Assembly (NCBI GenBank): GCA_900314865.1
Contig: OMWW01000006.1
Coordinates: 21,828 to 85,827, forward strand
DNA length: 64,000 bases
Direction of reading: 5' to 3'
From: an uncultured Erysipelotrichaceae bacterium
GTDB lineage: Bacteria; Bacillota_I; Bacilli_A; RFN20; CAG-826
Shown piece by piece: positions 1 through 64,000 of this stretch. The position numbers and the translations under genes were made by a program. The notes beneath the pieces are model-generated. The model searched no databases. It was not told the DNA's origin and was given only the letters and a program-made list of their open reading frames with translations. The stretch's first letter is position 1; each line of letters starts with the position of its first letter.

Positions 1-1
1 C

Positions 2-268
2 GAAAAATTGGAAAAACTAAATATGTGCATTGAATATTTACTTAAAACTAACGGCAAATATATCCATCTAGATTACAAACTTATTTTTGGTGACTTTGTT
101 AACGAGAAAGATATTGTTTTGTATAGAAACACTACAAATTGCTTTAGGCATGGTTCAGAAGACGCTATAAAATCTCGCGCCATTTTAGACAATGACTATA
201 AGATTTTTTTAATTGAATATGGAATGCTAGTCGTTCAGTCCCTACTATCGTATCTAAAAAAAGATTAG
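2..268 (+). CDS. C-terminal part of a hypothetical protein, possibly HEPN/Abi-like; open at the left edge
   Basis: Frame is open from base 2 (GAA AAA TTG) and ends at TAG 268. Contains YRNTTNCFRHG, an R..RH pattern reminiscent of HEPN-like folds. Confidence 0.55.
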   Translation, partial: EKLEKLNMCIEYLLKTNGKYIHLDYKLIFGDFVNEKDIVLYRNTTNCFRHGSEDAIKSRAILDNDYKIFLIEYGMLVVQSLLSYLKKD

Positions 269-305
269 TAAAGTTGTCAAAAACGGTTATTTGGTAATAT
301 TATAT

Positions 306-827
306 TTAAAAATTTAAATATTTTTTAAAATATTTATTAACAGTTTTATCACTTTCAAACAACTCCAATTCTGCTTTGCTTATTTTACTTTTTAGATATT
401 CTATTAAATATGCAAACGAACTTTTTTTGTTGTTTTTTCTACTCCAATGATATATGTTCCATAAATAACATTTACAATCATAATTGGTGACCGATCTATA
501 GAGTTCGTATTCAAATATTTCAAACTCTTTCTTACTTAATAATTTTTTTGCTCTTAAAAAACAAACGTAGTTTAAATGAGATAGAAAATTATCTATATTT
601 GACTCAATGGGCGAACCATGAAATTTCTCATCATACCACGTGATATCATAATCAAGCAGATATTCAATTTGTGAGAGTTCTGTATTACCCCTCATTGCTT
701 TTAGCAAATCGCTTACAAATTCTGCTCTTTTAATCTTCTTTGTTTGATTAATTTGAAGATATGTTAAAACAATCCCTAATATGGCTATGGCAGCCGCGAC
801 AATTCCAATTATGCTTTCTTCTTTCAT
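306..827 (-). CDS. Single-TM membrane protein, DUF4760-like
   Basis: 173 aa. N-terminal hydrophobic helix (SIIGIVAAAIAILGIVLTYL) followed by a helical domain; GGGAG SD upstream on the minus strand. Confidence 0.6.
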   Translation of the reverse strand: MKEESIIGIVAAAIAILGIVLTYLQINQTKKIKRAEFVSDLLKAMRGNTELSQIEYLLDYDITWYDEKFHGSPIESNIDNFLSHLNYVCFLRAKKLLSKKEFEIFEYELYRSVTNYDCKCYLWNIYHWSRKNNKKSSFAYLIEYLKSKISKAELELFESDKTVNKYFKKYLNF

Positions 828-877
828 TTTCTTTTCTCCCTACCACATTACATATTATTATATAAAGGGTAGATGTT

Positions 878-1897
878 ATGATGTGCAATTTCTTTAATTT
901 TTTTCCAGTAGGACAAGGGTTATTCTATTACGGTTCGTTAAACTTTGGTGAATTTACATTTGCTTATGATTGTGGAACCATAACACACGAAGTTGATTTG
1001 TCTAACCATATCTCTAAAGTGGTTAAATTGAATGGTGGCAATAAATTAGATTTCCTTGCTATTTCACATTTTCATTGGGATCATGTTAGTGGTGTAGAGC
1101 AATTGGAAAACTTGGTGGGATTTAAACATGTATATTTGCCATATTTATCTAGCAATTCAACGATTAGAAACTTTGTCATTGGGATTCAACTATTTGAAGA
1201 CACGCAAGAGTTTGATGAAAGGAGATTATCTACTTATCGCTTTTTGATAAACCTATACAATAGAGATAATAGAAATTTAGAGCCTGGGTCTGGTTATATA
1301 CCGCATCCAAATTGGGTATTTAAATATTTTAATAAAGAAATCAAACCAAAATTATGTGAACTATTATTAGAAAAGATAGAAAAGTTATTAATTAAATATA
1401 GTGTAACGAATGTTATAGATTTATTTAAAGTTGGTAAATTTAAAGAGTTAAGGGAAGCATATTTAGAAGTATTTAAAAATAGTGAACTAAATGATACTTC
1501 TTTATTACTACTTCATTATCCTGAAATTAATAATCATTTTTATGAAACAAGGTACTATCCAAATGATTGTGGGACAATTATAAATGAAGGAACGCATCAT
1601 CATTTTTATCCATATACCTTATTAACTGGTGACATTTTATTTGATGACAATCTTGCAAAAGATGTTATTAATAGCTATCCAACAGGTGTATCTGGAATAG
1701 TTCAAGTCCCTCACCACGGCTCTAAATATAACTGGTCATCTCTTATAAATCGATTCCCATCGTTTAATTGTTATGTTGTTAACTATGGAACAACAAATAA
1801 GTTTGGACATCCAGATTATTTATTAAGAACCCATGTTCCGTCGCATAAGTTTTTTGATAATAATGAATTTAAAGGATTTTTATATCAAATAATTTAA
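878..1897 (+). CDS. MBL-fold metallohydrolase (ComEC/Rec2-type beta-lactamase fold)
   Basis: Motifs PVGQG, YDCG, SHFHWDH, LLTGD, VPHHGS and FGHP. Confidence 0.85.
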   Translation: MMCNFFNFFPVGQGLFYYGSLNFGEFTFAYDCGTITHEVDLSNHISKVVKLNGGNKLDFLAISHFHWDHVSGVEQLENLVGFKHVYLPYLSSNSTIRNFVIGIQLFEDTQEFDERRLSTYRFLINLYNRDNRNLEPGSGYIPHPNWVFKYFNKEIKPKLCELLLEKIEKLLIKYSVTNVIDLFKVGKFKELREAYLEVFKNSELNDTSLLLLHYPEINNHFYETRYYPNDCGTIINEGTHHHFYPYTLLTGDILFDDNLAKDVINSYPTGVSGIVQVPHHGSKYNWSSLINRFPSFNCYVVNYGTTNKFGHPDYLLRTHVPSHKFFDNNEFKGFLYQII

Positions 1898-1977
1898 TTT
1901 ATCGCAAACGATGCCTGGCTCGTGTTTAAATTATTGTGGTGGATTGTCTAGATGTTCTACAAACACTCGCCGAATAA

Positions 1978-2364
1978 AAAACTGACAACATTATCTTTTA
2001 TGGTCAAAGACCATTGGAAGATACGCCTGCGTTATATAAGATTGCAGACGCTATGCTTGTTACATTGGAAGATAAACCATACGCGAATATGACTATACCA
2101 GGAAAGGTTCAATCATATATGGCGGTTGGTAAACCTATTATTGGTGCGATTAATGGTAGCTGCGCTAATTTTATAAAGAATAATGATGTTGGATTTGCTT
2201 GTTCATCTGGTGACAGCAAGGGTCTAGCAAACCTCATTAAGAGTTTAGAATTAAGAGAGTTGAAATTGATTGGCAAACATTCTAAAGATGTTTACTTTAA
2301 GAAATATAGTAAGTCTATTTTTATGAGTAGATTGATTTCAACATTGGAGTCAATGAAGAAATAA
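1978..2364 (+). pseudogene. Truncated glycosyltransferase family 4 (C-terminal domain only)
   Basis: KTDNIIFYGQRPLED..ADAMLVTL..TIPGKVQSYMAVGKPIIG is a GT-B C-terminal signature. In-frame TAA at 1975-1977 lies just upstream and the N-terminal domain is absent. Confidence 0.8.
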
Positions 2365-2648
2365 AACCTACATTTCTTTAATAACCGAATATCTATAATT
2401 CGCCATTTGCCCATTCTTCCTAGTTTAAAGAGATTCGACAAATCTTTTTTCTTTTTGAACAATAGAAGGAAACAACTTTCTAAATTCATCTTTTGATGTT
2501 TCTTTCTTACACTTGGCTATAATTAGCTCGTAGTTAGGCAAAACAATCATCTTGTAGTGGTGAACATCCATTAAATATGTAGTCAAATACCTAATATTAA
2601 ATATTTAATGCACAGTATATTTGTTATATAATAAATAAACATTTCATT

Positions 2649-3440
2649 ATGAAAACATATAAAGTATTTATTAACATCGCTTTGATTTCTGCACTTGTGT
2701 TTTTGAGTGTTTCCATTATTTTATGGGTTATGCTTGTTATTTATTCTTTTATAAATACAGGTTTTATTGTTGACACTAATAACTTTGATATTGTTTATCG
2801 CATCGCCCTTATTTCTACAACTATTACTTTTGGTCTTTTTACAATTCAGTTTACTTTAAGATCATTACAAAACGCTTTATCAGATAAGCGAAGCAAAGAA
2901 TTGATTAGGACAAATGATTTACTTAACGATTATATGGAACTTGCTTCTTCTCCAAGATTCCTATTCGTTAAATCTGTTTGTCGTGAATTAAGTGATATTT
3001 TTAATTTTGGTACATCATTTGATAATTTTGAAAACACTCAAAAAGATTTTGTTAATATACTTCTCAGTTTATTAGCAAACTCATCTAAGAGTTTTAGCGC
3101 TGAGCTTATCAATGCTTCCAAAGCCTATATTTATAGATCTACGATTGATAACGACAGTCCTGAATGGTTTAAGTCCACGTACACTAACGACAAAATGTAT
3201 GAATACTTTATGTCTTCTTATGTTGCAATTGAAAATAAATTCGAAGTATTTTCATATCAATATATCAATAAATCTGTCGATGATAATTTGTTTGAAGAAC
3301 AATTATTAAACGATATACGTTTCTTTTATCTATTCCACCTCTTGTTTGTGGGGCTTGGTATGATCACAAATGATTGTAAATCGATTTCTTATCAAGCCAT
3401 AAGGATATTTAAAGAAAAAAATGATAAAATAAAAAAGTAG
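2649..3440 (+). CDS. Two-TM membrane protein with DUF4760-like C-terminal helical domain
   Basis: 263 aa. Two N-terminal hydrophobic helices; C-terminal NKFEVFSYQYINKSVDDNLF resembles the N.LE.F....N...DE pattern of DUF4760. Confidence 0.55.
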   Translation: MKTYKVFINIALISALVFLSVSIILWVMLVIYSFINTGFIVDTNNFDIVYRIALISTTITFGLFTIQFTLRSLQNALSDKRSKELIRTNDLLNDYMELASSPRFLFVKSVCRELSDIFNFGTSFDNFENTQKDFVNILLSLLANSSKSFSAELINASKAYIYRSTIDNDSPEWFKSTYTNDKMYEYFMSSYVAIENKFEVFSYQYINKSVDDNLFEEQLLNDIRFFYLFHLLFVGLGMITNDCKSISYQAIRIFKEKNDKIKK

Positions 3441-3452
3441 GAGGTATTTATT

Positions 3453-3656
3453 ATGAGCACATCATCAAGTTATAAGAATTTGGAAAAAGTAATTTCTAAT
3501 TTGAAAAAGAATAACTACAAAGCAGAGACTAATGCTTTTTACAATGAGGAGCTACGTGTAAATGCTTCTGGAAACGTTTATATTGTTGAAAATAACAATG
3601 GTGAGGAAAAGGTATCTTCTGATCAAATTCTTAAATTAATAAACGCTAGAAGATAA
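3453..3656 (+). CDS. Small hypothetical protein (67 aa)
   Basis: Strong SD (AGGAGG) overlapping the stop of the preceding gene, followed by ATG; likely co-transcribed. Confidence 0.7.
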   Translation: MSTSSSYKNLEKVISNLKKNNYKAETNAFYNEELRVNASGNVYIVENNNGEEKVSSDQILKLINARR

Positions 3657-3669
3657 TGTTTTTAAAAAC

Positions 3670-3756
3670 GGAGGATTACCCAAGAGGCTGAAGGGGACCG
3701 GTTGATAGCGGTTAGGTTCAGAAATGGGCGCAAGGGTTCGAATCCCTTATCCTCCT
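3670..3756 (+). tRNA. tRNA-Ser-like gene with aberrant anticodon arm (GAT in canonical register); no encoded CCA
   Basis: Acceptor GGAGGAT/ATCCTCC 7/7. D arm CCC..GG..GGG. Long variable arm GTTCA-GAAA-TGGGC. T arm AAGGG-TTCGAAT-CCCTT 5/5. Anticodon arm ACCG-GTTGATAG-CGGT is 16 nt instead of 17. Confidence 0.85.
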
Positions 3757-4015
3757 TTTTATTTTCTGATATTTTAATAATTTCTTATTTAGTGCGCTGT
3801 AACAAGTCAAGACTTCATAAAACCTCATTATTGTTTATGCTTTGTTACAAAACTGGCCTAGCCTTCTAATCTATGTCATTTTGCATTTGCTTTTCCTACA
3901 ATCGACTTGCAAATGTGTATCATTTAACATAGCAGGTTTAATAGTCGATAAAAATGTGATAAAAATATAAATAGTATATATATTAAAGGCTCTTTTGAGA
4001 TGGAGGAATATATTA

Positions 4016-4444
4016 ATGGAAAAAGAAAAAGCATTAGAAATTTGGGATATTCTGTTTGGCAAAGACACTCTTTGGGTTCAAGATTGTTTTGGAACATGGA
4101 TGTATCGTGAAGATTATGGCGATACAGAGAAGAAAAGGGTCCGACCCGGAAATACTAAAGAGTATAAATATGGCTGGGAAATAGACCACATCAGACCAAA
4201 AAGTGATTTTGGGGAGAACGCTGACTCAGATTTATTAAATAATTATGAGATTATGCAATGGAGTAATAACAGAACCAAAGGTAATGATTACCCACAGTTT
4301 GAGATTAATGATGTGAAATATAAAGTTGTGAAGTGTGATATTTGTGGAAATAAAGGCTTAAAAGGATACGGAATAGTTAATTCAGAAGGAAAAAGAATTG
4401 ATTGGAAAGGCAGAAATAATAAGTATTTTACTAGAAATAAGTAA
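4016..4444 (+). CDS. HNH endonuclease family protein
   Basis: GWEIDHIRPKS...NNYEIMQWSNNRTKGND is an HNH pattern; C-terminal CxxC; GGAGG SD before ATG 4016. Confidence 0.8.
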   Translation: MEKEKALEIWDILFGKDTLWVQDCFGTWMYREDYGDTEKKRVRPGNTKEYKYGWEIDHIRPKSDFGENADSDLLNNYEIMQWSNNRTKGNDYPQFEINDVKYKVVKCDICGNKGLKGYGIVNSEGKRIDWKGRNNKYFTRNK

Positions 4445-4566
4445 TCACGAAGTTGTTGTAAAAACAATCTGATTAATCATTTTAACAATTATCTTTATTA
4501 ATAATTGATGATTTGAGAAAACGCATAGTATTTTGGCATATATTTTAGTAATTAGAGAAAAATCCA

Positions 4567-6348
4567 ATGAACATACAAGACATAAAAGAAATTATAAAAG
4601 AAGTTATCAAAAACAAAACTTATTGCAAATCGGTTTTGATAGATGGACCGTGGGGTTGTGGAAAGACCACTGCGGTTAAAGATGCAATTAAAGACTTAAC
4701 AGAAGAGGTTGTTTCTAAGAAGAAATTGGTTTATCAGTCTCTATTTGGAATTAAAGATGTTTCTGAATTAGTGGCGTGTTTTTCTTATGCAGGCAAAATC
4801 ATATATTCAGTAACAAAATCGATTGCCAGTCCATTTACTAAACTAATTCCAATTGTTGGAGAACAAATCAAAGAAGGTATAGATAATTCAACGGCTTTGT
4901 TTTCGCCACGTCCTTCAAAAAAGAAGGATACTATCTTCATATTTGATGATTTAGAAAGAGCAGATGAGTCCCTTTCTTATATAGCGTTACTTGGGTTTTT
5001 TAATCAATTGATTATGAGAGGTTGCAGAATAATTTGTATTTCTTCCCTTGACGACTTATCAAGATTAGATTCTGAAAGAAAAATAGGCTTGGATGCTTTT
5101 TTAGAAAAGGCGTTTGACAGAATCTTATATATTAATGAAGATCCTGAAGATATTATTATTAAACTTTTTGAAGATAACGAAAAAACAAAAAACTGCATAC
5201 GACAATGTGTTGATATGTTTGAAAGCAACATTCGCTTAGCTATGAAGGCCCACAGGTTACTATCTGATGTCTATGAAAATTCAAAAGAATTTAAATATGA
5301 CCTAAGTAAAAAATATAACGACTTACAAATTTTGAAATCAACCATATGTTCAATTAAAGCTATTTATTTCTTTGAAAGAGAGAAAAAAGAAAAGAATGAC
5401 AATAGTAAAATAACAAATGTATATGAGGATTTGCTATCAATCCATCAATCAAAGCAGCTAGCTTCTAGAGTTTCTAAGAATATCAATAATGTAATTAAAC
5501 AAGATGAATTGTATTACGTTCCAGAAGAAATTGCCGACATTAAAATACTTGCTAGATGTTTGTGTATGGCCGAAGTTCACAAAGATTATAGTGAACTTAT
5601 TAAAAACTTTTCCTCTAATAATGAAAAAGAAAAAATAAATATCTTAGATACTTCTGTATTCTATTTGGATGACGAAGGAAAGAGAAGCGCTTTTTTAAAG
5701 TTTAAGAAGGATACATTGGAAGGGACCGCAACCATTAATAGGCAATATATTGATAGATTTGCCGAGTTCTTAAAATATACTGATTTCGACTTGAAAGATG
5801 ATGGACTTATTGATTGTGTTATTTCAACAGTTGTTGATAAATACTTAAATGGAGACACAAGTGCATATGATAGACTCCAAGATTATACCAACTTCCCTAA
5901 CGAAACTAACAATCCTAAAATCATGGATGAGGTATTTGAAGAGGTTTCACAAAAGCTGCACAAAACAGAAACAGAATCTATAGAGTTAAAAATGAAAGAT
6001 GCATTTGAAAAAGAAGATTATACTTTTTTATTAGATTTGTTGCATGATGTTGAACATTATAAAAAGCCAGAACATATTAGAAAAGAAATAAAACGCATTC
6101 TCATTAACAATAATTTTTATTTTCCAGATTTAAGCAAAAATATTGATTATGAATCATGGTCATATTGCCATCAAGTTGCAAAAATTTCAAAAGGTGATAA
6201 CGATATGTCACACAAGTTTATTAATTTACTAAAAGAGGAAGTATCAAAACATAAAGATAGTAAATCCGCTATCGATAGAGCCAAAGCGCTTGTGCAATAT
6301 AATTTTGATGCCGAAACGTTTAAAGAGTTTGTGGCTTATTGTGATTAA
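4567..6348 (+). CDS. KAP-family P-loop NTPase
   Basis: Walker A LIDGPWGCGKTT, YQSLFG, Walker B FIFDDLER and FLEKAFD, followed by a long helical C-terminus. Confidence 0.85.
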   Translation: MNIQDIKEIIKEVIKNKTYCKSVLIDGPWGCGKTTAVKDAIKDLTEEVVSKKKLVYQSLFGIKDVSELVACFSYAGKIIYSVTKSIASPFTKLIPIVGEQIKEGIDNSTALFSPRPSKKKDTIFIFDDLERADESLSYIALLGFFNQLIMRGCRIICISSLDDLSRLDSERKIGLDAFLEKAFDRILYINEDPEDIIIKLFEDNEKTKNCIRQCVDMFESNIRLAMKAHRLLSDVYENSKEFKYDLSKKYNDLQILKSTICSIKAIYFFEREKKEKNDNSKITNVYEDLLSIHQSKQLASRVSKNINNVIKQDELYYVPEEIADIKILARCLCMAEVHKDYSELIKNFSSNNEKEKINILDTSVFYLDDEGKRSAFLKFKKDTLEGTATINRQYIDRFAEFLKYTDFDLKDDGLIDCVISTVVDKYLNGDTSAYDRLQDYTNFPNETNNPKIMDEVFEEVSQKLHKTETESIELKMKDAFEKEDYTFLLDLLHDVEHYKKPEHIRKEIKRILINNNFYFPDLSKNIDYESWSYCHQVAKISKGDNDMSHKFINLLKEEVSKHKDSKSAIDRAKALVQYNFDAETFKEFVAYCD

Positions 6349-6735
6349 TTGCGATTATTCGTATTTTTTGCCACGTTACCCCGGAACTTTGTTCCCTGGT
6401 AACCGCTTTAACATTGATAACTACCTTATCGCATAATTCTTTTAAGATATAAAGACAGATGTTATATTCGTATGGGGGTTTCTTATCAAAGATAATCTTA
6501 TCTTTATTGTGCATAGCGATACCTGTTCCTTATGTAATATAAGTCCATCAAAAAAGCGAATAATTCAAGTTATAATTCTGTAAATAGCTGTCTATGTAAT
6601 AGACATTAGAAAGTTTATAAATTATTATATTAGAAGAAAAAATACCGAATTATATAGTGCCAATTAGTATTATTACACATGTGTTAATTATGGTTTTTGG
6701 AATAGTGTGTTGGCAAAACACAAGGAGGACTTTGC

Positions 6736-7452
6736 ATGGCTTCGATTAAGAAAGTATTTGAAAATATTAAAGACGATTTGACTAATTCTGTGCAAGAACG
6801 AAAAAACATTAAAATCCTTGAAGCCAAAGGTATAATTGTCACTGATTTTAGAATTTGTAATGGTTCAAAGCAAGATTTGTATGTATCAGGAAATATCGAC
6901 ACAAGCGAAAAGAAAATATTCTTTGCTTCAAGACGAACTATTGAAATTGGGACAATTTTGGTTGATAAACTTCTTAATCTTTATCAAATAAAAGCATCAA
7001 CGTATGATAAAAATAGACTGTTTGATGAAGATGTAGTGACAACGATTTGCGACTATGATTTGTATGTGCCAAATAATCCGGCGAGAAATGTGATTAATCA
7101 GAGTGCAAATATTTTTCAGGGTTTTTCTGATAATTCCTTTAATAATATAGGCACCCTCGTACTAAATGTTGAGCAAAAAGCAACAATTGAACAATCTATA
7201 AGTATTGCTCAAATGGTTGAAACTGTAGAGGACGAAGCTAAGTATAGGTATAATCCAGTCAAGAATATATTTTCGTTTTTAGAATTGATAAATAAAATTC
7301 TTAAAGGAATTGAAACGATTGATAAATTAGAAGATAAATTGGTGCAAGGTATATTGAAGGAAACCTCATCGTTTTTAAAGGACATGATTTTAATGTTAAT
7401 AAAAAATATAAAAAATAAAGCCGATGAGAGCGGTCATTTCAATGATAAATGA
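6736..7452 (+). CDS. Hypothetical protein (238 aa)
   Basis: AGGAGG SD before ATG; ends in TGA overlapping the next gene; no recognisable motif. Confidence 0.7.
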   Translation: MASIKKVFENIKDDLTNSVQERKNIKILEAKGIIVTDFRICNGSKQDLYVSGNIDTSEKKIFFASRRTIEIGTILVDKLLNLYQIKASTYDKNRLFDEDVVTTICDYDLYVPNNPARNVINQSANIFQGFSDNSFNNIGTLVLNVEQKATIEQSISIAQMVETVEDEAKYRYNPVKNIFSFLELINKILKGIETIDKLEDKLVQGILKETSSFLKDMILMLIKNIKNKADESGHFNDK

Positions 7453-8812
7453 TTTCAGTGACTACATGAATGGAACACTTACTTTTCTAAATTCTAACTG
7501 TTATTTTTCTTTTGATGGTAAAACACTAGAGATTTATTGTGTTAATGGCGAAGCTAGAATAATTTTATGGGAGAAACTAGCTGATGGTTCTTGCGTTTCT
7601 GCCAAGAAAGAAATACCAAGCAATAGACTTGAGGGCCATTCTTTTGATTTAAATGCAGATGTTGTTTTTTATATTGATTCCAAAGGATATGGCTATCATG
7701 GTAGCATAGACACTGAAAAAGTTATCCTTAAAATCAATGTCTTAAAGTACATAACAATTAAGAGTAAGATTTGCGATAAGAACATTCTTGTTTTTAGCTC
7801 TAAACAGTTTCATAAATTTTTATATTTATTTCCGCAATATAATCTCACTTTAAGGCACGAAGACAAAATTGCTGACATCACATACAAATCGGCCGTTTCA
7901 TCAGACAAAGCTGAATTTACGTTTAAGGGTAAGAAATTTGTGGCCTATCCCTGCCCAACAATTAACACCCAAGGGAATAAGTTTGATTTTATTCCTGAAA
8001 TTCATATAGTGTGCGATGAATCGTTGGAGGAAACAGAAATGCTTTCGCTAGTTGAAATTCTATACAAAATCATTTCTTTTTTGTTTATGAGAGTCAACAT
8101 TATTCCAGACAGTATTTATTGTTGTTCCAACAATCTTCAACATAATATTTTTTATCGTAAAGCAACTGACTATATCGAAGAAAAAGAAGATGTGAATTCT
8201 ATTATAAAATATGGATTTATTAGATGGAACACAGTTTACAAGAACTTCCAAAAGATTATTGATGATTTTATCGATGGAAACGCAGATACAAAACACCTTG
8301 GCAATTCATCAGAATCAAGAAAATGGATTGACTTTAAAAAAGTATCCACCATATCATCTTTTTTTGAATCTACTTATGCTCTTATTTATGGAAACAAACC
8401 AAACCATAGAACATCTACTCAAAAGAATATAGATACAATTATTGAAACCTTATTGCCTCTAAAAGATAAAGGGAACAGAAAAATGGGTGACACTATAGAT
8501 TATTTAATTAAGCAGTTAGATCATGTGTCGTTAGAAACGAAGATACAAAAAGTGCTGAATGAATACGACGGTTATTTACGCGCTATCAAAAAAGAATTCG
8601 GGCTTGAGAATAATAGTGTAACCGAAATTGCTGGTATCTGTGCGCAAACAAGAAATTGGACCGATCACGGTGATAAAAGGGCGGCAATTAATCCATTTAT
8701 TGCATCGTGTTTTGCCTATTTGACTTGTGCGACTTATGCTATGTATTTAAAAAGATGGGGAATAGATGATAAGTTTATTGCCAATGCGCTTTTAGAACTG
8801 TATATGGTATAA
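7442..8812 (+). CDS. ApeA-like HEPN domain protein
   Basis: Beta-rich N-terminus and helical C-terminus with the HEPN RxxxxH motif (RNWTDH). Start at 7424 or 7442. Confidence 0.7.
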   Translation: MINDFSDYMNGTLTFLNSNCYFSFDGKTLEIYCVNGEARIILWEKLADGSCVSAKKEIPSNRLEGHSFDLNADVVFYIDSKGYGYHGSIDTEKVILKINVLKYITIKSKICDKNILVFSSKQFHKFLYLFPQYNLTLRHEDKIADITYKSAVSSDKAEFTFKGKKFVAYPCPTINTQGNKFDFIPEIHIVCDESLEETEMLSLVEILYKIISFLFMRVNIIPDSIYCCSNNLQHNIFYRKATDYIEEKEDVNSIIKYGFIRWNTVYKNFQKIIDDFIDGNADTKHLGNSSESRKWIDFKKVSTISSFFESTYALIYGNKPNHRTSTQKNIDTIIETLLPLKDKGNRKMGDTIDYLIKQLDHVSLETKIQKVLNEYDGYLRAIKKEFGLENNSVTEIAGICAQTRNWTDHGDKRAAINPFIASCFAYLTCATYAMYLKRWGIDDKFIANALLELYMV

Positions 8813-8912
8813 ATGTTTATAGATAAATTGCATAGTATAAAGAAAACAAAGATCAATATCTTTCACGAAATTCGTAATTTTAATTGCGGGTCAGTTCTAA
8901 ACAACTAAAACA

Positions 8913-9152
8913 ATGATAAATAAAGACAACAGATTCTTTAGAGAATTGCTTGAGATATTGAGCGAACAAACAAAGATTGAATGTTTAAAGAATTTGGAAG
9001 TTTTAAAAGAACTTGCTGAAGGACATAAAGACTCATATATTACCGCTCATCTTTTAGCAGAATACAATCGTATAGCCTTTGTTGGGCTGATCACATTATT
9101 AAATAAGGAAGCAATCGAGAATAACATTCGAAATATGCTGATGGGATTATAA
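8913..9152 (+). CDS. Small helical hypothetical protein (79 aa)
   Basis: ORF with natural composition filling the gap between larger genes; no motif and no clear SD. Confidence 0.45.
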   Translation: MINKDNRFFRELLEILSEQTKIECLKNLEVLKELAEGHKDSYITAHLLAEYNRIAFVGLITLLNKEAIENNIRNMLMGL

Positions 9153-9259
9153 AACTTGAGATAAGTGGCCGTTATGGCATAAAAATATCAAAATATTGTA
9201 AATTATTGTGCGATAAATTGCATTTAACTAGAAAAAAAGATAATATAGAATCAGAAAAT

Positions 9260-10504
9260 ATGAAAAAGAAGCTTTACAAAAGAGAAAATTATTTATCTAG
9301 AATCAGACCTTTTTACCATGAAAATGATTTAATTAAAGTTATTACTGGTGTTCGTAGATCCGGAAAATCTTCCATCATGCAAATGATAAGTGAAGAATTA
9401 ATTGATGGTGGCATTAATCCTAATAACATTATTTATATTGATTTAGATAAAAGAGGATATACAAAGATTAAAACTCCGGACGTTCTTGAAGAATTGATTG
9501 ATAAACTATCCAAAGGAATAAAAGGCACTAAGTATTTATTTATTGATGAGATTCAAAATGTTAAAGATTTTGAGAGAATGATAAATGCGTTTAGAGTTGA
9601 AGAAGATTATTCAATTTTCATAACTGGCAGTAATTCCTATCTTCTCAGCGGAGAATTGATGACGCATCTTACTGGTCGATATCTAGAATTCGAGGTATTT
9701 CCTCTTAATTTCCATGAGTATCTTGATATGAAGAAATTTTACAAGATGACAATTGATGGAAATCTTTCTATTGAACTAGATCGCTATATTCTTGAAGGTG
9801 GTTTTCCAAGAACTTTGTTCTTACCTGATAGTGCTGCCAAAAAAGTTTATATTAGCGAAATAGTGAATGAAATCTTTAAAAAAGATATTAAAAAACGAGT
9901 AAAGATTAAAAATGTTGAAGTCTTTAATTTGGTTAGGGACTACATTGTTAATAATTATGGTGCAACAACTAGTATTAACAATATTGTTAAGGATTTAAAT
10001 AAAAATGGCATTGCTATTCAGTTCCGTACAGTTGCAAAATATATCCAACATTTAGTGGATGCCAAAATTATCTATGAATGTAGCAGATTCGATATGAAGT
10101 CTAGAAAGATTTTCCAGAATGAAAAGAAATATTATTTAGCCGATTTATCGTTTGCTCAATTTACAAATCCAAATAGCAAGATTAATTATGGTCCAGCATT
10201 GGAGAATGTAACGTATCTCTACGCCAAATCTAAAAACTACGATGTTTCAGTTGGTAGAATTGGCACATTAGAATGTGACTTCATCTTGAAAGATTTGTTT
10301 CTAAATTATTCTTATGTTCAAGTTGCTTATACAATTCTTAGCAGTGAAGATACAGAAAATAGAGAATATGCTCCTTTGGAGAAGATTCAAGATAATTTCC
10401 CAAAATTTGTGCTAACAACAGATTTCTTAATTCAAAAAAGAAAAGGAATCATACATGATAATCTGATGTTGTTTATGAAAAACGATAAGATTTTTACTAG
10501 ATAA
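9260..10504 (+). CDS. AAA+ ATPase, AAA_14/DUF4143 (COG1373) type
   Basis: GVRRSGKS, LFIDEIQ, ITGSNS, LTGR, GGFP, KKYYLAD, LEN and ECDFI..YVQV motifs. Confidence 0.9.
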   Translation: MKKKLYKRENYLSRIRPFYHENDLIKVITGVRRSGKSSIMQMISEELIDGGINPNNIIYIDLDKRGYTKIKTPDVLEELIDKLSKGIKGTKYLFIDEIQNVKDFERMINAFRVEEDYSIFITGSNSYLLSGELMTHLTGRYLEFEVFPLNFHEYLDMKKFYKMTIDGNLSIELDRYILEGGFPRTLFLPDSAAKKVYISEIVNEIFKKDIKKRVKIKNVEVFNLVRDYIVNNYGATTSINNIVKDLNKNGIAIQFRTVAKYIQHLVDAKIIYECSRFDMKSRKIFQNEKKYYLADLSFAQFTNPNSKINYGPALENVTYLYAKSKNYDVSVGRIGTLECDFILKDLFLNYSYVQVAYTILSSEDTENREYAPLEKIQDNFPKFVLTTDFLIQKRKGIIHDNLMLFMKNDKIFTR

Positions 10505-10520
10505 TAAAAGGAGAGTGCTA

Positions 10521-12497
10521 ATGAGAAGAAATTTTTCAATGAATATTAATGGTAAAGTCAATAATTATCGATTAACAAAAAATGATTCACTTATGCCTCT
10601 ATTTGAAGCAATCGCTAATTCTATTTTTTCAATTAACCAAAGAAAAGAGAACGATTCTGATTTCGAAGGAAAAATAGAAATTGAATTATTGAGAGAAAAT
10701 GTTTTGTTTGATGATTACAAGGATAGCCCAATTGCTCAATTTATTGTTAGAGACAACGGCATTGGCTTCACCGATGAAAATATGGATTCTTTTATGACCT
10801 CCGATTCTCGCCTGAAAGAGAAATATGGCGGAAAAGGAAACGGGAGGTTTTCATGACTTAAAGTTTTTAATGTTGTTGAAGTTGAAAGCGTTTACAAAGA
10901 TGATAACAAATTCTATAAGAGATCATTTGCTTTTGGTAAAAGCACAGACATCATAGAAGATTCTGTTGCTGAAATTGTTGAAAATGAGTTGATGACCACA
11001 ATCAAAATGATTGGCATAAATGATAATTTTAAAAAGCACATTCCTACAAACATCTTAACTATAGTTACAAAAACAATAGAACACTTTGTAGTTTGCCTAT
11101 TATCTGATAATTGTCCTAATATTTATCTAATTGATGAAGAAAATAATATTTGTATAAACGATAAATTTAGAAATGATTATTTTGGTGATTCTAAGAAGGA
11201 CACTTTTGTTATTGATAATTATTCTTTTAATATTACTCATTTGAAAATTAAGAGCCCTGAGTTTGGACAAAATAAGTTGTATTATTGTGCAAACGACAGA
11301 TTGGTTAAGAGCAAAAAAATTGATGAAAACATCACCGATCTTGATGAGACTATTTTTGTAAAGGAAGGTTTCTGGTATCTAGGTATATTAACGGGTGATT
11401 ATTTAGATCAAAACGTTGATTATAACAGACAATCTTTTTCAATTGATGAGGATAGCGATTTTGATATATCTATAAACAAAATGACAAGAGAAGCTGTTTC
11501 CAAAGCCAAAGTGTTTTTGGCTGGGTATTTAGAAAAAGCAAGCGCAGAAAAAATGCAAAGAGTAATTGAATATACAACTAAACAAGCTCCTGAATATAGA
11601 TATTTACTAAATAGAAAGAAAGATGAAATTAGTAAGCTAAAGCCGGGGCTTAGCGACGAAGAACTCGATGACTCACTATTTAAGATTAAAAGAGATTTAG
11701 AAAAAGAGGTAAAACAAGACTGCGACGTTGTTCTTCAGAAAATAGAAGATAACGGTTTAGATGATTCTTTTGAACAAGAGCTTGTTGAAACAATTAGCAA
11801 AGTTTCAGAAATGAATAAATCAGCTCTAACTAATTACATAGCCAAAAGAAAAATCATCATTGAATTTTTTAAAAAAGCACTCAGAAAAAGAGAAAATGGA
11901 AAATATGAACTTGAAAAAGTCATTCATAATTTAGTGTTTCCAATGAAAACAACGAACGAATCGTGTAGTTATGAAAATCACAATCTGTGGCTAATTGATG
12001 AAAAACTATCATATTCTGTTTATGTTGCTTCAGATATCACGCTAGGGAATGATCCAGAAAATAATAGACCAGATATACTTGTTTGTGATAGTCCTGTCGT
12101 TATTTGTGATGATGATGAATCGACATTTTATAATACGATTTCAATTTTTGAAATAAAACGACCTCAAAGAGATGATTATACAATTGAGGACAACCCATAT
12201 ACACAATTGATTAAATACCTTGAAAAAATACAAAAAGGAGATGCTTTAGATAAAAATGGTAGGCCGATAAGAGTTGGTAATAATACACAATATTTTCTTT
12301 ATGCTGTTTGCGATATAACTCCTACTCTAAAGAACGTGATTAAAATGCTAGACTTTACCTATTTCGATAATGAAAAAGGAGCCTTTTTGTTCTCAAAGAA
12401 TTATAACGCCTATATAGAACTAATATCGTTTGATAAAATGCTAAGTGATTCCGAATTGCGTAATAAAGTATTCTTTAAAAAGCTTGGCATTGAATAA
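10521..12497 (+). pseudogene. GHKL (HATPase) ATPase fused to a PD-(D/E)XK nuclease, interrupted by one in-frame TGA at 10854-10856 (pseudogene or readthrough)
   Basis: EAIANS, DNGIGF and GGKGNGRF are Bergerat-fold motifs. The frame continues after the TGA (LKVFNVVEVESVY..) into ORF 10989-12497, which carries RPDILV..FEIKRP..NPYTQLIKY. Confidence 0.8.
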
Positions 12498-12548
12498 CCT
12501 TTATAAATAATCCAGATATATAACAATAAGAATAATGGCCTTTTTTGG

Positions 12549-12800
12549 TTGGGATTATTATAGTCTGCTAACAATCTTCTTAACTCCCAATTCAGTTTTT
12601 ATCTACTTTTTCAACATTTGGATTGATATAGTCGAATCAGCTTTACACTAAAATCGGCTTTTGTACTACTATCAGTGTATCTCACAATTAATACACTATA
12701 TTATTCAATAATATAGTATATAGGATTAACACACCAATAATTGGGATTATTATAGTCGGAATAATTTGTACCAAATAAAAATTAGGGATTATTACAGTAC
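12549..12800 (+). repeat. Four copies of a 17-bp direct repeat (TTGGGATTATTATAGTC) plus a 23-bp palindrome
   Basis: Exact copies at 12549 and 12741, degenerate copies at 12617 and 12783. Palindrome ACTATATTATT-C-AATAATATAGT at 12695-12717. Confidence 0.75.
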
Positions 12801-12947
12801 GTTAAAGACAAATAACAGTTTTTTATATCTTATTTTTGTCTTATTTTTTTAACACCATATAATTTTTGCATTAAATTTGATGATTTCTTTTATTTCTTGT
12901 ATTCCTATGTTGTTATATACGATATAATTTTGAAAGGTAAGTTTTGT

Positions 12948-15011
12948 ATGGAAGACAGCGGTAAAATAACATTTAATCAAATCTGCAACACTGCTATTTT
13001 GAGAAGTGGTGCCATGAGAAATAAAAATTCTTTTGAATTATTAGAAAATTTGGCCACGACTTTAATTGAGTATAAAAAATACGACAGTTTTGTAAGAGAT
13101 ACTTTCAATAATGATTTTTATGAATTTTATCATCTAAATTTACCACCAATTGTTCTTGGTGAAGTTCTAAATAGATTGGTCTCAAAAAAACTAATCAAGA
13201 AAAAAGATAAAGATATTTTTATTGTTGATTCTACTGAAGCTTCTAAAATTAATGGTTTAAACGAGCTTGAGTCGTTTACTCAGGATAGAAATGTCCTTGT
13301 AACTTTTTTAAATGATTATTTACTTTCAAATGGCGTAAAACTTGATCGTGAAAACACTGAAATATTACTGACCAAACATATTGAAGATAGCCTATCAATT
13401 TTAGGCGATCCTTCTAATAGAAGTGTTCAATTAAATACTACTGAGCAATTTTTGGTTGATTCTTTCGTTAAAGAGCTTAAAAGAAATGATGAGAATGGAT
13501 ATTATAGTATTTACAAGAAAATATTGTTTGGTAGATTACTTGCTGCTTTTATTGTTAACAATTCCAATGCTTTGGATACAACCATTACGATTCTTGATAA
13601 GTTGGTTCTTTATCTTGATACTGGAGTAGTGTTTAATTTGCTTGGGCTTGACAACTATTCAACAAAAACCGAATACCTAGATATGATAAGTACTCTGCAA
13701 GGATTGGGTGCGAAAATAAGGATTTTTAGTCATGTTTATGATGAGGTATACGACATTATTAGTGGAAGTAAATATTGGATAAATAATTACCAGTATTCTT
13801 CTAGTAACGCTTCTCGAGTTGCCGAATATTTTATATCAAACAAATTTACGTCCGAAGATATAGATGAATATCTTTTGAAATTAGAAAGCAAGTTCAAAGA
13901 ACTGGACATTGAAATAGATGATTATGAGATTGATTACAATGAACCTGACCAATATGGATTGTATGAAGAAAATGTATTTAAAAAAATTAAAAACCAATAC
14001 ATTTTAACTGGCGGTTATCAAGAAAATAAGGATGACACCTATCGAATTGACGCCAAATCCATTTATTCAATACACAAAATGAGAAGAGGTAAAAAATACA
14101 GAAAACTAAATGACGCAGGATATATTCTTCTTACAACAAACAAAGGAATAGCCAAAGTAGCAAGAGAATGCACTGTTGGTGGTGCAAACTCAATCGCATA
14201 TGTAATTACAGATGCATATTTAAGCATGCTTTTGTTCCTTGCCTATCCAAATTATTCTGATGAAACAAATATGCGTTTTTTAATTCCTGCTGCTTACCAC
14301 GCTTTTAGGCCTAGCAAAGAATTATTAATTAAGATGGAAACAGTTTTAAGAGACTTAAATAAACGTGGCGTTATGTCTGAAAAAGAAGTGTTTTCTTGGA
14401 TTTCTAATATTGCTCTTGGGGAAGAGGTGCTTGCCGTTACAAACAACGATCCGGAGTTATTTGATGAATCCACTCCAGAAAAAGTTATTGAAAAAATAAA
14501 AAAGGAAGCTTCGGAAAAGGTTTCTAAATCGCAGGAAGAAGCAAATAATTTGGTTATAAGAGCTAATGAGCAATCGGAAGAATCTTTGAAACTATATTTA
14601 GAAACGGAAGAAGCTCGTAAGAAGTTGGTGAATGAGCTAAATGAAAAAGATGAAAAAGAATTGACTCTAATTCAGGAAAGAAAAAAAGACATCGAAACAA
14701 AATCTACAAAAAAGATAAAAATATTAAGCATTACCTACTTTGTTGTTTGCTTGTTAATTATAGCCACGATTTGTACTTCTTTGGCTGTTTTGTCTGATTA
14801 TCTGATTAAATCAGATTATTCTAAGTGGCTTTCATATCTTATTTCTTCCGCTGTTACAATTGTTTTAGGTCTATTATCTTTTCATTTTTTGTTTTCAAGT
14901 TGTTGCCTGCTTGCTTCTAAAGCGGTTAAAACAAAAAAATATACAAGCTTAATTAAGAACCTTTCCGATAAAATAAACACATTAAACAATCAAATTGCAA
15001 ACAGAAAATAA
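12948..15011 (+). CDS. Putative PIN-like domain protein with coiled coil and two C-terminal TM helices
   Basis: LVLYLDTGVVFNLLGL, DAKSI and YILLTTN are PIN-like strands and acidic residues. E/K-rich coil precedes two hydrophobic helices. AAAGGT SD before ATG 12948. Confidence 0.6.
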   Translation: MEDSGKITFNQICNTAILRSGAMRNKNSFELLENLATTLIEYKKYDSFVRDTFNNDFYEFYHLNLPPIVLGEVLNRLVSKKLIKKKDKDIFIVDSTEASKINGLNELESFTQDRNVLVTFLNDYLLSNGVKLDRENTEILLTKHIEDSLSILGDPSNRSVQLNTTEQFLVDSFVKELKRNDENGYYSIYKKILFGRLLAAFIVNNSNALDTTITILDKLVLYLDTGVVFNLLGLDNYSTKTEYLDMISTLQGLGAKIRIFSHVYDEVYDIISGSKYWINNYQYSSSNASRVAEYFISNKFTSEDIDEYLLKLESKFKELDIEIDDYEIDYNEPDQYGLYEENVFKKIKNQYILTGGYQENKDDTYRIDAKSIYSIHKMRRGKKYRKLNDAGYILLTTNKGIAKVARECTVGGANSIAYVITDAYLSMLLFLAYPNYSDETNMRFLIPAAYHAFRPSKELLIKMETVLRDLNKRGVMSEKEVFSWISNIALGEEVLAVTNNDPELFDESTPEKVIEKIKKEASEKVSKSQEEANNLVIRANEQSEESLKLYLETEEARKKLVNELNEKDEKELTLIQERKKDIETKSTKKIKILSITYFVVCLLIIATICTSLAVLSDYLIKSDYSKWLSYLISSAVTIVLGLLSFHFLFSSCCLLASKAVKTKKYTSLIKNLSDKINTLNNQIANRK

Positions 15012-15018
15012 AAAAGCT

Positions 15019-15711
15019 ATGGTAAAGAAGATTCATTATTGTTGGTTTGGAGGAAAACCAAAACCAAAGAAAATTAGAAAATGCATCGCAAGCTGGAAAA
15101 AATATTTTCCAGATTTTGAGATTATTGAATGGAACGAATCTAACTTTGATATTAACTGCTGTGAATATGTGAAGAATGCCTATAACCTCAAAAAGTGGGC
15201 GTATGTCTCTGACTATTGTCGCTTACTTAAACTCTATGAACATGGAGGGCTCTACTTCGACACGGACGTTGAAGTTATCAAAAGATTCAAAGATGAATTC
15301 TTTAATACTCCTTTTGTGACTCTTGAAATTGCAGAGTATGTTGCGATTGGGATGGGTGGTACTATATACGTAGAAAAGAATGATCCATTCTGTAAAGCGT
15401 TGCTCGATTCTTATGAAGGAGAATCATCTTTAGAAAAAGCAGAAGGAAGTAGATTCACTAAATCCATATGTGACAGAGCGTATGACTATTTCATCCAATA
15501 TGGATTTGTGAGAGAAGATAAGTTCCAATATTTAAATGGATATACTTTATATCCAAGCGAATATTTTTCTCCTCTTAACAATCTTACTCAAAAGATGCAT
15601 AAGACAAAGAATACATATTCTATTCATTACTATATTGGAAGTTGGTTCACCTTTGGTGAGAAGTTGCATAACTGGTTTTATAGACTAGAAAAGAAATTAC
15701 ATATTAAATAA
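15019..15711 (+). CDS. Glycosyltransferase family 32 (OCH1-like, DXD)
   Basis: KKIHYCWFGG, EWNESNFD, SDYCRL..LYEHGGLYFDTDVE and YSIHYYIGSW. Confidence 0.92.
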   Translation: MVKKIHYCWFGGKPKPKKIRKCIASWKKYFPDFEIIEWNESNFDINCCEYVKNAYNLKKWAYVSDYCRLLKLYEHGGLYFDTDVEVIKRFKDEFFNTPFVTLEIAEYVAIGMGGTIYVEKNDPFCKALLDSYEGESSLEKAEGSRFTKSICDRAYDYFIQYGFVREDKFQYLNGYTLYPSEYFSPLNNLTQKMHKTKNTYSIHYYIGSWFTFGEKLHNWFYRLEKKLHIK

Positions 15712-15717
15712 ATAAAC

Positions 15718-16674
15718 ATGAGTTACGATATTCCAATCCTTTTAGAGTTTTACGCTAGACCAGATAAATTCATCTATGTTTTTGAAGCGGTCAAAAAGAT
15801 GAAACCTAAATATCTTTATCTATATCAAGATGCGCCTAGAAGCGAAAAAGATAAAGAAGGTTGTCAAAGATGTAGAGAGATTGTTAACTCTATTGATTGG
15901 GACTGTGAAGTTAAAACCTTTTATCAAGACATAAATCAAGGTTGTGACCCAAGTGGATGGTTAGCACAGTCCTGGTTCTTCTCTCAAGTTGAATATGGAA
16001 TTGTCTTAGAAGATGACTGTGTTCCTAATGAATCATTCTTTCTATTTATGAAAGAAAATCTTATTAAATATAAAGATGATAATGATATTGCTTATATAAG
16101 TGGGATGAATGTTTTGGATGATTATGAAAATAAGATAGAACCAGGCTCTTCCTATTTCTTCACTAAATACGGAAGTACATGGGGTTGGGGAAGTTGGAAA
16201 AGATTCTATTCAAAATGTGACTCGTCATATTCTTGGCTTGATGATGAAAAGCAGTTACAAGAAATCATTAATGATTTCACTAATAAGAAAACATGTGAAG
16301 ACTATATCGCTTTAGCAAGAATAAGAAAAAAAGAAGGCAAAGCCTATTTTGAGACTATTCTAACCGCGAACGTAAGACTTCATCATCAAATGGAAATTGT
16401 TCCTACTCACAATATGATTTCTAATATTGGGATTGGTGATTTTGGTACTCATAGCGCTTCTTCTTTAAAAAGATTACATCCAAAAATCAGAAAGATGTTT
16501 TTTAAGAAACAATATGATTATGAATTTCCTTTAATTCATCCTACTAAAAAAGAAATCAATGTTGGTTATGAAAAAGATATGTCAAAAGCCTGGCCTAGAT
16601 GTAAACTTTCCTATAAGTATTACGCACTTAAATATGAAATAGGAAGAAGACTATTTCCAAAACGATATAAATAA
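15718..16674 (+). CDS. Nucleotide-diphospho-sugar transferase (HlpA-like GT-A glycosyltransferase)
   Basis: YQDAPR, IDWDCEV, NQGC, GIVLEDDCVP, WGWGSW and NMISNIG. Confidence 0.85.
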   Translation: MSYDIPILLEFYARPDKFIYVFEAVKKMKPKYLYLYQDAPRSEKDKEGCQRCREIVNSIDWDCEVKTFYQDINQGCDPSGWLAQSWFFSQVEYGIVLEDDCVPNESFFLFMKENLIKYKDDNDIAYISGMNVLDDYENKIEPGSSYFFTKYGSTWGWGSWKRFYSKCDSSYSWLDDEKQLQEIINDFTNKKTCEDYIALARIRKKEGKAYFETILTANVRLHHQMEIVPTHNMISNIGIGDFGTHSASSLKRLHPKIRKMFFKKQYDYEFPLIHPTKKEINVGYEKDMSKAWPRCKLSYKYYALKYEIGRRLFPKRYK

Positions 16675-16677
16675 TAT

Positions 16678-16699
16678 GGAGTGAATATTCACTCCTTTT
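16678..16699 (+). terminator. Probable intrinsic terminator
   Basis: Perfect 18-bp palindrome GGAGTGAATATTCACTCC followed by TTTT, just after the stop codon. Confidence 0.6.
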
Positions 16700-16706
16700 A
16701 TGTATT

Positions 16707-17750
16707 ATGAAAGAAAGAATATTTTATTTAGATATTATTAGAGTAGTAGCGATGACTCTTGTCACTCTCCTTCATAGTGTTGCGGACACTTTTTTAAGAA
16801 GTGGAGCGGGTTCACCTCTATTCAATATATCTAATGTCTTATATTGTTTAGCCTCTATAGGAGTGTTACTTTTTGTCTATATAAGTGGAGCAATCTTTTT
16901 AGATGAAAAATATGAATTAACATGTAGGAAGTTAGCTAAACATATATTGAGATTAGTTATCTTCTTCATCTTCTGGAGTGTGATATATACCTCTATTTTT
17001 GATATCTTCTTTCCTCTAAGAGAGGGGTTAACATTAAATGTCACCAATATCTTTAAAACATTCTTTAAAGGTTTTTATCATCTTTGGTATATCTATCTTA
17101 TTATCTTCTTATATCTAATTACTCCTTTATTAAGGAGATTTATCAAAAAAGAACATATCAAAAAGATAGGTGTAGTGGTCACTCTTCTTTTATTAGTAGT
17201 GTCTTCCATTTCTTTAACTTTTAGATTATTAATCGCATATCGAATATATGATTTATCAATATTTGTTATTTATGATAAATATCACTTAGATTTTATTGTT
17301 CTATTTCCTCTTATTTATATACTCGGTTATTTACTTCATAACATTGAATTTAATAGATGGAAATATGTTATCTATATCTTAGGTGTTTTAGGCTTTATAT
17401 CCTCAATCATTGGTAACACTTATTTGAAGTCATTTGGGATCCGTTCAATTGATTATGGTTATACGCATGCTGATAGTCCAATGATGATTTTATCATCATT
17501 ATCATTATTTATACTTATCAAAAGTATTATTAAAAAAGAATATAAGATCATTACATTTTTATCTTCTTTGTCCTTAGGTATTTATGGGAGTCACCCAATG
17601 TTTTGTGTATTCTCCTATATGATATTAGATAACATTAACAATATAAGTGGGTATTTATATATTCCTATCACCTTTATTTTTGCCTTTATTTGTTCTGTTT
17701 TATTGTCTTATATTTTTTCTAAGATTCCATATCTAAAAAGAATCGTATAG
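16707..17750 (+). CDS. Acyltransferase family 3 (polysaccharide O-acetyltransferase)
   Basis: RIFYLDIIRVVA..H, LFVYISG, YHLWYIY and SLGIYGSH; about 10 TM helices. Confidence 0.9.
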   Translation: MKERIFYLDIIRVVAMTLVTLLHSVADTFLRSGAGSPLFNISNVLYCLASIGVLLFVYISGAIFLDEKYELTCRKLAKHILRLVIFFIFWSVIYTSIFDIFFPLREGLTLNVTNIFKTFFKGFYHLWYIYLIIFLYLITPLLRRFIKKEHIKKIGVVVTLLLLVVSSISLTFRLLIAYRIYDLSIFVIYDKYHLDFIVLFPLIYILGYLLHNIEFNRWKYVIYILGVLGFISSIIGNTYLKSFGIRSIDYGYTHADSPMMILSSLSLFILIKSIIKKEYKIITFLSSLSLGIYGSHPMFCVFSYMILDNINNISGYLYIPITFIFAFICSVLLSYIFSKIPYLKRIV

Positions 17751-17799
17751 TAAAAAGAAATATACTTAATATATTTACTTGGTATATAATCATTCACGC

Positions 17800-19671
17800 A
17801 TGGGAAAAAGAAAAATTTCTAAGAAATCATTAATTGAAAGAATTGTCGTACTCACTATCGTGGTCGCGGTTATTTTGATGTTGGTGCTTTTCTTAAAAGA
17901 TATCTTTATTCCTTTAATCAAATATCAAGCTAGTAATAATAGAGAGGCCGCCGAAGCTTTATTAAGAGATAACGGAATCTTAGGCTATATCGCGGTTCCT
18001 GTTATTGAGGCTCTTCAAATGGTGGTCATCTTTATTCCAGCCGAATTCATTCAAATCACCTCTGGTATGTCTTTCCCGGCCTGGCAAGCCATATTATTAT
18101 GTGATTTAGGTGTTTGTTTAGGGGCTTCTTTAATTTACCTCATCATCAACGTTTTCCGTTTCAAAGGTGATATCTTAGCAAGAAGTGAATCGAAGATCGC
18201 TCAATATGAAAAAGTAAGCAAGAACCGTTCTACTTTGCTTATGATGGTGTTACTTTTCATCATGCCGATTGTTCCTTTTGGAGCGATTTGTTATTACGGA
18301 AGTAGCAAGAAACCAACATATTGGAAATATATCCTTACTGTCGCTTTAGCGGTATTACCATCTATATGTACTTCTATTTTGATGGGTTATGCGATTACTG
18401 AGGCCATTAGCGGTACTTGGCCAGTTTGGGCGCTAGTGCTCACCATCATTGGAGGAGGGGCAGTTCTCTTACTCTTACTTTTATTCGTGTTACATCAATT
18501 CTTCTTTAAACACAACGATAACACTCCTTACTCTTGGTTTTATGGAATCATCATTTCTATGATTTCGAAATTCTTGATGTTTAAAGTGAAATACAAAGTC
18601 ATCAACCAAGAAAAGATGAATGAAGTGGGGGGACAATATGTCGTTCTCGCTAATCACCACACATGGTTTGACTTTATGGGTGTTCATAAGTTAGACCCAA
18701 ATATGCGTTATGCGATGGTGATGAATAATCACTTGTTCCATGCGCCTATTGTTGGTAAATGGTTTACTAGAAGTGGCTGTATTCCTAAGAAGTTATTCGC
18801 CCCTGATATTCCTTGTGCGGTCAAGTTATTAAACGCCAAAAATAGTGGTTACTCTATTGCGATGTTCCCAGAAGCTAGACTATCCACTGATGGAGGTCCT
18901 TCATATATCAATTCTGCGACTGCTTCACTTGCCAAGAAGCTTGATTTACCTGTTGTTCTTGTCCAACTCCGTGGAGGTTATTTCATCAAACCTAAATGGA
19001 GAAAGAAGATGAAACGTGGAACTTATCAAATTGAAGTGATGCGTGTTATTCAACCAAATGAATTAGAAGCTATGGAAGTTGAAGAGATTCAATCAATTAT
19101 TCAAGAGAATCTTTCTTTCAACGAATTTGATAACAAAGATTTGAAATTCAAAAGTGGTAATAAGGCTAGTGGACTTGAAGATATTTTATATAGATGTAAA
19201 GACTGTGGAACTTTATATTCCACTTATTCTAAAGGTAATTATTTAAAATGCTCAAAATGTGGTAAGACATATAACATTCTTCCTAATTATCAATTCGATG
19301 ATAGTAAGACTCATAACATCTATGAATATTATCAAGATATGAAAGAGTTAGAAATGAAAGAGATTGATGACATCAATCTTGATATTGAAGTAGATGTGAA
19401 GATCTACACTGATAACAAGAAGAAATATCGAACTGATAAAGGTGTTTTCCATTTTGATAAAGACAAAGTGTATTTCAAATCCTCAGAGAGTGATTTCTAT
19501 TTTGAATATTTGACCTCTCAGCTAGAAGGAATAGCCTACTCTGTTAGAGAAGAATTTGAAATGTATTATAAAGATGAACTCTATTATTTTTATCCTAAAG
19601 AAGAAAACCGAAAAGTTGTTACTAGAGTAGCCTTATTGTTTGAGGCTAATAAATCACGTTTAAGTAACTAA
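17800..19671 (+). CDS. DedA/VTT (SNARE-associated) membrane domain fused to a PlsC-type lysophospholipid acyltransferase
   Basis: N-terminal TM bundle with LQMVVIFIPAE and IMPIVPF; NHHTWFD and FPEAR acyltransferase motifs; CKDC..CSKC zinc ribbon. Confidence 0.8.
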   Translation: MGKRKISKKSLIERIVVLTIVVAVILMLVLFLKDIFIPLIKYQASNNREAAEALLRDNGILGYIAVPVIEALQMVVIFIPAEFIQITSGMSFPAWQAILLCDLGVCLGASLIYLIINVFRFKGDILARSESKIAQYEKVSKNRSTLLMMVLLFIMPIVPFGAICYYGSSKKPTYWKYILTVALAVLPSICTSILMGYAITEAISGTWPVWALVLTIIGGGAVLLLLLLFVLHQFFFKHNDNTPYSWFYGIIISMISKFLMFKVKYKVINQEKMNEVGGQYVVLANHHTWFDFMGVHKLDPNMRYAMVMNNHLFHAPIVGKWFTRSGCIPKKLFAPDIPCAVKLLNAKNSGYSIAMFPEARLSTDGGPSYINSATASLAKKLDLPVVLVQLRGGYFIKPKWRKKMKRGTYQIEVMRVIQPNELEAMEVEEIQSIIQENLSFNEFDNKDLKFKSGNKASGLEDILYRCKDCGTLYSTYSKGNYLKCSKCGKTYNILPNYQFDDSKTHNIYEYYQDMKELEMKEIDDINLDIEVDVKIYTDNKKKYRTDKGVFHFDKDKVYFKSSESDFYFEYLTSQLEGIAYSVREEFEMYYKDELYYFYPKEENRKVVTRVALLFEANKSRLSN

Positions 19672-19701
19672 CTTGGTTACTTATATGCTATATTATTGAA
19701 G

Positions 19702-20835
19702 ATGCCAATAAGTTCAAAAGATATCCGAAAACAAATAATCAGATATGTTATATATTTGATTTTTGTTTTATCTTTGACCGCTTTAGCGTTTTATCTCACG
19801 GTTGGAAAAAACGTTAATCTAATTTGGGAAACACTTAAAAGTGCGAATGTTTGGTATATAGTGGCGATCTTTATAATTGTTCTTGGCTGCATTTTAGCGA
19901 GATCAATTGTTGTCTATTTCTTAACCCGGATATTTGAAAAAGATTATTTCTTTCATAGAGCGATTGCGATTGATCAAGTTGGTTCTTTATATCGTATGGT
20001 GACTCCTGCAGGTTTAGGGGGGCATGTTATGGAAACCTATACCTACTATAAACAAGGTATAAGAGTTAGTAACGCTCTTTCCATTATTGCGATGTATTCT
20101 ATTGTCTATCAAGTAGTGTTAATCCTTTATGGATTAATCTCTATTATATGTAAACATCAAGTCATTAATGAGATTGGTTATATTTCTATCTCCTTTAATG
20201 GAGGAAGTAATAACGTTCCTTTATGGCTACTTATCTCAATCGGCTTTGCCTTTAACGTCCTTTCAATTGGCGTTATTCTTCTTATCTCTTATTGGAATGG
20301 CTTCTTTCGTTTCATTAGAGGTCCAATTGTGAGATTCCTTCATAAAATCAAACTCTTAAAAGAAGTGGAAAAACATCAAGAACATTTAGATGCGGCGGTC
20401 ATCAACTTTAGAAACAACTTAAAGACTTTATTTAAACATATTCCAACTTTACTCATCTGTATCGTCTTCTTTTTTATCTACATCACAATTTCTTACTCCG
20501 TTCCATATATCTGTGGTTTATCTTTAGGAAATGCATCAATGTATGCGAATTACTGGGATAGTGTGCTTCTATCTAACATCCATCAAATGGTGACTTGTAT
20601 CATTCCTATTCCAGGAAGTTCGGTGATATCCGAGATGTTCTTCCTTCAACTCTTCTCTCCTAGCGCTGGTCCTTCATTCTACGATAATGAGGTCATCGCT
20701 CGCGCATCATTACTCTTATGGAGAAGTTTGATGTTTATCTTCCCATTATTTATCGCATCCTTATATACGATTATTTATCGCCCAAGAAAGAGAAATAACA
20801 ATGAAAATCCAAAAGATCAAAATCTTGAAGAATAA
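19702..20835 (+). CDS. Flippase-like protein (lysylphosphatidylglycerol synthase TM / UPF0104)
   Basis: VTPAGLGG, IPIPGSSVISE and LLLWR motifs; multi-TM; no aminoacyl-transferase domain. Confidence 0.8.
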   Translation: MPISSKDIRKQIIRYVIYLIFVLSLTALAFYLTVGKNVNLIWETLKSANVWYIVAIFIIVLGCILARSIVVYFLTRIFEKDYFFHRAIAIDQVGSLYRMVTPAGLGGHVMETYTYYKQGIRVSNALSIIAMYSIVYQVVLILYGLISIICKHQVINEIGYISISFNGGSNNVPLWLLISIGFAFNVLSIGVILLISYWNGFFRFIRGPIVRFLHKIKLLKEVEKHQEHLDAAVINFRNNLKTLFKHIPTLLICIVFFFIYITISYSVPYICGLSLGNASMYANYWDSVLLSNIHQMVTCIIPIPGSSVISEMFFLQLFSPSAGPSFYDNEVIARASLLLWRSLMFIFPLFIASLYTIIYRPRKRNNNENPKDQNLEE

Positions 20836-21568
20836 AGTTGTGGTCTCTTTTGAAAAGGAGAAATTAGAGTTAGACAAAGAAGTCTACCCTAATTTTTATC
20901 TATATGAAGGAAAAGAAATTAGTCTTAAAGAATATAAAAGTATCAAAGAATATAACAATATCGCATCTTTACTCAAATACGCGATGCGTATTCGTCAAAA
21001 AAGTTTATATTCTGAATATGCCTTAAGAAGTAAATTATATGATAAAGGTGGAAATAAAAAAGAAGTAGATAAAGTGATATCAACCTTAAAAGGATATGAC
21101 CTAATTGATGATAAAGCTTTTGTCTTAGAGTATGTTGAATACTATAACTCTAAACTATACGGCAAAAATAAGATTATCCAGAAGTTAGAGGAAAAAGGAA
21201 TCTTTAAAGAGAATATTTCTAAATCATGTTTCTCCTTAAGTACCGAAAACAAAAAAGCAAAAGCGTTACTTCCTAAGCTTGAAAAGAAATATGAAAAATA
21301 TAACTTCAAAGAAAAGAAAGACCATATCTATCGCGCATATTTAGAGCAAGGTTATGATTTAGAGATCGCTTTAAAATACGTAGAGATGGTGAAAGAAAGT
21401 TCATCCATAGATGAAGAGGATAAACTCAAACGCGATTATGAGAAAGCCACGATTCGTTTATCTCGTAAATATAGTGGGAAAGAATTAAAAGAAAAAATCT
21501 TACAAGCGTTATTAACTAAAGGATATAAATTCAATATGATTTACCCCTTACTAGAAAGGAACAAATAA
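20801..21568 (+). CDS. recX: Regulatory protein RecX
   Basis: YSEYALRSKL, LIDDKAF, YGKNKIIQKLEEKGI and LLTKGY helical repeats; long Firmicutes form. Confidence 0.8.
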   Translation: MKIQKIKILKNKVVVSFEKEKLELDKEVYPNFYLYEGKEISLKEYKSIKEYNNIASLLKYAMRIRQKSLYSEYALRSKLYDKGGNKKEVDKVISTLKGYDLIDDKAFVLEYVEYYNSKLYGKNKIIQKLEEKGIFKENISKSCFSLSTENKKAKALLPKLEKKYEKYNFKEKKDHIYRAYLEQGYDLEIALKYVEMVKESSSIDEEDKLKRDYEKATIRLSRKYSGKELKEKILQALLTKGYKFNMIYPLLERNK

Positions 21569-21571
21569 TAT

Positions 21572-22504
21572 ATGCGATTAATTAAAGAATTAAATGACGG
21601 TGATCGTCTTATCATTCAAGCTTTAGTGGGCTCTGTTAATCAAGGGACCAATAAAAGTGGATCTCCATATCTAAATGTGGAATTAAGAGACTCTAGTGGC
21701 TCAATTAATAGCAAGAAATGGGAAGTTGAAGACAACGATTACGACACATTCGTGTCTGGTAATATTGTCGAAGTAATGATGGAAGTCATTAAATATAATG
21801 ACGCGCTTCAAGGAAAAATCATAAATGCGAAATTACTTAATAACGAACAAATCGATGTCGCTAGATTCATAAAAGCGCCACCTATAGCAAAAGAAGAATT
21901 AATTAGTAGATGGAATAACCTTGTTAACTCTATTAAAGATAAAGACTGCAAGGCTATCTTGGATTATTTTATTAAGAAATTTGGGGAGAAGATTTTTGTC
22001 GCTCCTGCAGCGGCCTCTGTCCATCACGAATTCTCAAGTGGATTATTGATGCACTCTGTCTCTTTAGCGGAGCACGCAGATTATTTCTCAAAATTCTATC
22101 ACGATATTAATCGTGACTTAATTGTGACAGGCGCATTACTCCATGACTTTGGTAAGATGATTGAATTAGTTGGTCCTGCGGTGTATCACTACTCAGTGGA
22201 AGGAAAACTACTTGGCCATATTTCCATTATGTGTGGAGAGTTAAGAATTGCTCAAAAAGAATTAGGAATCACAAGTGAAGTGCCTTTACTTCTTGAACAT
22301 ATTGTTCTTTCTCATCATGGACAATATGAATTCGGTTCTCCAGTTCTTCCATTAACTAGAGAAGCCTTATTAATCTCGATGATTGATAACCTTGATAGCA
22401 AGATGTTAGTCCTTGATAAAGCGTTAGAAGATGTGAAACCTGGTGAATTCACTCAAAAGATCTTCCCACTTGATAACAGAATGTTCTATAAACCCATTAA
22501 ATAG
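21572..22504 (+). CDS. yhaM: 3'-5' exoribonuclease YhaM (OB fold + HD domain)
   Basis: PAAASVHH, GLLMHS, LLHDFGK, EGKLLGHI, SHHGQYEFGSP and IDNLDSK. Confidence 0.92.
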   Translation: MRLIKELNDGDRLIIQALVGSVNQGTNKSGSPYLNVELRDSSGSINSKKWEVEDNDYDTFVSGNIVEVMMEVIKYNDALQGKIINAKLLNNEQIDVARFIKAPPIAKEELISRWNNLVNSIKDKDCKAILDYFIKKFGEKIFVAPAAASVHHEFSSGLLMHSVSLAEHADYFSKFYHDINRDLIVTGALLHDFGKMIELVGPAVYHYSVEGKLLGHISIMCGELRIAQKELGITSEVPLLLEHIVLSHHGQYEFGSPVLPLTREALLISMIDNLDSKMLVLDKALEDVKPGEFTQKIFPLDNRMFYKPIK

Positions 22505-22521
22505 ACTATTTAAGGCAAATT

Positions 22522-22559
22522 AAAAGGAGAAACGGCTAAACACTGGTTTCTCCTTTTTT
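22522..22559. terminator. Bidirectional intrinsic terminator
   Basis: AAAAGGAGAAAC..GTTTCTCCTTTT inverted repeat between convergent genes. Confidence 0.8.
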
Positions 22560-22565
22560 AGTGGC

Positions 22566-23036
22566 TTAGAATTCGATTTTGTAGAGTTTTTTGAACTCCG
22601 AATATTTGTCTTCAATATTTATATTGTTAATCTCAAATACTTCTATTATTGCGTCTTCAATTGGAAGAGAATGTAGAGTCCGATAATTGTTCTTTAATAA
22701 ACACGGCTTTATATAGTTATATAGAGTTGCGGAACTATACCCAGTTAAGTAAGATGCTGTGCGGTAGAAATAACCGATGTAATACATCACTGGATAGGAG
22801 AATAACTCTCCTTCTTTTTTGTTAATCTTCCCACTAATCGTATTGAATAGTTCAATCTCTGATATTCCCGATATATCAAGATTTAAATCATCGATATATT
22901 TCACTTCTTGAGACAGCATATATGAACGGATGAATTTTTTTGATGGTAGACCTGAAGCAACACTGTTTTCAAAGATACGAGCCTGAGACTCCGCTAAAGA
23001 GTGGGAAAGAGAATCAACACTTCTTAAAAATTTCAT
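22566..23036 (-). CDS. Hypothetical partner (putative antitoxin) of the DUF3990 protein
   Basis: 156 aa; overlaps the upstream gene. QARIFE..SKKFIRSYM..YYIGYFYR..YRTLHSL resembles typical DUF3990 partners. Confidence 0.6.
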   Translation of the reverse strand: MKFLRSVDSLSHSLAESQARIFENSVASGLPSKKFIRSYMLSQEVKYIDDLNLDISGISEIELFNTISGKINKKEGELFSYPVMYYIGYFYRTASYLTGYSSATLYNYIKPCLLKNNYRTLHSLPIEDAIIEVFEINNINIEDKYSEFKKLYKIEF

Positions 23037-23877
23037 CGATGTATTTTCCTTTTCTTCGATATTTTTCTATTGATAAAGCAGCTTTATTTCTACCTTGATT
23101 TGAGGTTGTGGTTTTAGTATTTAGATAGTCTTCTTTTTCTTTCTCACAGATAAACATTCTTTCGATTAACATTAAGTTATTGATTGCTTTTTGGCTTTTG
23201 AAAACATATTGTTTTCCTAAATTGTTAGCACTTAAAGCGTGAAGACATTGTTCATCAGTAATCTTTCTTAACCCAAAAGCAGTTAAAGTATCATACATTT
23301 GATTATCCGCGATTGGGGCGATGATATAATCGATGTCTTTTAATTCATTAACGATATTAAGAACTTCTTCATTAGGAATATAGTCTTTAAACATTCCTCT
23401 AAAATATAGAATCGCGTACATCCATTCTCTATCAACTTTGAATTCTTTATATTTCAATTTCTTGTGGTTCTTGAAGAAGAAAGAATATATAGAGCCAGTA
23501 GGATATTCACAAATCCAAGAAGCAGAAGAATCAAAGCTATCTCCTAGATAGAAGCCCGCTCCAAAATCTTTTGTCCCATTTAAATGATGAGGATCAAGAT
23601 CACCTTTGATTTCGTATTTTGCTCCATGGAAAAGTAAGAGATTATCTTTTTTGTTATCTAAGAAGAGCATCTCTTTTGCTTTGTTTAAATAGAAGTTCTT
23701 TTTATAAGGATAGGAATATATCTTTTCTAACGCTGAATCATGAGGAAAAGTTTCTTCGCCTTCGTATCTAGCGATATTCGATCTTGATAGACCGATTTCT
23801 CTAGCAAACTTACTTTGAGTGAGGTTGAAGAGTTTTCTGATTGTTTGAATATCTTTTTTAACGTTGAATGTTTTCAT
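23014..23877 (-). CDS. XRE-family HTH fused to DUF3990 (ADP-ribosyltransferase-like) domain
   Basis: LTQSKFAREIGLSRSNIARYE is an HTH; LFHGA..DFGAGFYL..DYIIAPIADN..QYVFKSQKA is the DUF3990 pattern. Confidence 0.8.
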   Translation of the reverse strand: MKTFNVKKDIQTIRKLFNLTQSKFAREIGLSRSNIARYEGEETFPHDSALEKIYSYPYKKNFYLNKAKEMLFLDNKKDNLLLFHGAKYEIKGDLDPHHLNGTKDFGAGFYLGDSFDSSASWICEYPTGSIYSFFFKNHKKLKYKEFKVDREWMYAILYFRGMFKDYIPNEEVLNIVNELKDIDYIIAPIADNQMYDTLTAFGLRKITDEQCLHALSANNLGKQYVFKSQKAINNLMLIERMFICEKEKEDYLNTKTTTSNQGRNKAALSIEKYRRKGKYIDEIFKKC

Positions 23878-23883
23878 AAACAA

Positions 23884-23912
23884 ATTGTAGCAAATGCTAC
23901 ATTTTATTTCAA
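23884..23912 (-). promoter_or_regulatory. Sigma-A promoter overlapped by a palindromic operator
   Basis: Minus strand TTGAAA-17-TACAAT with TG extension, 6 nt before ATG 23877. Palindrome TGTAGCA-AA-TGCTACA at 23886-23901. Confidence 0.7.
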
Positions 23913-23994
23913 TTGCCTACTTTATCTACGTATTATTATAGCTTTGCTATAATGTTGTGATTCAATTTGTAGCAAGTGGGTTTTTAAATATGAA

Positions 23995-24031
23995 AAAATA
24001 CCTCTTTCCAAGGTCCGGATTGAGGTATTTT
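23995..24031 (-). terminator. Probable terminator after hit
   Basis: AAAATACCTC..GAGGTATTTT inverted repeat with a T-tract on the minus strand. Confidence 0.55.
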
Positions 24032-24037
24032 GACTAC

Positions 24038-24451
24038 TTAGATGAGTTCTTTTTTGATTTGTTTCGCAAGCGCTGGAAGGTTTAGATCTTCGGTGTTTTG
24101 TTTCATCTCTAAGATAAAGCCTTCATTTCCTTCATAGCGAGGAATGACGTGGACATGGAAATGCATGACGGTTTGTCCTGCGGCGGGATAACAGTTAGTG
24201 AGAATATTCACGCCTTTCGCATTTAAGTATTTGATATCTACTTGGCCAATCCTTTGAGCGACATCCATGACTTTGTGCATTTCTTCTTGAGGGATGGTTA
24301 GGAAGTTATCGTAATGTTTCTTTGAGACCACTAAAGCGTGTCCTTTAGTAACTTGAGAAATGTCTAAGAATGCGAGAACATCATCATCCTCATATAATTT
24401 GTGACATGGAATTTCTCCATCAATAATTTTACAGAAAATATCTTTTTCCAT
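24038..24451 (-). CDS. hit: HIT family nucleotide hydrolase
   Basis: IFCKII.GEIP, AFLDI..GH and AGQTVMHFHVHVIPR (histidine triad). Confidence 0.95.
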   Translation of the reverse strand: MEKDIFCKIIDGEIPCHKLYEDDDVLAFLDISQVTKGHALVVSKKHYDNFLTIPQEEMHKVMDVAQRIGQVDIKYLNAKGVNILTNCYPAAGQTVMHFHVHVIPRYEGNEGFILEMKQNTEDLNLPALAKQIKKELI

Positions 24452-24544
24452 TTATATCACCTTCTATCATTCTCATTTTAATAATGAGAGAGTCTTTTTT
24501 CAAACAAAAACCAGATAGAATTTATCTACCTGGTTGATTGCGTC

Positions 24545-26560
24545 TTATTTGAATAAGTCTGGGTAATTGTCCTTGAAGTAATTAAGGATCACTTGGTCGT
24601 GATAGAAGAGAGACATCTTCTTTAACCAGTATTCCTTACTTAAGGATGAATAGCTACCAGTTTCCGCGACTTTCTTAGAGACTTCTTCAATAATTTCTTG
24701 AAGGACTTTAGTGCCTCTAGTTGTGGAATAGGAGTAGTCACCTTTACTTCTAAGCTTATTATCTCTAACAGCTTCGATGACTTGGACTACATAGTAGGCA
24801 TCGCTATCACGGTACATGATGTCGCCACCAAATGGTTCATTACTTTCGATGTTGTTACCATCAAATTTGAGGAAGTAAGCACCATTAATTGAGCAGAGAT
24901 ATTTACTTTCGTTAACATCTAAGGTGGTTCTTATTTTGTATTCGTGGTTAGCGTCTTCTTGGAATCTATCTTTTGTTTTTAAGGTTTGATAGTTTTCTTT
25001 GATGATTTCTGGATCAGTACCATCACCGACTTCCATTTTCGCGTTACCAACTGTAGCGGTGAATAATCTCTTATTGATTTCACCAGCGCTATCTAAAGAT
25101 GGTTGAGAAGATTGAATGTACCAATCTTTGAAGATGGTCTTATTTTGGTCAAGTTTGACTTTTTCTCTTCTTAAACCTTCTTCAGCAGAGATCTTACCTT
25201 TATCGGTGAATTTGTCCGCTAAAGTGGCGTCATAATCATCGTAGGTGGTGTTAGCCAAGAAATCATTATAGTCTGTCATAAGATCGCCGTATTTGGTGTT
25301 TTCATAGAAATCACCATCATCGGATTTCTTATAGATATCACTACCAGTTGCTTGAATGTTTTCCATAATGGAAACGATGTATTTTTCAGTAGTGGTTCTT
25401 TCATCTTCTGCTTTAGCTTGAGCAGCAGTGATGACATCGTATTGACCTTTATTAATTGTTGCGTAGGCATCAAATAATTGATCGTAGTAATCAGTAATGA
25501 CTTCTGGGTCTGTTCTAAGTTCACCAGTTGGGACGACATCATCAGAATAATATAAACGGTTGATGAGGTCTTTAGCTAACGCATCAGCGTTATTGGTGAA
25601 ATCAGAATATCTTTCAAGTTTGAGAACATTGATCTTTCTAGCACGGCTATCTCTAACAACAGAGATTTGTTCGTCTAAAAGATATTGTTCTACTAATAAA
25701 TCCTTATAAACATCTGGGATGATTTTATCTTGGATGTAAGTGAATTCACCTTTTTGATAGAAATCTTTGTGGAGTAATCCATTAGGATTGGTATCAGTGA
25801 TGAATAAGTCTTTCTTTTCAAGGGCGTAGTCCACTAAGACGAGTGGGAGTTTATCAACAATAACTCCGCCTTCTTCGTGATAACGGAGATCTCTAGCGCT
25901 TGCAAAGTCAACTTTGTTGTCACTATCTTTATATAAAGATTTAACGTATTCGTATTCGTCAAAGAAGTTATTGCTTGTAGCACTGGAACCAGTGACTTTA
26001 GAATATAAAGCTTCTTTAACACGGAGTTCGATGGCTTCGAATTTGGACTCTAAGGTCTTTCTTTCAAAGTCAGAGACTGGCCAATCTGGTTTTGTGTCAT
26101 CGACTTCTTTATCATCATCGTCGATGTGTTTTCCATCAGCGTCTCTTTTCCAGTAAACTTTGTGTTCTCTGATGAACATATCAATTACTTCGTGAGAGGC
26201 ACTTGAGGCATCGGCATAAGCTTCGCTTAGGGTGATGTAGGTATCACCGTAATCTTTAGCGGTGACTTTGTCATATGAACCATAGATACTTTCAGCGTAT
26301 TTGACTAAGACTTTTTCTAACACTCTGGTTTTGGCTTCACCGTCATGCATTGCATCGACGATGATCTTCATGATGTTGTTATAAATGTCTTTAGAATGTT
26401 CTTTGCCTTCAGCATCAGTAATGGTGATGACAGCATCGTTATAGTTATGTGGTTTAGCGTAAATGGCATCCGCGGATGTATCTTCGCTACCACAGCTAGC
26501 TAAAGCAAGTACTCCAAGCAATGAAAGAACTGCTAATTTAGGAAATTTCTTATTTGGCAT
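24545..26560 (-). CDS. Large acidic lipoprotein of unknown function
   Basis: MPNKKFPKLAVLSLLGVLALASC carries a lipobox; AGGAGGAG SD before ATG 26560; 11-nt overlap with the upstream gene. Confidence 0.8.
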   Translation of the reverse strand: MPNKKFPKLAVLSLLGVLALASCGSEDTSADAIYAKPHNYNDAVITITDAEGKEHSKDIYNNIMKIIVDAMHDGEAKTRVLEKVLVKYAESIYGSYDKVTAKDYGDTYITLSEAYADASSASHEVIDMFIREHKVYWKRDADGKHIDDDDKEVDDTKPDWPVSDFERKTLESKFEAIELRVKEALYSKVTGSSATSNNFFDEYEYVKSLYKDSDNKVDFASARDLRYHEEGGVIVDKLPLVLVDYALEKKDLFITDTNPNGLLHKDFYQKGEFTYIQDKIIPDVYKDLLVEQYLLDEQISVVRDSRARKINVLKLERYSDFTNNADALAKDLINRLYYSDDVVPTGELRTDPEVITDYYDQLFDAYATINKGQYDVITAAQAKAEDERTTTEKYIVSIMENIQATGSDIYKKSDDGDFYENTKYGDLMTDYNDFLANTTYDDYDATLADKFTDKGKISAEEGLRREKVKLDQNKTIFKDWYIQSSQPSLDSAGEINKRLFTATVGNAKMEVGDGTDPEIIKENYQTLKTKDRFQEDANHEYKIRTTLDVNESKYLCSINGAYFLKFDGNNIESNEPFGGDIMYRDSDAYYVVQVIEAVRDNKLRSKGDYSYSTTRGTKVLQEIIEEVSKKVAETGSYSSLSKEYWLKKMSLFYHDQVILNYFKDNYPDLFK

Positions 26561-28616
26561 AATATTCTCCTCCTTCTTGGAATTCTTTTCTAGCGGCTTC
26601 AACAGTGGTTTTATCATAGCCTGGATCTGTTGGTTTTAAGTTCGCGGTCATCCATGTTTGAACGGCCTTGTTACTTAATAAGGCGCCTGTAATACTTCTT
26701 AAGTAGTTTTGGCTCTTGAGTTGTTTGATGTAATCTTCCCAAGAGGAATTGATACTTTCGAGGTTGGATTCAAATTTGTTTGCTCTTAATTTAGCGATAT
26801 TCGCTTTAATGTTTTTAGAAACAGTAGCTCCTTCAGAGGAATCAAACCATGTGATCTTATCTTCGCCGATTTCTTCAATCATTGTTTCATAAACACGATA
26901 ATCGTAAGCAGCGTCAAATGTATCACCGGAATCAGAACCACTGAGTTTGTTTTTGATAGTGTCTGCTCTATTTGTATAGTAGGAAGGATCGTTCTTATTT
27001 TCCCAGTTAACATAGCTCATTTCTGGGTAATCGGCGGAAGAGCCTGGAACTTCTACTGTGTAATAGTCTTGTAATGAGACTTCGGATTTTGGTTTAACTG
27101 TTTTTGATCCGTCATCTTCAGTAACAGTGTAATTTGTAACATCGTTAGTGCCTTTGAAGACGGACTTTCTCATAACCATGAAGTGAATTCCATAGGATGA
27201 ACGAACACCGATGATAACATCGTTATTCTTATCTGTGAGGATTCCAACTTTGTTGGATTCACTGTCAAGCTTATTAAAGTTAGGAATAATGTCGGTTTGG
27301 AAGTTATCAGCAAGTTTTAAATCACCACTATTAAAGTTATGAACTTTGGTAGAGACTTTGCCGTCAACATCTAAACTTTCAATATCTTCATTTGTAATAA
27401 CAAATGGGGAACGGAAGTTTAAGAATTGATTGAAGATAACGTTACGTGGATAGACGGATTCACCGGAATCCATTTTAAAGTTAGCTTCATCTTCTTCAGC
27501 GTATTGACCTAATTTTCTAAAGACATCGTATGGAACAGAAGCGATACCTTCAAATTTGTCGGTATCTGCATAACCACTGATGGCGGTCTTGACATCTTCG
27601 ACCATTTCTTTTTCAACTAAGTCGACGACTTTTTCTTCTTTAATAGAACTGTGGCTACCATCAATATCGGTTGTTCCAACTTTGACAGTTGCATCGCTAT
27701 CTAAGCCAAAGGCTTGGTAAATTTCATCATTATCGGCATCTTCAGCGTTTACACCACTTAATAAGGCGTCATAAGCGTAAATACCAAGTTTGAATTCATT
27801 AACAAAGCTTGTTTGGGTGGACATAATTCCAGCATCACCGTAATCGGAAGCGGAACTATCTTCACTTTCTTGGAAGGCAACTTCTTCAAAGGAATAAGAA
27901 CCATCGATTAATTTACGAACTGTAGCCCAAAGTTTTTTGGCTTCAGATTCGCTGATCTTTGCACGGCTATAATCGTCCGCGTCTGCGCTTAATTTAACTA
28001 AGACGTGGAGGATGTGATATGGGAATACGGAACTGTATTCTTGATCTCCGCCTTGCTCTAAACTACTCCATGTAGAATCAACACCGATGTATTGATCTTT
28101 GAGGGTAGGTAAGTTTTTCTTTAAATACCAATCGTTGAGCGCTTCTTTTTCAAGTTCATAAATGAAATGTTGCTTTAATCCGTTAAGATCTGAGACATTG
28201 AATGACTTATAGATCTTATCCATTTCTGCATCATAATCACCGTCTGAACCAGCATTATCGCTAGCGACTTGTTGTTGGGCACTGACTTTGTCATTAGCTT
28301 CTTTTTCAATAGAAGTATACGCTCTTAATTCTTGGTCTTTTTCACTTAAACCTTTATATTCATAACGGATTAAGGATTCAAGAACTGCGTTATAGAACAA
28401 AGTGGTACCTGCAGAATCATTGCCATACTCGCTATAGAACTTATCAATATTGATTTCAATTTTTTCGGATGAGCTATTATATCCGATGAAATCAACGATT
28501 GAGGTACTACTTTCAGAGATGCGAACTGTTTCAGTAGTTTCATCTCCACAAGAAGTTAAAGCGAGAGCAGCGATGAAACTAGTAACTAAACCAAGTGAGA
28601 TTTTGTTTTTCTTCAT
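26550..28616 (-). CDS. Large lipoprotein with parvulin-like PPIase motifs (PrsA-like foldase)
   Basis: Lipobox LALTSC. HVLVKL..SFEEVAFQESEDSSASDYGDAG..FVNEF and SSYGIHFM match split parvulin motifs. Lies near hit and yhaM, as prsA does in Bacillus. Confidence 0.65.
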   Translation of the reverse strand: MKKNKISLGLVTSFIAALALTSCGDETTETVRISESSTSIVDFIGYNSSSEKIEINIDKFYSEYGNDSAGTTLFYNAVLESLIRYEYKGLSEKDQELRAYTSIEKEANDKVSAQQQVASDNAGSDGDYDAEMDKIYKSFNVSDLNGLKQHFIYELEKEALNDWYLKKNLPTLKDQYIGVDSTWSSLEQGGDQEYSSVFPYHILHVLVKLSADADDYSRAKISESEAKKLWATVRKLIDGSYSFEEVAFQESEDSSASDYGDAGIMSTQTSFVNEFKLGIYAYDALLSGVNAEDADNDEIYQAFGLDSDATVKVGTTDIDGSHSSIKEEKVVDLVEKEMVEDVKTAISGYADTDKFEGIASVPYDVFRKLGQYAEEDEANFKMDSGESVYPRNVIFNQFLNFRSPFVITNEDIESLDVDGKVSTKVHNFNSGDLKLADNFQTDIIPNFNKLDSESNKVGILTDKNNDVIIGVRSSYGIHFMVMRKSVFKGTNDVTNYTVTEDDGSKTVKPKSEVSLQDYYTVEVPGSSADYPEMSYVNWENKNDPSYYTNRADTIKNKLSGSDSGDTFDAAYDYRVYETMIEEIGEDKITWFDSSEGATVSKNIKANIAKLRANKFESNLESINSSWEDYIKQLKSQNYLRSITGALLSNKAVQTWMTANLKPTDPGYDKTTVEAARKEFQEGGEYYAK

Positions 28617-28801
28617 CTTGCTTTTTCTCCTTTTCTAAAATACATAGCGAGTATATTTTACTCACATACAAATACGCGTGCAATAATAATTTTAATTATT
28701 TCGTACGTATATAGGCTCATATGCGAACCAAATTTTCTTATTATATTATTTGATATTGCTTCATTTAAGGTTTTAAAATATTACGGCGTTGAGGTAGAGA
28801 T

Positions 28802-29623
28802 ATGGCTACACTAAAAATCAAAGATCTTCACGTTGAAGTCGAAGGAAAAGAAATTCTTAAAGGCGTTACTTGTAATATCTCAGAAGGAGAAACAGTCGCT
28901 CTTTTAGGTCCGAATGGACATGGCAAATCCACATTATTAAATGTTATTATGGGACATCCTCGTTATAAAATAACGAGTGGCACCATATACCTTGATGATA
29001 TCAATCTTACCAATATGAGCACTGATGAACGTGCAAAAGCAGGTTTATTTTTAGCATTACAAAACCCTGCAGAAGTTCCAGGTGTCATCAATAGTGATTT
29101 CCTTAGAGCGGCAGTCAACGCGACCAGTGAAGAAAAAATCTCTACATACAAGTTTTATAAAATGTTAGACGGGGCGACTAAAGAATTAAAAATGCCATTT
29201 GATTTAGCTACCAGAAGTCTTAATGAAGGATTTTCTGGAGGAGAAAAGAAGAGAAATGAGATTCTTCAACTTCTTTTACTCAATCCAAAAATCGCAATGT
29301 TAGATGAAATTGACTCTGGTTTAGACGTTGATGCGATTCAAGTTGTCGCTGATGTTATTAACAAAGAAGAAAACAAAGGAATGGGATTTTTAGTCATCTC
29401 TCACTATGCGAGATTATTTGATTTAATCCAACCTACAAGAGCGTTAGTGATGATTAATGGACGTATCGTTTTAGATGGTGACAAATCACTCATTAAACGC
29501 ATTGATCAAAACGGTTATGAATTTATTAAAACTGAGTTAGGTATTTCTATTGAAAAAGAGCAAGCTCAAATGAACGAAGTTTCTATTGGTAGCTGTGCGG
29601 TAAAAGAAGCGATTAAAAAGTAA
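28802..29623 (+). CDS. sufC: Fe-S cluster assembly ATPase SufC
   Basis: GPNGHGKST, LNEGFSGGEKKRNEILQ and LDEIDSGLDVDA. Confidence 0.96.
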   Translation: MATLKIKDLHVEVEGKEILKGVTCNISEGETVALLGPNGHGKSTLLNVIMGHPRYKITSGTIYLDDINLTNMSTDERAKAGLFLALQNPAEVPGVINSDFLRAAVNATSEEKISTYKFYKMLDGATKELKMPFDLATRSLNEGFSGGEKKRNEILQLLLLNPKIAMLDEIDSGLDVDAIQVVADVINKEENKGMGFLVISHYARLFDLIQPTRALVMINGRIVLDGDKSLIKRIDQNGYEFIKTELGISIEKEQAQMNEVSIGSCAVKEAIKK

Positions 29624-29624
29624 T

Positions 29625-30392
29625 ATGGAAAGAATCATTGTTAAGGACAATTTAGAATATAAAGTTAATGGGAATTTTGCTTCTCTTTCTTTTGAAGTTG
29701 TCTCTAACAAAGAGGTGTCTTTATTTGTCAGTGATTTTGAGTGTCTAGAAGAGCTTAATTTCGAGGTTCAAGATGGGGCCACCTTACACCTATCAATGTT
29801 TGCCAAAAAACTCATCAATTCTTTAAAAATAACTGCAAATATTGGAGAAAATTCGAAAATTATCGTACATTTTGCAGATTTTACTATTGAGAAGAATCAC
29901 CTTGATGCTTCTATAAATCTTAATAAATATAACGCGTGTGCGGAATGGCATTTAGCCTCTTTATCCACTCTCAAAGATGATAAAGAAATCGCCGTCTCAA
30001 TTTACCATAATTCTAGTGACACTCATGGAAGAATTGATAATTATGGAGTGTGTAAAGATAATAGCAAACTTATCTTCTCTGGAATCTCTCATATTTTAAA
30101 GGGATGCCATCGTTCTACTAGCCATCAAAACGCAAAAATTGTGGTCTTTGATAATGACTGTAAAGCGATTGCAAAACCTATTCTTAAAATCGATGAAAAT
30201 GATATTGAAGCGAGCCACGCAGCTGTGGTTGGAAAAGTGAGTGATGAGCACATCTTCTATTTAACCTCCAGAGGCTTATCTGAAGAAGAAGCAAAAATGC
30301 TTATTACATTAGGTTATCTTAAACCTATTTTAAAAGGTTTTGATGAAGCAAAGGCTAATGAAATCAACGAATTAATCGAAGGAAGACTATAA
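29625..30392 (+). CDS. sufD: Fe-S cluster assembly protein SufD (short form)
   Basis: AKPILKIDENDIEASHAAVVG..FYLTSRGL; position in the suf operon. Confidence 0.9.
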   Translation: MERIIVKDNLEYKVNGNFASLSFEVVSNKEVSLFVSDFECLEELNFEVQDGATLHLSMFAKKLINSLKITANIGENSKIIVHFADFTIEKNHLDASINLNKYNACAEWHLASLSTLKDDKEIAVSIYHNSSDTHGRIDNYGVCKDNSKLIFSGISHILKGCHRSTSHQNAKIVVFDNDCKAIAKPILKIDENDIEASHAAVVGKVSDEHIFYLTSRGLSEEEAKMLITLGYLKPILKGFDEAKANEINELIEGRL

Positions 30393-30393
30393 A

Positions 30394-31629
30394 ATGTACG
30401 ACATTAATAAGATTCGTAATGATTTTCCAATGTTGAATAATAAAACTATGCAAGGTAAACCACTTGTGTATTTAGATAATGCTTCAACAACCTTTAAGCC
30501 ACAATGCGTTATTGATGAAATGAATAAATATTATCTTGAGATGAATGCGAATAGTCATCGTGGAGATTATGACCTTTGCTATAACATGGACATGGAAGTT
30601 CTCTTAGCTAGAAAAACTATTGCTAAGTTTATTAATTCTGAAGTTAATGAAGTTGTCTTTACTAGTGGTGATACAGAAGCCTTAAATCTAGTAGCCTATG
30701 GCTACGCTTTAGAATTCCTTAAAAAAGGAGATAAGATTCTTATTTCAATTGAAGAACATGCTTCAAACGTTTTACCTTGGTATCGCGTTTGTGAATTAAC
30801 AGGCGCAGATATAGCGTTTGTTGAATTAGATAATAAAAGAGTCACTATTGATGGAGTGAAGAAAGCCTTCAAAGAAAACAAAAACATTAAGATTGTCGCT
30901 TTAGCGCATGTTGGTAATGTTTTAGGTTATGAAATAGATGCAAAAGAAATAGCTAAAGTTTGTCACGATAATGGTGCGATCTTTGTTCTTGATGGAGCAC
31001 AGTCCGTACCACATAATCTAGTTGACTTTAAAGATTTGGATGTTGATTTCTTAACATTCTCCGCTCATAAGATGTGTGGGCCTACTGGTATTGGTTGTTT
31101 AATTGGTAAATACGATTTACTTCAAAAGATGGCGACTTTCCACACTGGTGGAGGAATGAATGTCACTTTTAAAAGTAATGGAGAAGTTATTCCGTTAGAT
31201 GCCCCTAGTAAGTTTGAAGCTGGCACTTTAAATCTTTCTGGTATTATGGGATTTAAAAAAGCAGTGGAATATTTAAGTGAACTTGGATTGGAAAATATTC
31301 ATAAACATGACCAAGAATTATTTGATTATGCCCTTAATAAATTAAAAGGACACGATCATATAATTATTTATAATGAAGACGCGCGTAATGGGATTATCTC
31401 CTTTAATATTAAAGGAGTGTTCGCTCAAGACGAAGCAACCTTACTTAACTCAAAAGGTATTGCCGTTAGAAGTGGACAACATTGCGCAAAAATGATCGAT
31501 GAAGTAATTGGAGAACCTGCTACAGTTAGGATGTCCACTTACTTATATACATCAAAAGAAGATATTGATGTCTTTTGTGAAAATTTAATCAATGGAGGAG
31601 ATATTTTAGATGCCTATTTCTTTAACTAA
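30394..31629 (+). CDS. sufS: Cysteine desulfurase SufS
   Basis: YLDNAST, DGAQSVPH, FSAHKMCGPTG, FEAGT and RSGQHCA. Confidence 0.95.
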   Translation: MYDINKIRNDFPMLNNKTMQGKPLVYLDNASTTFKPQCVIDEMNKYYLEMNANSHRGDYDLCYNMDMEVLLARKTIAKFINSEVNEVVFTSGDTEALNLVAYGYALEFLKKGDKILISIEEHASNVLPWYRVCELTGADIAFVELDNKRVTIDGVKKAFKENKNIKIVALAHVGNVLGYEIDAKEIAKVCHDNGAIFVLDGAQSVPHNLVDFKDLDVDFLTFSAHKMCGPTGIGCLIGKYDLLQKMATFHTGGGMNVTFKSNGEVIPLDAPSKFEAGTLNLSGIMGFKKAVEYLSELGLENIHKHDQELFDYALNKLKGHDHIIIYNEDARNGIISFNIKGVFAQDEATLLNSKGIAVRSGQHCAKMIDEVIGEPATVRMSTYLYTSKEDIDVFCENLINGGDILDAYFFN

Positions 31630-32044
31630 TGAAATGATGAGGTCCATTATTATGGACCATTCATCTAATCCTTCAAATAAGCACACTCCTTCTGGAGAAG
31701 GATATCAAAGTGTGCATATGCATTCTGATAACTGTATTGATGACCTCAATATCTATTTAAAGATTGAAAACAATATTGTTAAGGATGCTTGTTTTGATGG
31801 TATTGCGTGTACCATTTCTCTTTCTAGCACTGATATTATGTGTGACTTAATAAAAGGAAAGAGCAAAGAAGAAGCACTTTATATGATTGAACAATATAAT
31901 CACATGATGCATGAAGAACCATTTGATGACGAAGTTCTTGATGAAGCGATTGTTTTTATCAATACTTCTAAACAAGCCGCACGTATTAGATGTGCCACAA
32001 TTGGTTGGAACGCTGCAGATAATATCTTAAAAGGTAACAAATAA
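31610..32044 (+). CDS. sufU: SUF sulfur-transfer protein SufU
   Basis: [21 protein letters not shown] and RIRCA provide three Cys ligands. Confidence 0.9.
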
Positions 32045-33441
32045 TGGTAGACGATATTAAGTTCCAAGAAGATTATAAATTTGGTTTCAAAGACGAAGAT
32101 GTTTCTATATTAAAAACCGCGAAAGGTTTAACTGAAGAAACGGTTCGCCAAATTTCAGAGTACAAAAACGAACCAGATTGGATGCTCGAGTTTCGTCTTA
32201 ACGCGCTTAAAAGCTTTAAAGCGATGCCTCTTCCTAAATATGGACCAGATCTAACTGGCTTAGATTTTGATTCATTCACTTATTTCACTAGACCAAGTGA
32301 AAAAGAGGTTAAAAACTGGGATGAAGTTCCTGAGACAATCAAGAATACTTTTACTAAACTTGGTATTCCAGAAGCTGAACAGAAATATTTAAGTGGTGTT
32401 TCCACTCAATATGAATCTGAAGTTGTCTATCATAACATGCTTAAAGAGATTGAAGAGAAGGGAGTTATCTTCCTTTCTACCGATATGGCCTTAAAGCTAT
32501 ATCCTGATTTATTTAAGAAATATTTTTCTACAGTTATACCTGTTGCTGATAATAAGTTCTCTGCACTTAATGGAGCAGTGTGGTCTGGTGGCTCATTTAT
32601 CTACGTTCCAAAAGGTGTTCATTTAGATAAACCACTTCAATCTTATTTCAGAATTAATAATGAAAAGAGTGGACAATTTGAACGTACTTTAATCATTGTT
32701 GATGAGGGCGCAGATGTCCATTATGTTGAAGGTTGTACCGCTCCTACTTATTCCAAAGAATCTTTACATGCTGCGGTGGTGGAAATCATCGTTCTTAAAG
32801 GTGGAAAATGTAGATACTCCACAGTGCAAAATTGGAGCACAAATATTGTAAATTTAGTGACAAAACGGGCAGTTTGTTTTGAAAATGCGCAAATGGAATG
32901 GATTGATGGTAACATCGGTAGCCAAGTCAATATGAAGTATCCAGCTTGCATTTTAAAAGGCCGTGGAGCAAAGGGTACATGTATCTCAATTGCAGTCGCT
33001 GGTAAGGGTCAATTTCAAGACGCTGGAGCACGTATGATTCATGAAGCTGATGATACAACTAGCACCATCATTTCTAAGTCAATTGTGAAGAATGGTGGAG
33101 TTGCTAATTATCGTGGAACAGTTAGACATAAAGAGAATGCTAAAAACTGTCGTAGTCACGTTGAATGTGACACTTTAATTCTTGATCATTTATCAAAAAG
33201 TGACACCATTCCAAACAATGACGTTAGAAACAATACAAGTTATATCGAACACGAGGCAACTGTCTCAAAAATTAATGAAGATCAACTATTCTATTTAATG
33301 AGTAGAGGAATTTCAGAAAAAGACGCTACTCAAATGATTATTATGGGCTTTATTGAACCATTTTCTAGGGAATTACCGATGGAATATGCGGTTGAATTGA
33401 ACCAATTAATCAAAATGGATATGGAAGGTAGTGTAGGATAA
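32044..33441 (+). CDS. sufB: Fe-S cluster assembly protein SufB
   Basis: [34 protein letters not shown] and [15 protein letters not shown]. Confidence 0.97.
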
Positions 33442-33442
33442 T

Positions 33443-35317
33443 ATGGATTACCAAATTATTGTCGTTGGAGGAGGTCATGCTGGCTTAGAAGCTGCTTTTA
33501 GTAGTGCTCATATGGGCATGAAAACACTTTTGATTTCTTTAAACCTCAAAATGATGGGTAATATGCCATGTAATCCTTCTATTGGTGGTTCTGCTAAGGG
33601 CATCGTTGTTAGAGAAATTGATGCTTTAGGTGGAATGATGGGTATTGCTGCTGATCATCATTATCTTCAAATGAAGATGCTTAATACTGGTAAAGGCCCT
33701 GGAGTTCAATGTTTAAGAGCCCAACAAGATAAATTAGAATATCCTGCTTATTTACAACAAATGGCGGAGTCAACTCCAAATCTTTCTTTGAAAGAAGGAG
33801 AAGTTGTTGGTTTGCTTCATGATGATAACAAAGTCACTGGAGTCATTTTAAGAAGTGGTGAACAAATTACTAGTGACGTGGTTATTCTTTCTACTGGTAC
33901 TTACATGGAAAGTTATATCTTCCGTGGACATAACAAAACTAGTGCGGGTCCTGATGGAGAAAAGCCATCCATTGGACTTTCTGCATGTTTAAGAGAAATG
34001 GGAGTGGAAACTTATAGGCTTAAAACTGGCACCCCACCTCGTATTAGAAAAGATTCAATTGATTTCTCAAAAGCACAAATTGAACCAGGTACTCCTGGCC
34101 ATTTAGCGTTTTCATATATGACAAAGGAATTTATTCCTTTAGACGAACAGGAAGTTTGTTATTTAATTTACACAAATAAGAATACGCACGATATCATACG
34201 TAAACATTTAGATGAAACAGCGTTATATTCAGGCAACATCGTAGGTGTTGGTCCTAGATATTGTCCTTCTATTGAAAGCAAAATCATGACTTTTAAGGAC
34301 AAAGAAAGACATCAACTATTTTTAGAACCTGAAAGTAGATACACTGATTCTATTTATCTTCAAGGTTTCTCTACTTCTATGAGTGAAGAAGTACAAGAAT
34401 TAATGGTGAGATCTTTACCAGGTTTTGAAAACGCAGTGTTTCTTAAATATGCGTATGCGATTGAATACGATGCGATTAGAACTGAAGAATATAAAATGAA
34501 TCTAGAACTAAAGAAATGGCCTGGTTTATTTATTGCTGGACAGATTTGTGGAACTTCTGGATACGAAGAAGCAGCCGCTTTAGGCCTAATGGCGGGTATT
34601 AATGCTTCAAGAAAGCTTCAAGGAAAAGAGCCTCTTATTTTAAGAAGAGATCAATCTTATATTGGCGTTATGATCGATGATTTAGTGACTAAGGGCACTG
34701 AAGAGCCTTATCGTTTACTTTCCTCACGAGCGGAATTCCGTTTGTTATTAAGACACGATAACGCGGATTTAAGATTAACTGAGATTGGACATGATATTGG
34801 TCTTATTTCTGAAGAGAGATATGACTACTTTTTAAATAAGAAAAAGAACATTGAAGAAGTAACTAAAATACTTGAATCTACTTATTTAGGAAAAAGACCA
34901 GAAATTGAAAAATACGTGGTTTCTTTAGGGTTTAACGAACTAAAAGGTGGTGTTTTAGCGTCGGAACTTCTTAAGCGTCCAAACGTTAAATATGTAGAAA
35001 TATCTAAGTTTATTCCTGAGCTTGATAAGTATGATTTAGATGAACAAACCATCGAAGAGATTGAAATCATTGAGAAATATGAAGGCTATATTGTTAAGCA
35101 AAAACGTGATAGTCAAAACGCGATTAAACTTGAAGAGCTTAAGATTCCTAGTGATATCGATTATTTAAATATGAATGGCTTACGTTTAGAAGCTAGAGAA
35201 AAGCTCAATAAGATTAGGCCTTTAACTGTTGGACAAGCTAGTCGAGTGAGTGGAGTTAATCCTAGTGATATCTCTATGTTAATATTGAATATAAAGAAGA
35301 TTCTTAATCATGAATAA
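33443..35317 (+). CDS. mnmG: tRNA uridine-34 modification enzyme MnmG/GidA
   Basis: VVGGGHAGLEAA, MPCNPSIGG, RLKTGTPPR, GPRYCPSIE, GTSGYEEAAA and EPYRLLSSRAE. Confidence 0.98.
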   Translation: MDYQIIVVGGGHAGLEAAFSSAHMGMKTLLISLNLKMMGNMPCNPSIGGSAKGIVVREIDALGGMMGIAADHHYLQMKMLNTGKGPGVQCLRAQQDKLEYPAYLQQMAESTPNLSLKEGEVVGLLHDDNKVTGVILRSGEQITSDVVILSTGTYMESYIFRGHNKTSAGPDGEKPSIGLSACLREMGVETYRLKTGTPPRIRKDSIDFSKAQIEPGTPGHLAFSYMTKEFIPLDEQEVCYLIYTNKNTHDIIRKHLDETALYSGNIVGVGPRYCPSIESKIMTFKDKERHQLFLEPESRYTDSIYLQGFSTSMSEEVQELMVRSLPGFENAVFLKYAYAIEYDAIRTEEYKMNLELKKWPGLFIAGQICGTSGYEEAAALGLMAGINASRKLQGKEPLILRRDQSYIGVMIDDLVTKGTEEPYRLLSSRAEFRLLLRHDNADLRLTEIGHDIGLISEERYDYFLNKKKNIEEVTKILESTYLGKRPEIEKYVVSLGFNELKGGVLASELLKRPNVKYVEISKFIPELDKYDLDEQTIEEIEIIEKYEGYIVKQKRDSQNAIKLEELKIPSDIDYLNMNGLRLEAREKLNKIRPLTVGQASRVSGVNPSDISMLILNIKKILNHE

Positions 35318-35999
35318 GAAAGAGTTAGAAAAGTATCTATTAGATTTTGATCTAAATAATATAGATTCCTTTGAACATCTTTTAAAAGATACTTTAGCCA
35401 CTAATAATAAATTTAATTTAACCGCGATTAAGGACGAAGAGAAATTTAGAGAGCTAATGATTCTTGACTCTTTATATCCTTTACATTTATTAGATTTTAA
35501 CGATAAAAAGGTTATTGATGTTGGTACCGGTGGCGGCTATCCTGGTTTACCTCTTGCTTTAGCAAGTAAAGGGGAATTTACTTTGTTAGATTCTACTAAA
35601 AAGAAAATTGACCATATCAATGAATATGTTAAAGAAAGCCACATAAATAATGTCGTTGGTGTTTGTGATCGCGCTGAAGAATTCGCTAAAAAGAATATTG
35701 AGAAATATGATATCGCGATCGCTAGAGCAGTCTCTTCTTTAAACATCTTAGTAGAAATTATTTTACCTTTATTAAAAATAGGTGGATTTTTTATCGCTAT
35801 GAAAGGACTTAAAGGAAAAGAAGAAATTGAAGAAGCAAAAAAAGCGTTAAAAGAGTTAGGTGGAGAAGTCGTGGAGATTGATGAATTTGAACTTCCTGAA
35901 AGTAAAGAAGTTAGAATCAATATTTTAATTAAGAAAATAAAAACATCTCCGAAGAAATATCCTAGAGTTTATAAACAAATTATTGATAAACCTCTCTAA
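35310..35999 (+). CDS. rsmG: 16S rRNA m7G527 methyltransferase RsmG/GidB
   Basis: FNLTAI, DVGTGGGYPGLPL, RAEE, ARAV and KKYPR; directly follows mnmG. Confidence 0.95.
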   Translation: MNKKELEKYLLDFDLNNIDSFEHLLKDTLATNNKFNLTAIKDEEKFRELMILDSLYPLHLLDFNDKKVIDVGTGGGYPGLPLALASKGEFTLLDSTKKKIDHINEYVKESHINNVVGVCDRAEEFAKKNIEKYDIAIARAVSSLNILVEIILPLLKIGGFFIAMKGLKGKEEIEEAKKALKELGGEVVEIDEFELPESKEVRINILIKKIKTSPKKYPRVYKQIIDKPL

Positions 36000-36014
36000 T
36001 AATTATTAGAATAT

Positions 36015-36126
36015 AGATACTTCAGGGCAGCGAATTAACGCGACCGGCGGTACACCCCGCGAGCAGAAATGCAGGAACTTGTGAAATTCAAGTGGCGACA
36101 GTAAAGTCTGGATGGAAGAAGTATTA
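36015..36126 (+). ncRNA. FMN riboswitch (RFN element)
   Basis: CTTCAGGGCAG..GACCGGCGGT..CCGCGA..GTGAAATTC..CGACAGTAAAGTCTGGATGGAAGAAG; P1 ATACTTC/GAAGTAT; upstream of ribU. Confidence 0.93.
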
Positions 36127-36147
36127 TAAGATTTATTTCTTATATTG

Positions 36148-36174
36148 TAGCCCCTGAAGCGAGGGCTATTTTTT
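36148..36174 (+). terminator. Riboswitch expression-platform terminator
   Basis: TAGCCC..GGGCTA followed by TTTTTT. The internal CCCTGAAG is complementary to CTTCAGGG in the aptamer 5' strand (antiterminator). Confidence 0.8.
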
Positions 36175-36879
36175 ATGGAAAAATTTAACACATTTCGTAT
36201 CATCTTTGCGTTTTTAGCACTTATCTTACTTTTAGTAAGTTTTGCTTTTAAGAATAGAAAAAAAATTGATATTAAATTTATGACAAGAACTGCAATATTT
36301 GCAGCGATGTCTACAATTTTATATACAGTTCCGTTTCTTAAATTTAAGTTACCATTCTTCCCGTCTTTCTTGGAGATTCATTTAGATGAAGTACCTCTAC
36401 TTATTGCAGGATTTGCTTATGGTCCATTAAGTGGCATCTTTGCCTTATTAATTAAGACTATTATCAAATTACCAATGACCACTACAATGGGAGTTGGAGA
36501 ACTCGCTGATTTTGTATATAGCTTATTCTTTATTGTTCCAAGCGCACTTATCTATCAAAAACACCGTAATATGAAAGGTGCTTTAGTGGGTTTAGGAGTA
36601 GGTACAATTACTCAAATCTTAGCAGCTTCATTTATTACCACCTTTGTCATTTTAGATTTCTATATGATCGTGATGAATTTACCAAAAGAAGCGATTATGG
36701 GTATGGTCACAAAAGCAGGAATTCATATCGATAACTTGACGTGGCCGTTCTTCTTCTATGTAGGATTACCGTTTAACGCCTTAAAAGATGCGATGGTGGT
36801 CGCCTTAACATTGTTACTATATAAACGAATACATATCTTGGTGGAGAAAATACCGCAAAAAAGAGCACAAAAAAACTAG
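36175..36879 (+). CDS. ribU: ECF transporter S component, riboflavin (RibU)
   Basis: FLEIHLDEVP.LIAGF.YGP, GVGELADF and PFNALK; controlled by the FMN riboswitch. Confidence 0.88.
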   Translation: MEKFNTFRIIFAFLALILLLVSFAFKNRKKIDIKFMTRTAIFAAMSTILYTVPFLKFKLPFFPSFLEIHLDEVPLLIAGFAYGPLSGIFALLIKTIIKLPMTTTMGVGELADFVYSLFFIVPSALIYQKHRNMKGALVGLGVGTITQILAASFITTFVILDFYMIVMNLPKEAIMGMVTKAGIHIDNLTWPFFFYVGLPFNALKDAMVVALTLLLYKRIHILVEKIPQKRAQKN

Positions 36880-36899
36880 ATCGTTATGGTCTAGTTTTT
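36871..36899. terminator. Bidirectional terminator
   Basis: AAAAACTAGA..TCTAGTTTTT between the convergent ribU and ferredoxin genes. Confidence 0.7.
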
Positions 36900-36908
36900 G
36901 TTATATCA

Positions 36909-37088
36909 TTACTCTTCAACAGAGATTGCACCAACTGGGCAGACACTAACGGCTTCTTCTTCGCCTTCCCCTGTAACAGCTTCTGCTAAGCCGGAATCAC
37001 CGATAGCAAAATCATCTGGGTATGTACCTGCGCAACATCCGCAACCAATGCATAAGCTTTGATCGACTTTGACTCTCTTTTTAGCCAT
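36909..37088 (-). CDS. Monocluster [4Fe-4S] ferredoxin (59 aa; absent from the ORF track)
   Basis: Manual translation: MAKKRVKVDQSLCIGCGCCAGTYPDDFAIGDSGLAEAVTGEGEEEAVSVCPVGAISVEE; AGGAGG SD. Confidence 0.93.
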   Translation of the reverse strand: MAKKRVKVDQSLCIGCGCCAGTYPDDFAIGDSGLAEAVTGEGEEEAVSVCPVGAISVEE

Positions 37089-37173
37089 TGATATTTACCT
37101 CCTAGGTCTTAAGTCATTATATAACGACTATCTTCTTTTTGCTAAACATTAATTTATAAAATATTATTAATGT

Positions 37174-37830
37174 ATGAATATTGCTCTTATTGTCTTTGCG
37201 GGAACTGGTAGTAGGATGAATCTTTCGATCCCTAAACAATTCGTTAATGTTAAGGGAAAGGAACTATTTTGTTACACTGTGGAAGTGTTTCAAAATCATC
37301 CTTTGATTGATGAAATTGTTTTAGTAACCCACAAAGACTATATTGAACATGTTAAAGAATTAACCAAGTCTTATAACAAAGTTAAATACATCGTTAGTGG
37401 TGGTGATTCTCGTCAAGAATCAGTGAGATTAGGGTTAGAAGCACATCGATATTTTGATTCAGATAAAGTCCTTATTCATGATGGGGATCGACCTCTTATA
37501 AACGCGACAATTATTAGTGAAAACCTTAAAGAACTCGACTATTTTGATGCGGTGTGTACCGCAATTAAGCATAAAGAAGCCGCCTCTTTTGTCTCTAATC
37601 TTGGTAGAAGCAAAGTGATTGGTGATGAAGAAATTGACGTTCAAACTCCTCAATCATTTAAATATGGAATTATTAAGAAATATCACGAAGATAATAAAGG
37701 TGGAAATTTCTCTGATGATATAGGTTTGTTAGAGAAAGATATCGAAGTGAAATATGTTCAAGGCGACCCTCATAATTTCAAAGTTACTCTTGATGTTGAT
37801 TTAAAAGTTTTTGAATCTATGGTTAAATAG
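37174..37830 (+). CDS. IspD/TarI family cytidylyltransferase
   Basis: AGTGSRM..PKQF, GGDSRQESV, LIHDGDRP, QTPQSF, SDD and NFKVT..D. Confidence 0.88.
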   Translation: MNIALIVFAGTGSRMNLSIPKQFVNVKGKELFCYTVEVFQNHPLIDEIVLVTHKDYIEHVKELTKSYNKVKYIVSGGDSRQESVRLGLEAHRYFDSDKVLIHDGDRPLINATIISENLKELDYFDAVCTAIKHKEAASFVSNLGRSKVIGDEEIDVQTPQSFKYGIIKKYHEDNKGGNFSDDIGLLEKDIEVKYVQGDPHNFKVTLDVDLKVFESMVK

Positions 37831-37834
37831 TCAC

Positions 37835-38245
37835 ATGAAAAATTTGATTCTTAGTATTAAAAAACATCCAATTGCATATATCGTAACCTTCATTATCGGG
37901 TTACTTTTAGGACTTGTTCCTGTTCTTACACTCTACTTTGTAGAGAATCGCTCTCTTCACGGGGCATATAATGGAGCGGGTTATGCATTTTTAGGGATTC
38001 TCTTTTTTGGAGCGTTGATGTGGCTTGCTAATATGGGCACATATGACATTATGACTTATGGATTTTCACAAATGTTTACATCTATGTTTTCTAAGAATCC
38101 AAACAAATATAATGACTTCGTTTCCTATAAGGAAGAGAAGAACAAAAAGAGAGATTTTGCTCCAAAATATTATGTGGCGTTTTTATTTGCTGCAGTAGTA
38201 TACGCGATTGTCACTTTGGTGCTTTATCTTTGCTACACAATTTAA
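37835..38245 (+). CDS. DUF3899-like membrane protein
   Basis: Three TM helices; GTYDIMTYGF motif followed by a basic loop. Confidence 0.6.
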   Translation: MKNLILSIKKHPIAYIVTFIIGLLLGLVPVLTLYFVENRSLHGAYNGAGYAFLGILFFGALMWLANMGTYDIMTYGFSQMFTSMFSKNPNKYNDFVSYKEEKNKKRDFAPKYYVAFLFAAVVYAIVTLVLYLCYTI

Positions 38246-38281
38246 CCTTTTTTGAAACTTAAATTTATTTAGTTTTGAGGG

Positions 38282-38309
38282 ACGAGAAGAGCGAAATTCT
38301 CGTTTTTTT
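38282..38309 (+). terminator. Intrinsic terminator
   Basis: ACGAGAA..TTCTCGT followed by a T-tract. Confidence 0.7.
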
Positions 38310-38397
38310 GTTTGCAATGCATACGCGCTTTATTATATATTATTTAGCAAATACTATTTATGTGCGATACATACGCACAAGAAAAGGAGGTAAAAAT

Positions 38398-41300
38398 ATG
38401 ATTAAAGTCAACTTGCTCGCTGTACTATTTGCGGGAGTAGCAATGAGTGCAACCGCAGCACATGACGCTCAACCTCACCAAGCTTTGAAAGAAAGAGACA
38501 CAAGAATTATTGTTGAAGTCGATCGTAGCTTGAAGAATTTGAGTAAAGAAGGCATTGATAACACTCAAAATATTGTCTTAAACCGTATTAAGAGTAATGT
38601 CACAAGTAACATTGAAGTTATCTCTCGTTATTCTTACTTAAACAACGCCTTTGCGATTTCCGTTAATGATGATTATGTTGAGCAAATCAAATCATTACCA
38701 GGTGTTAAGAGTGTGACATATGATAAAGTCCACTTTAAAACCTATAGTGTTCCTACTGAAGGTGATTACGCGACTGGCTCCATGTATGAAGCTATGGATA
38801 CTGATGGAGACCATTCTGGAGACATCTATGGTGGCGAGGAAAACGTTTCCGCGACAACCATGAATAAACCAGAAGACACCAACGATGGTGAAGGAACAGT
38901 CGTCGCTATCCTTGATAACGAATTCTATCTCCGTACCGAACACAAAGAAGACGGCACAACCGTTCCAACATGGTATCACGAAGTTTATACCGAACTTCCT
39001 GAAGGCACCAATGTGAAATGGAAAACACGTCCTGATATTTCTGAAACATTTGCAGTTACTGATAGTAGAGTCAGAAATAAGATTAACGACAATCTTGGTA
39101 AAGAAGGTTCCTTGTACTTAAATAACAAAGTTCCTTATTACTTCGATTACGGTGGAGAAAGTAAACCAGATTCTCGTGGTAAGTTCTATGAAGACTTCGA
39201 TGTCTCTAGTGAAATTACTTTCCATGGTAGCCACGTTTCTTCAATTACCGCTGCTAATGCCGAACATTACAAAGGCATTGCTCCAAAAGCTCAATTAGCG
39301 TTGATGAAAGTCTTCACTAACTTAGAAGCTGATGAAATTGAAAAGAAATTAGGCTTAGGCGATTCTACTGGTGCTTATGACATCCCATTATTAAACGCTC
39401 TTGAAGACTGTATGGCCTTAGGAGTTGATGGAATTAACATGTCCTTAGGTAGTGATCTTAACGACTTCGATTTAGATTCAATTACTTTAAAGACACTTCA
39501 AAATCTCTCGAATGCAGGTATTTTGACTTCCATCTCTGCTGGTAACGCTGGTAAAACATCTTATGCGTTTGCTGGTCCATATGGTAACTGGACAACCGAT
39601 ATGGTGGAAACTGGTATCTTAGGTAGTTATGCCAATAACCACAACTCCACATCTGTCGCGTCCTCTCACGCTTTAAAGAGTTACTACACAACCGCATTCA
39701 GATTCTCCGATAGATTAGTCGCTTATGAAGATCAAATCTTAACTGAAGGATTCTATGCTGGTTCATACACCAAAGAATACAAACTCGAAGATTTAATTAC
39801 TGAAGAAAAACCAACCATCGATTACGTTTATTTTGATGGATTTGGTGTTGCTGGTGACTATACCGAAAGTGTTGATGGCAAAATCGTCGTCGTCAACCGT
39901 GGTCAAACCAGTTTCTCTGATAAATTAGAACAAGCTAGTGGTCATGGTGCAATAGGTCTTGTCATTATCAATAACGACCCAACCAGCACTGACTTCAACT
40001 TCCATATTTCTTTAGGTGAAATCACTGATCCAGGTATGCCAATTGCCTTATGTTTGTTCTCTGACAAGCAATACTTCAAACAAAATGCACATGGTACCTT
40101 AACCAAAGATAACTTCTTAGGTGATGATCACGTTCAAGATAATGTTAGAGCCGGTACCTTATCTACTTACTCCTCTGATGGTGCGACATTCGACTTAGAT
40201 CTCAAACCAGACATCACCGCTCCTGGTGATAGCATTAGAGGTGCATGTCCTCCACAAACCAAAGAAGATAAGTTAGAAAGACCAACTTGGTCCTATACAT
40301 TTATCTCTGGTACTTCTATGAGTGCTCCTAACTACGCTGGTGTTCAAGCCTTAATGCTCTCTAAAGAAACAAAGAGCTTCTATGGTGAAAACGCTGAAGT
40401 TAAGACTTTAGAAGATATCAATAAATACAAATCCACAATCGATATGAGAGTTGCCTCTACCGCAAATCCTCTTAACGATTATGAATATGATCCAGAATAT
40501 TTCGAACTTAATGCTCCAAATACTCTTGATCCACTTGATCCAGCTAATGACGCCTATAAACTCTATAGAGTCTCCTCACCTCGTATTCAAGGCGCAGGCT
40601 TAGTTGACATCGATAGCGCTTATAACACTAAAGTCTACTTAAGTGGTTATGATTCCAACGTTGAAGGTCACTCCATCAACAGAACCAAGATCAATTTAAG
40701 AAACAATAGTGAAATCAATAGTGGTATTGTTCACCTTGAATTTGACGCTCATAACGAAGATAGCATCGCTCACTCATATAACGTTAGCTACTCTATCCTT
40801 AGACCAGCCGTCAAATATAGCAACGAATTCGTTTCTAGTGAATATAACGTCTTAGATGAAATTGATTCCCTTGAAGCCTTCACTGGTTTCAAATCTTGGA
40901 AACAAGATATTATTCCAGATCAATCCGAACAAGGTTATCACGTTGACAATTACCTCTACACTGTTCCTGGTAATGTCAAAGACAACGATGTATTCAAGAT
41001 TTCTAAAGATATTGAATACTACGCTAACGAAGCCGACTTACCAACCTATAATCCAGAAACAGGTAAACTTGAAGGCGGTACAAAGACCTTATGGAAAGCT
41101 GGAAATTATGTCTATGATTCCTCAATCAACTCCATACAAAAGTGGAGAGTGTTAGACAAATATCCATATCAATCCACTCAAGATACAATTATTGATACTG
41201 TTGACTTTGGCACTGTTGTTGTTGAAGCTAACGGAAGCACACATATCGATTTAGGTGCACATCAATTAAGTTCTACTGTCTTAGATGAAATCAATGAGTT

Positions 41301-42723
41301 CTTCGAATATGGCACATATTTAGAAGGATTTGTCACCATGACAGAAACTACTGATATTGAAAAGAAAATCGACTTAAGTATCCCATGGATGGGATTCTAC
41401 GCTGGCGAAGGCCGTGATTATGGCGATGCTCCAGTCGTGGAACCATTCGACTTCGATAAAGAAGAAGGAAAGATTTATCCATCTGATTTAATCAATGATA
41501 TCTCCTCCTCCTTAATGGGTAAGGGTAACGCTGACTTTGGTTCAACCATGGTTAGTGCCTATGTTGAAGAAGGCAAAGAATTCAACTTTGATCTCGTTCT
41601 TGATAACGATAACAACTTGAATAACATGGCCAAGAATTCTCCAACTATCAACCCAATGGGTGAATACACAGTTACTAACGAAGATGGCTCAACCGAAACT
41701 AAGAAAGACGGTGACCACTTATACGCTGGTAACCCATATTACAGTAACACTATCGTCTTACAACAATACGTGATGCGTTCTGTTATGGATAACTACTTCA
41801 CCATTACCAATAAGGAAACTGGTCAAGTCTATTGTAAGAGTGTTCTCTTAGATTCTATCTATGATAGATACTATGGTAGCGCTTCACAAATGGGCAAATA
41901 TCCATTATTCAAGTCACATGTTGATCAATCCTTCATGTCCGGCGGTGTTATGGCCCATAGAGCGTACGCAATTATACCTCTATATAATCCAAATAATGGT
42001 GTAGCCTTCCCAAGTGGCGATTACGAACTCAAGTTCAATTATCAATTAGCCGCTAACGAAGAATGGGTTTCTAAATCTTGCACACTCCACATTGATAGTG
42101 AATCACCAATGGTGAGCACCATCTCTAGTGGTGATGAAGTTTCCATCAAGATTAAAGATGCAAACTTAGAAAGCGTCGCAATGGGTGGTAAAGTTCAAAA
42201 ATTCGAATACAACTCTGATGGTGAAGCCGTTGTTAAGCTCAAGAAGAATGAACTCAAAGACTTAATCAACGACAACTTCAACGAAGACTTCGAATGTGGT
42301 CGTTTATTCGTCACTATGACTGATAAAGCCTATGGCAAGAACAATGCAATTATTAAGTTCCAAGCCAAAGCTGGAGCGGTCTATGATGAAGACTTCAACC
42401 CAATCGTTGACTATTTCTACAACAATTACACAATCGTACAAGCTCGCTCCCTCAAATTCTCATACGACTTTGAAGTCGTGAACAACATGGTCCACATGGT
42501 GGAAGTTGACGAGTACGGTAATGTTAATCCAATAAGTATTGACGAGCACTTATACATTCATCAAAGTAGCGATGAACCATACACATACACAGTTACATCT
42601 GGTGGTTGTGGTGGTAACGTCTCTACAACAAGCATCGTCCTTACTGCCTTATCAAGCACATTTATCCTCTTACTTGCGGCAGTTATGATTAAAAACAAAA
42701 AGAAAAGATTTGGAGGTAAATAA
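38398..42723 (+). CDS. Cell-envelope S8 serine protease (lactocepin/PrtP-like: I9 prodomain, S8, PA domain), C-terminal TM anchor
   Basis: AAGGAGG SD and signal peptide. Triad AILD / FHGSHV / SGTSMSAP; SAGN; NRG..F.DK PA domain; LKPDITAPG; SPRIQGAG. Confidence 0.9.
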   Translation: MIKVNLLAVLFAGVAMSATAAHDAQPHQALKERDTRIIVEVDRSLKNLSKEGIDNTQNIVLNRIKSNVTSNIEVISRYSYLNNAFAISVNDDYVEQIKSLPGVKSVTYDKVHFKTYSVPTEGDYATGSMYEAMDTDGDHSGDIYGGEENVSATTMNKPEDTNDGEGTVVAILDNEFYLRTEHKEDGTTVPTWYHEVYTELPEGTNVKWKTRPDISETFAVTDSRVRNKINDNLGKEGSLYLNNKVPYYFDYGGESKPDSRGKFYEDFDVSSEITFHGSHVSSITAANAEHYKGIAPKAQLALMKVFTNLEADEIEKKLGLGDSTGAYDIPLLNALEDCMALGVDGINMSLGSDLNDFDLDSITLKTLQNLSNAGILTSISAGNAGKTSYAFAGPYGNWTTDMVETGILGSYANNHNSTSVASSHALKSYYTTAFRFSDRLVAYEDQILTEGFYAGSYTKEYKLEDLITEEKPTIDYVYFDGFGVAGDYTESVDGKIVVVNRGQTSFSDKLEQASGHGAIGLVIINNDPTSTDFNFHISLGEITDPGMPIALCLFSDKQYFKQNAHGTLTKDNFLGDDHVQDNVRAGTLSTYSSDGATFDLDLKPDITAPGDSIRGACPPQTKEDKLERPTWSYTFISGTSMSAPNYAGVQALMLSKETKSFYGENAEVKTLEDINKYKSTIDMRVASTANPLNDYEYDPEYFELNAPNTLDPLDPANDAYKLYRVSSPRIQGAGLVDIDSAYNTKVYLSGYDSNVEGHSINRTKINLRNNSEINSGIVHLEFDAHNEDSIAHSYNVSYSILRPAVKYSNEFVSSEYNVLDEIDSLEAFTGFKSWKQDIIPDQSEQGYHVDNYLYTVPGNVKDNDVFKISKDIEYYANEADLPTYNPETGKLEGGTKTLWKAGNYVYDSSINSIQKWRVLDKYPYQSTQDTIIDTVDFGTVVVEANGSTHIDLGAHQLSSTVLDEINEFFEYGTYLEGFVTMTETTDIEKKIDLSIPWMGFYAGEGRDYGDAPVVEPFDFDKEEGKIYPSDLINDISSSLMGKGNADFGSTMVSAYVEEGKEFNFDLVLDNDNNLNNMAKNSPTINPMGEYTVTNEDGSTETKKDGDHLYAGNPYYSNTIVLQQYVMRSVMDNYFTITNKETGQVYCKSVLLDSIYDRYYGSASQMGKYPLFKSHVDQSFMSGGVMAHRAYAIIPLYNPNNGVAFPSGDYELKFNYQLAANEEWVSKSCTLHIDSESPMVSTISSGDEVSIKIKDANLESVAMGGKVQKFEYNSDGEAVVKLKKNELKDLINDNFNEDFECGRLFVTMTDKAYGKNNAIIKFQAKAGAVYDEDFNPIVDYFYNNYTIVQARSLKFSYDFEVVNNMVHMVEVDEYGNVNPISIDEHLYIHQSSDEPYTYTVTSGGCGGNVSTTSIVLTALSSTFILLLAAVMIKNKKKRFGGK

Positions 42724-42725
42724 TA

Positions 42726-45700
42726 ATGAAAAAAGGTTTTAAATACTTATTATTCCTTGGTAGCGCTTTAGTCCTTACCACAACTGCTTGTGGTAGCGAC
42801 AATAGCGGTGGCGACACTCCTGTTGCCCCTATTACCTTCTCTTTCACTTTGAAACTTGAGAAAAAAGGTTCTAGCATCAACAAACTCTTCGTTGGTGATG
42901 AAGATACCTTAGTTCCAGTTCCAACTATCTTAGATGAAGGTAGAGTTTATGAATTCTCTTCCAATAACACCGCTATCGTTATCGATAAAGATACCGGTAA
43001 ATTCAAAGTTATGAGTGTTCCAACTGGTTCAACCAAAGTTGTCACCTTAACTGCGAAAGAGAAAAAGAGTGGCAAATCTGCTCGTTTAAGATTCTCCATT
43101 GAAGAAGCTTCTCCAAGTGCTAACGGTGGTAGAGATTACTCCACCAGCGTGAAAGAAAAGACCGATATCATCGGTAAACTTGAAGAATACGCAATGAAGA
43201 ACTTCTTAACTGGTATGCCAATCTTCGAAAATGGTGGTTGGGTGAGATACGCTGACCGTGTCAAACTCGGTACTACTGACTACATTCCAGGTTATGGATT
43301 TGGTTTACTCAGAGAAGGTAAATTAACCGCTACAAATACTAAGGTTGCGGCTAAATATGGCGATTATTTACTTAACGCTATGTCTGAAGACCCAGCAACC
43401 ATCAATGCTTGGCAAGCTCAAGGTAGCCAAGTCATGGATCTTAATGGTTACATTACTTCTTCATTCTGGGGCACAAAATTAAATGCCACCAAGACAGACT
43501 ACGAATGGTATCCAATTTTAGCTTTAAATGATGATCCAATCGCAATCTATGACCAACCTAACGCTTTAGGTAACTACAAGACCTGGCGTGTCTATCTCCG
43601 TACTGGTGAAGACAAAAATGGTAGCTTAATTGCTCCTAAAGATGGTGGTATCTACTATAGATCCTCCCTTGATAATGGTTTCAACAATAGACCAATTAGA
43701 GCAGAAGACTACTTATTTACCTTTAAATTATTATTACAAGGTAGAACCGCGCTTCTCCGTGGTACTGAACTCGCCACTGATACTTCTTATGGATTTAGAG
43801 GTGGTAGCCAATTCAACAAACAATCCAAGAACTGGTCTCCAGCAGAAATTACTGCTAAATTCAAAGAATGGATGGATAACGGTAAACTTGGTATCAAACT
43901 CGATTGGGACACTAATGAATCCAGTCAATTTAAAAACAAACCATATATCGATTTCACATTTATCAACGCAATCGATGAATTTACCGCTAAATACACATTA
44001 GCGAGTAACTTATACTCACCATTACCACAAGCGTTCTTAGAAACTATTGATTCTGATTACACTGCTGCTGGTAAGAAATACGGAACCATTTCTGGTTCTT
44101 CTATCCAAGCTCACGTCTTAGGTGTTGGTCCATATTACTTAGATGAATGGAACAACAAGACCAGTGAAATTCTCTTCTTGAGAAACAATGACTGGTATGA
44201 AGTTAATGCGACTACATATCAAATTCCTGGCATTTACATTTCCGTCGTTGGAAGTGACGCCGAAGCTCAATTCAATACCTTTAATACTGGTGTTCTTGAT
44301 AGCACAGGCTTCCCAAAATCCCAGATTGATAAAGCTGGTAGTGGTAACGACTATCAAACCGTTGGTAGTTCTACCTTCAAACTCAACATTAACTCATGTA
44401 CCGATACAAGATGGCACGAACTCTTTGGTCCTAACGGAAAAGTTAAGAGAACTGATGATCGTGTTATCAAGCCATGGATGAGTAACAAAAACTTCTTAAA
44501 CGGATTATTCTGGTCTTTAGACAGAAATAAATTCGCAACAGATAGAGGTGTTCAACCATCAGTTAACTACTTTGCTGATACATATTTGAGCAATCCTCAA
44601 ACTAAAGATCCTGCAGAAATCAAAGTCTATAACTACACCCCACAACACGAAGCTGCTTTACGTTCATTTGGTATTGATCCAGATGATGGCAAATATGGCT
44701 ATGACTTAGGTGTTGCTAAAGATTACTTTGAAGCAGGCACACTTGAAATGATTAGAAGTGGCGATATCGAAGCTGGTACTTCATCTAATCCAACCACAAT
44801 TGAAATTGAAGTTTGGTGGATGGCCCAATCTGATAAAACCGAATACGGCACTGACGTTGCTTACTATTTCGAAAAAGCATTTAACGATGCTTGTAGGAAA
44901 CACGGTGTTATCTTACACGTCGAAAATAAAGCTGTTACCCTTTGGGAAGAAGTTTACGACAAACACTTACAAGTCGGTGACTTTGACCTCGGCTTTGGTG
45001 CAATTAGTGGTAACACCTTAAATCCTCTTAACTTCTTAGAAGTTCTTAAGAGTGACAACTCCTCTGGATTCACCCTTAACTGGGGCGCTGATACTGGTGT
45101 TGTCGATGACAAACAACCAATCGAATACGATGGCGAAAAATGGTCCTATGACGCCTTATGGGCGGCTGGAGACCACGGCACCATCGTTAAAGAAGGTGTT
45201 GAAACTAAACCAGTTGATTCTTCTTACTTACTCCCACCAACCAGTGATGAAGCTGGTTTGAGCCCATTAACTGGTGGAGATCTCCGTAATGGTGGCTATG
45301 TCCGTATTAAGATTAACTTTGCTAACGTCCCAGATTTAGTTACAGACGTTAACAAGATTTCATTAAGTGTCCTCGGTTCTGAAGGCCTTGAAATCACTGG
45401 TGAAGATATTAAGAAAGTCTTTGATGATAATGGAAGAATCGTTGAAATTTACTTCCGTGTCGATAAAGAAATCGCTGAGCAATTCAACGATGATATCGCA
45501 GCCACTGATACATGGAAAGCTTTAATCAAAGCTCTTGATGACAAATATGCTGATAAACCAGAAGATCCTACCTATAAAAAAGAAAGAGACGCCTTATTAC
45601 ACTCCTTCACCAAAGATAATTATGGTATGACTTGGTCTATCGACTTGTATTACACATTCTCCATTGCTGGCGGCGATGCGATTGAAAACTTCGTCTACGT

Positions 45701-45764
45701 TGACGCTAGTGCTAGCGATGTTGAACCTAGCGGCAAACTTAATTCTTATCGTTTACATAGATAA
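42726..45764 (+). CDS. oppA: Large oligopeptide-binding lipoprotein (OppA-like, SBP family 5)
   Basis: Lipobox LTTTAC; IRAEDYLFTFK, GVGPYYLDEW and GDFDLGFG motifs; upstream of oppBCDF. Confidence 0.7.
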   Translation: MKKGFKYLLFLGSALVLTTTACGSDNSGGDTPVAPITFSFTLKLEKKGSSINKLFVGDEDTLVPVPTILDEGRVYEFSSNNTAIVIDKDTGKFKVMSVPTGSTKVVTLTAKEKKSGKSARLRFSIEEASPSANGGRDYSTSVKEKTDIIGKLEEYAMKNFLTGMPIFENGGWVRYADRVKLGTTDYIPGYGFGLLREGKLTATNTKVAAKYGDYLLNAMSEDPATINAWQAQGSQVMDLNGYITSSFWGTKLNATKTDYEWYPILALNDDPIAIYDQPNALGNYKTWRVYLRTGEDKNGSLIAPKDGGIYYRSSLDNGFNNRPIRAEDYLFTFKLLLQGRTALLRGTELATDTSYGFRGGSQFNKQSKNWSPAEITAKFKEWMDNGKLGIKLDWDTNESSQFKNKPYIDFTFINAIDEFTAKYTLASNLYSPLPQAFLETIDSDYTAAGKKYGTISGSSIQAHVLGVGPYYLDEWNNKTSEILFLRNNDWYEVNATTYQIPGIYISVVGSDAEAQFNTFNTGVLDSTGFPKSQIDKAGSGNDYQTVGSSTFKLNINSCTDTRWHELFGPNGKVKRTDDRVIKPWMSNKNFLNGLFWSLDRNKFATDRGVQPSVNYFADTYLSNPQTKDPAEIKVYNYTPQHEAALRSFGIDPDDGKYGYDLGVAKDYFEAGTLEMIRSGDIEAGTSSNPTTIEIEVWWMAQSDKTEYGTDVAYYFEKAFNDACRKHGVILHVENKAVTLWEEVYDKHLQVGDFDLGFGAISGNTLNPLNFLEVLKSDNSSGFTLNWGADTGVVDDKQPIEYDGEKWSYDALWAAGDHGTIVKEGVETKPVDSSYLLPPTSDEAGLSPLTGGDLRNGGYVRIKINFANVPDLVTDVNKISLSVLGSEGLEITGEDIKKVFDDNGRIVEIYFRVDKEIAEQFNDDIAATDTWKALIKALDDKYADKPEDPTYKKERDALLHSFTKDNYGMTWSIDLYYTFSIAGGDAIENFVYVDASASDVEPSGKLNSYRLHR

Positions 45765-45783
45765 GTAGAAAGGAGTTTATATT

Positions 45784-47037
45784 ATGAAAAAAGCATTCCT
45801 TTCACTATTAGGTTTAACTGGAGTTCTCGCATTAGCAGGCTGTGGTGCTACCGAGGAAACAATTCATGTTCCTGGTAAACCAGAAGTCCCTGTTAAAATC
45901 GACGCCAAAAGTATCGATACCGACAAAGAACGCTTTATTCTTGGTCCTGGTGAATCTGAATCTATTCTTGCTTACGTCACTCCGCTTCTTGCAACTGGCC
46001 AAGGTTTGAAATTCGAAACTGGTAATCCTGATGTCGCTTATTACGACCCAGAAGATATGCGAATTCACGCTGTTAATGAAGGAAGCACTGCCTTAACTAT
46101 TTCTTCTTTAAGTAATGAAGAAGTATGCAAGGTTATTCCAGTTCTTGTTGAACCAGTGATTAAAGATGTCAAATTTAATGATCCTTTAAATACTGCTGTT
46201 TCTTTAACAAGAAAATTAAAGAATTACCAAGACGCGAAGATGCAAAACTATAACAAGATTATTCAAAAGAAAACTAAGGGTTATTATATCACCCTTAAGA
46301 ATGGTGAACTTTATCGTTACACCAAGATGAGTAATGTCTTTACTGTTTCTGTTGATGATGCTTTATTCTCATTGTCACAACAATTTGAGACCAAATCTCT
46401 TGGTGACGACTATTCCAATATTTCTAAAGTTGAATATACCTTTGTAGTTTATGATGATTACACAAACGCGATATTCAAAAGAAATGACAATATTGCTAAC
46501 CGTTTCCAAGAATTAAAAACAGGTGAATATATTGGTGTTTATTCTAGATATGAAGTCCTTGGCAAGATCTTAGGCGCTTTCTTCACTAGAGGAAGCTCCA
46601 TTATGACTGATGTTGTTGATGAAATTCTTAATCAAAGTTATCTCAATGGTGGAGATGATTTTAAAGAATATAGAACCAATAATTCATTTACAAATAAGTT
46701 CTATGGCACTTATGAAGATGAAGAAAAAACTTATGTTGATTCATTAACCTATTCTTCATACCGTGAAGGTAGCTTTGGAACTGTCGGTGCAGATGAAGAA
46801 AGTACATTCGAAGTTCCTGCTGGTTCACCTATTAAAGGATATGAACATTTAGTCCATTCCTGGGTAGATGGATACTACGCAAAAGAACTCACTGATATCT
46901 GCTATAATTTCTACGTTGGTGACGATATCTACTCATATATTGTTTATCATGAAGACACATATGACAATTCTTTGAGCCGTGTCGATAATCCAAATAAAGA
47001 AGAATATAACAGAGTTTATTCCCTTAGTGATTTATAA
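45784..47037 (+). CDS. Lipoprotein with Ig-like (Big_2-like) domain
   Basis: Lipobox LALAGC; FETGNPDVA..IHAVNEGSTALTI Ig-like pattern. Confidence 0.7.
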   Translation: MKKAFLSLLGLTGVLALAGCGATEETIHVPGKPEVPVKIDAKSIDTDKERFILGPGESESILAYVTPLLATGQGLKFETGNPDVAYYDPEDMRIHAVNEGSTALTISSLSNEEVCKVIPVLVEPVIKDVKFNDPLNTAVSLTRKLKNYQDAKMQNYNKIIQKKTKGYYITLKNGELYRYTKMSNVFTVSVDDALFSLSQQFETKSLGDDYSNISKVEYTFVVYDDYTNAIFKRNDNIANRFQELKTGEYIGVYSRYEVLGKILGAFFTRGSSIMTDVVDEILNQSYLNGGDDFKEYRTNNSFTNKFYGTYEDEEKTYVDSLTYSSYREGSFGTVGADEESTFEVPAGSPIKGYEHLVHSWVDGYYAKELTDICYNFYVGDDIYSYIVYHEDTYDNSLSRVDNPNKEEYNRVYSLSDL

Positions 47038-47064
47038 TATTGAAACATTCAAAATTATAAAACT

Positions 47065-47093
47065 GACACCTCGAAATTCGGGGTGTCTTTTTT
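47065..47093 (+). terminator. Intrinsic terminator
   Basis: GACACCTCGA-AAT-TCGGGGTGTC followed by TTTTTT. Confidence 0.85.
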
Positions 47094-47149
47094 ATACTAC
47101 AAATATGTGAATTTACTTGGATTATAAATCAAGTATTTATAATGTGTGC

Positions 47150-47197
47150 TTGAATAGATATATTGACTAATATATAATAGACAAACAGTTTGTTTAT
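47150..47197 (+). promoter_or_regulatory. oppB promoter with inverted-repeat operator
   Basis: TTGAAT-17-TATAAT (47150-47178); ATAGACAAAC-A-GTTTGTTTAT at 47177-47197 (9/10 inverted repeat). Confidence 0.6.
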
Positions 47198-47226
47198 AAA
47201 ACAAAATGGGAAAGGAAGAAGGATAA

Positions 47227-48267
47227 ATGTTAAAGTATTCAATTAAAAGAGTTATCTTGGCCTTGATTACCGCGTTTATTATTTTATCCCTCACGTTCTT
47301 ACTCGTCAGGTCGCTTCCAATTTCCGCTGCTGCGGCAGGTAGTAAAGAAAACGTTATTCGTGCTTTTATGCTGCAACAACAAGAATTTGGATATGTGCAA
47401 TTTTATAGCACGCCGCAATCTGATTTAGGTAAGTTAATCGTGGAGTTCCACGGTTATGATGGTGATGAATATGTTTACGCTAAACCAATCATTGAACAAT
47501 ATTTCTCTTGGCTTAAAAACATCTTCACTAAATTTGACTGGGGTATTTCGATCTCGATTGAGCCAGAAAGTACCGCTCTTGAAATCATCGCTCGTAAATT
47601 ACCAACCTCAATGTATATCAATATCGTTGCGGTTGTCGTATCAGTACCATTAGGTATTGCTTTAGGTATTTTAGCGGGCTTAAAGAAAAACACATGGGTT
47701 GACCATTTAATTTCCACCCTTGTTATGATTTTCATTTCCATCCCATCTTTCGTTGTCATCTCATTCCTGATGTACATCTTCTGTTTTAAAAACAACCTGT
47801 TACCACCTAAGTGGCCTAGCCCTGCAGACACCTTGCAGAATAGGGTCTTAGGTTATGTTATCCCGGTTATGGCCTTATCATTTGGAAGTATTTGTGGCTA
47901 CACTCGTTTCGTAAGAGCGGAACTCTGTGAAGTTATGTCTTCCGAATACCTCTTACTTGCTAGAACTAAAGGCTTAACCAAAAATCAAGCAATCACTAGA
48001 CACGCGCTTAAAAATGCGTTCGTCCCAATCTTGCCAAGTATTCTTGCGGAATTCATTGGTATCTTTGGTGGTTCTATGATTCTTGAAAAATTATATTCTA
48101 TCCCAGGTATTGGTAACCTCTATATTCAGGCTATCAACACCAAAGACTATAACGTGTTAATGGTTGATATGGCGATTTTCGTGACTGTTGGCTTACTCGC
48201 TGGTATTATCCTTGACTTGTCTTACGGCTTCATTGATCCTCGTATTAGAATGGGAGAAAAGAGATAA
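47227..48267 (+). CDS. oppB: Oligopeptide ABC permease OppB
   Basis: EYLLLARTKGL..HALKNA EAA loop, IPGIG and IDPRIR. Confidence 0.93.
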   Translation: MLKYSIKRVILALITAFIILSLTFLLVRSLPISAAAAGSKENVIRAFMLQQQEFGYVQFYSTPQSDLGKLIVEFHGYDGDEYVYAKPIIEQYFSWLKNIFTKFDWGISISIEPESTALEIIARKLPTSMYINIVAVVVSVPLGIALGILAGLKKNTWVDHLISTLVMIFISIPSFVVISFLMYIFCFKNNLLPPKWPSPADTLQNRVLGYVIPVMALSFGSICGYTRFVRAELCEVMSSEYLLLARTKGLTKNQAITRHALKNAFVPILPSILAEFIGIFGGSMILEKLYSIPGIGNLYIQAINTKDYNVLMVDMAIFVTVGLLAGIILDLSYGFIDPRIRMGEKR

Positions 48268-50477
48268 TGGACGACAAAGATTTTGAGTTAGTGAACCTTC
48301 CTGAAGAAGCTCGCGATCCAGAAATCAAAGCCGAAGATTTCACTCTTCAATCCGCGGACAATTCGATTCACGAACAGAAATTCCAAACCAAGCCAACAAC
48401 ATTCTTTAAAGATTCTCTTAAGAGATTCAAGAAAAACAAATCCTCAGTGGTCGCTGCCTATATCTTAGGTATCTTAGTTTTATTAGCGATCTTTGTGCCT
48501 ATTTTTGACTCTAACCCTGTCACTGGTTCTTTAGCTCCTGAATATAAGAACTTGGAACCAAAATTATTTAATGGCGGTGGATTCTGGGATGGCACCAAAG
48601 AAGTTAAAGACGCTCCTGTTGATACAACAGTGGACCCATGGTTACCAGATCCAGAATCATATGTTCTTGATGGCATTCAACAAGACACGATGAAATATAC
48701 TGGTGACATTTTCACCAATACTGCTTCTAAATATGGTCATGATGGTTATTTCATGATTGGTTATTACGCTGCTTATGGTGCTAAAGAAGCGGTTATTTCC
48801 TCTTATTCACCAAATGATTTGGGCTATGTGAGATTTACCTTAGATATCACAAGAGACCATATTAAAATCGCGGCTTTTGAAACTGCGGATGAAGAAAGAG
48901 TCAAAGATTATAGTGGTGGACAATATTCTGTTCCTACTAACTTCGTTTATGGTGACGTCGTTCTTGAAATGGTGTTCCGTGAAGAAGGTAAACAAGAAAA
49001 CACTGTTGTTGCATTAACTGACAAACAAATCGTTCACTCTGTTGGTATGAGTGGTGGAACTGACCCAATCGATATTAATGAAAAGATTGCTGCAGTTACT
49101 GATCAAACAGAATTTGATAATTTCTATTTCCAATATCGTGTTACTCCTCATAAAGAAGAAGATAAAGGAAAGAACGTCTGTGCTCTTGTTAAGAAACTTG
49201 TCTTTATGACTGATTCTACAGACAAAAAACAACAAGCCTACTTTGGCATTCAAAGCAAACTTGATGTTGATGAAACAACAACCTTAGATATTACTGGTAT
49301 CAGTTTTGATAACGCGATGGAACTCTGTAGTAGAAACACTCTTTCACAAACAGAGATGATTAAATATCGTAACATCGGTTATTGGAAACTTGAGAGTGAC
49401 CAATATTTCCGTGAAATCTATTTAGGTAAATGTGTCTTTGCTTCCTTTAGATATGACACATATTACGCGGTCTTTGGTCCAAAACTTGCAACTATCGACT
49501 ACAAGACTATCGATGACTGGACTAGCTTAGGATATATCGAACATGGTATTGAGCCAATCGTTGATGAATATGACAACATCACCTACGATCCAGATGTGTG
49601 GCAAGATTTCTGCGACGAACATAATGGTAGAGGAATTATTGTTAAAAACGAAAAATGTCCAATTGTCCAAGAAGACTTAGATGGTTTTGATATTGATAGT
49701 GCCTTTATTCCTGGCTCCATCAGTGGTATTGGAACTGCTTCTTGGTCTTTAAAAATTAAAGTTTATAACTATAAGATGTTAGGTCATACTTCCATGCCAA
49801 AATATATTTTTGGTACTGATAAGAAAGGTTATGACATGTTCAAATATGTCTTTGAAGGTTTAAGAAACTCCTTATTACTTGGTGTCTTTACCTTCGCGGT
49901 ATGTTTCTTATTTGGTTTACTTTGGGGTGCGATTTGTGGTTACTTTGGTGGTACAGTCGACCTTGTCATGGAAAGAATTACCGATATCTTATCGGGTTTA
50001 CCTTGGATTGTCTTGATGACACTTATCATCTTAAAAGCCGGACAAACCTTCTGGACATTCGCTTTGGCGTTATGTCTTACCGGTTGGATTGGAACGGCTG
50101 CGACAACTAGAACACAGTTCTATAGATTTAGAGGTCGAGAATATGTCTTAGCCTCGCGTACGTTAGGCGCAAGTGACGCAAGATTAATTGCTAAACACAT
50201 CTTACCTAACGCTTTAGGTACAATTATTACTGGTGCGGTCTTAATGATTCCTAGTGTTATCTTCTCAGAAGCAACCATCTCTTATTTAGGTCTTGGTTTC
50301 CAAGGCTTAAGTAGCTTGGGTGTTATTCTCTCTGATAACCAAGCCGAATTATTTAACCACCCATATCAACTTATATTCCCATCAGTTGTTATTGCTTTAG
50401 TCATGATTTCCTTTAACTTATTTGGTAATGGATTACGTGACGCGATTAACCCAAGTTTGAAAGGAGAAGATGAATAA
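48267..50477 (+). CDS. oppC: Oligopeptide ABC permease OppC with large extracytoplasmic insertion
   Basis: KRFKKNK N-terminal helix, FGTDKKGYD, EYVLASRTLGA, HILPN and GLRDAINP; 736 aa. Confidence 0.9.
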   Translation: MDDKDFELVNLPEEARDPEIKAEDFTLQSADNSIHEQKFQTKPTTFFKDSLKRFKKNKSSVVAAYILGILVLLAIFVPIFDSNPVTGSLAPEYKNLEPKLFNGGGFWDGTKEVKDAPVDTTVDPWLPDPESYVLDGIQQDTMKYTGDIFTNTASKYGHDGYFMIGYYAAYGAKEAVISSYSPNDLGYVRFTLDITRDHIKIAAFETADEERVKDYSGGQYSVPTNFVYGDVVLEMVFREEGKQENTVVALTDKQIVHSVGMSGGTDPIDINEKIAAVTDQTEFDNFYFQYRVTPHKEEDKGKNVCALVKKLVFMTDSTDKKQQAYFGIQSKLDVDETTTLDITGISFDNAMELCSRNTLSQTEMIKYRNIGYWKLESDQYFREIYLGKCVFASFRYDTYYAVFGPKLATIDYKTIDDWTSLGYIEHGIEPIVDEYDNITYDPDVWQDFCDEHNGRGIIVKNEKCPIVQEDLDGFDIDSAFIPGSISGIGTASWSLKIKVYNYKMLGHTSMPKYIFGTDKKGYDMFKYVFEGLRNSLLLGVFTFAVCFLFGLLWGAICGYFGGTVDLVMERITDILSGLPWIVLMTLIILKAGQTFWTFALALCLTGWIGTAATTRTQFYRFRGREYVLASRTLGASDARLIAKHILPNALGTIITGAVLMIPSVIFSEATISYLGLGFQGLSSLGVILSDNQAELFNHPYQLIFPSVVIALVMISFNLFGNGLRDAINPSLKGEDE

Positions 50478-52258
50478 TGGAAAATAAAGAAATTGTTTTA
50501 TCTGTTAAAGACCTTAAGGTTAACTTCTCTACAGACCACGGTTATGTTCAGGCTGTTAGAGGTGTCTCCTTTGATTTGTACAAAGGTGAAACCCTCTGTA
50601 TCGTTGGTGAATCTGGTAGTGGTAAATCCGTTACTAGTAAAACCATCATGGGTATTTTAAGCGCGAATGGTCGTATCATGAATGGTTCGATCATGTATGA
50701 AGGTGAAGATTTAACCAAGATTAGTGAAGATGAATTCCACAGAATTCGTGGTCATAAGATTGGTATGATCTTCCAAGATCCACTTTCTTCCTTAAACCCA
50801 ATTGTTAGAATTGGTAAACAAATCACAGAGGCGATGTTAGTGGATAATAACCGTCTAAAGAAAGTCTTTAACGACAAAGTCGCTAAAGAGATGACTGCGT
50901 ATAAGAATGCGAAGACGGAATATCATCTCCTTTTAAGAGCGAGTAAAGAAAGAATTAAATTTTTAAAGGGCGAAAAGAAAAAAGATTTAGAAAAAACCAA
51001 AAACGAACCATCAATGATTAAAGATGGTAAGTTATACACTTTAAGACTTGACCGTGATGGTCATATCTTAGAGGCTAAAGACAACTTTAAAGCTGAAGCT
51101 AAACCTTATTTAGACGAGCTCAAGACTTTAGATAAGTCCAACGCTGCCTCTATTAGCGATATCAAAGAAAAGATTAATATCTTAAAACTTGACCGTGATG
51201 GCAAGATTGGTGATATCAAAGAACAATTTAAAAATGATAAAGCTGAGATTCGCGCTGAATATAAGGAAAATAAGAAAGCTAGTAAGCTTAAGAAAGCTGA
51301 AGTCAAAGAGAAATATAACACTCTTATTAGCGAACAAAAGCATAGTAGTGATAACTCTAAGACTGATTTAGACGCCAAATATAAGCCACTTATTAAAGAA
51401 ACTAAAGCGGCCTATAAGGCAAGATGCAAAGTTGCTAAAGTAGAAGTTAAAGAATATAAAGAGCAACTTAAACAAACTTATCTTGCTGAAGTTGAAAAGA
51501 TTAATTCTAGTAATGCATCTAGCGAAGAAAAGAAGACTTTACTCAAAGAAGCAAAGAGTAGATATGTTTCTAGTAAGAAAATCACTAGAGCAGAGGCGAA
51601 GAGTCGCGCTCTTAAGATTATGTCGGAAGTCGGTATTTCAAATCCTGAAAAGAGATTTAGACAATATCCATTTGAATTCTCTGGCGGTATGCGTCAACGT
51701 ATCGTTATCGCCATCGCTTTAACTGCGGACCCAGACATTCTTATTTGTGACGAGCCTACAACTGCTCTTGACGTGACTATCCAAGCGCAAATCCTTGAAT
51801 TAATCAATAGATTAAAAAGAGAAAGAAACATCTCTGTTATCTTTATTACCCACGACTTAGGTGTTGTTGCTAATATGGCGGACCGTGTCGCGGTAATGTA
51901 CGCTGGTAAAATCGTTGAATATGGTACTGAAGACGATATCTTCTATGACCCACGTCATCCATATACTTGGGCCTTGTTATCTTCTATTCCTGATATCAAC
52001 TCCAAGGAAAAACTTGAAGCCATTCCAGGAACTCCACCAAATATGATTTATCCACCTGTTGGTGACGCATTCGCCTTACGTAGCAAATATGCGATGGCCA
52101 TCGACTTTAAGAAGGAACCTCCTTTATTTAAAGTTAGTGACACCCATTATGCGGCAACTTGGTTACTTGATCCAAGAGCCCCTAAAGTGGAAATGCCTAA
52201 GATTGTTAAGACTCGTATTGAGGCTTCTTTGAAGGCCGCTAAGAAAGGAGGAAAATAA
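50477..52258 (+). CDS. oppD: Oligopeptide ABC ATPase OppD with coiled-coil insertion
   Basis: GESGSGKS, MIFQDP, YPFEFSGGMRQR, DEPTTALD, ITHDLG and HPYT. Confidence 0.93.
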   Translation: MENKEIVLSVKDLKVNFSTDHGYVQAVRGVSFDLYKGETLCIVGESGSGKSVTSKTIMGILSANGRIMNGSIMYEGEDLTKISEDEFHRIRGHKIGMIFQDPLSSLNPIVRIGKQITEAMLVDNNRLKKVFNDKVAKEMTAYKNAKTEYHLLLRASKERIKFLKGEKKKDLEKTKNEPSMIKDGKLYTLRLDRDGHILEAKDNFKAEAKPYLDELKTLDKSNAASISDIKEKINILKLDRDGKIGDIKEQFKNDKAEIRAEYKENKKASKLKKAEVKEKYNTLISEQKHSSDNSKTDLDAKYKPLIKETKAAYKARCKVAKVEVKEYKEQLKQTYLAEVEKINSSNASSEEKKTLLKEAKSRYVSSKKITRAEAKSRALKIMSEVGISNPEKRFRQYPFEFSGGMRQRIVIAIALTADPDILICDEPTTALDVTIQAQILELINRLKRERNISVIFITHDLGVVANMADRVAVMYAGKIVEYGTEDDIFYDPRHPYTWALLSSIPDINSKEKLEAIPGTPPNMIYPPVGDAFALRSKYAMAIDFKKEPPLFKVSDTHYAATWLLDPRAPKVEMPKIVKTRIEASLKAAKKGGK

Positions 52259-52260
52259 TC

Positions 52261-53775
52261 ATGATTAATTTAGTGTACAAAATCCAAACTAGATTTAAAC
52301 ATCGAACTCCTACTTTCCGTCAAGAATTGATTGATAACAATATCGAACTTTCAGTTCGACACTTAAAACAATTCTTCAAATTTGGTCATGGTCGTAGTGC
52401 GTTTAAAACTAAGGCTGTTCATGATGTCAGTTTTGATATCAAAAAAGGTGAATGTTTTGGCCTCGTTGGTGAATCTGGATGTGGTAAAACCACAACTGGA
52501 CGTTCATTAATTAGACTTTATAACATCACTTCTGGCTCTGTTTATTTTGAAGGTAGAAGAACTTCCGCTGGTAGTAGATGGAACGAAAAAGAAATCAAAT
52601 GGGTCAAGATTAAAGGTCGTAGAAAAATCAAAGATCTCAAGAAAGAAGAAAAAGAGGAAATCTTAAAGCTTCTTGATACTTCTGGTCTTATCAATAAGAT
52701 TGAAAACATCAGTGCGGAAATCTCTAAAATTGAAGCAGAGATGCTTGATCTTAAACATGAATACGAAGATCGTGTTTCTCAATATGAGAACAATATTAAC
52801 GATGAAAATCTTAAGGCTGATAAGCTTGAAGAAATCAATCGTGAATATTCTATTCAAGCTGAAACTCGTAGAGTGAGATTAGAATCTCTTAAAGAAGAAC
52901 TTTCCAACATCAAAAAAGAATACAAGGAATCTAGCAAGAAAGAGGTTGATGAATCCACAAAAGCGGAAATCGAAAAGATTAAAGAAAAATACGCTTCTGA
53001 AATCAAAGGCATCAAAGATCATATCGAAGAAGTTTGTAAAGAACAAATCGAGGCTATCGCTCAAATCAAATATGATAACCGTCATGTTGATAAGAAACTC
53101 ATGAGCAAGATGCAAATGATCTTCCAAGATCCAGTTGATTCTCTTGATCCTCGTATGACTGTTGAAGACATCATTCAAGAAGGTCTTCATATCCAAGGTC
53201 AATATAACAAATACAAGAATTCTCAAAAGGTGAAAGAAGTTCTTATTAAGGTTGGTTTATTACCTGAATATGCTTCCCGTTACCCACATGAATTCTCTGG
53301 TGGTCAAAGACAACGTATTGGTATCGCTAGAGCCTTAGTCATGAATCCTCAATTCTTGATTTGTGACGAACCAATATCTGCTCTTGACGTCTCCATTAGA
53401 GCGCAGATCATTAATCTTCTCAATGATTTGAAAGATGAAATGGGATTAACTATCTTATTTATCGCTCACGACTTATCAGTCGTTAAGTATTTCTGTGATC
53501 GTATCGCGGTTATGTATTATGGTGAAATCGTGGAACTCGCAAGTAGTGATGAATTATTCGCGCATCCACTTCACCCATACACTCACGCGTTACTCTCAGC
53601 TATTCCTAAACCAGATCCACTTAGCGAGAAGAAGAGAACTAGATATCTCTATATTCCTTCTAAGGAACATGATTATTCTAAAGAGGCTCCTAAGCTTGTA
53701 GAAATCGTTCCAGGACACTGGGTCTTAGCGAACTCTGAAGAATTAGAGAAATACAAAAAGGAATTTGAAAAATAA
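52261..53775 (+). CDS. oppF: Oligopeptide ABC ATPase OppF with coiled-coil insertion
   Basis: GESGCGKT, QMIFQDP, YPHEFSGGQRQR, DEPISALD and HPYT. Confidence 0.93.
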   Translation: MINLVYKIQTRFKHRTPTFRQELIDNNIELSVRHLKQFFKFGHGRSAFKTKAVHDVSFDIKKGECFGLVGESGCGKTTTGRSLIRLYNITSGSVYFEGRRTSAGSRWNEKEIKWVKIKGRRKIKDLKKEEKEEILKLLDTSGLINKIENISAEISKIEAEMLDLKHEYEDRVSQYENNINDENLKADKLEEINREYSIQAETRRVRLESLKEELSNIKKEYKESSKKEVDESTKAEIEKIKEKYASEIKGIKDHIEEVCKEQIEAIAQIKYDNRHVDKKLMSKMQMIFQDPVDSLDPRMTVEDIIQEGLHIQGQYNKYKNSQKVKEVLIKVGLLPEYASRYPHEFSGGQRQRIGIARALVMNPQFLICDEPISALDVSIRAQIINLLNDLKDEMGLTILFIAHDLSVVKYFCDRIAVMYYGEIVELASSDELFAHPLHPYTHALLSAIPKPDPLSEKKRTRYLYIPSKEHDYSKEAPKLVEIVPGHWVLANSEELEKYKKEFEK

Positions 53776-53780
53776 AATCG

Positions 53781-53805
53781 AAGACCGGCTTGTCCGGTTT
53801 TCTTT
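53781..53805 (+). terminator. Intrinsic terminator
   Basis: AAGACCGG-CTTGT-CCGGTTTT hairpin with a T-rich tail after oppF. Confidence 0.7.
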
Positions 53806-53940
53806 ATGCGTGTATCGCGTATATAATTGGAATTAATAGGATCGTTCGATTGTTTTCTAAAACAGAACTTAAATTCCTTTTCTTTATAAGAAAAAAGGAA
53901 TAAGATATATGGGCAAAGAAAGTTCTAGTAGGACATATAA

Positions 53941-56900
53941 ATGAAGAGAAGAAATTTTATTGTGCTTCTTACTTCCTGTTTTCTAATTGCGGGTGGTTTT
54001 TCTTTTGCATTAGCTAAAAACTATGAAGAACCATTAATTAAGGAAGTAGACGCTGCTACCGATATTAACGATTACAGTGCTTGTGAATCCGCTCATAATA
54101 ATGGCAGCGCAAGTGCTTTATTAACTGCCTTAAGAAATATCACCGCTCCTGGAAGTTCTGGAAGCTATGACAAATTATGGGATACTTATAAGACAGCATA
54201 TGTAAGATCTGATGGTAAGATATTTGATTATTATTCTAGCATCACAAATTTTAGACCTGGAACCGATCAAGCAGGAAGCTATAGTGGTGAAGGTGATAAA
54301 TATAATAGAGAACATTCAATCCCTAAATCATGGTGGGGTGGTTCAACCTCAAATCAAGGCGCCGACCCATTTATTGTTATTCCTACTGATGGTTATGTAA
54401 ATGGTAGACGAAGCAATTATCCCTTAGGAATGGTTAATAGTGCTACATACACTTCTAGTGGTGGATTCTCTAAACTTGGAAGTGCTGTTACTTCTTGGGG
54501 TTATAGTGGCACTGTCTTTGAACCTAACGATTCTGTTAAAGGGGATTTAGCAAGAATTCACTTCTATGCGATTGCTAAATATAGTGCATCTTATGGCTGG
54601 ACATCTGGTGAAGGTTCGTCTACTTTCGCTGGTAATGCTAATACAAACTTCGGCTTAACCAATTACGCTGTTAAATTATTCTCCTTCTGGAGCAATTTAG
54701 ATCCTGTAAGTGATTGGGAAAGATCCGTTAATAATGCATTAGCAAGTATTCAAGGGAATAGAAACCCATTTATTGATCACCCAGAATATGCGAATACATT
54801 GTGGGGAAATGTAAGTGGATATACTACTTATTCTGAAAGTTCTACACCTACACCAGATAAAACACTCAGTAGTATTGAGGTTAGTGATCCAAAAACTAGC
54901 TATACGGTTGATGATTCTTTCGTTAAACCAACAGTAATCGCACATTTTACCGACAACTCATCTTCTACAGTTACAAACTCAGCAACGTTTACTGGATATA
55001 ATTTATCGGTTGCTGGTAATCAAACAGTTACTGTTTCTTATATTTATGGTGGTACAACTAAAACAACCACTTATTCTATTACCGTTGCCTCTTCTGGTGG
55101 CGGTGGCTCTGGTGGTGGAGAAGGCGAAGGTCACTCCGGAGAAGAAGTAACATTAGATATTGATTTTGCTGGAAATAAATCAAGTGATACTGATACCGAT
55201 GGCAACACATGGTCTGCTAATGGCACATATGTTGTTGGTGCCTCTTATCTGAGACTTGATAATACAACCACATATATCAAAAATGTGAGTACAATTGCTA
55301 TTGACCCTAATAGTGATGTTTCTTTCAAAATATATGCCAGAACTTATGGTGGCACGAATAGTAGATCTATTACAGTTGCTGCTTATAATTCTAGTGATGT
55401 ATTAATTAGTAATGTCGCTACGATTACTCCAACATCATCTACATTAACCGAGTTAAGTGGAACTCTGACTTTTACTTCAACTTCTTACCACAATGTTTTT
55501 ATTAAGGTATCTAACGCAGGCACAGGACAAGTTGGTATTTCTACAATGCAATTTACCTATACTTCTTTTGTTGAGGAATCATCCACGAAGGAATTGGAAA
55601 GTATATCTGTTAAAACTGCTCCATCAACAACTTCTTATGATGTTGGAGAAACATTTGATCCGACTGGATTAGTGATCACGCTTTCTTATAGTGATTCATC
55701 TACTGAAGATGTTAGTTATTCTGGACACGAATCTAGTTTCAGTTTTGATCCTTCTCTAGTTACTCAATTAACAGCTTTAGACACATATGTCACTATCTAT
55801 TATGGCGGCTTTGATTGTGACCAATCTATTACTGTTTCATCCCCTAAAACTCTAAGTTCAATCAGTATCTCTGGTTATACTACATCTTTTGTAGAAGGAG
55901 ACACATTCTCTTTTGGTGGAACAGTCACTGCTAACTTTAGTGACTCTACAAGTGAAAACGTTACAGCAAGTGCAACTTTTTCCGGTTATAACATGACTAC
56001 AGTTGGTGATCAAACAGTAATTGTTAGTTATACATATAAAGATGTAAATAAGACTCATAATTACAATATTTCCGTTGAAAAAGGCACATTATCTTCAATT
56101 TCTGTAAGTGGGCAAACAACAGTCTATCAGAAAAATAATGCCTTCGCCTTTGATGGAACATGTACTGCAACATTTGCTAATGGCTATAAAAAAGTAGTAA
56201 CTCCTACAAGCGTTACTTCTCCTGATATGTCAATAGCAGGAAACAAAACTATCACTGTGAGTTTTACCTACAACGGCAATACAAGAACTACAACTTATGA
56301 CATCACAGTTAATTCAGATAGAACTGTTATTGAGACTACTGAAGTTAGTGGCACAATTACTTGGCCAAGTTCTAATGTAACAATAACGGGTAAAATAAAT
56401 GGCTTATCTACTTCTGTTTCTGGAAACAAAGTCTATGAATCTAGTTCCCTAAGATTAGGAACTGGAAGTGGAGGAGGAACTTTATCTATTTCTGCTTCTA
56501 TTGCAATAACCACTTTGACTATTAGTGCCAAATATTATTCTAGTAGTTATAGCTCCTCAGTTTTGAAGGTTGATGGTCAATCCATTTCGCCTTTAACCTC
56601 AGGATATCAAGAATATGAGATCTCTCTTAGTGCTGCAAAGACTTCTTTTACAATTTTGACAGAAAACAAGAATAGTAGAGTTAACATTCAGTCAATTACT
56701 TTGTATTCCGTAAGTGAACAAGATATTTCTACTTCAAGTGACTGCATTGGTCTTGAATCATTTATCACGAATTATATGCATATGGATTATGTCCAAAACC
56801 TTGGATATTGTAAAGACAATGAACATCATTATTACTCAACTGCTAAATCTGCATTCAATTCTTTAAACGAGCATCAAAGATCCTTATTTACTTCAAATAG

Positions 56901-57114
56901 CGCGTATGTATCTGAATGGGCAAGATTACAGTCGTGGGCATCATTTAATAATGATTCTTTAAATTCATCTAATCAATTAGAATCGCCGATCGTTCCTTTG
57001 ATTATTTCAACTCAAAGAGTTAATTCTGTTTTGGTGGTGACAATTGTGACTGCTGCTTCAGTAATCTCTATCGTTGTTTTATTTGTAATTAAACGTTGCA
57101 AAAAAGAAGAATAA
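53941..57114 (+). CDS. Surface-anchored endonuclease I family (Bsn-like) nuclease with Ig-like repeats
   Basis: Signal peptide; NREHSIPKSW, NGRRSNYP, FEPND..KGDLAR, DPVS.WE and QGNRNPFIDHPE; several Ig-like repeats; C-terminal TM with basic tail. Confidence 0.9.
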   Translation: MKRRNFIVLLTSCFLIAGGFSFALAKNYEEPLIKEVDAATDINDYSACESAHNNGSASALLTALRNITAPGSSGSYDKLWDTYKTAYVRSDGKIFDYYSSITNFRPGTDQAGSYSGEGDKYNREHSIPKSWWGGSTSNQGADPFIVIPTDGYVNGRRSNYPLGMVNSATYTSSGGFSKLGSAVTSWGYSGTVFEPNDSVKGDLARIHFYAIAKYSASYGWTSGEGSSTFAGNANTNFGLTNYAVKLFSFWSNLDPVSDWERSVNNALASIQGNRNPFIDHPEYANTLWGNVSGYTTYSESSTPTPDKTLSSIEVSDPKTSYTVDDSFVKPTVIAHFTDNSSSTVTNSATFTGYNLSVAGNQTVTVSYIYGGTTKTTTYSITVASSGGGGSGGGEGEGHSGEEVTLDIDFAGNKSSDTDTDGNTWSANGTYVVGASYLRLDNTTTYIKNVSTIAIDPNSDVSFKIYARTYGGTNSRSITVAAYNSSDVLISNVATITPTSSTLTELSGTLTFTSTSYHNVFIKVSNAGTGQVGISTMQFTYTSFVEESSTKELESISVKTAPSTTSYDVGETFDPTGLVITLSYSDSSTEDVSYSGHESSFSFDPSLVTQLTALDTYVTIYYGGFDCDQSITVSSPKTLSSISISGYTTSFVEGDTFSFGGTVTANFSDSTSENVTASATFSGYNMTTVGDQTVIVSYTYKDVNKTHNYNISVEKGTLSSISVSGQTTVYQKNNAFAFDGTCTATFANGYKKVVTPTSVTSPDMSIAGNKTITVSFTYNGNTRTTTYDITVNSDRTVIETTEVSGTITWPSSNVTITGKINGLSTSVSGNKVYESSSLRLGTGSGGGTLSISASIAITTLTISAKYYSSSYSSSVLKVDGQSISPLTSGYQEYEISLSAAKTSFTILTENKNSRVNIQSITLYSVSEQDISTSSDCIGLESFITNYMHMDYVQNLGYCKDNEHHYYSTAKSAFNSLNEHQRSLFTSNSAYVSEWARLQSWASFNNDSLNSSNQLESPIVPLIISTQRVNSVLVVTIVTAASVISIVVLFVIKRCKKEE

Positions 57115-57269
57115 CTGTTCTTGACACTTTTGTTTTATAGGTTCAGCTGTAATTGGGAGCCATGCGATCCTTTTTAATTAAAACTTAAATGTTTTGTAAA
57201 TATCGTACACGCGTATATAATATAAACTTCCACTAAATTAGTAGAAGTCTCTTAGAGAAGGTATAAATT

Positions 57270-60200
57270 ATGGAATTATTTAGTAGTAAAGCGAAAAGAA
57301 AATTATTTGGTTATTCGTTTTTGGGTATCTTTGTTACCACAATTCTTGGATTAGTTATTGATCAAATTAATCCATTATCACACATTGCCGCCAAAGCTAG
57401 AGCTAACAACGATTATTCGATTACTCTAGATTCTAAAAATCAAGTTACATCGAGCGGTAATCATGTACAACAAACAAAGAAAGGGAACAATGTAACTTTC
57501 ACGTATGCTGGAGTTAATAGTTCCACTAGCGGACATGTCACTTTAAATAACGGTGGCACAATTGTTAATAAAGATCAAATTACCTCTCTTGAAGCTGTTA
57601 CTGCAGTATTTAGTGGGACTGGTACATTAAAAGCTCGTTTAGCATATGTTACCGAAACATATAGTGATTATTTCCAATTATCTTCCGGCAATAGAGTAGA
57701 AACCGGATCTCATCCATATTATATTGAACTTAAAGCTGAGGGTGGCAGTGTTAATATTACCTCAGTTGTTTATCAATTTACCTGTGCAGTCAATCCTGAC
57801 GCTCAACCACAAGAAACAAGTGGTTCTTATGAGATTACGTTTGCAACAAATAGTAATGACAGTGGTACTAACATCGGTTCTTCGTCCTCTAGTATCATAG
57901 CCCAAGTCGCTTCTGGTTCTAACTATATTTCTAGTTTTAGCGATGGAGATAGAATCTACGCTGGTAAGAGTGGACTTAAATTTGGTGCTAGTGGTGGTCC
58001 AGGTTCTGTGACTATTAATTTTAACTCATCAAATGTTCAACAAGAAATCACAACAGTTGCTGTTAGCACTGCACAATATGGTTCTGATTCTGGAAAATTC
58101 AATGTTTATGTGAATGGTTCCAGTGATTATACACAAATTACACCAAGCGCAGGTGGCAGTGTTGCTGTTAATGGTTCACTTACATCTTTAACTATTGAAA
58201 CAACAACCAAACGTGCTTATTTATGTGGTTTAACCTTGAATTACGGTGGCTCTTCCGATCCTGGCGCGCCAGTAAATCCAAGTGCTTATGAAGTTGGTTT
58301 TACTGCGGATGACGCAAACAGGAATTCTTATACAACTAATTCTATTTTTGATAACGAAAGCTCAATTACTGTTAATGTTATAAAATCTGATTCAACATCA
58401 TCTCCAACCACTGACTTTGATTATGAAGTCCTTGACCCTCTCAATAACAATGTTGCTATAGATACATCAGCAAAATTCCCACATGCTGGCACTTATACTT
58501 TGGTTGTTTCTTATGGTAACTACATTCCTCAAGAAATCTCCTTAAATGTTGGTGAATACGTTTATGTGGTCGATGTTACTGCTTCTATGGAGAAAGTATC
58601 ATTTAATACTGCTGATATTTTAAGCAATTATTTAGATGGCTCATTGACCGCTCATGTTCAATATAGCAACGATACCGAAAGTGATAGTATAGCTTATGAA
58701 GATTTTACTGAAAACGGTATTGCTATTAAATTATTGAATCCTAAAGGTATTACCTATGATGAGAAAAATCCATTTGGTACTGCCGGAACATGGAAACTTG
58801 TCGTTTATGCGATTGATGATGAAGACAATATAAAATATGAAATTTCATTAACTGTCAGTGTGATCCCTGTCGTTTCTATTTCTTTGGATCATTCTGCTGA
58901 AACACTTTATCCTGAAGAACAATTACAATTAACCGCTGATGTTAGTGGACAAGGTGGTTACACCCCAACCAATCAAAATGTTGTTTGGTCAAGTAATGAT
59001 GAAAGTGTTGCTACAGTTAGTGAAAGTGGTTTAGTAACCGCTGTTGCTGTTGGTGGAACAACAATCTTCGCAACTGCTCAGGATGGCACTGGAGTTTATG
59101 GCTCATGTACAATTACTGTTGTTGCTGCTCCAGCATCTACTGATTATGACATTGACGCTACTACAACAACTCAAGTCACTACAAATAGTACAAGTTCTGT
59201 TGTTTTTACTAATGGTCCTGTCACAGTGACTATTGCTAAGAGCAGTTCTTCTACCAATGCTAATAATTATGTTGCTAGTGGAAATAACAAACACACTAGA
59301 GCGTATTCTGGACAAAGATTTACAATTTCTGCTGGTGGTAACACTATCAGCCAAATCGTTATCCATGGTACAAGCGATAAAGGTGTAAATGGATTTACTT
59401 CTCCAACTTGGACTAATGCTTCTAAATCTTCTAGTGGTAACGAAGTTACCTTAACTCCAACTGATCCAGAAAGTGATGTCTATTGTATTGTCAGCGGTAC
59501 TGTTAGCTTCTCTGGTGTTACTGTTGTTTGTGGAGATGGAGGTAGCTCATCTAGCCCTGTTTATCCAACATCAATTTCCTTAAGTGGAACTAATACAATT
59601 TCAATTGGAAGTACAACTCAACTCGAAGTTAATTACAATCCTAACAATACAAATGTTAAAAATGTTACTTGGACAAGTAGCGCTGAATCAATTGCCACTG
59701 TTTCGAACGCTGGCTTGGTTACTGGTGTTACCCAAGGTAGCGTAACTATTACCGCTACTGCTCAAACTGAAAGTGGAACAACACAAGCGACCTTTACAGT
59801 CACTGTTACTCCAATCGCGGTTACAAGCGTTTCTCTTAGCTCTAATAGCGAAACTATCAAAGCTGGTAAAACTGTTACTTTAATTCCAACTATTAGCCCA
59901 AGTAATGCCACAAATAAAAACGTCACTTGGTCAACAAGTAATGATCAAATTGCCACTGTCTCAGATTCCGGTGTTGTTAATGGTGTTAGCGAAGGTACTG
60001 CTACAATTACTGTAACCACTGTTGATGGAAGCAAAACAGCAACATGTACAGTCGCTGTTAACGCTGCTCAAGGTGGAGAAGAAACACTCTCAATTACATA
60101 TAGTGATTTACCATCTACATATCAAACCGGTAGTACTGTTTATACTGCTAATAGTGGAATTAAATTCCAAGCCTATAACTGTGCTAACTATTCAAGTAAA

Positions 60201-61868
60201 ATGCAATTTAAGGCTTCAAGTGGTTACTTACAATCTACTGAAGAACTAGAATTACAGTCCTTAACAATTAATGACCGCGAATCTAATACATTGACTGTTT
60301 ACGGCAGTAATACCGCTGGTAGTTTCTCTACATCAATTACTGGAGAAAATGATGTTTATGATTTGACTGGATATAGTTACTTCAAGATTGCTCGTACTGC
60401 AAGCGGAGCGGCATATTGTAGTAGCATTACAGTTACGACTGGTACTCCAACTCCAACCGATCCAACCAGCATCATTCTTTCACCTTCTAGTGTTGAACTT
60501 GCTCCTAATGGAACTAAACAATTAAGTGTTTCTTATGTCCCAAGTAACTCTAACCAAAATAAAGAAGTTACTTGGACAAGTAGTAATACCAATGTTGCTA
60601 CTGTTAGTAGCGACGGTCTTGTCTCGGTTAAATCAACTGCTAGTGCAGGACAAAGCGCAACAATTACTGCTAGATTAACAAACTTAACTTCAATTTATGC
60701 GACATGTAGCGTGTCAGTCGTTGAACAATCCAAAGATGATCACACAGTACTTATTTATATGTGTGGTGCTGACCTTGAAAGTGAGAACCACTTAGCCACT
60801 GGTGATATTCAAGAAATCTTAAAGGTTTCTGGTCAGCCAGAAGATGTTAATATCGTTCTTGAAACTGGTGGTGCAAACTCATGGGCTAGCACATATGGCA
60901 TTAGTTCAACTTACCTTGAAAGATACCATGTTGAAAATAAATCGTTAGTCCGAGATAATCAATTAACATATGCTTCAATGGGCTTAACAAGCACACTTCA
61001 AAGTTTCATTGAGTATGGTTTAAATAATTACCCTGCCGAAAGAACCGGCCTTGTCTTCTGGAACCATGGTGGTGGTATGAGAGGTGTCTGTTATGACGAA
61101 AAGAAGAACGACGATGTTCTCAAGAACAGCGAAATTAGATCTGCTGTTAGTGGTGCCTTATCTAACTGCGGTATGTCTGGTCAAAAACTTGAATGGGTTG
61201 GCTATGACGCTTGCTTAATGGCGGTTCAAGATATCGCTGTCACAAACGCTGATTACTTCAACTACATGATTGCTTCTGAAGAATCTGAAGCCGGTTATGG
61301 TTGGGATTATGACAACTGGGTTGATGATTTATACGCAAAGAAAACCACCACCACAATCTTAAAAGCAATCGTTGATAGCTTTATCTCTGATAATGGTGGC
61401 GCATCATCTACTAGTGGAGATCAAACCTTATCTTATATGAATCTCTCTTATGCTGCTGCTTATAGGACTGCTTGGGAGAATTTAGCTGCTCAACTTAATA
61501 GCGTTGTCACTACAAGCAAAAAATCCTCATTTAATAGCGCGATTACAAGTAATGTTAAACATTACGCGGATAGTGATTATGATTACTTCTGTACATTCGA
61601 TGCTTGGGACTTTGTTGATAAGCTAGCTAGTAATAGTGCTTTCTCTAACTTCAGAGTTGATTCATCTTACATTACTGCTGTGAAGAACGCGCACGCTAAT
61701 TTAGTAGCGTATAATCTTGCTCAAAAAGGTGCAGGCGTATCTAAGGGCCTATGTATGTATTGGCCAAACAGCTCTCAATATAGTGATATCAGTACTTATT
61801 ACACAACAAGCGAAACAACGCTTACAACCTGGCGTAGTTTCTGTGTTAATAAGGGCACACACGCTTAA
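57270..61868 (+). CDS. Secreted Ig-repeat protein with C-terminal clostripain (peptidase C11) domain
   Basis: Four Big_2-like repeats (VxWxSS..ATVS..GxV). VLIYMCGADLES, FWNHGGG and GYDACLM give the His/Cys dyad. Confidence 0.9.
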   Translation: MELFSSKAKRKLFGYSFLGIFVTTILGLVIDQINPLSHIAAKARANNDYSITLDSKNQVTSSGNHVQQTKKGNNVTFTYAGVNSSTSGHVTLNNGGTIVNKDQITSLEAVTAVFSGTGTLKARLAYVTETYSDYFQLSSGNRVETGSHPYYIELKAEGGSVNITSVVYQFTCAVNPDAQPQETSGSYEITFATNSNDSGTNIGSSSSSIIAQVASGSNYISSFSDGDRIYAGKSGLKFGASGGPGSVTINFNSSNVQQEITTVAVSTAQYGSDSGKFNVYVNGSSDYTQITPSAGGSVAVNGSLTSLTIETTTKRAYLCGLTLNYGGSSDPGAPVNPSAYEVGFTADDANRNSYTTNSIFDNESSITVNVIKSDSTSSPTTDFDYEVLDPLNNNVAIDTSAKFPHAGTYTLVVSYGNYIPQEISLNVGEYVYVVDVTASMEKVSFNTADILSNYLDGSLTAHVQYSNDTESDSIAYEDFTENGIAIKLLNPKGITYDEKNPFGTAGTWKLVVYAIDDEDNIKYEISLTVSVIPVVSISLDHSAETLYPEEQLQLTADVSGQGGYTPTNQNVVWSSNDESVATVSESGLVTAVAVGGTTIFATAQDGTGVYGSCTITVVAAPASTDYDIDATTTTQVTTNSTSSVVFTNGPVTVTIAKSSSSTNANNYVASGNNKHTRAYSGQRFTISAGGNTISQIVIHGTSDKGVNGFTSPTWTNASKSSSGNEVTLTPTDPESDVYCIVSGTVSFSGVTVVCGDGGSSSSPVYPTSISLSGTNTISIGSTTQLEVNYNPNNTNVKNVTWTSSAESIATVSNAGLVTGVTQGSVTITATAQTESGTTQATFTVTVTPIAVTSVSLSSNSETIKAGKTVTLIPTISPSNATNKNVTWSTSNDQIATVSDSGVVNGVSEGTATITVTTVDGSKTATCTVAVNAAQGGEETLSITYSDLPSTYQTGSTVYTANSGIKFQAYNCANYSSKMQFKASSGYLQSTEELELQSLTINDRESNTLTVYGSNTAGSFSTSITGENDVYDLTGYSYFKIARTASGAAYCSSITVTTGTPTPTDPTSIILSPSSVELAPNGTKQLSVSYVPSNSNQNKEVTWTSSNTNVATVSSDGLVSVKSTASAGQSATITARLTNLTSIYATCSVSVVEQSKDDHTVLIYMCGADLESENHLATGDIQEILKVSGQPEDVNIVLETGGANSWASTYGISSTYLERYHVENKSLVRDNQLTYASMGLTSTLQSFIEYGLNNYPAERTGLVFWNHGGGMRGVCYDEKKNDDVLKNSEIRSAVSGALSNCGMSGQKLEWVGYDACLMAVQDIAVTNADYFNYMIASEESEAGYGWDYDNWVDDLYAKKTTTTILKAIVDSFISDNGGASSTSGDQTLSYMNLSYAAAYRTAWENLAAQLNSVVTTSKKSSFNSAITSNVKHYADSDYDYFCTFDAWDFVDKLASNSAFSNFRVDSSYITAVKNAHANLVAYNLAQKGAGVSKGLCMYWPNSSQYSDISTYYTTSETTLTTWRSFCVNKGTHA

Positions 61869-61873
61869 ACATT

Positions 61874-61896
61874 AAGGATGATTTTGTCATCCTTTT
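61874..61896 (+). terminator. Probable intrinsic terminator
   Basis: AAGGATGA-TTTTG-TCATCCTT followed by TT. Confidence 0.6.
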
Positions 61897-61919
61897 GTCT
61901 ATTTAGGATTTAAACATAT

Positions 61920-64000
61920 ATGAAAAAACATGGATTAATTCTTTCAATATTAACCGCAACTAGTTTCGTCTTTTCATTATGCTTTATCAATAAAACAAAT
62001 TCGCGAACTAATATCGATAGTGAAAGCGCTCAATTTGCTCCTCCTGGAATGGTAGCGTATGCCGCAAGTTATAGCGATTCTGCTACTAGTGAACCTCAAT
62101 ATAACACTCAAAATAATAAAACTTTTCAATATCTAAATTTAGGAGACACTTTATCTTATTATCGTGGTGATTCTGTTAAAGTTGGAATCATTGATTCAGG
62201 TATTAATTATGATCATGAAGATTTTATGGTAAATAGCTCCACTAAAGTTAAAGGTGATTCCAAATATTATGAATATCAGACTAGTTCTTGGGTTTATTAC
62301 AAAGCAAGTCAACATGGATATAGTTATATCGACGATTCGTTAGGACATGGCACGAATGTTGCCGCAACTGTAGCCGCTGCAATTAATAGTGTTGGTGGTA
62401 CAGGTTTAGCTCCTAATGTTGAACTATATGTTTACAAAGTAACTAATTCCAGTAACGGCTATGAATTTGGCGCGATTCAAAACGCTTTGATGGACGCGCA
62501 AAGCTTAGGAATTAAAGTTATTAACATGTCATTTCAAAGTTATGAACACGCAGTTACTTATAATAGCAGCACTATGGGTGCATCATCTGGATGTTCTACT
62601 ACATTATCTTATTATTTAAACCAAGCTTATAACGCTGGAATCACTCTTGTAGGAGCGGCAGGAAATTATAATACTGACGAACCTTCTTATCCTGGTAGTA
62701 ATAACCATGTTATTAATGTTGGATCTTTAAGTAGTGATGGAACCACTAAAGCTCCATTTTCAAACTATGGATCTACAATTGATTTAGTTGCTCCTGGTTA
62801 TGTTCATGTCGCTGATAAAGAAACAAATAGTTCTTATAAAGATACTTCGGGCACATCTTTTAGTGCTCCTTTAGTAACGGCAGCAATTGCTTTATATTTA
62901 CAACAGAATCCAAGTGCAACACCAAGTCAAATTGAATCAGCCTTGTATGCTTCTTGTGATCCAATTGATGATAGCGAGTCACAATACACAAATTGGGCTG
63001 GTAATGGTGCCTTGAACGTCGCTAGATTTTTAAATATCCCTGAAGATGATTCTCCAACCGATATCGTTATTAATAATCCAGAAGTTCTAAATGAGGAGCT
63101 TGAATTAGAAGTAGGAGGTACGTTTGATCTAGATTGGACAGTTAATGGAGTTGGTACTTTTGATGACTCTGTAGATATATATTTATTAGATGATAATGGA
63201 ACTCTATCTGTTGATGAAAATGGAAGAATTACCGCGCTTAGCACGGGTTCTGATTACGTTGTCATTGAATCGACTGTCGCTAGTAACGTCTATGCATCTT
63301 TATATGTTACTGTTACATCTTCAGGAGGTGGCTCTTCAGTTACTAGTGTCACAGTTTCACCTTCATTATTAAATCTAGATTTAAATGGAAGCACTACTGG
63401 TAATTTATCTGCTACTGTTAATGGAACAGGAAGTGTTAGTCAAACTGTTACCTGGAGTAGTAGTGATACAAGTGTAGCAACTGTAAGTGCTTTAGGCGTT
63501 GTTACCGCTAAGGCGGTTGGTAATGCCACAATTACTGCGCAGTCTACTCAAGATACATCTGTTACTGGAACATGTTCAGTTACCGTTAGTGATAGCACGG
63601 TTCATGTTAGTAGCGTTTCTTTAAATAAAAATGCTACCGAATTATTAGTTGGCTCAACCGAAGCTTTAACTGCAACTGTTTTACCAAACAATGCTACTAA
63701 TAAAAGTGTTACCTGGACTAGTAGTAACACCAGTGTAGCAACAGTATCTAATGGAACAATTACAGCAGTAGCAACTGGCAATGCCACAATTACAGTAACT
63801 ACAGTTGATGGTAGTAAAACTACAACTTGTGTAGTTACTGTTACTTCTAATGAAAAAACATTGACTATTACGAGAAGTTCATTTTCAACTAGTGGTGGAT
63901 ATGCTTGGTATGATTGGTCTCAAGCAACAAGCGATAGTAGCGCCACTATAAGTGGTAAGGGAGAATTATATACAACTACCACATCATCTATGCAATTTAA
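61920..64000 (+). CDS. Secreted S8 subtilase with Big_2 Ig-like repeats; runs off the window (absent from the ORF track)
   Basis: Manual translation from ATG 61920: signal peptide, VGIIDSG, GHGTNVA, GAAGN and SGTSFSAP; frame open to base 64000. Confidence 0.9.
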   Translation, partial: MKKHGLILSILTATSFVFSLCFINKTNSRTNIDSESAQFAPPGMVAYAASYSDSATSEPQYNTQNNKTFQYLNLGDTLSYYRGDSVKVGIIDSGINYDHEDFMVNSSTKVKGDSKYYEYQTSSWVYYKASQHGYSYIDDSLGHGTNVAATVAAAINSVGGTGLAPNVELYVYKVTNSSNGYEFGAIQNALMDAQSLGIKVINMSFQSYEHAVTYNSSTMGASSGCSTTLSYYLNQAYNAGITLVGAAGNYNTDEPSYPGSNNHVINVGSLSSDGTTKAPFSNYGSTIDLVAPGYVHVADKETNSSYKDTSGTSFSAPLVTAAIALYLQQNPSATPSQIESALYASCDPIDDSESQYTNWAGNGALNVARFLNIPEDDSPTDIVINNPEVLNEELELEVGGTFDLDWTVNGVGTFDDSVDIYLLDDNGTLSVDENGRITALSTGSDYVVIESTVASNVYASLYVTVTSSGGGSSVTSVTVSPSLLNLDLNGSTTGNLSATVNGTGSVSQTVTWSSSDTSVATVSALGVVTAKAVGNATITAQSTQDTSVTGTCSVTVSDSTVHVSSVSLNKNATELLVGSTEALTATVLPNNATNKSVTWTSSNTSVATVSNGTITAVATGNATITVTTVDGSKTTTCVVTVTSNEKTLTITRSSFSTSGGYAWYDWSQATSDSSATISGKGELYTTTTSSMQF

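Follow-up and report, generated by a model that had tools for sequence, protein, structure and literature searches.

A serine tRNA-like gene with a foreign anticodon arm behind a rare two-gene unit in an uncultured Erysipelotrichaceae bacterium

Transfer RNAs have become a main theatre of the conflict between phages and bacteria, in which anticodon arms are cut by nucleases and phages respond with altered tRNAs. To our knowledge, altered tRNAs that escape nucleases have so far come only from phages, and they retain the anticodon. Phage tRNA-Thr of the T5 type differ from those of the host mainly in the anticodon arm, where the motif is altered and the stem shortened, and they resist P2 OLD (PMC12445682); anticodon-loop variants of phage tRNAs that escape nucleases have also been described (PMC10264068). 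These tRNAs retain the anticodon of the host, have a loop of 7 nt and remain functional. A second group, the allo-tRNAs (Mukai et al., PMC5389517; review PMC7609411), combines a serine-type long variable arm with a possible non-serine reading and a 12-bp acceptor/T branch divided as 8/4 or 9/3. Some lie near toxin-antitoxin or transposon genes and many of those with UAU, for an Ile codon, are thought to be unused in translation. A third group comprises frameshift suppressors and other tRNAs with 8-nt anticodon loops, among them yeast mitochondrial tRNA-Thr (PMC3113583) and engineered four-base decoders (PMC9094753), in which a U precedes and a purine follows the possible four-base anticodon and the loop closes an intact 5-bp stem, giving an 18-nt arm. 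Finally, tRNA genes and pieces of them lie at the edges of integrated elements, where a partial tRNA is accompanied by a repeat partner and a recombinase.

The window analysed here, a stretch of 64,000 nt from the genome of an uncultured Erysipelotrichaceae bacterium, contains a tRNA-like gene, X, behind two protein-coding genes:

2649-3440, + strand: gene for a 263-aa protein (ORF) with two N-terminal membrane helices and a helical domain; rare family
3453-3656, + strand: gene for a 67-aa protein (ORF) with GGAGG upstream; conserved partner of the 263-aa gene
3670-3756, + strand: tRNA-like gene X, 87 nt, with a tRNA-Ser(GGA)-type body and a foreign anticodon arm, without G73 or CCA
3697-3712, + strand: anticodon arm of X, 16 nt, with stem ACCG/CGGT (pairs 27-43, 28-42, 29-41 and 30-40) and 8-nt loop GTTGATAG
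3756-3765, + strand: T-run TTTTTATTTT immediately 3' of the X acceptor stem, in the position of G73-CCA; candidate transcript end

This layout, including the 13 nt (3657-3669) between the end of the 67-aa ORF and X, agrees with a preliminary description of the locus. The arm consists of ACCG (3697-3700), the loop (3701-3708) and CGGT (3709-3712), one nucleotide short of the usual 17; its pair probabilities are 0.995-1.0, and a further check confirmed where the loop lies. The remaining arms also pair, with 7 bp in the acceptor, 3 bp in the D arm, 5 bp in the variable arm (GAAA loop, two G-U pairs) and 5 bp in the T arm. ARAGORN returned ‘tRNA-???’ with the anticodon ‘(ga)’ and, in a second run, ‘tRNA-?(Ser|Ile)’, assigning no isotype. 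The Rfam tRNA model gave 39.9 bits (E 5.6e-07), above the gathering score of 29; this is the lowest value among the 46 tRNA matches in the genome and compares with 51.6-60.4 bits for the native serine genes. The minimum-energy structure predicted for X differs from the cloverleaf (-32.9 versus -28.2 kcal/mol), which counts against any tRNA-like role; the cloverleaf is also missed by 2 of 14 native tRNA-Ser sequences, a set in which own_gga and Ser_gga are one gene, leaving 13 distinct. The three readings of the loop offered by the preliminary description hold at the level of sequence, with U33-GAU-A37 on the 5' side, UGA on the 3' side and UGAU in a 2+4+2 split.

The body of X is intact and its changes are concentrated in the anticodon arm, as the preliminary description had claimed, a distribution that is not that of random decay. 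At columns invariant in a reference set of 11 native tRNA-Ser(GGA) genes of the family, X differs at none of 47 positions in the body, 7 of 15 in the anticodon arm and 3 of 3 in the G73-CC tail; for arm against body the Fisher test gives p = 1.3e-5, a generous value because the 11 genes are related by descent. The bases of the tertiary contacts are native throughout (0/47 changes). By its sequence, the body belongs to the tRNA-Ser(GGA) type of the family: 5 of the 11 native genes share nucleotides 1-27 with X unchanged, the variable arm is that of native gene L010 plus a compensated change from C-G to A-U, and the T arm is identical to those of L014 and L017. The 14 best matches in the family are without exception tRNA-Ser(GGA) genes, with identities of 79-82%, whereas the copy in its own genome reaches 75%, so X lies nearer to other genera than to the genome that carries it. 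In place of the arm YGGGC-TTGGAAA-GCTCR, present in all 11 native genes, X has a hairpin that keeps the grammar of a tRNA (four Watson-Crick pairs, G30-C40, U33 and, in the 5' register, a purine at 37), which descent from a working arm fits better than a random block does. Derivation of the stem as a strand-swapped native tRNA-Ser(UGA) stem, or through inversion of the loop, was considered and dropped after inspection by eye. The untouched body and the still-pairing arm also fit an RNA kept for a present purpose.

At the 3' end, discriminator position 73 is T in X (3756) and G in all 11 aligned family tRNA-Ser(GGA) genes and all four tRNA-Ser genes of the genome itself, and an X-like end without the G occurs in 0 of 400 other family genomes. 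CCA is encoded in 45 of the 45 other tRNA genes, which makes X the sole exception among 46. RNase Z was not found in the genome, where the best match to its model scores 34.4 bits against a cut-off of 292.95; a CCA-adding-type enzyme is encoded (PF01743, 117.6 bits), and addition of CCA to X would thus be possible after exonuclease trimming. The serine tRNAs with UGA, GGA, CGA and GCU are all encoded on contig C4, away from X, and X is therefore redundant; the separate normal GCU gene expected in the preliminary description is among these four. X stands outside the cell's decoding set; to judge from its sequence it most likely does not decode, or does so very poorly, and it is probably not an ordinary decoder.

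No relative of the X arm was found in species genomes, metagenomes or viral contigs. With the stem fixed and a loop of 6-9 nt allowed, genomes yielded 6 matches, none of them a tRNA, metagenomes none and viral contigs one (L031). Viral contigs contained no match to the fixed loop or to the X variable arm, and 5 to serine flanks around a GAU loop, none of which is a tRNA. A close relative of X as a whole was likewise absent from phage records and viral contigs: among 15 listed of the 23 phage records matched by blastn, those with 90-95% query cover have no more than 78.7% identity and one with 83% cover has 80.2%, and in 7 of the 23 the best place is 80-95% identical to X, in some cases across shorter stretches. 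The complement of the X loop is not enriched in the window: it matches at 5 places, all away from the unit, and 5 of 100 shuffles gave that count.

The gene pair upstream of X is real but rare. The 263-aa protein has 5 homologues (52-95% identity) among 5.8 billion proteins and 18 matches at E <= 0.001 among 1.84 billion representatives. Its AF2 model is all-helical (pLDDT 67.7) and gave no Foldseek match in the PDB at E <= 0.001; no Pfam family matched the protein, and NCBIfam and PADLOC matched neither it nor its 67-aa partner. The label ‘DUF4760-like’, applied to it in the preliminary description, survives as a faint lead that does not reach the Pfam cut-off: two weak Atlas rows, to be read as leads only, link the protein to DUF4760 (PF15956), and a Pfam search gave the domain for one distant relative out of 16 (E 0.0019; 18.8 bits, below the cut-off of 25) and for none of 6 family members at E <= 10. 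A further weak lead points to the membrane effector of retron Ec48. The 67-aa protein has 5 homologues (78-100% identity), two of which lie on contigs with sizes (156865 and 28152) equal to those of contigs carrying 263-aa homologues, and 45 of the 67 columns of its alignment are invariant; its AF2 model (pLDDT 55.9) is not usable for structure search and the Atlas gave no usable match. No locus encoding relatives of the 263-aa protein was found in the genome, metagenome or viral contigs searched, and tblastn of the pair against phage and plasmid records returned none. The pair and X together were not found in 22 genomes of the genus or 400 of the family, and in a relative that matches the pair at 96% identity the similarity stops at the 5' edge of X. 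Joint action of the RNA with the two proteins, as proposed in the preliminary description, found no support.

The setting appears to be one of imported cassettes. GC content in the region is low, 0.28-0.32 compared with about 0.35, and the nearby region is a mosaic of a glycosyltransferase fragment (2014-2364) and defence-type genes (PDC-S49-like and PDC-S01). An OLD-family nuclease with an OLD Toprim domain (C6:18362-20062; PADLOC Old, E 4e-37) is encoded 5.4 kb upstream of X, from which housekeeping sugar genes separate its cassette. The defence-gene neighbourhood noted in the preliminary description is thereby confirmed. A KAP-type NTPase 0.8 kb downstream of X has 27% identity to cargo of an element of ~25.7 kb which, with two large serine recombinases, is inserted directly after tRNA-Ser(GGA) in family genome G253 and likewise in G053. 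In this family tRNA-Ser(GGA) serves mobile DNA as a docking site, as in these two genomes. The flanks of X itself are unrelated to those of the family tRNA-Ser(GGA) genes.

Set against the described systems, X resembles the nuclease-escaping phage tRNAs in being a near-host tRNA with a shortened anticodon stem and its differences from the host gene gathered in that arm. Carriage on mobile DNA may be a further point in common, as is an OLD-family nuclease encoded nearby. Unlike those tRNAs, X has lost GGA from its loop (UGA is present in the 3' register only), the loop has 8 nt, and neither G73 nor CCA is encoded; moreover, X sits in a bacterial chromosome with no recognised phage genes beside it and retains the paired CNG motif. 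With the allo-tRNAs X shares the long variable arm of serine type and a possible non-serine reading, and the preliminary description had drawn that parallel, but its acceptor and T stems have 7 and 5 bp, which rules X out of this group, and its sequence closely copies that of an ordinary tRNA-Ser(GGA) of the family. The 8-nt-loop tRNAs share with X the U before and the purine after a possible four-base anticodon, whereas the loop of X closes a stem of only 4 bp within a 16-nt arm.

The explanation that accounts best for these observations, and which is put forward tentatively, is that X descends from a mobile-element tRNA and is disabled or no longer decodes, its anticodon arm having been remodelled under selection, and that it now provides the two-gene transcript with a structured 3' end. 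X would have arrived on mobile DNA as a xenologous extra copy of the family tRNA-Ser(GGA) and landed in a mosaic of defence-type cassettes within a polysaccharide locus. Its ancestor would have been a working mobile-element tRNA, and selection on the arm may have led to its exchange as a whole for another hairpin, leaving the body untouched; the new hairpin would resemble a proper arm (ACCGG-UUGAUAG-CCGGU) minus one C, and a U-run would have replaced G73-CCA. The present RNA may form the tail of the mRNA transcribed from the two genes, with RNase P cutting 13 nt past the stop codon and the fold and U-run setting the 3' end. As no phage or integrase gene adjoins X and no close phage or viral relative was found, its origin from a mobile element is a step that we infer. 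In a simple scan no promoter appeared between the 67-aa ORF and X, nor any terminator on the + strand of 2300-4100, where the T-run was not called; the scan lends no backing to a terminator role at the 3' end. Of the 12 runs listed as carrying the sequence, none is of RNA. A host-like serine tRNA in which the arm alone has been exchanged, located in a defence region, could be either a relic of the conflict between phages and bacteria or a tRNA body put to new use, whether as a decoy, as an inhibitor or as a decoder that corrupts translation. X also lends itself well to the question of how much change an anticodon arm tolerates before the tRNA fails. Since X is known from one lineage only, its value is that of a testable lead rather than a result.

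A less likely possibility than the disabled descendant is that X is a maintained working RNA with a serine body and a rewired short arm, serving as a nuclease decoy, inhibitor or spare, or as a serine-charged decoder of the GAU or UGAU type that acts with the two proteins as an effector corrupting translation. If this were so, a defence cassette in the chromosome would come with an engineered tRNA of its own. The interpretation offered in the preliminary description, which was of this kind, is partly supported by the results as a whole.

Taken separately, the two forms that a working RNA might assume are each improbable. In the first, X would be a non-translating RNA kept in a tRNA-targeting arms race, whether as a decoy or inhibitor of a nuclease, a nuclease-proof spare, or the RNA partner or antitoxin of the two proteins. 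The changes in X are restricted to the arm by which nucleases of this type recognise their targets, and an OLD-family enzyme is encoded close by, but the latter is a putative partner, located in another cassette beyond the sugar genes. Cleavage of anticodon stems by P2 OLD occurs at a paired C28-N-G30/C40-N-G42 motif (PMC12445682), which the X stem carries exactly (CCG/CGG); the same CNG motif is present in the native tRNA-Ser(UGA) and tRNA-Ser(CGA), and its presence in X is thus not special. A resistant spare must keep the anticodon of the tRNA that it replaces, and X has not. The weak leads from the 263-aa protein to membrane effectors of defence systems, and the irregular tRNAs reported near toxin-antitoxin systems in the case of allo-tRNAs (PMC5389517), favour such a role, against which stand the lack of any relatives of the pair plus X with context by which linkage could be judged and the one pair relative that lacks similarity beyond the X 5' edge.

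In the second form, equally doubtful, X would be an active though odd tRNA. After cutting by RNase P, trimming and addition of CCA, the long variable arm would direct its charging with serine, and the ribosome would use it. Its reading could then be UCN (UGA, 3' register), AUY as serine (GAU, mistranslation) or four-base AUCA (UGAU). The serine determinants listed in PMC9976931 are C72, G2-C71, R4-Y69, C11-G24, a large variable region and G30-C40, and X possesses G1-C72, G2-C71, G4-C69, C11-G24, the large variable arm and G30-C40, that is, all bacterial determinants except G73; the same paper describes G73 as only a moderate determinant in E. coli. A U33 occurs whichever register is taken, the loop can be divided as 2+4+2, and the CCA-adding-type gene and the native tertiary-contact bases would suit a functional molecule. 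Further precedent is provided by the conversion of all 20 tRNA classes to four-base decoders (PMC9094753) and by the 8-nt anticodon loop of yeast mitochondrial tRNA-Thr, which can function (PMC3113583). A functional tRNA-Ser, however, has 5 bp, a 7-nt loop and a serine anticodon, where X has 4 bp and 8 nt, and known frameshift suppressors combine 8 nt with 5 bp. The UGA register would entail a purine at 32 and U37, whilst the GAU reading would be toxic. In addition, maturation would have to proceed without G73, an encoded CCA or a recognisable RNase Z, the tRNA score of X is the lowest in the genome, and the one overlapping gene pair read by eye (7424-7452) has no in-frame AUC-A site.

It is quite unlikely that X is a plain, randomly decaying pseudogene or a chimeric scar of integration or excision in the anticodon loop, the latter being a possibility raised in the preliminary description itself. 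Redundancy, the missing CCA, the gene fragment in the mosaic region and the use of tRNA-Ser(GGA) as an integration hot spot in the family would all accord with such an origin, and X, like tRNA pieces at element edges, lies among imported cassettes. Random decay is rejected by the distribution of the changes (0/47 versus 7/15). A scar would break similarity on one side only, whereas X is of full length and altered in mid-gene rather than at one end, both strands of its stem are changed and still pair, and its 5' and 3' halves match each other and the family type, the compensated 7-66 pair included. The genome contains no other tRNA piece, repeats flanking the two-gene unit and X are limited to chance-level matches, no recombinase is encoded in window positions 1-22504, and the 22-nt repeat of the G253 element is absent from the window.

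That the short arm arose when a normal tRNA gene was misassembled or misread in sequencing is scarcely credible, for although the absent base would fall in a CC run, its restoration would yield an arm and anticodon that still match no native tRNA-Ser and would leave G73-CCA absent. The short arm is not an assembly slip, and the bases questioned in the preliminary description are real: a 1383-nt contig from another sample is identical across 3404-4600, and a 567-nt contig from another study (sheep gut) spans 3159-3725 with 11 substitutions and no gap, the arm being of the same length. The identity of X in the one sample and its equal length in the other study also count against a disabled descendant.

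The two open reading frames (ORFs, hereafter the pair) and the tRNA-like gene that follows them (X) lie in a genome of 1.37 Mb (12 contigs, GC ~0.35, 94% complete). The window corresponds to C6:21828-85827 of that genome. Their positions are given below with those of neighbouring features, in window coordinates unless another contig range is stated.

878-1897: MBL-fold protein, weak LmuA and Avs1a matches; defence-type
2014-2364: glycosyltransferase group-1, C-terminal fragment only
2649-3440, + strand: ORF of 263 aa (ORF call)
3453-3656, + strand: ORF of 67 aa (ORF call)
3670-3756, + strand: X, tRNA-like gene of 87 nt, 13 nt past the 67-aa ORF (ARAGORN, Rfam tRNA model)
3995-4444: weak HNH match; defence-type
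4567-6348: P-loop NTPase, PDC-S49 match over its N-terminal part (E 3e-17); defence-type
9206-10504: PDC-S01, full-length (E 5e-131); defence-type
36014-36127: FMN riboswitch (86.2 bits)
G000:C6:18362-20062 (own genome): OLD-family nuclease, single gene, AAA_15 and OLD Toprim (PADLOC Old, E 4e-37)

The 87-nt tRNA proposed in the preliminary description is thus recovered with the same coordinates and spacing. X scores 39.9 bits against the Rfam tRNA model (gathering 29; E 5.6e-07 in a 601-nt search), and its absence from a gathering-mode scan of the whole window is due to the fast filters with which that scan was run. ARAGORN labels it 'tRNA-???' and gives just two anticodon bases, '(ga)'; its other output format has the ambiguous isotype 'tRNA-?(Ser|Ile)'. 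All arms of the cloverleaf pair, the exception being the anticodon arm in its length of 16 nt; this consists of ACCG, the loop GUUGAUAG and CGGU, the arm one nucleotide short with an 8-nt loop that had been claimed. The three loop readings put forward are likewise present by sequence, depending on register: U32-U33-GAU-A37-G38 on the 5' side, G32-U33-UGA-U37-A38 on the 3' side and UGAU when split 2+4+2. The arm has four Watson-Crick pairs, retains G30-C40 and U33, conforms in its 5' register to Y32-U33-NNN-R37 and would become a perfect 5-bp, 7-nt arm on addition of one C; its stem carries a paired C28-N-G30/C40-N-G42 motif, also found in the native tRNA-Ser(UGA) and (CGA). The acceptor/T branch is 7/5 and, again as described, a T-run (TTTTTATTTT) abuts the acceptor stem in the place of G73-CCA. 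When X is folded by itself, its lowest-energy structure differs from the cloverleaf (-32.9 versus -28.2 kcal/mol, z = -2.15), the variable arm pairing with the D loop; 12 of 14 native tRNA-Ser folds (11 of 13 distinct, one gene having been entered twice) are cloverleaf or near-cloverleaf at minimum energy. With the exception of G73, to which the review PMC9976931 assigns moderate weight in E. coli, X has every serine determinant of bacterial tRNA that this review lists, G30-C40 (counted with a 4-bp stem) among them.

The genome contains 45 other tRNA genes, 44 found by ARAGORN and one, with anticodon CAT, by Rfam (45.7 bits; G000:C4:76763-76834, just upstream of tRNA-Ser(UGA)) and missed by ARAGORN. 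The four tRNA-Ser genes of the genome (anticodons UGA, GGA, CGA and GCU) all lie on contig C4, so that a normal tRNA-Ser(GCU) exists separately. X is the lowest of the 46 Rfam tRNA matches (native tRNA-Ser, 51.6-60.4 bits) and lacks the CCA encoded in 45/45 of the others. The genome does have a gene of the CCA-adding type (PF01743, 117.6 bits); RNase Z, the usual maturation route for CCA-less tRNA precursors, did not turn up in the 94% of the genome that is assembled (best model match 34.4 bits, cut-off 292.95).

When 200 other family genomes were searched with a 1142-nt query, matches were confined to the tRNA part at no more than 82% identity, and the best 14 loci were all tRNA-Ser(GGA), the flanks of which are unrelated to those of X. 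Identity to the tRNA-Ser(GGA) of its own genome is just 75%. In an alignment with 11 family tRNA-Ser(GGA) genes (natives), nucleotides 1-27 of X are identical in five, its variable arm departs from that of L010 by one compensated change (C-G to A-U), L014 and L017 share its T arm, and its 7-66 pair has undergone a compensated change. The natives' anticodon arm, YGGGC-TTGGAAA-GCTCR in 11/11, is entirely different from that of X. Among native-invariant columns X differs at 0/47 in the body, 7/15 in the arm and 3/3 in the tail (Fisher, arm versus body, p = 1.3e-5, a generous value because the natives are kin), and random decay is therefore excluded. A tRNA-Ser(GGA)-type 3' end without G73 occurs in none of 400 other family genomes. 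The alignment points to an arm and 3' end that were altered either as blocks or under selection. The original observation of damage concentrated in one arm is borne out, and its non-random pattern is real.

An arm that has four pairs, keeps G30-C40 and U33 and lies one C from perfection is no random block, and this suggests that X or its direct ancestor was a working tRNA whose anticodon arm was remodelled. The most likely reading of its present state, although rated somewhat below an even chance, is that X no longer decodes and would at most give the transcript of the two genes a structured terminus; it is so rated because X has neither G73 nor a normal arm, encodes no CCA and is dispensable to the cell. 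In a scan, the interval between the 67-aa ORF and X showed no promoter-like site, and as far as 4100 the + strand offered no other terminator-like site; the same scan did not class X with its U-run as a terminator.

It is unlikely that X is an active odd decoder, the serine determinants and retained U33 being set against the losses just listed; a role as a decoy, inhibitor or partner RNA is rated equally unlikely. Frameshift suppressor tRNAs combine 5 bp with 8 nt, a layout from which X departs in its 4-bp stem and 16-nt arm. Allo-tRNAs, cited in the preliminary description, are defined by an 8/4 or 9/3 branch (PMC5389517, PMC7609411), and the 7/5 branch of X does not fit.

The proposed remodelling of the arm fits a published pattern. 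According to PMC12445682, phage tRNA-Thr that rescue cells from P2 OLD depart from their host counterpart chiefly in the anticodon arm, with an altered CNG motif and a shorter stem, and PMC10264068 describes phage tRNAs more generally as having changes in the anticodon loop that should thwart host nucleases, by prediction. Arm-focused change is common to X and these tRNAs as there described; however, they preserve their anticodon whereas X has lost GGA, their genomic home differs and, unlike the tRNA-Thr, X keeps the paired motif in its stem.

In the family, mobile DNA docks at tRNA-Ser(GGA), and this offers a way for a copy of that tRNA to travel with cargo. Relatives of the window's P-loop NTPase occur in 18/400 family genomes; of 11 loci examined, the two best (27% identity) adjoin tRNA-Ser(GGA), the other nine having no tRNA in reach. 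These two represent one element in two genera (91% identical over 8.7 kb) and count as one independent observation.

G253:C48:6545-32340 (L049/L051) and G053:C69 (L050): element of ~25.7 kb, right after tRNA-Ser(GGA)

The G253 copy is bounded by 22-nt direct repeats starting at the last two bases of the tRNA, and its cargo comprises two large serine recombinases, VapE-like, Schlafen AlbA_2, Wadjet JetABCD, helicase-methylase and KAP NTPase genes. A scar or plain pseudogene is improbable. X was rejected as an att relic, as this repeat is not in the window and positions 1-22504 showed no recombinase; against a plain pseudogene stands the exclusion of random decay. X is filed as a putative member of the irregular tRNA genes on mobile DNA.

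An assembly artefact is very unlikely, given that the X4 contig (1383 nt), from a different sample, is identical over 3404-4600 and that the X7 contig (567 nt, sheep gut, another study) spans 3159-3725 with 11 substitutions and no gaps, so that its arm has the same length. The stretch, or parts of it, is present in 12 public runs from seven studies of cattle, sheep and goat gut.

Both proteins of the pair are genuine, though uncommon. A search of 5.8 billion proteins yielded five homologues of the 263-aa protein (52-95% identity), and a second search, of 1.84 billion representatives, gave 18 matches at E <= 0.001; the 67-aa protein, nearly invariant over its C-terminal two thirds, has five homologues (78-100%), two of them on contigs equal in size to those bearing 263-aa homologues, so that the pair travels together. 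Neither matches Pfam, NCBIfam or PADLOC. The 263-aa gene had been called DUF4760-like; none of the six members of its family matches that model at E <= 10 and one of 16 distant relatives does so below cut-off, leaving Atlas leads (0.87-0.88), one towards a cluster that bears DUF4760 and one towards the membrane effectors of retron Ec48, and an Atlas structure row named DUF4760 (TM 0.40/0.62). Its AF2 model (pLDDT 67.7) consists of helices throughout, two of them membrane helices at the N-terminus, and no PDB entry matches it at E <= 0.001. That the protein is a membrane effector of the abortive-infection type is a reasonable guess and nothing beyond that. At the junction of the two ORFs (3438-3455) the 263-aa frame closes with TAG, where its homologues also stop, and the 67-aa ORF starts 12 nt on in the same frame, a one-in-three chance; read-through would join the two.

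No locus with relatives of the pair was found in the genome, metagenome and viral contigs or phage/plasmid records searched, and the pair with X is in 0/22 genomes of the genus. Run X9 holds three contigs ~96% identical to the pair, one of which (479 nt) matches 3524-3668 and then continues for 334 nt at <80% likeness, the break falling one base ahead of the tRNA start. By eye, ~20 of 30 displayed unmatched letters agree with X nucleotides 1-30 if two one-base gaps are allowed, including U8-A9-C10-C11 and GAAGG; X9 may hold no tRNA, or a far more diverged tRNA-like piece.

The claimed defence-island setting is upheld by the PDC-S49-like, PDC-S01 and weak LmuA/Avs1a and HNH genes and by the OLD-family gene, which lies 5.4 kb upstream of X and 3.5 kb ahead of the window start, inserted between the sugar-nucleotide genes for UDP-glucose dehydrogenase and epimerase. 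Window 1 to ~12,500 is of low GC (0.28-0.32) and lies within a polysaccharide locus, with glycosyltransferases both farther upstream on C6 and beyond 14,995, where the first of them starts. The glycosyltransferase fragment, whose counterpart in genome G193 continues through 1972-2509 at 81% identity, is a sign of former breakage. Inter-cassette stretches (2313-2574, 6370-6577, 8902-9233 and 12543-12811), mutually dissimilar, recur at 78-86% in several genus genomes and at C2:381094-382027 of the own genome, with different cassette genes between them; this looks like a shuffled cassette array. A 462-aa ORF (7424-8812) without a family match has, by eye, an R-x4-H stretch (RNWTDH) near its C-terminus, the kind of motif found in HEPN RNases, though no tool backs this reading. 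In the spacer ahead of a 704-aa gene a 17-nt motif occurs three times (12549-12565, 12741-12757 and 12773-12798), with two of the copies identical and the third diverged; it is possibly a binding site.

X is so far known from a single lineage, and covariation is therefore not usable. Its stem with Ser-type flanks and a loop of 6-9 nt gave six matches, none a tRNA, in one genome for each of 185,579 species, none in metagenome contigs and one in viral contigs; in the last, the X loop with any stem and the X variable arm gave none, and a GAU loop within Ser flanks gave five, none a tRNA. Among the phage-record matches listed nothing was close to X, rows covering 90-95% of the query reaching 78.7% identity at most; some records match shorter stretches at 80-95%. 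A literature search of full texts found no description of the layout, which does not prove its absence. The viral match, about the number expected by chance for the pattern searched, is a phage tRNA (L031:1980-2069, on a 256-kb IMG/VR contig) with a serine-type long variable arm and the lysine anticodon UUU, GGA.../...TCC acceptor ends, U73 with CCA and the stem ACCGA/TCGGT. Flanked by ordinary tRNA-Lys(UUU) and tRNA-Lys(CUU) genes, it offers a further example, on mobile DNA, of a type-II body whose anticodon is not a serine one.
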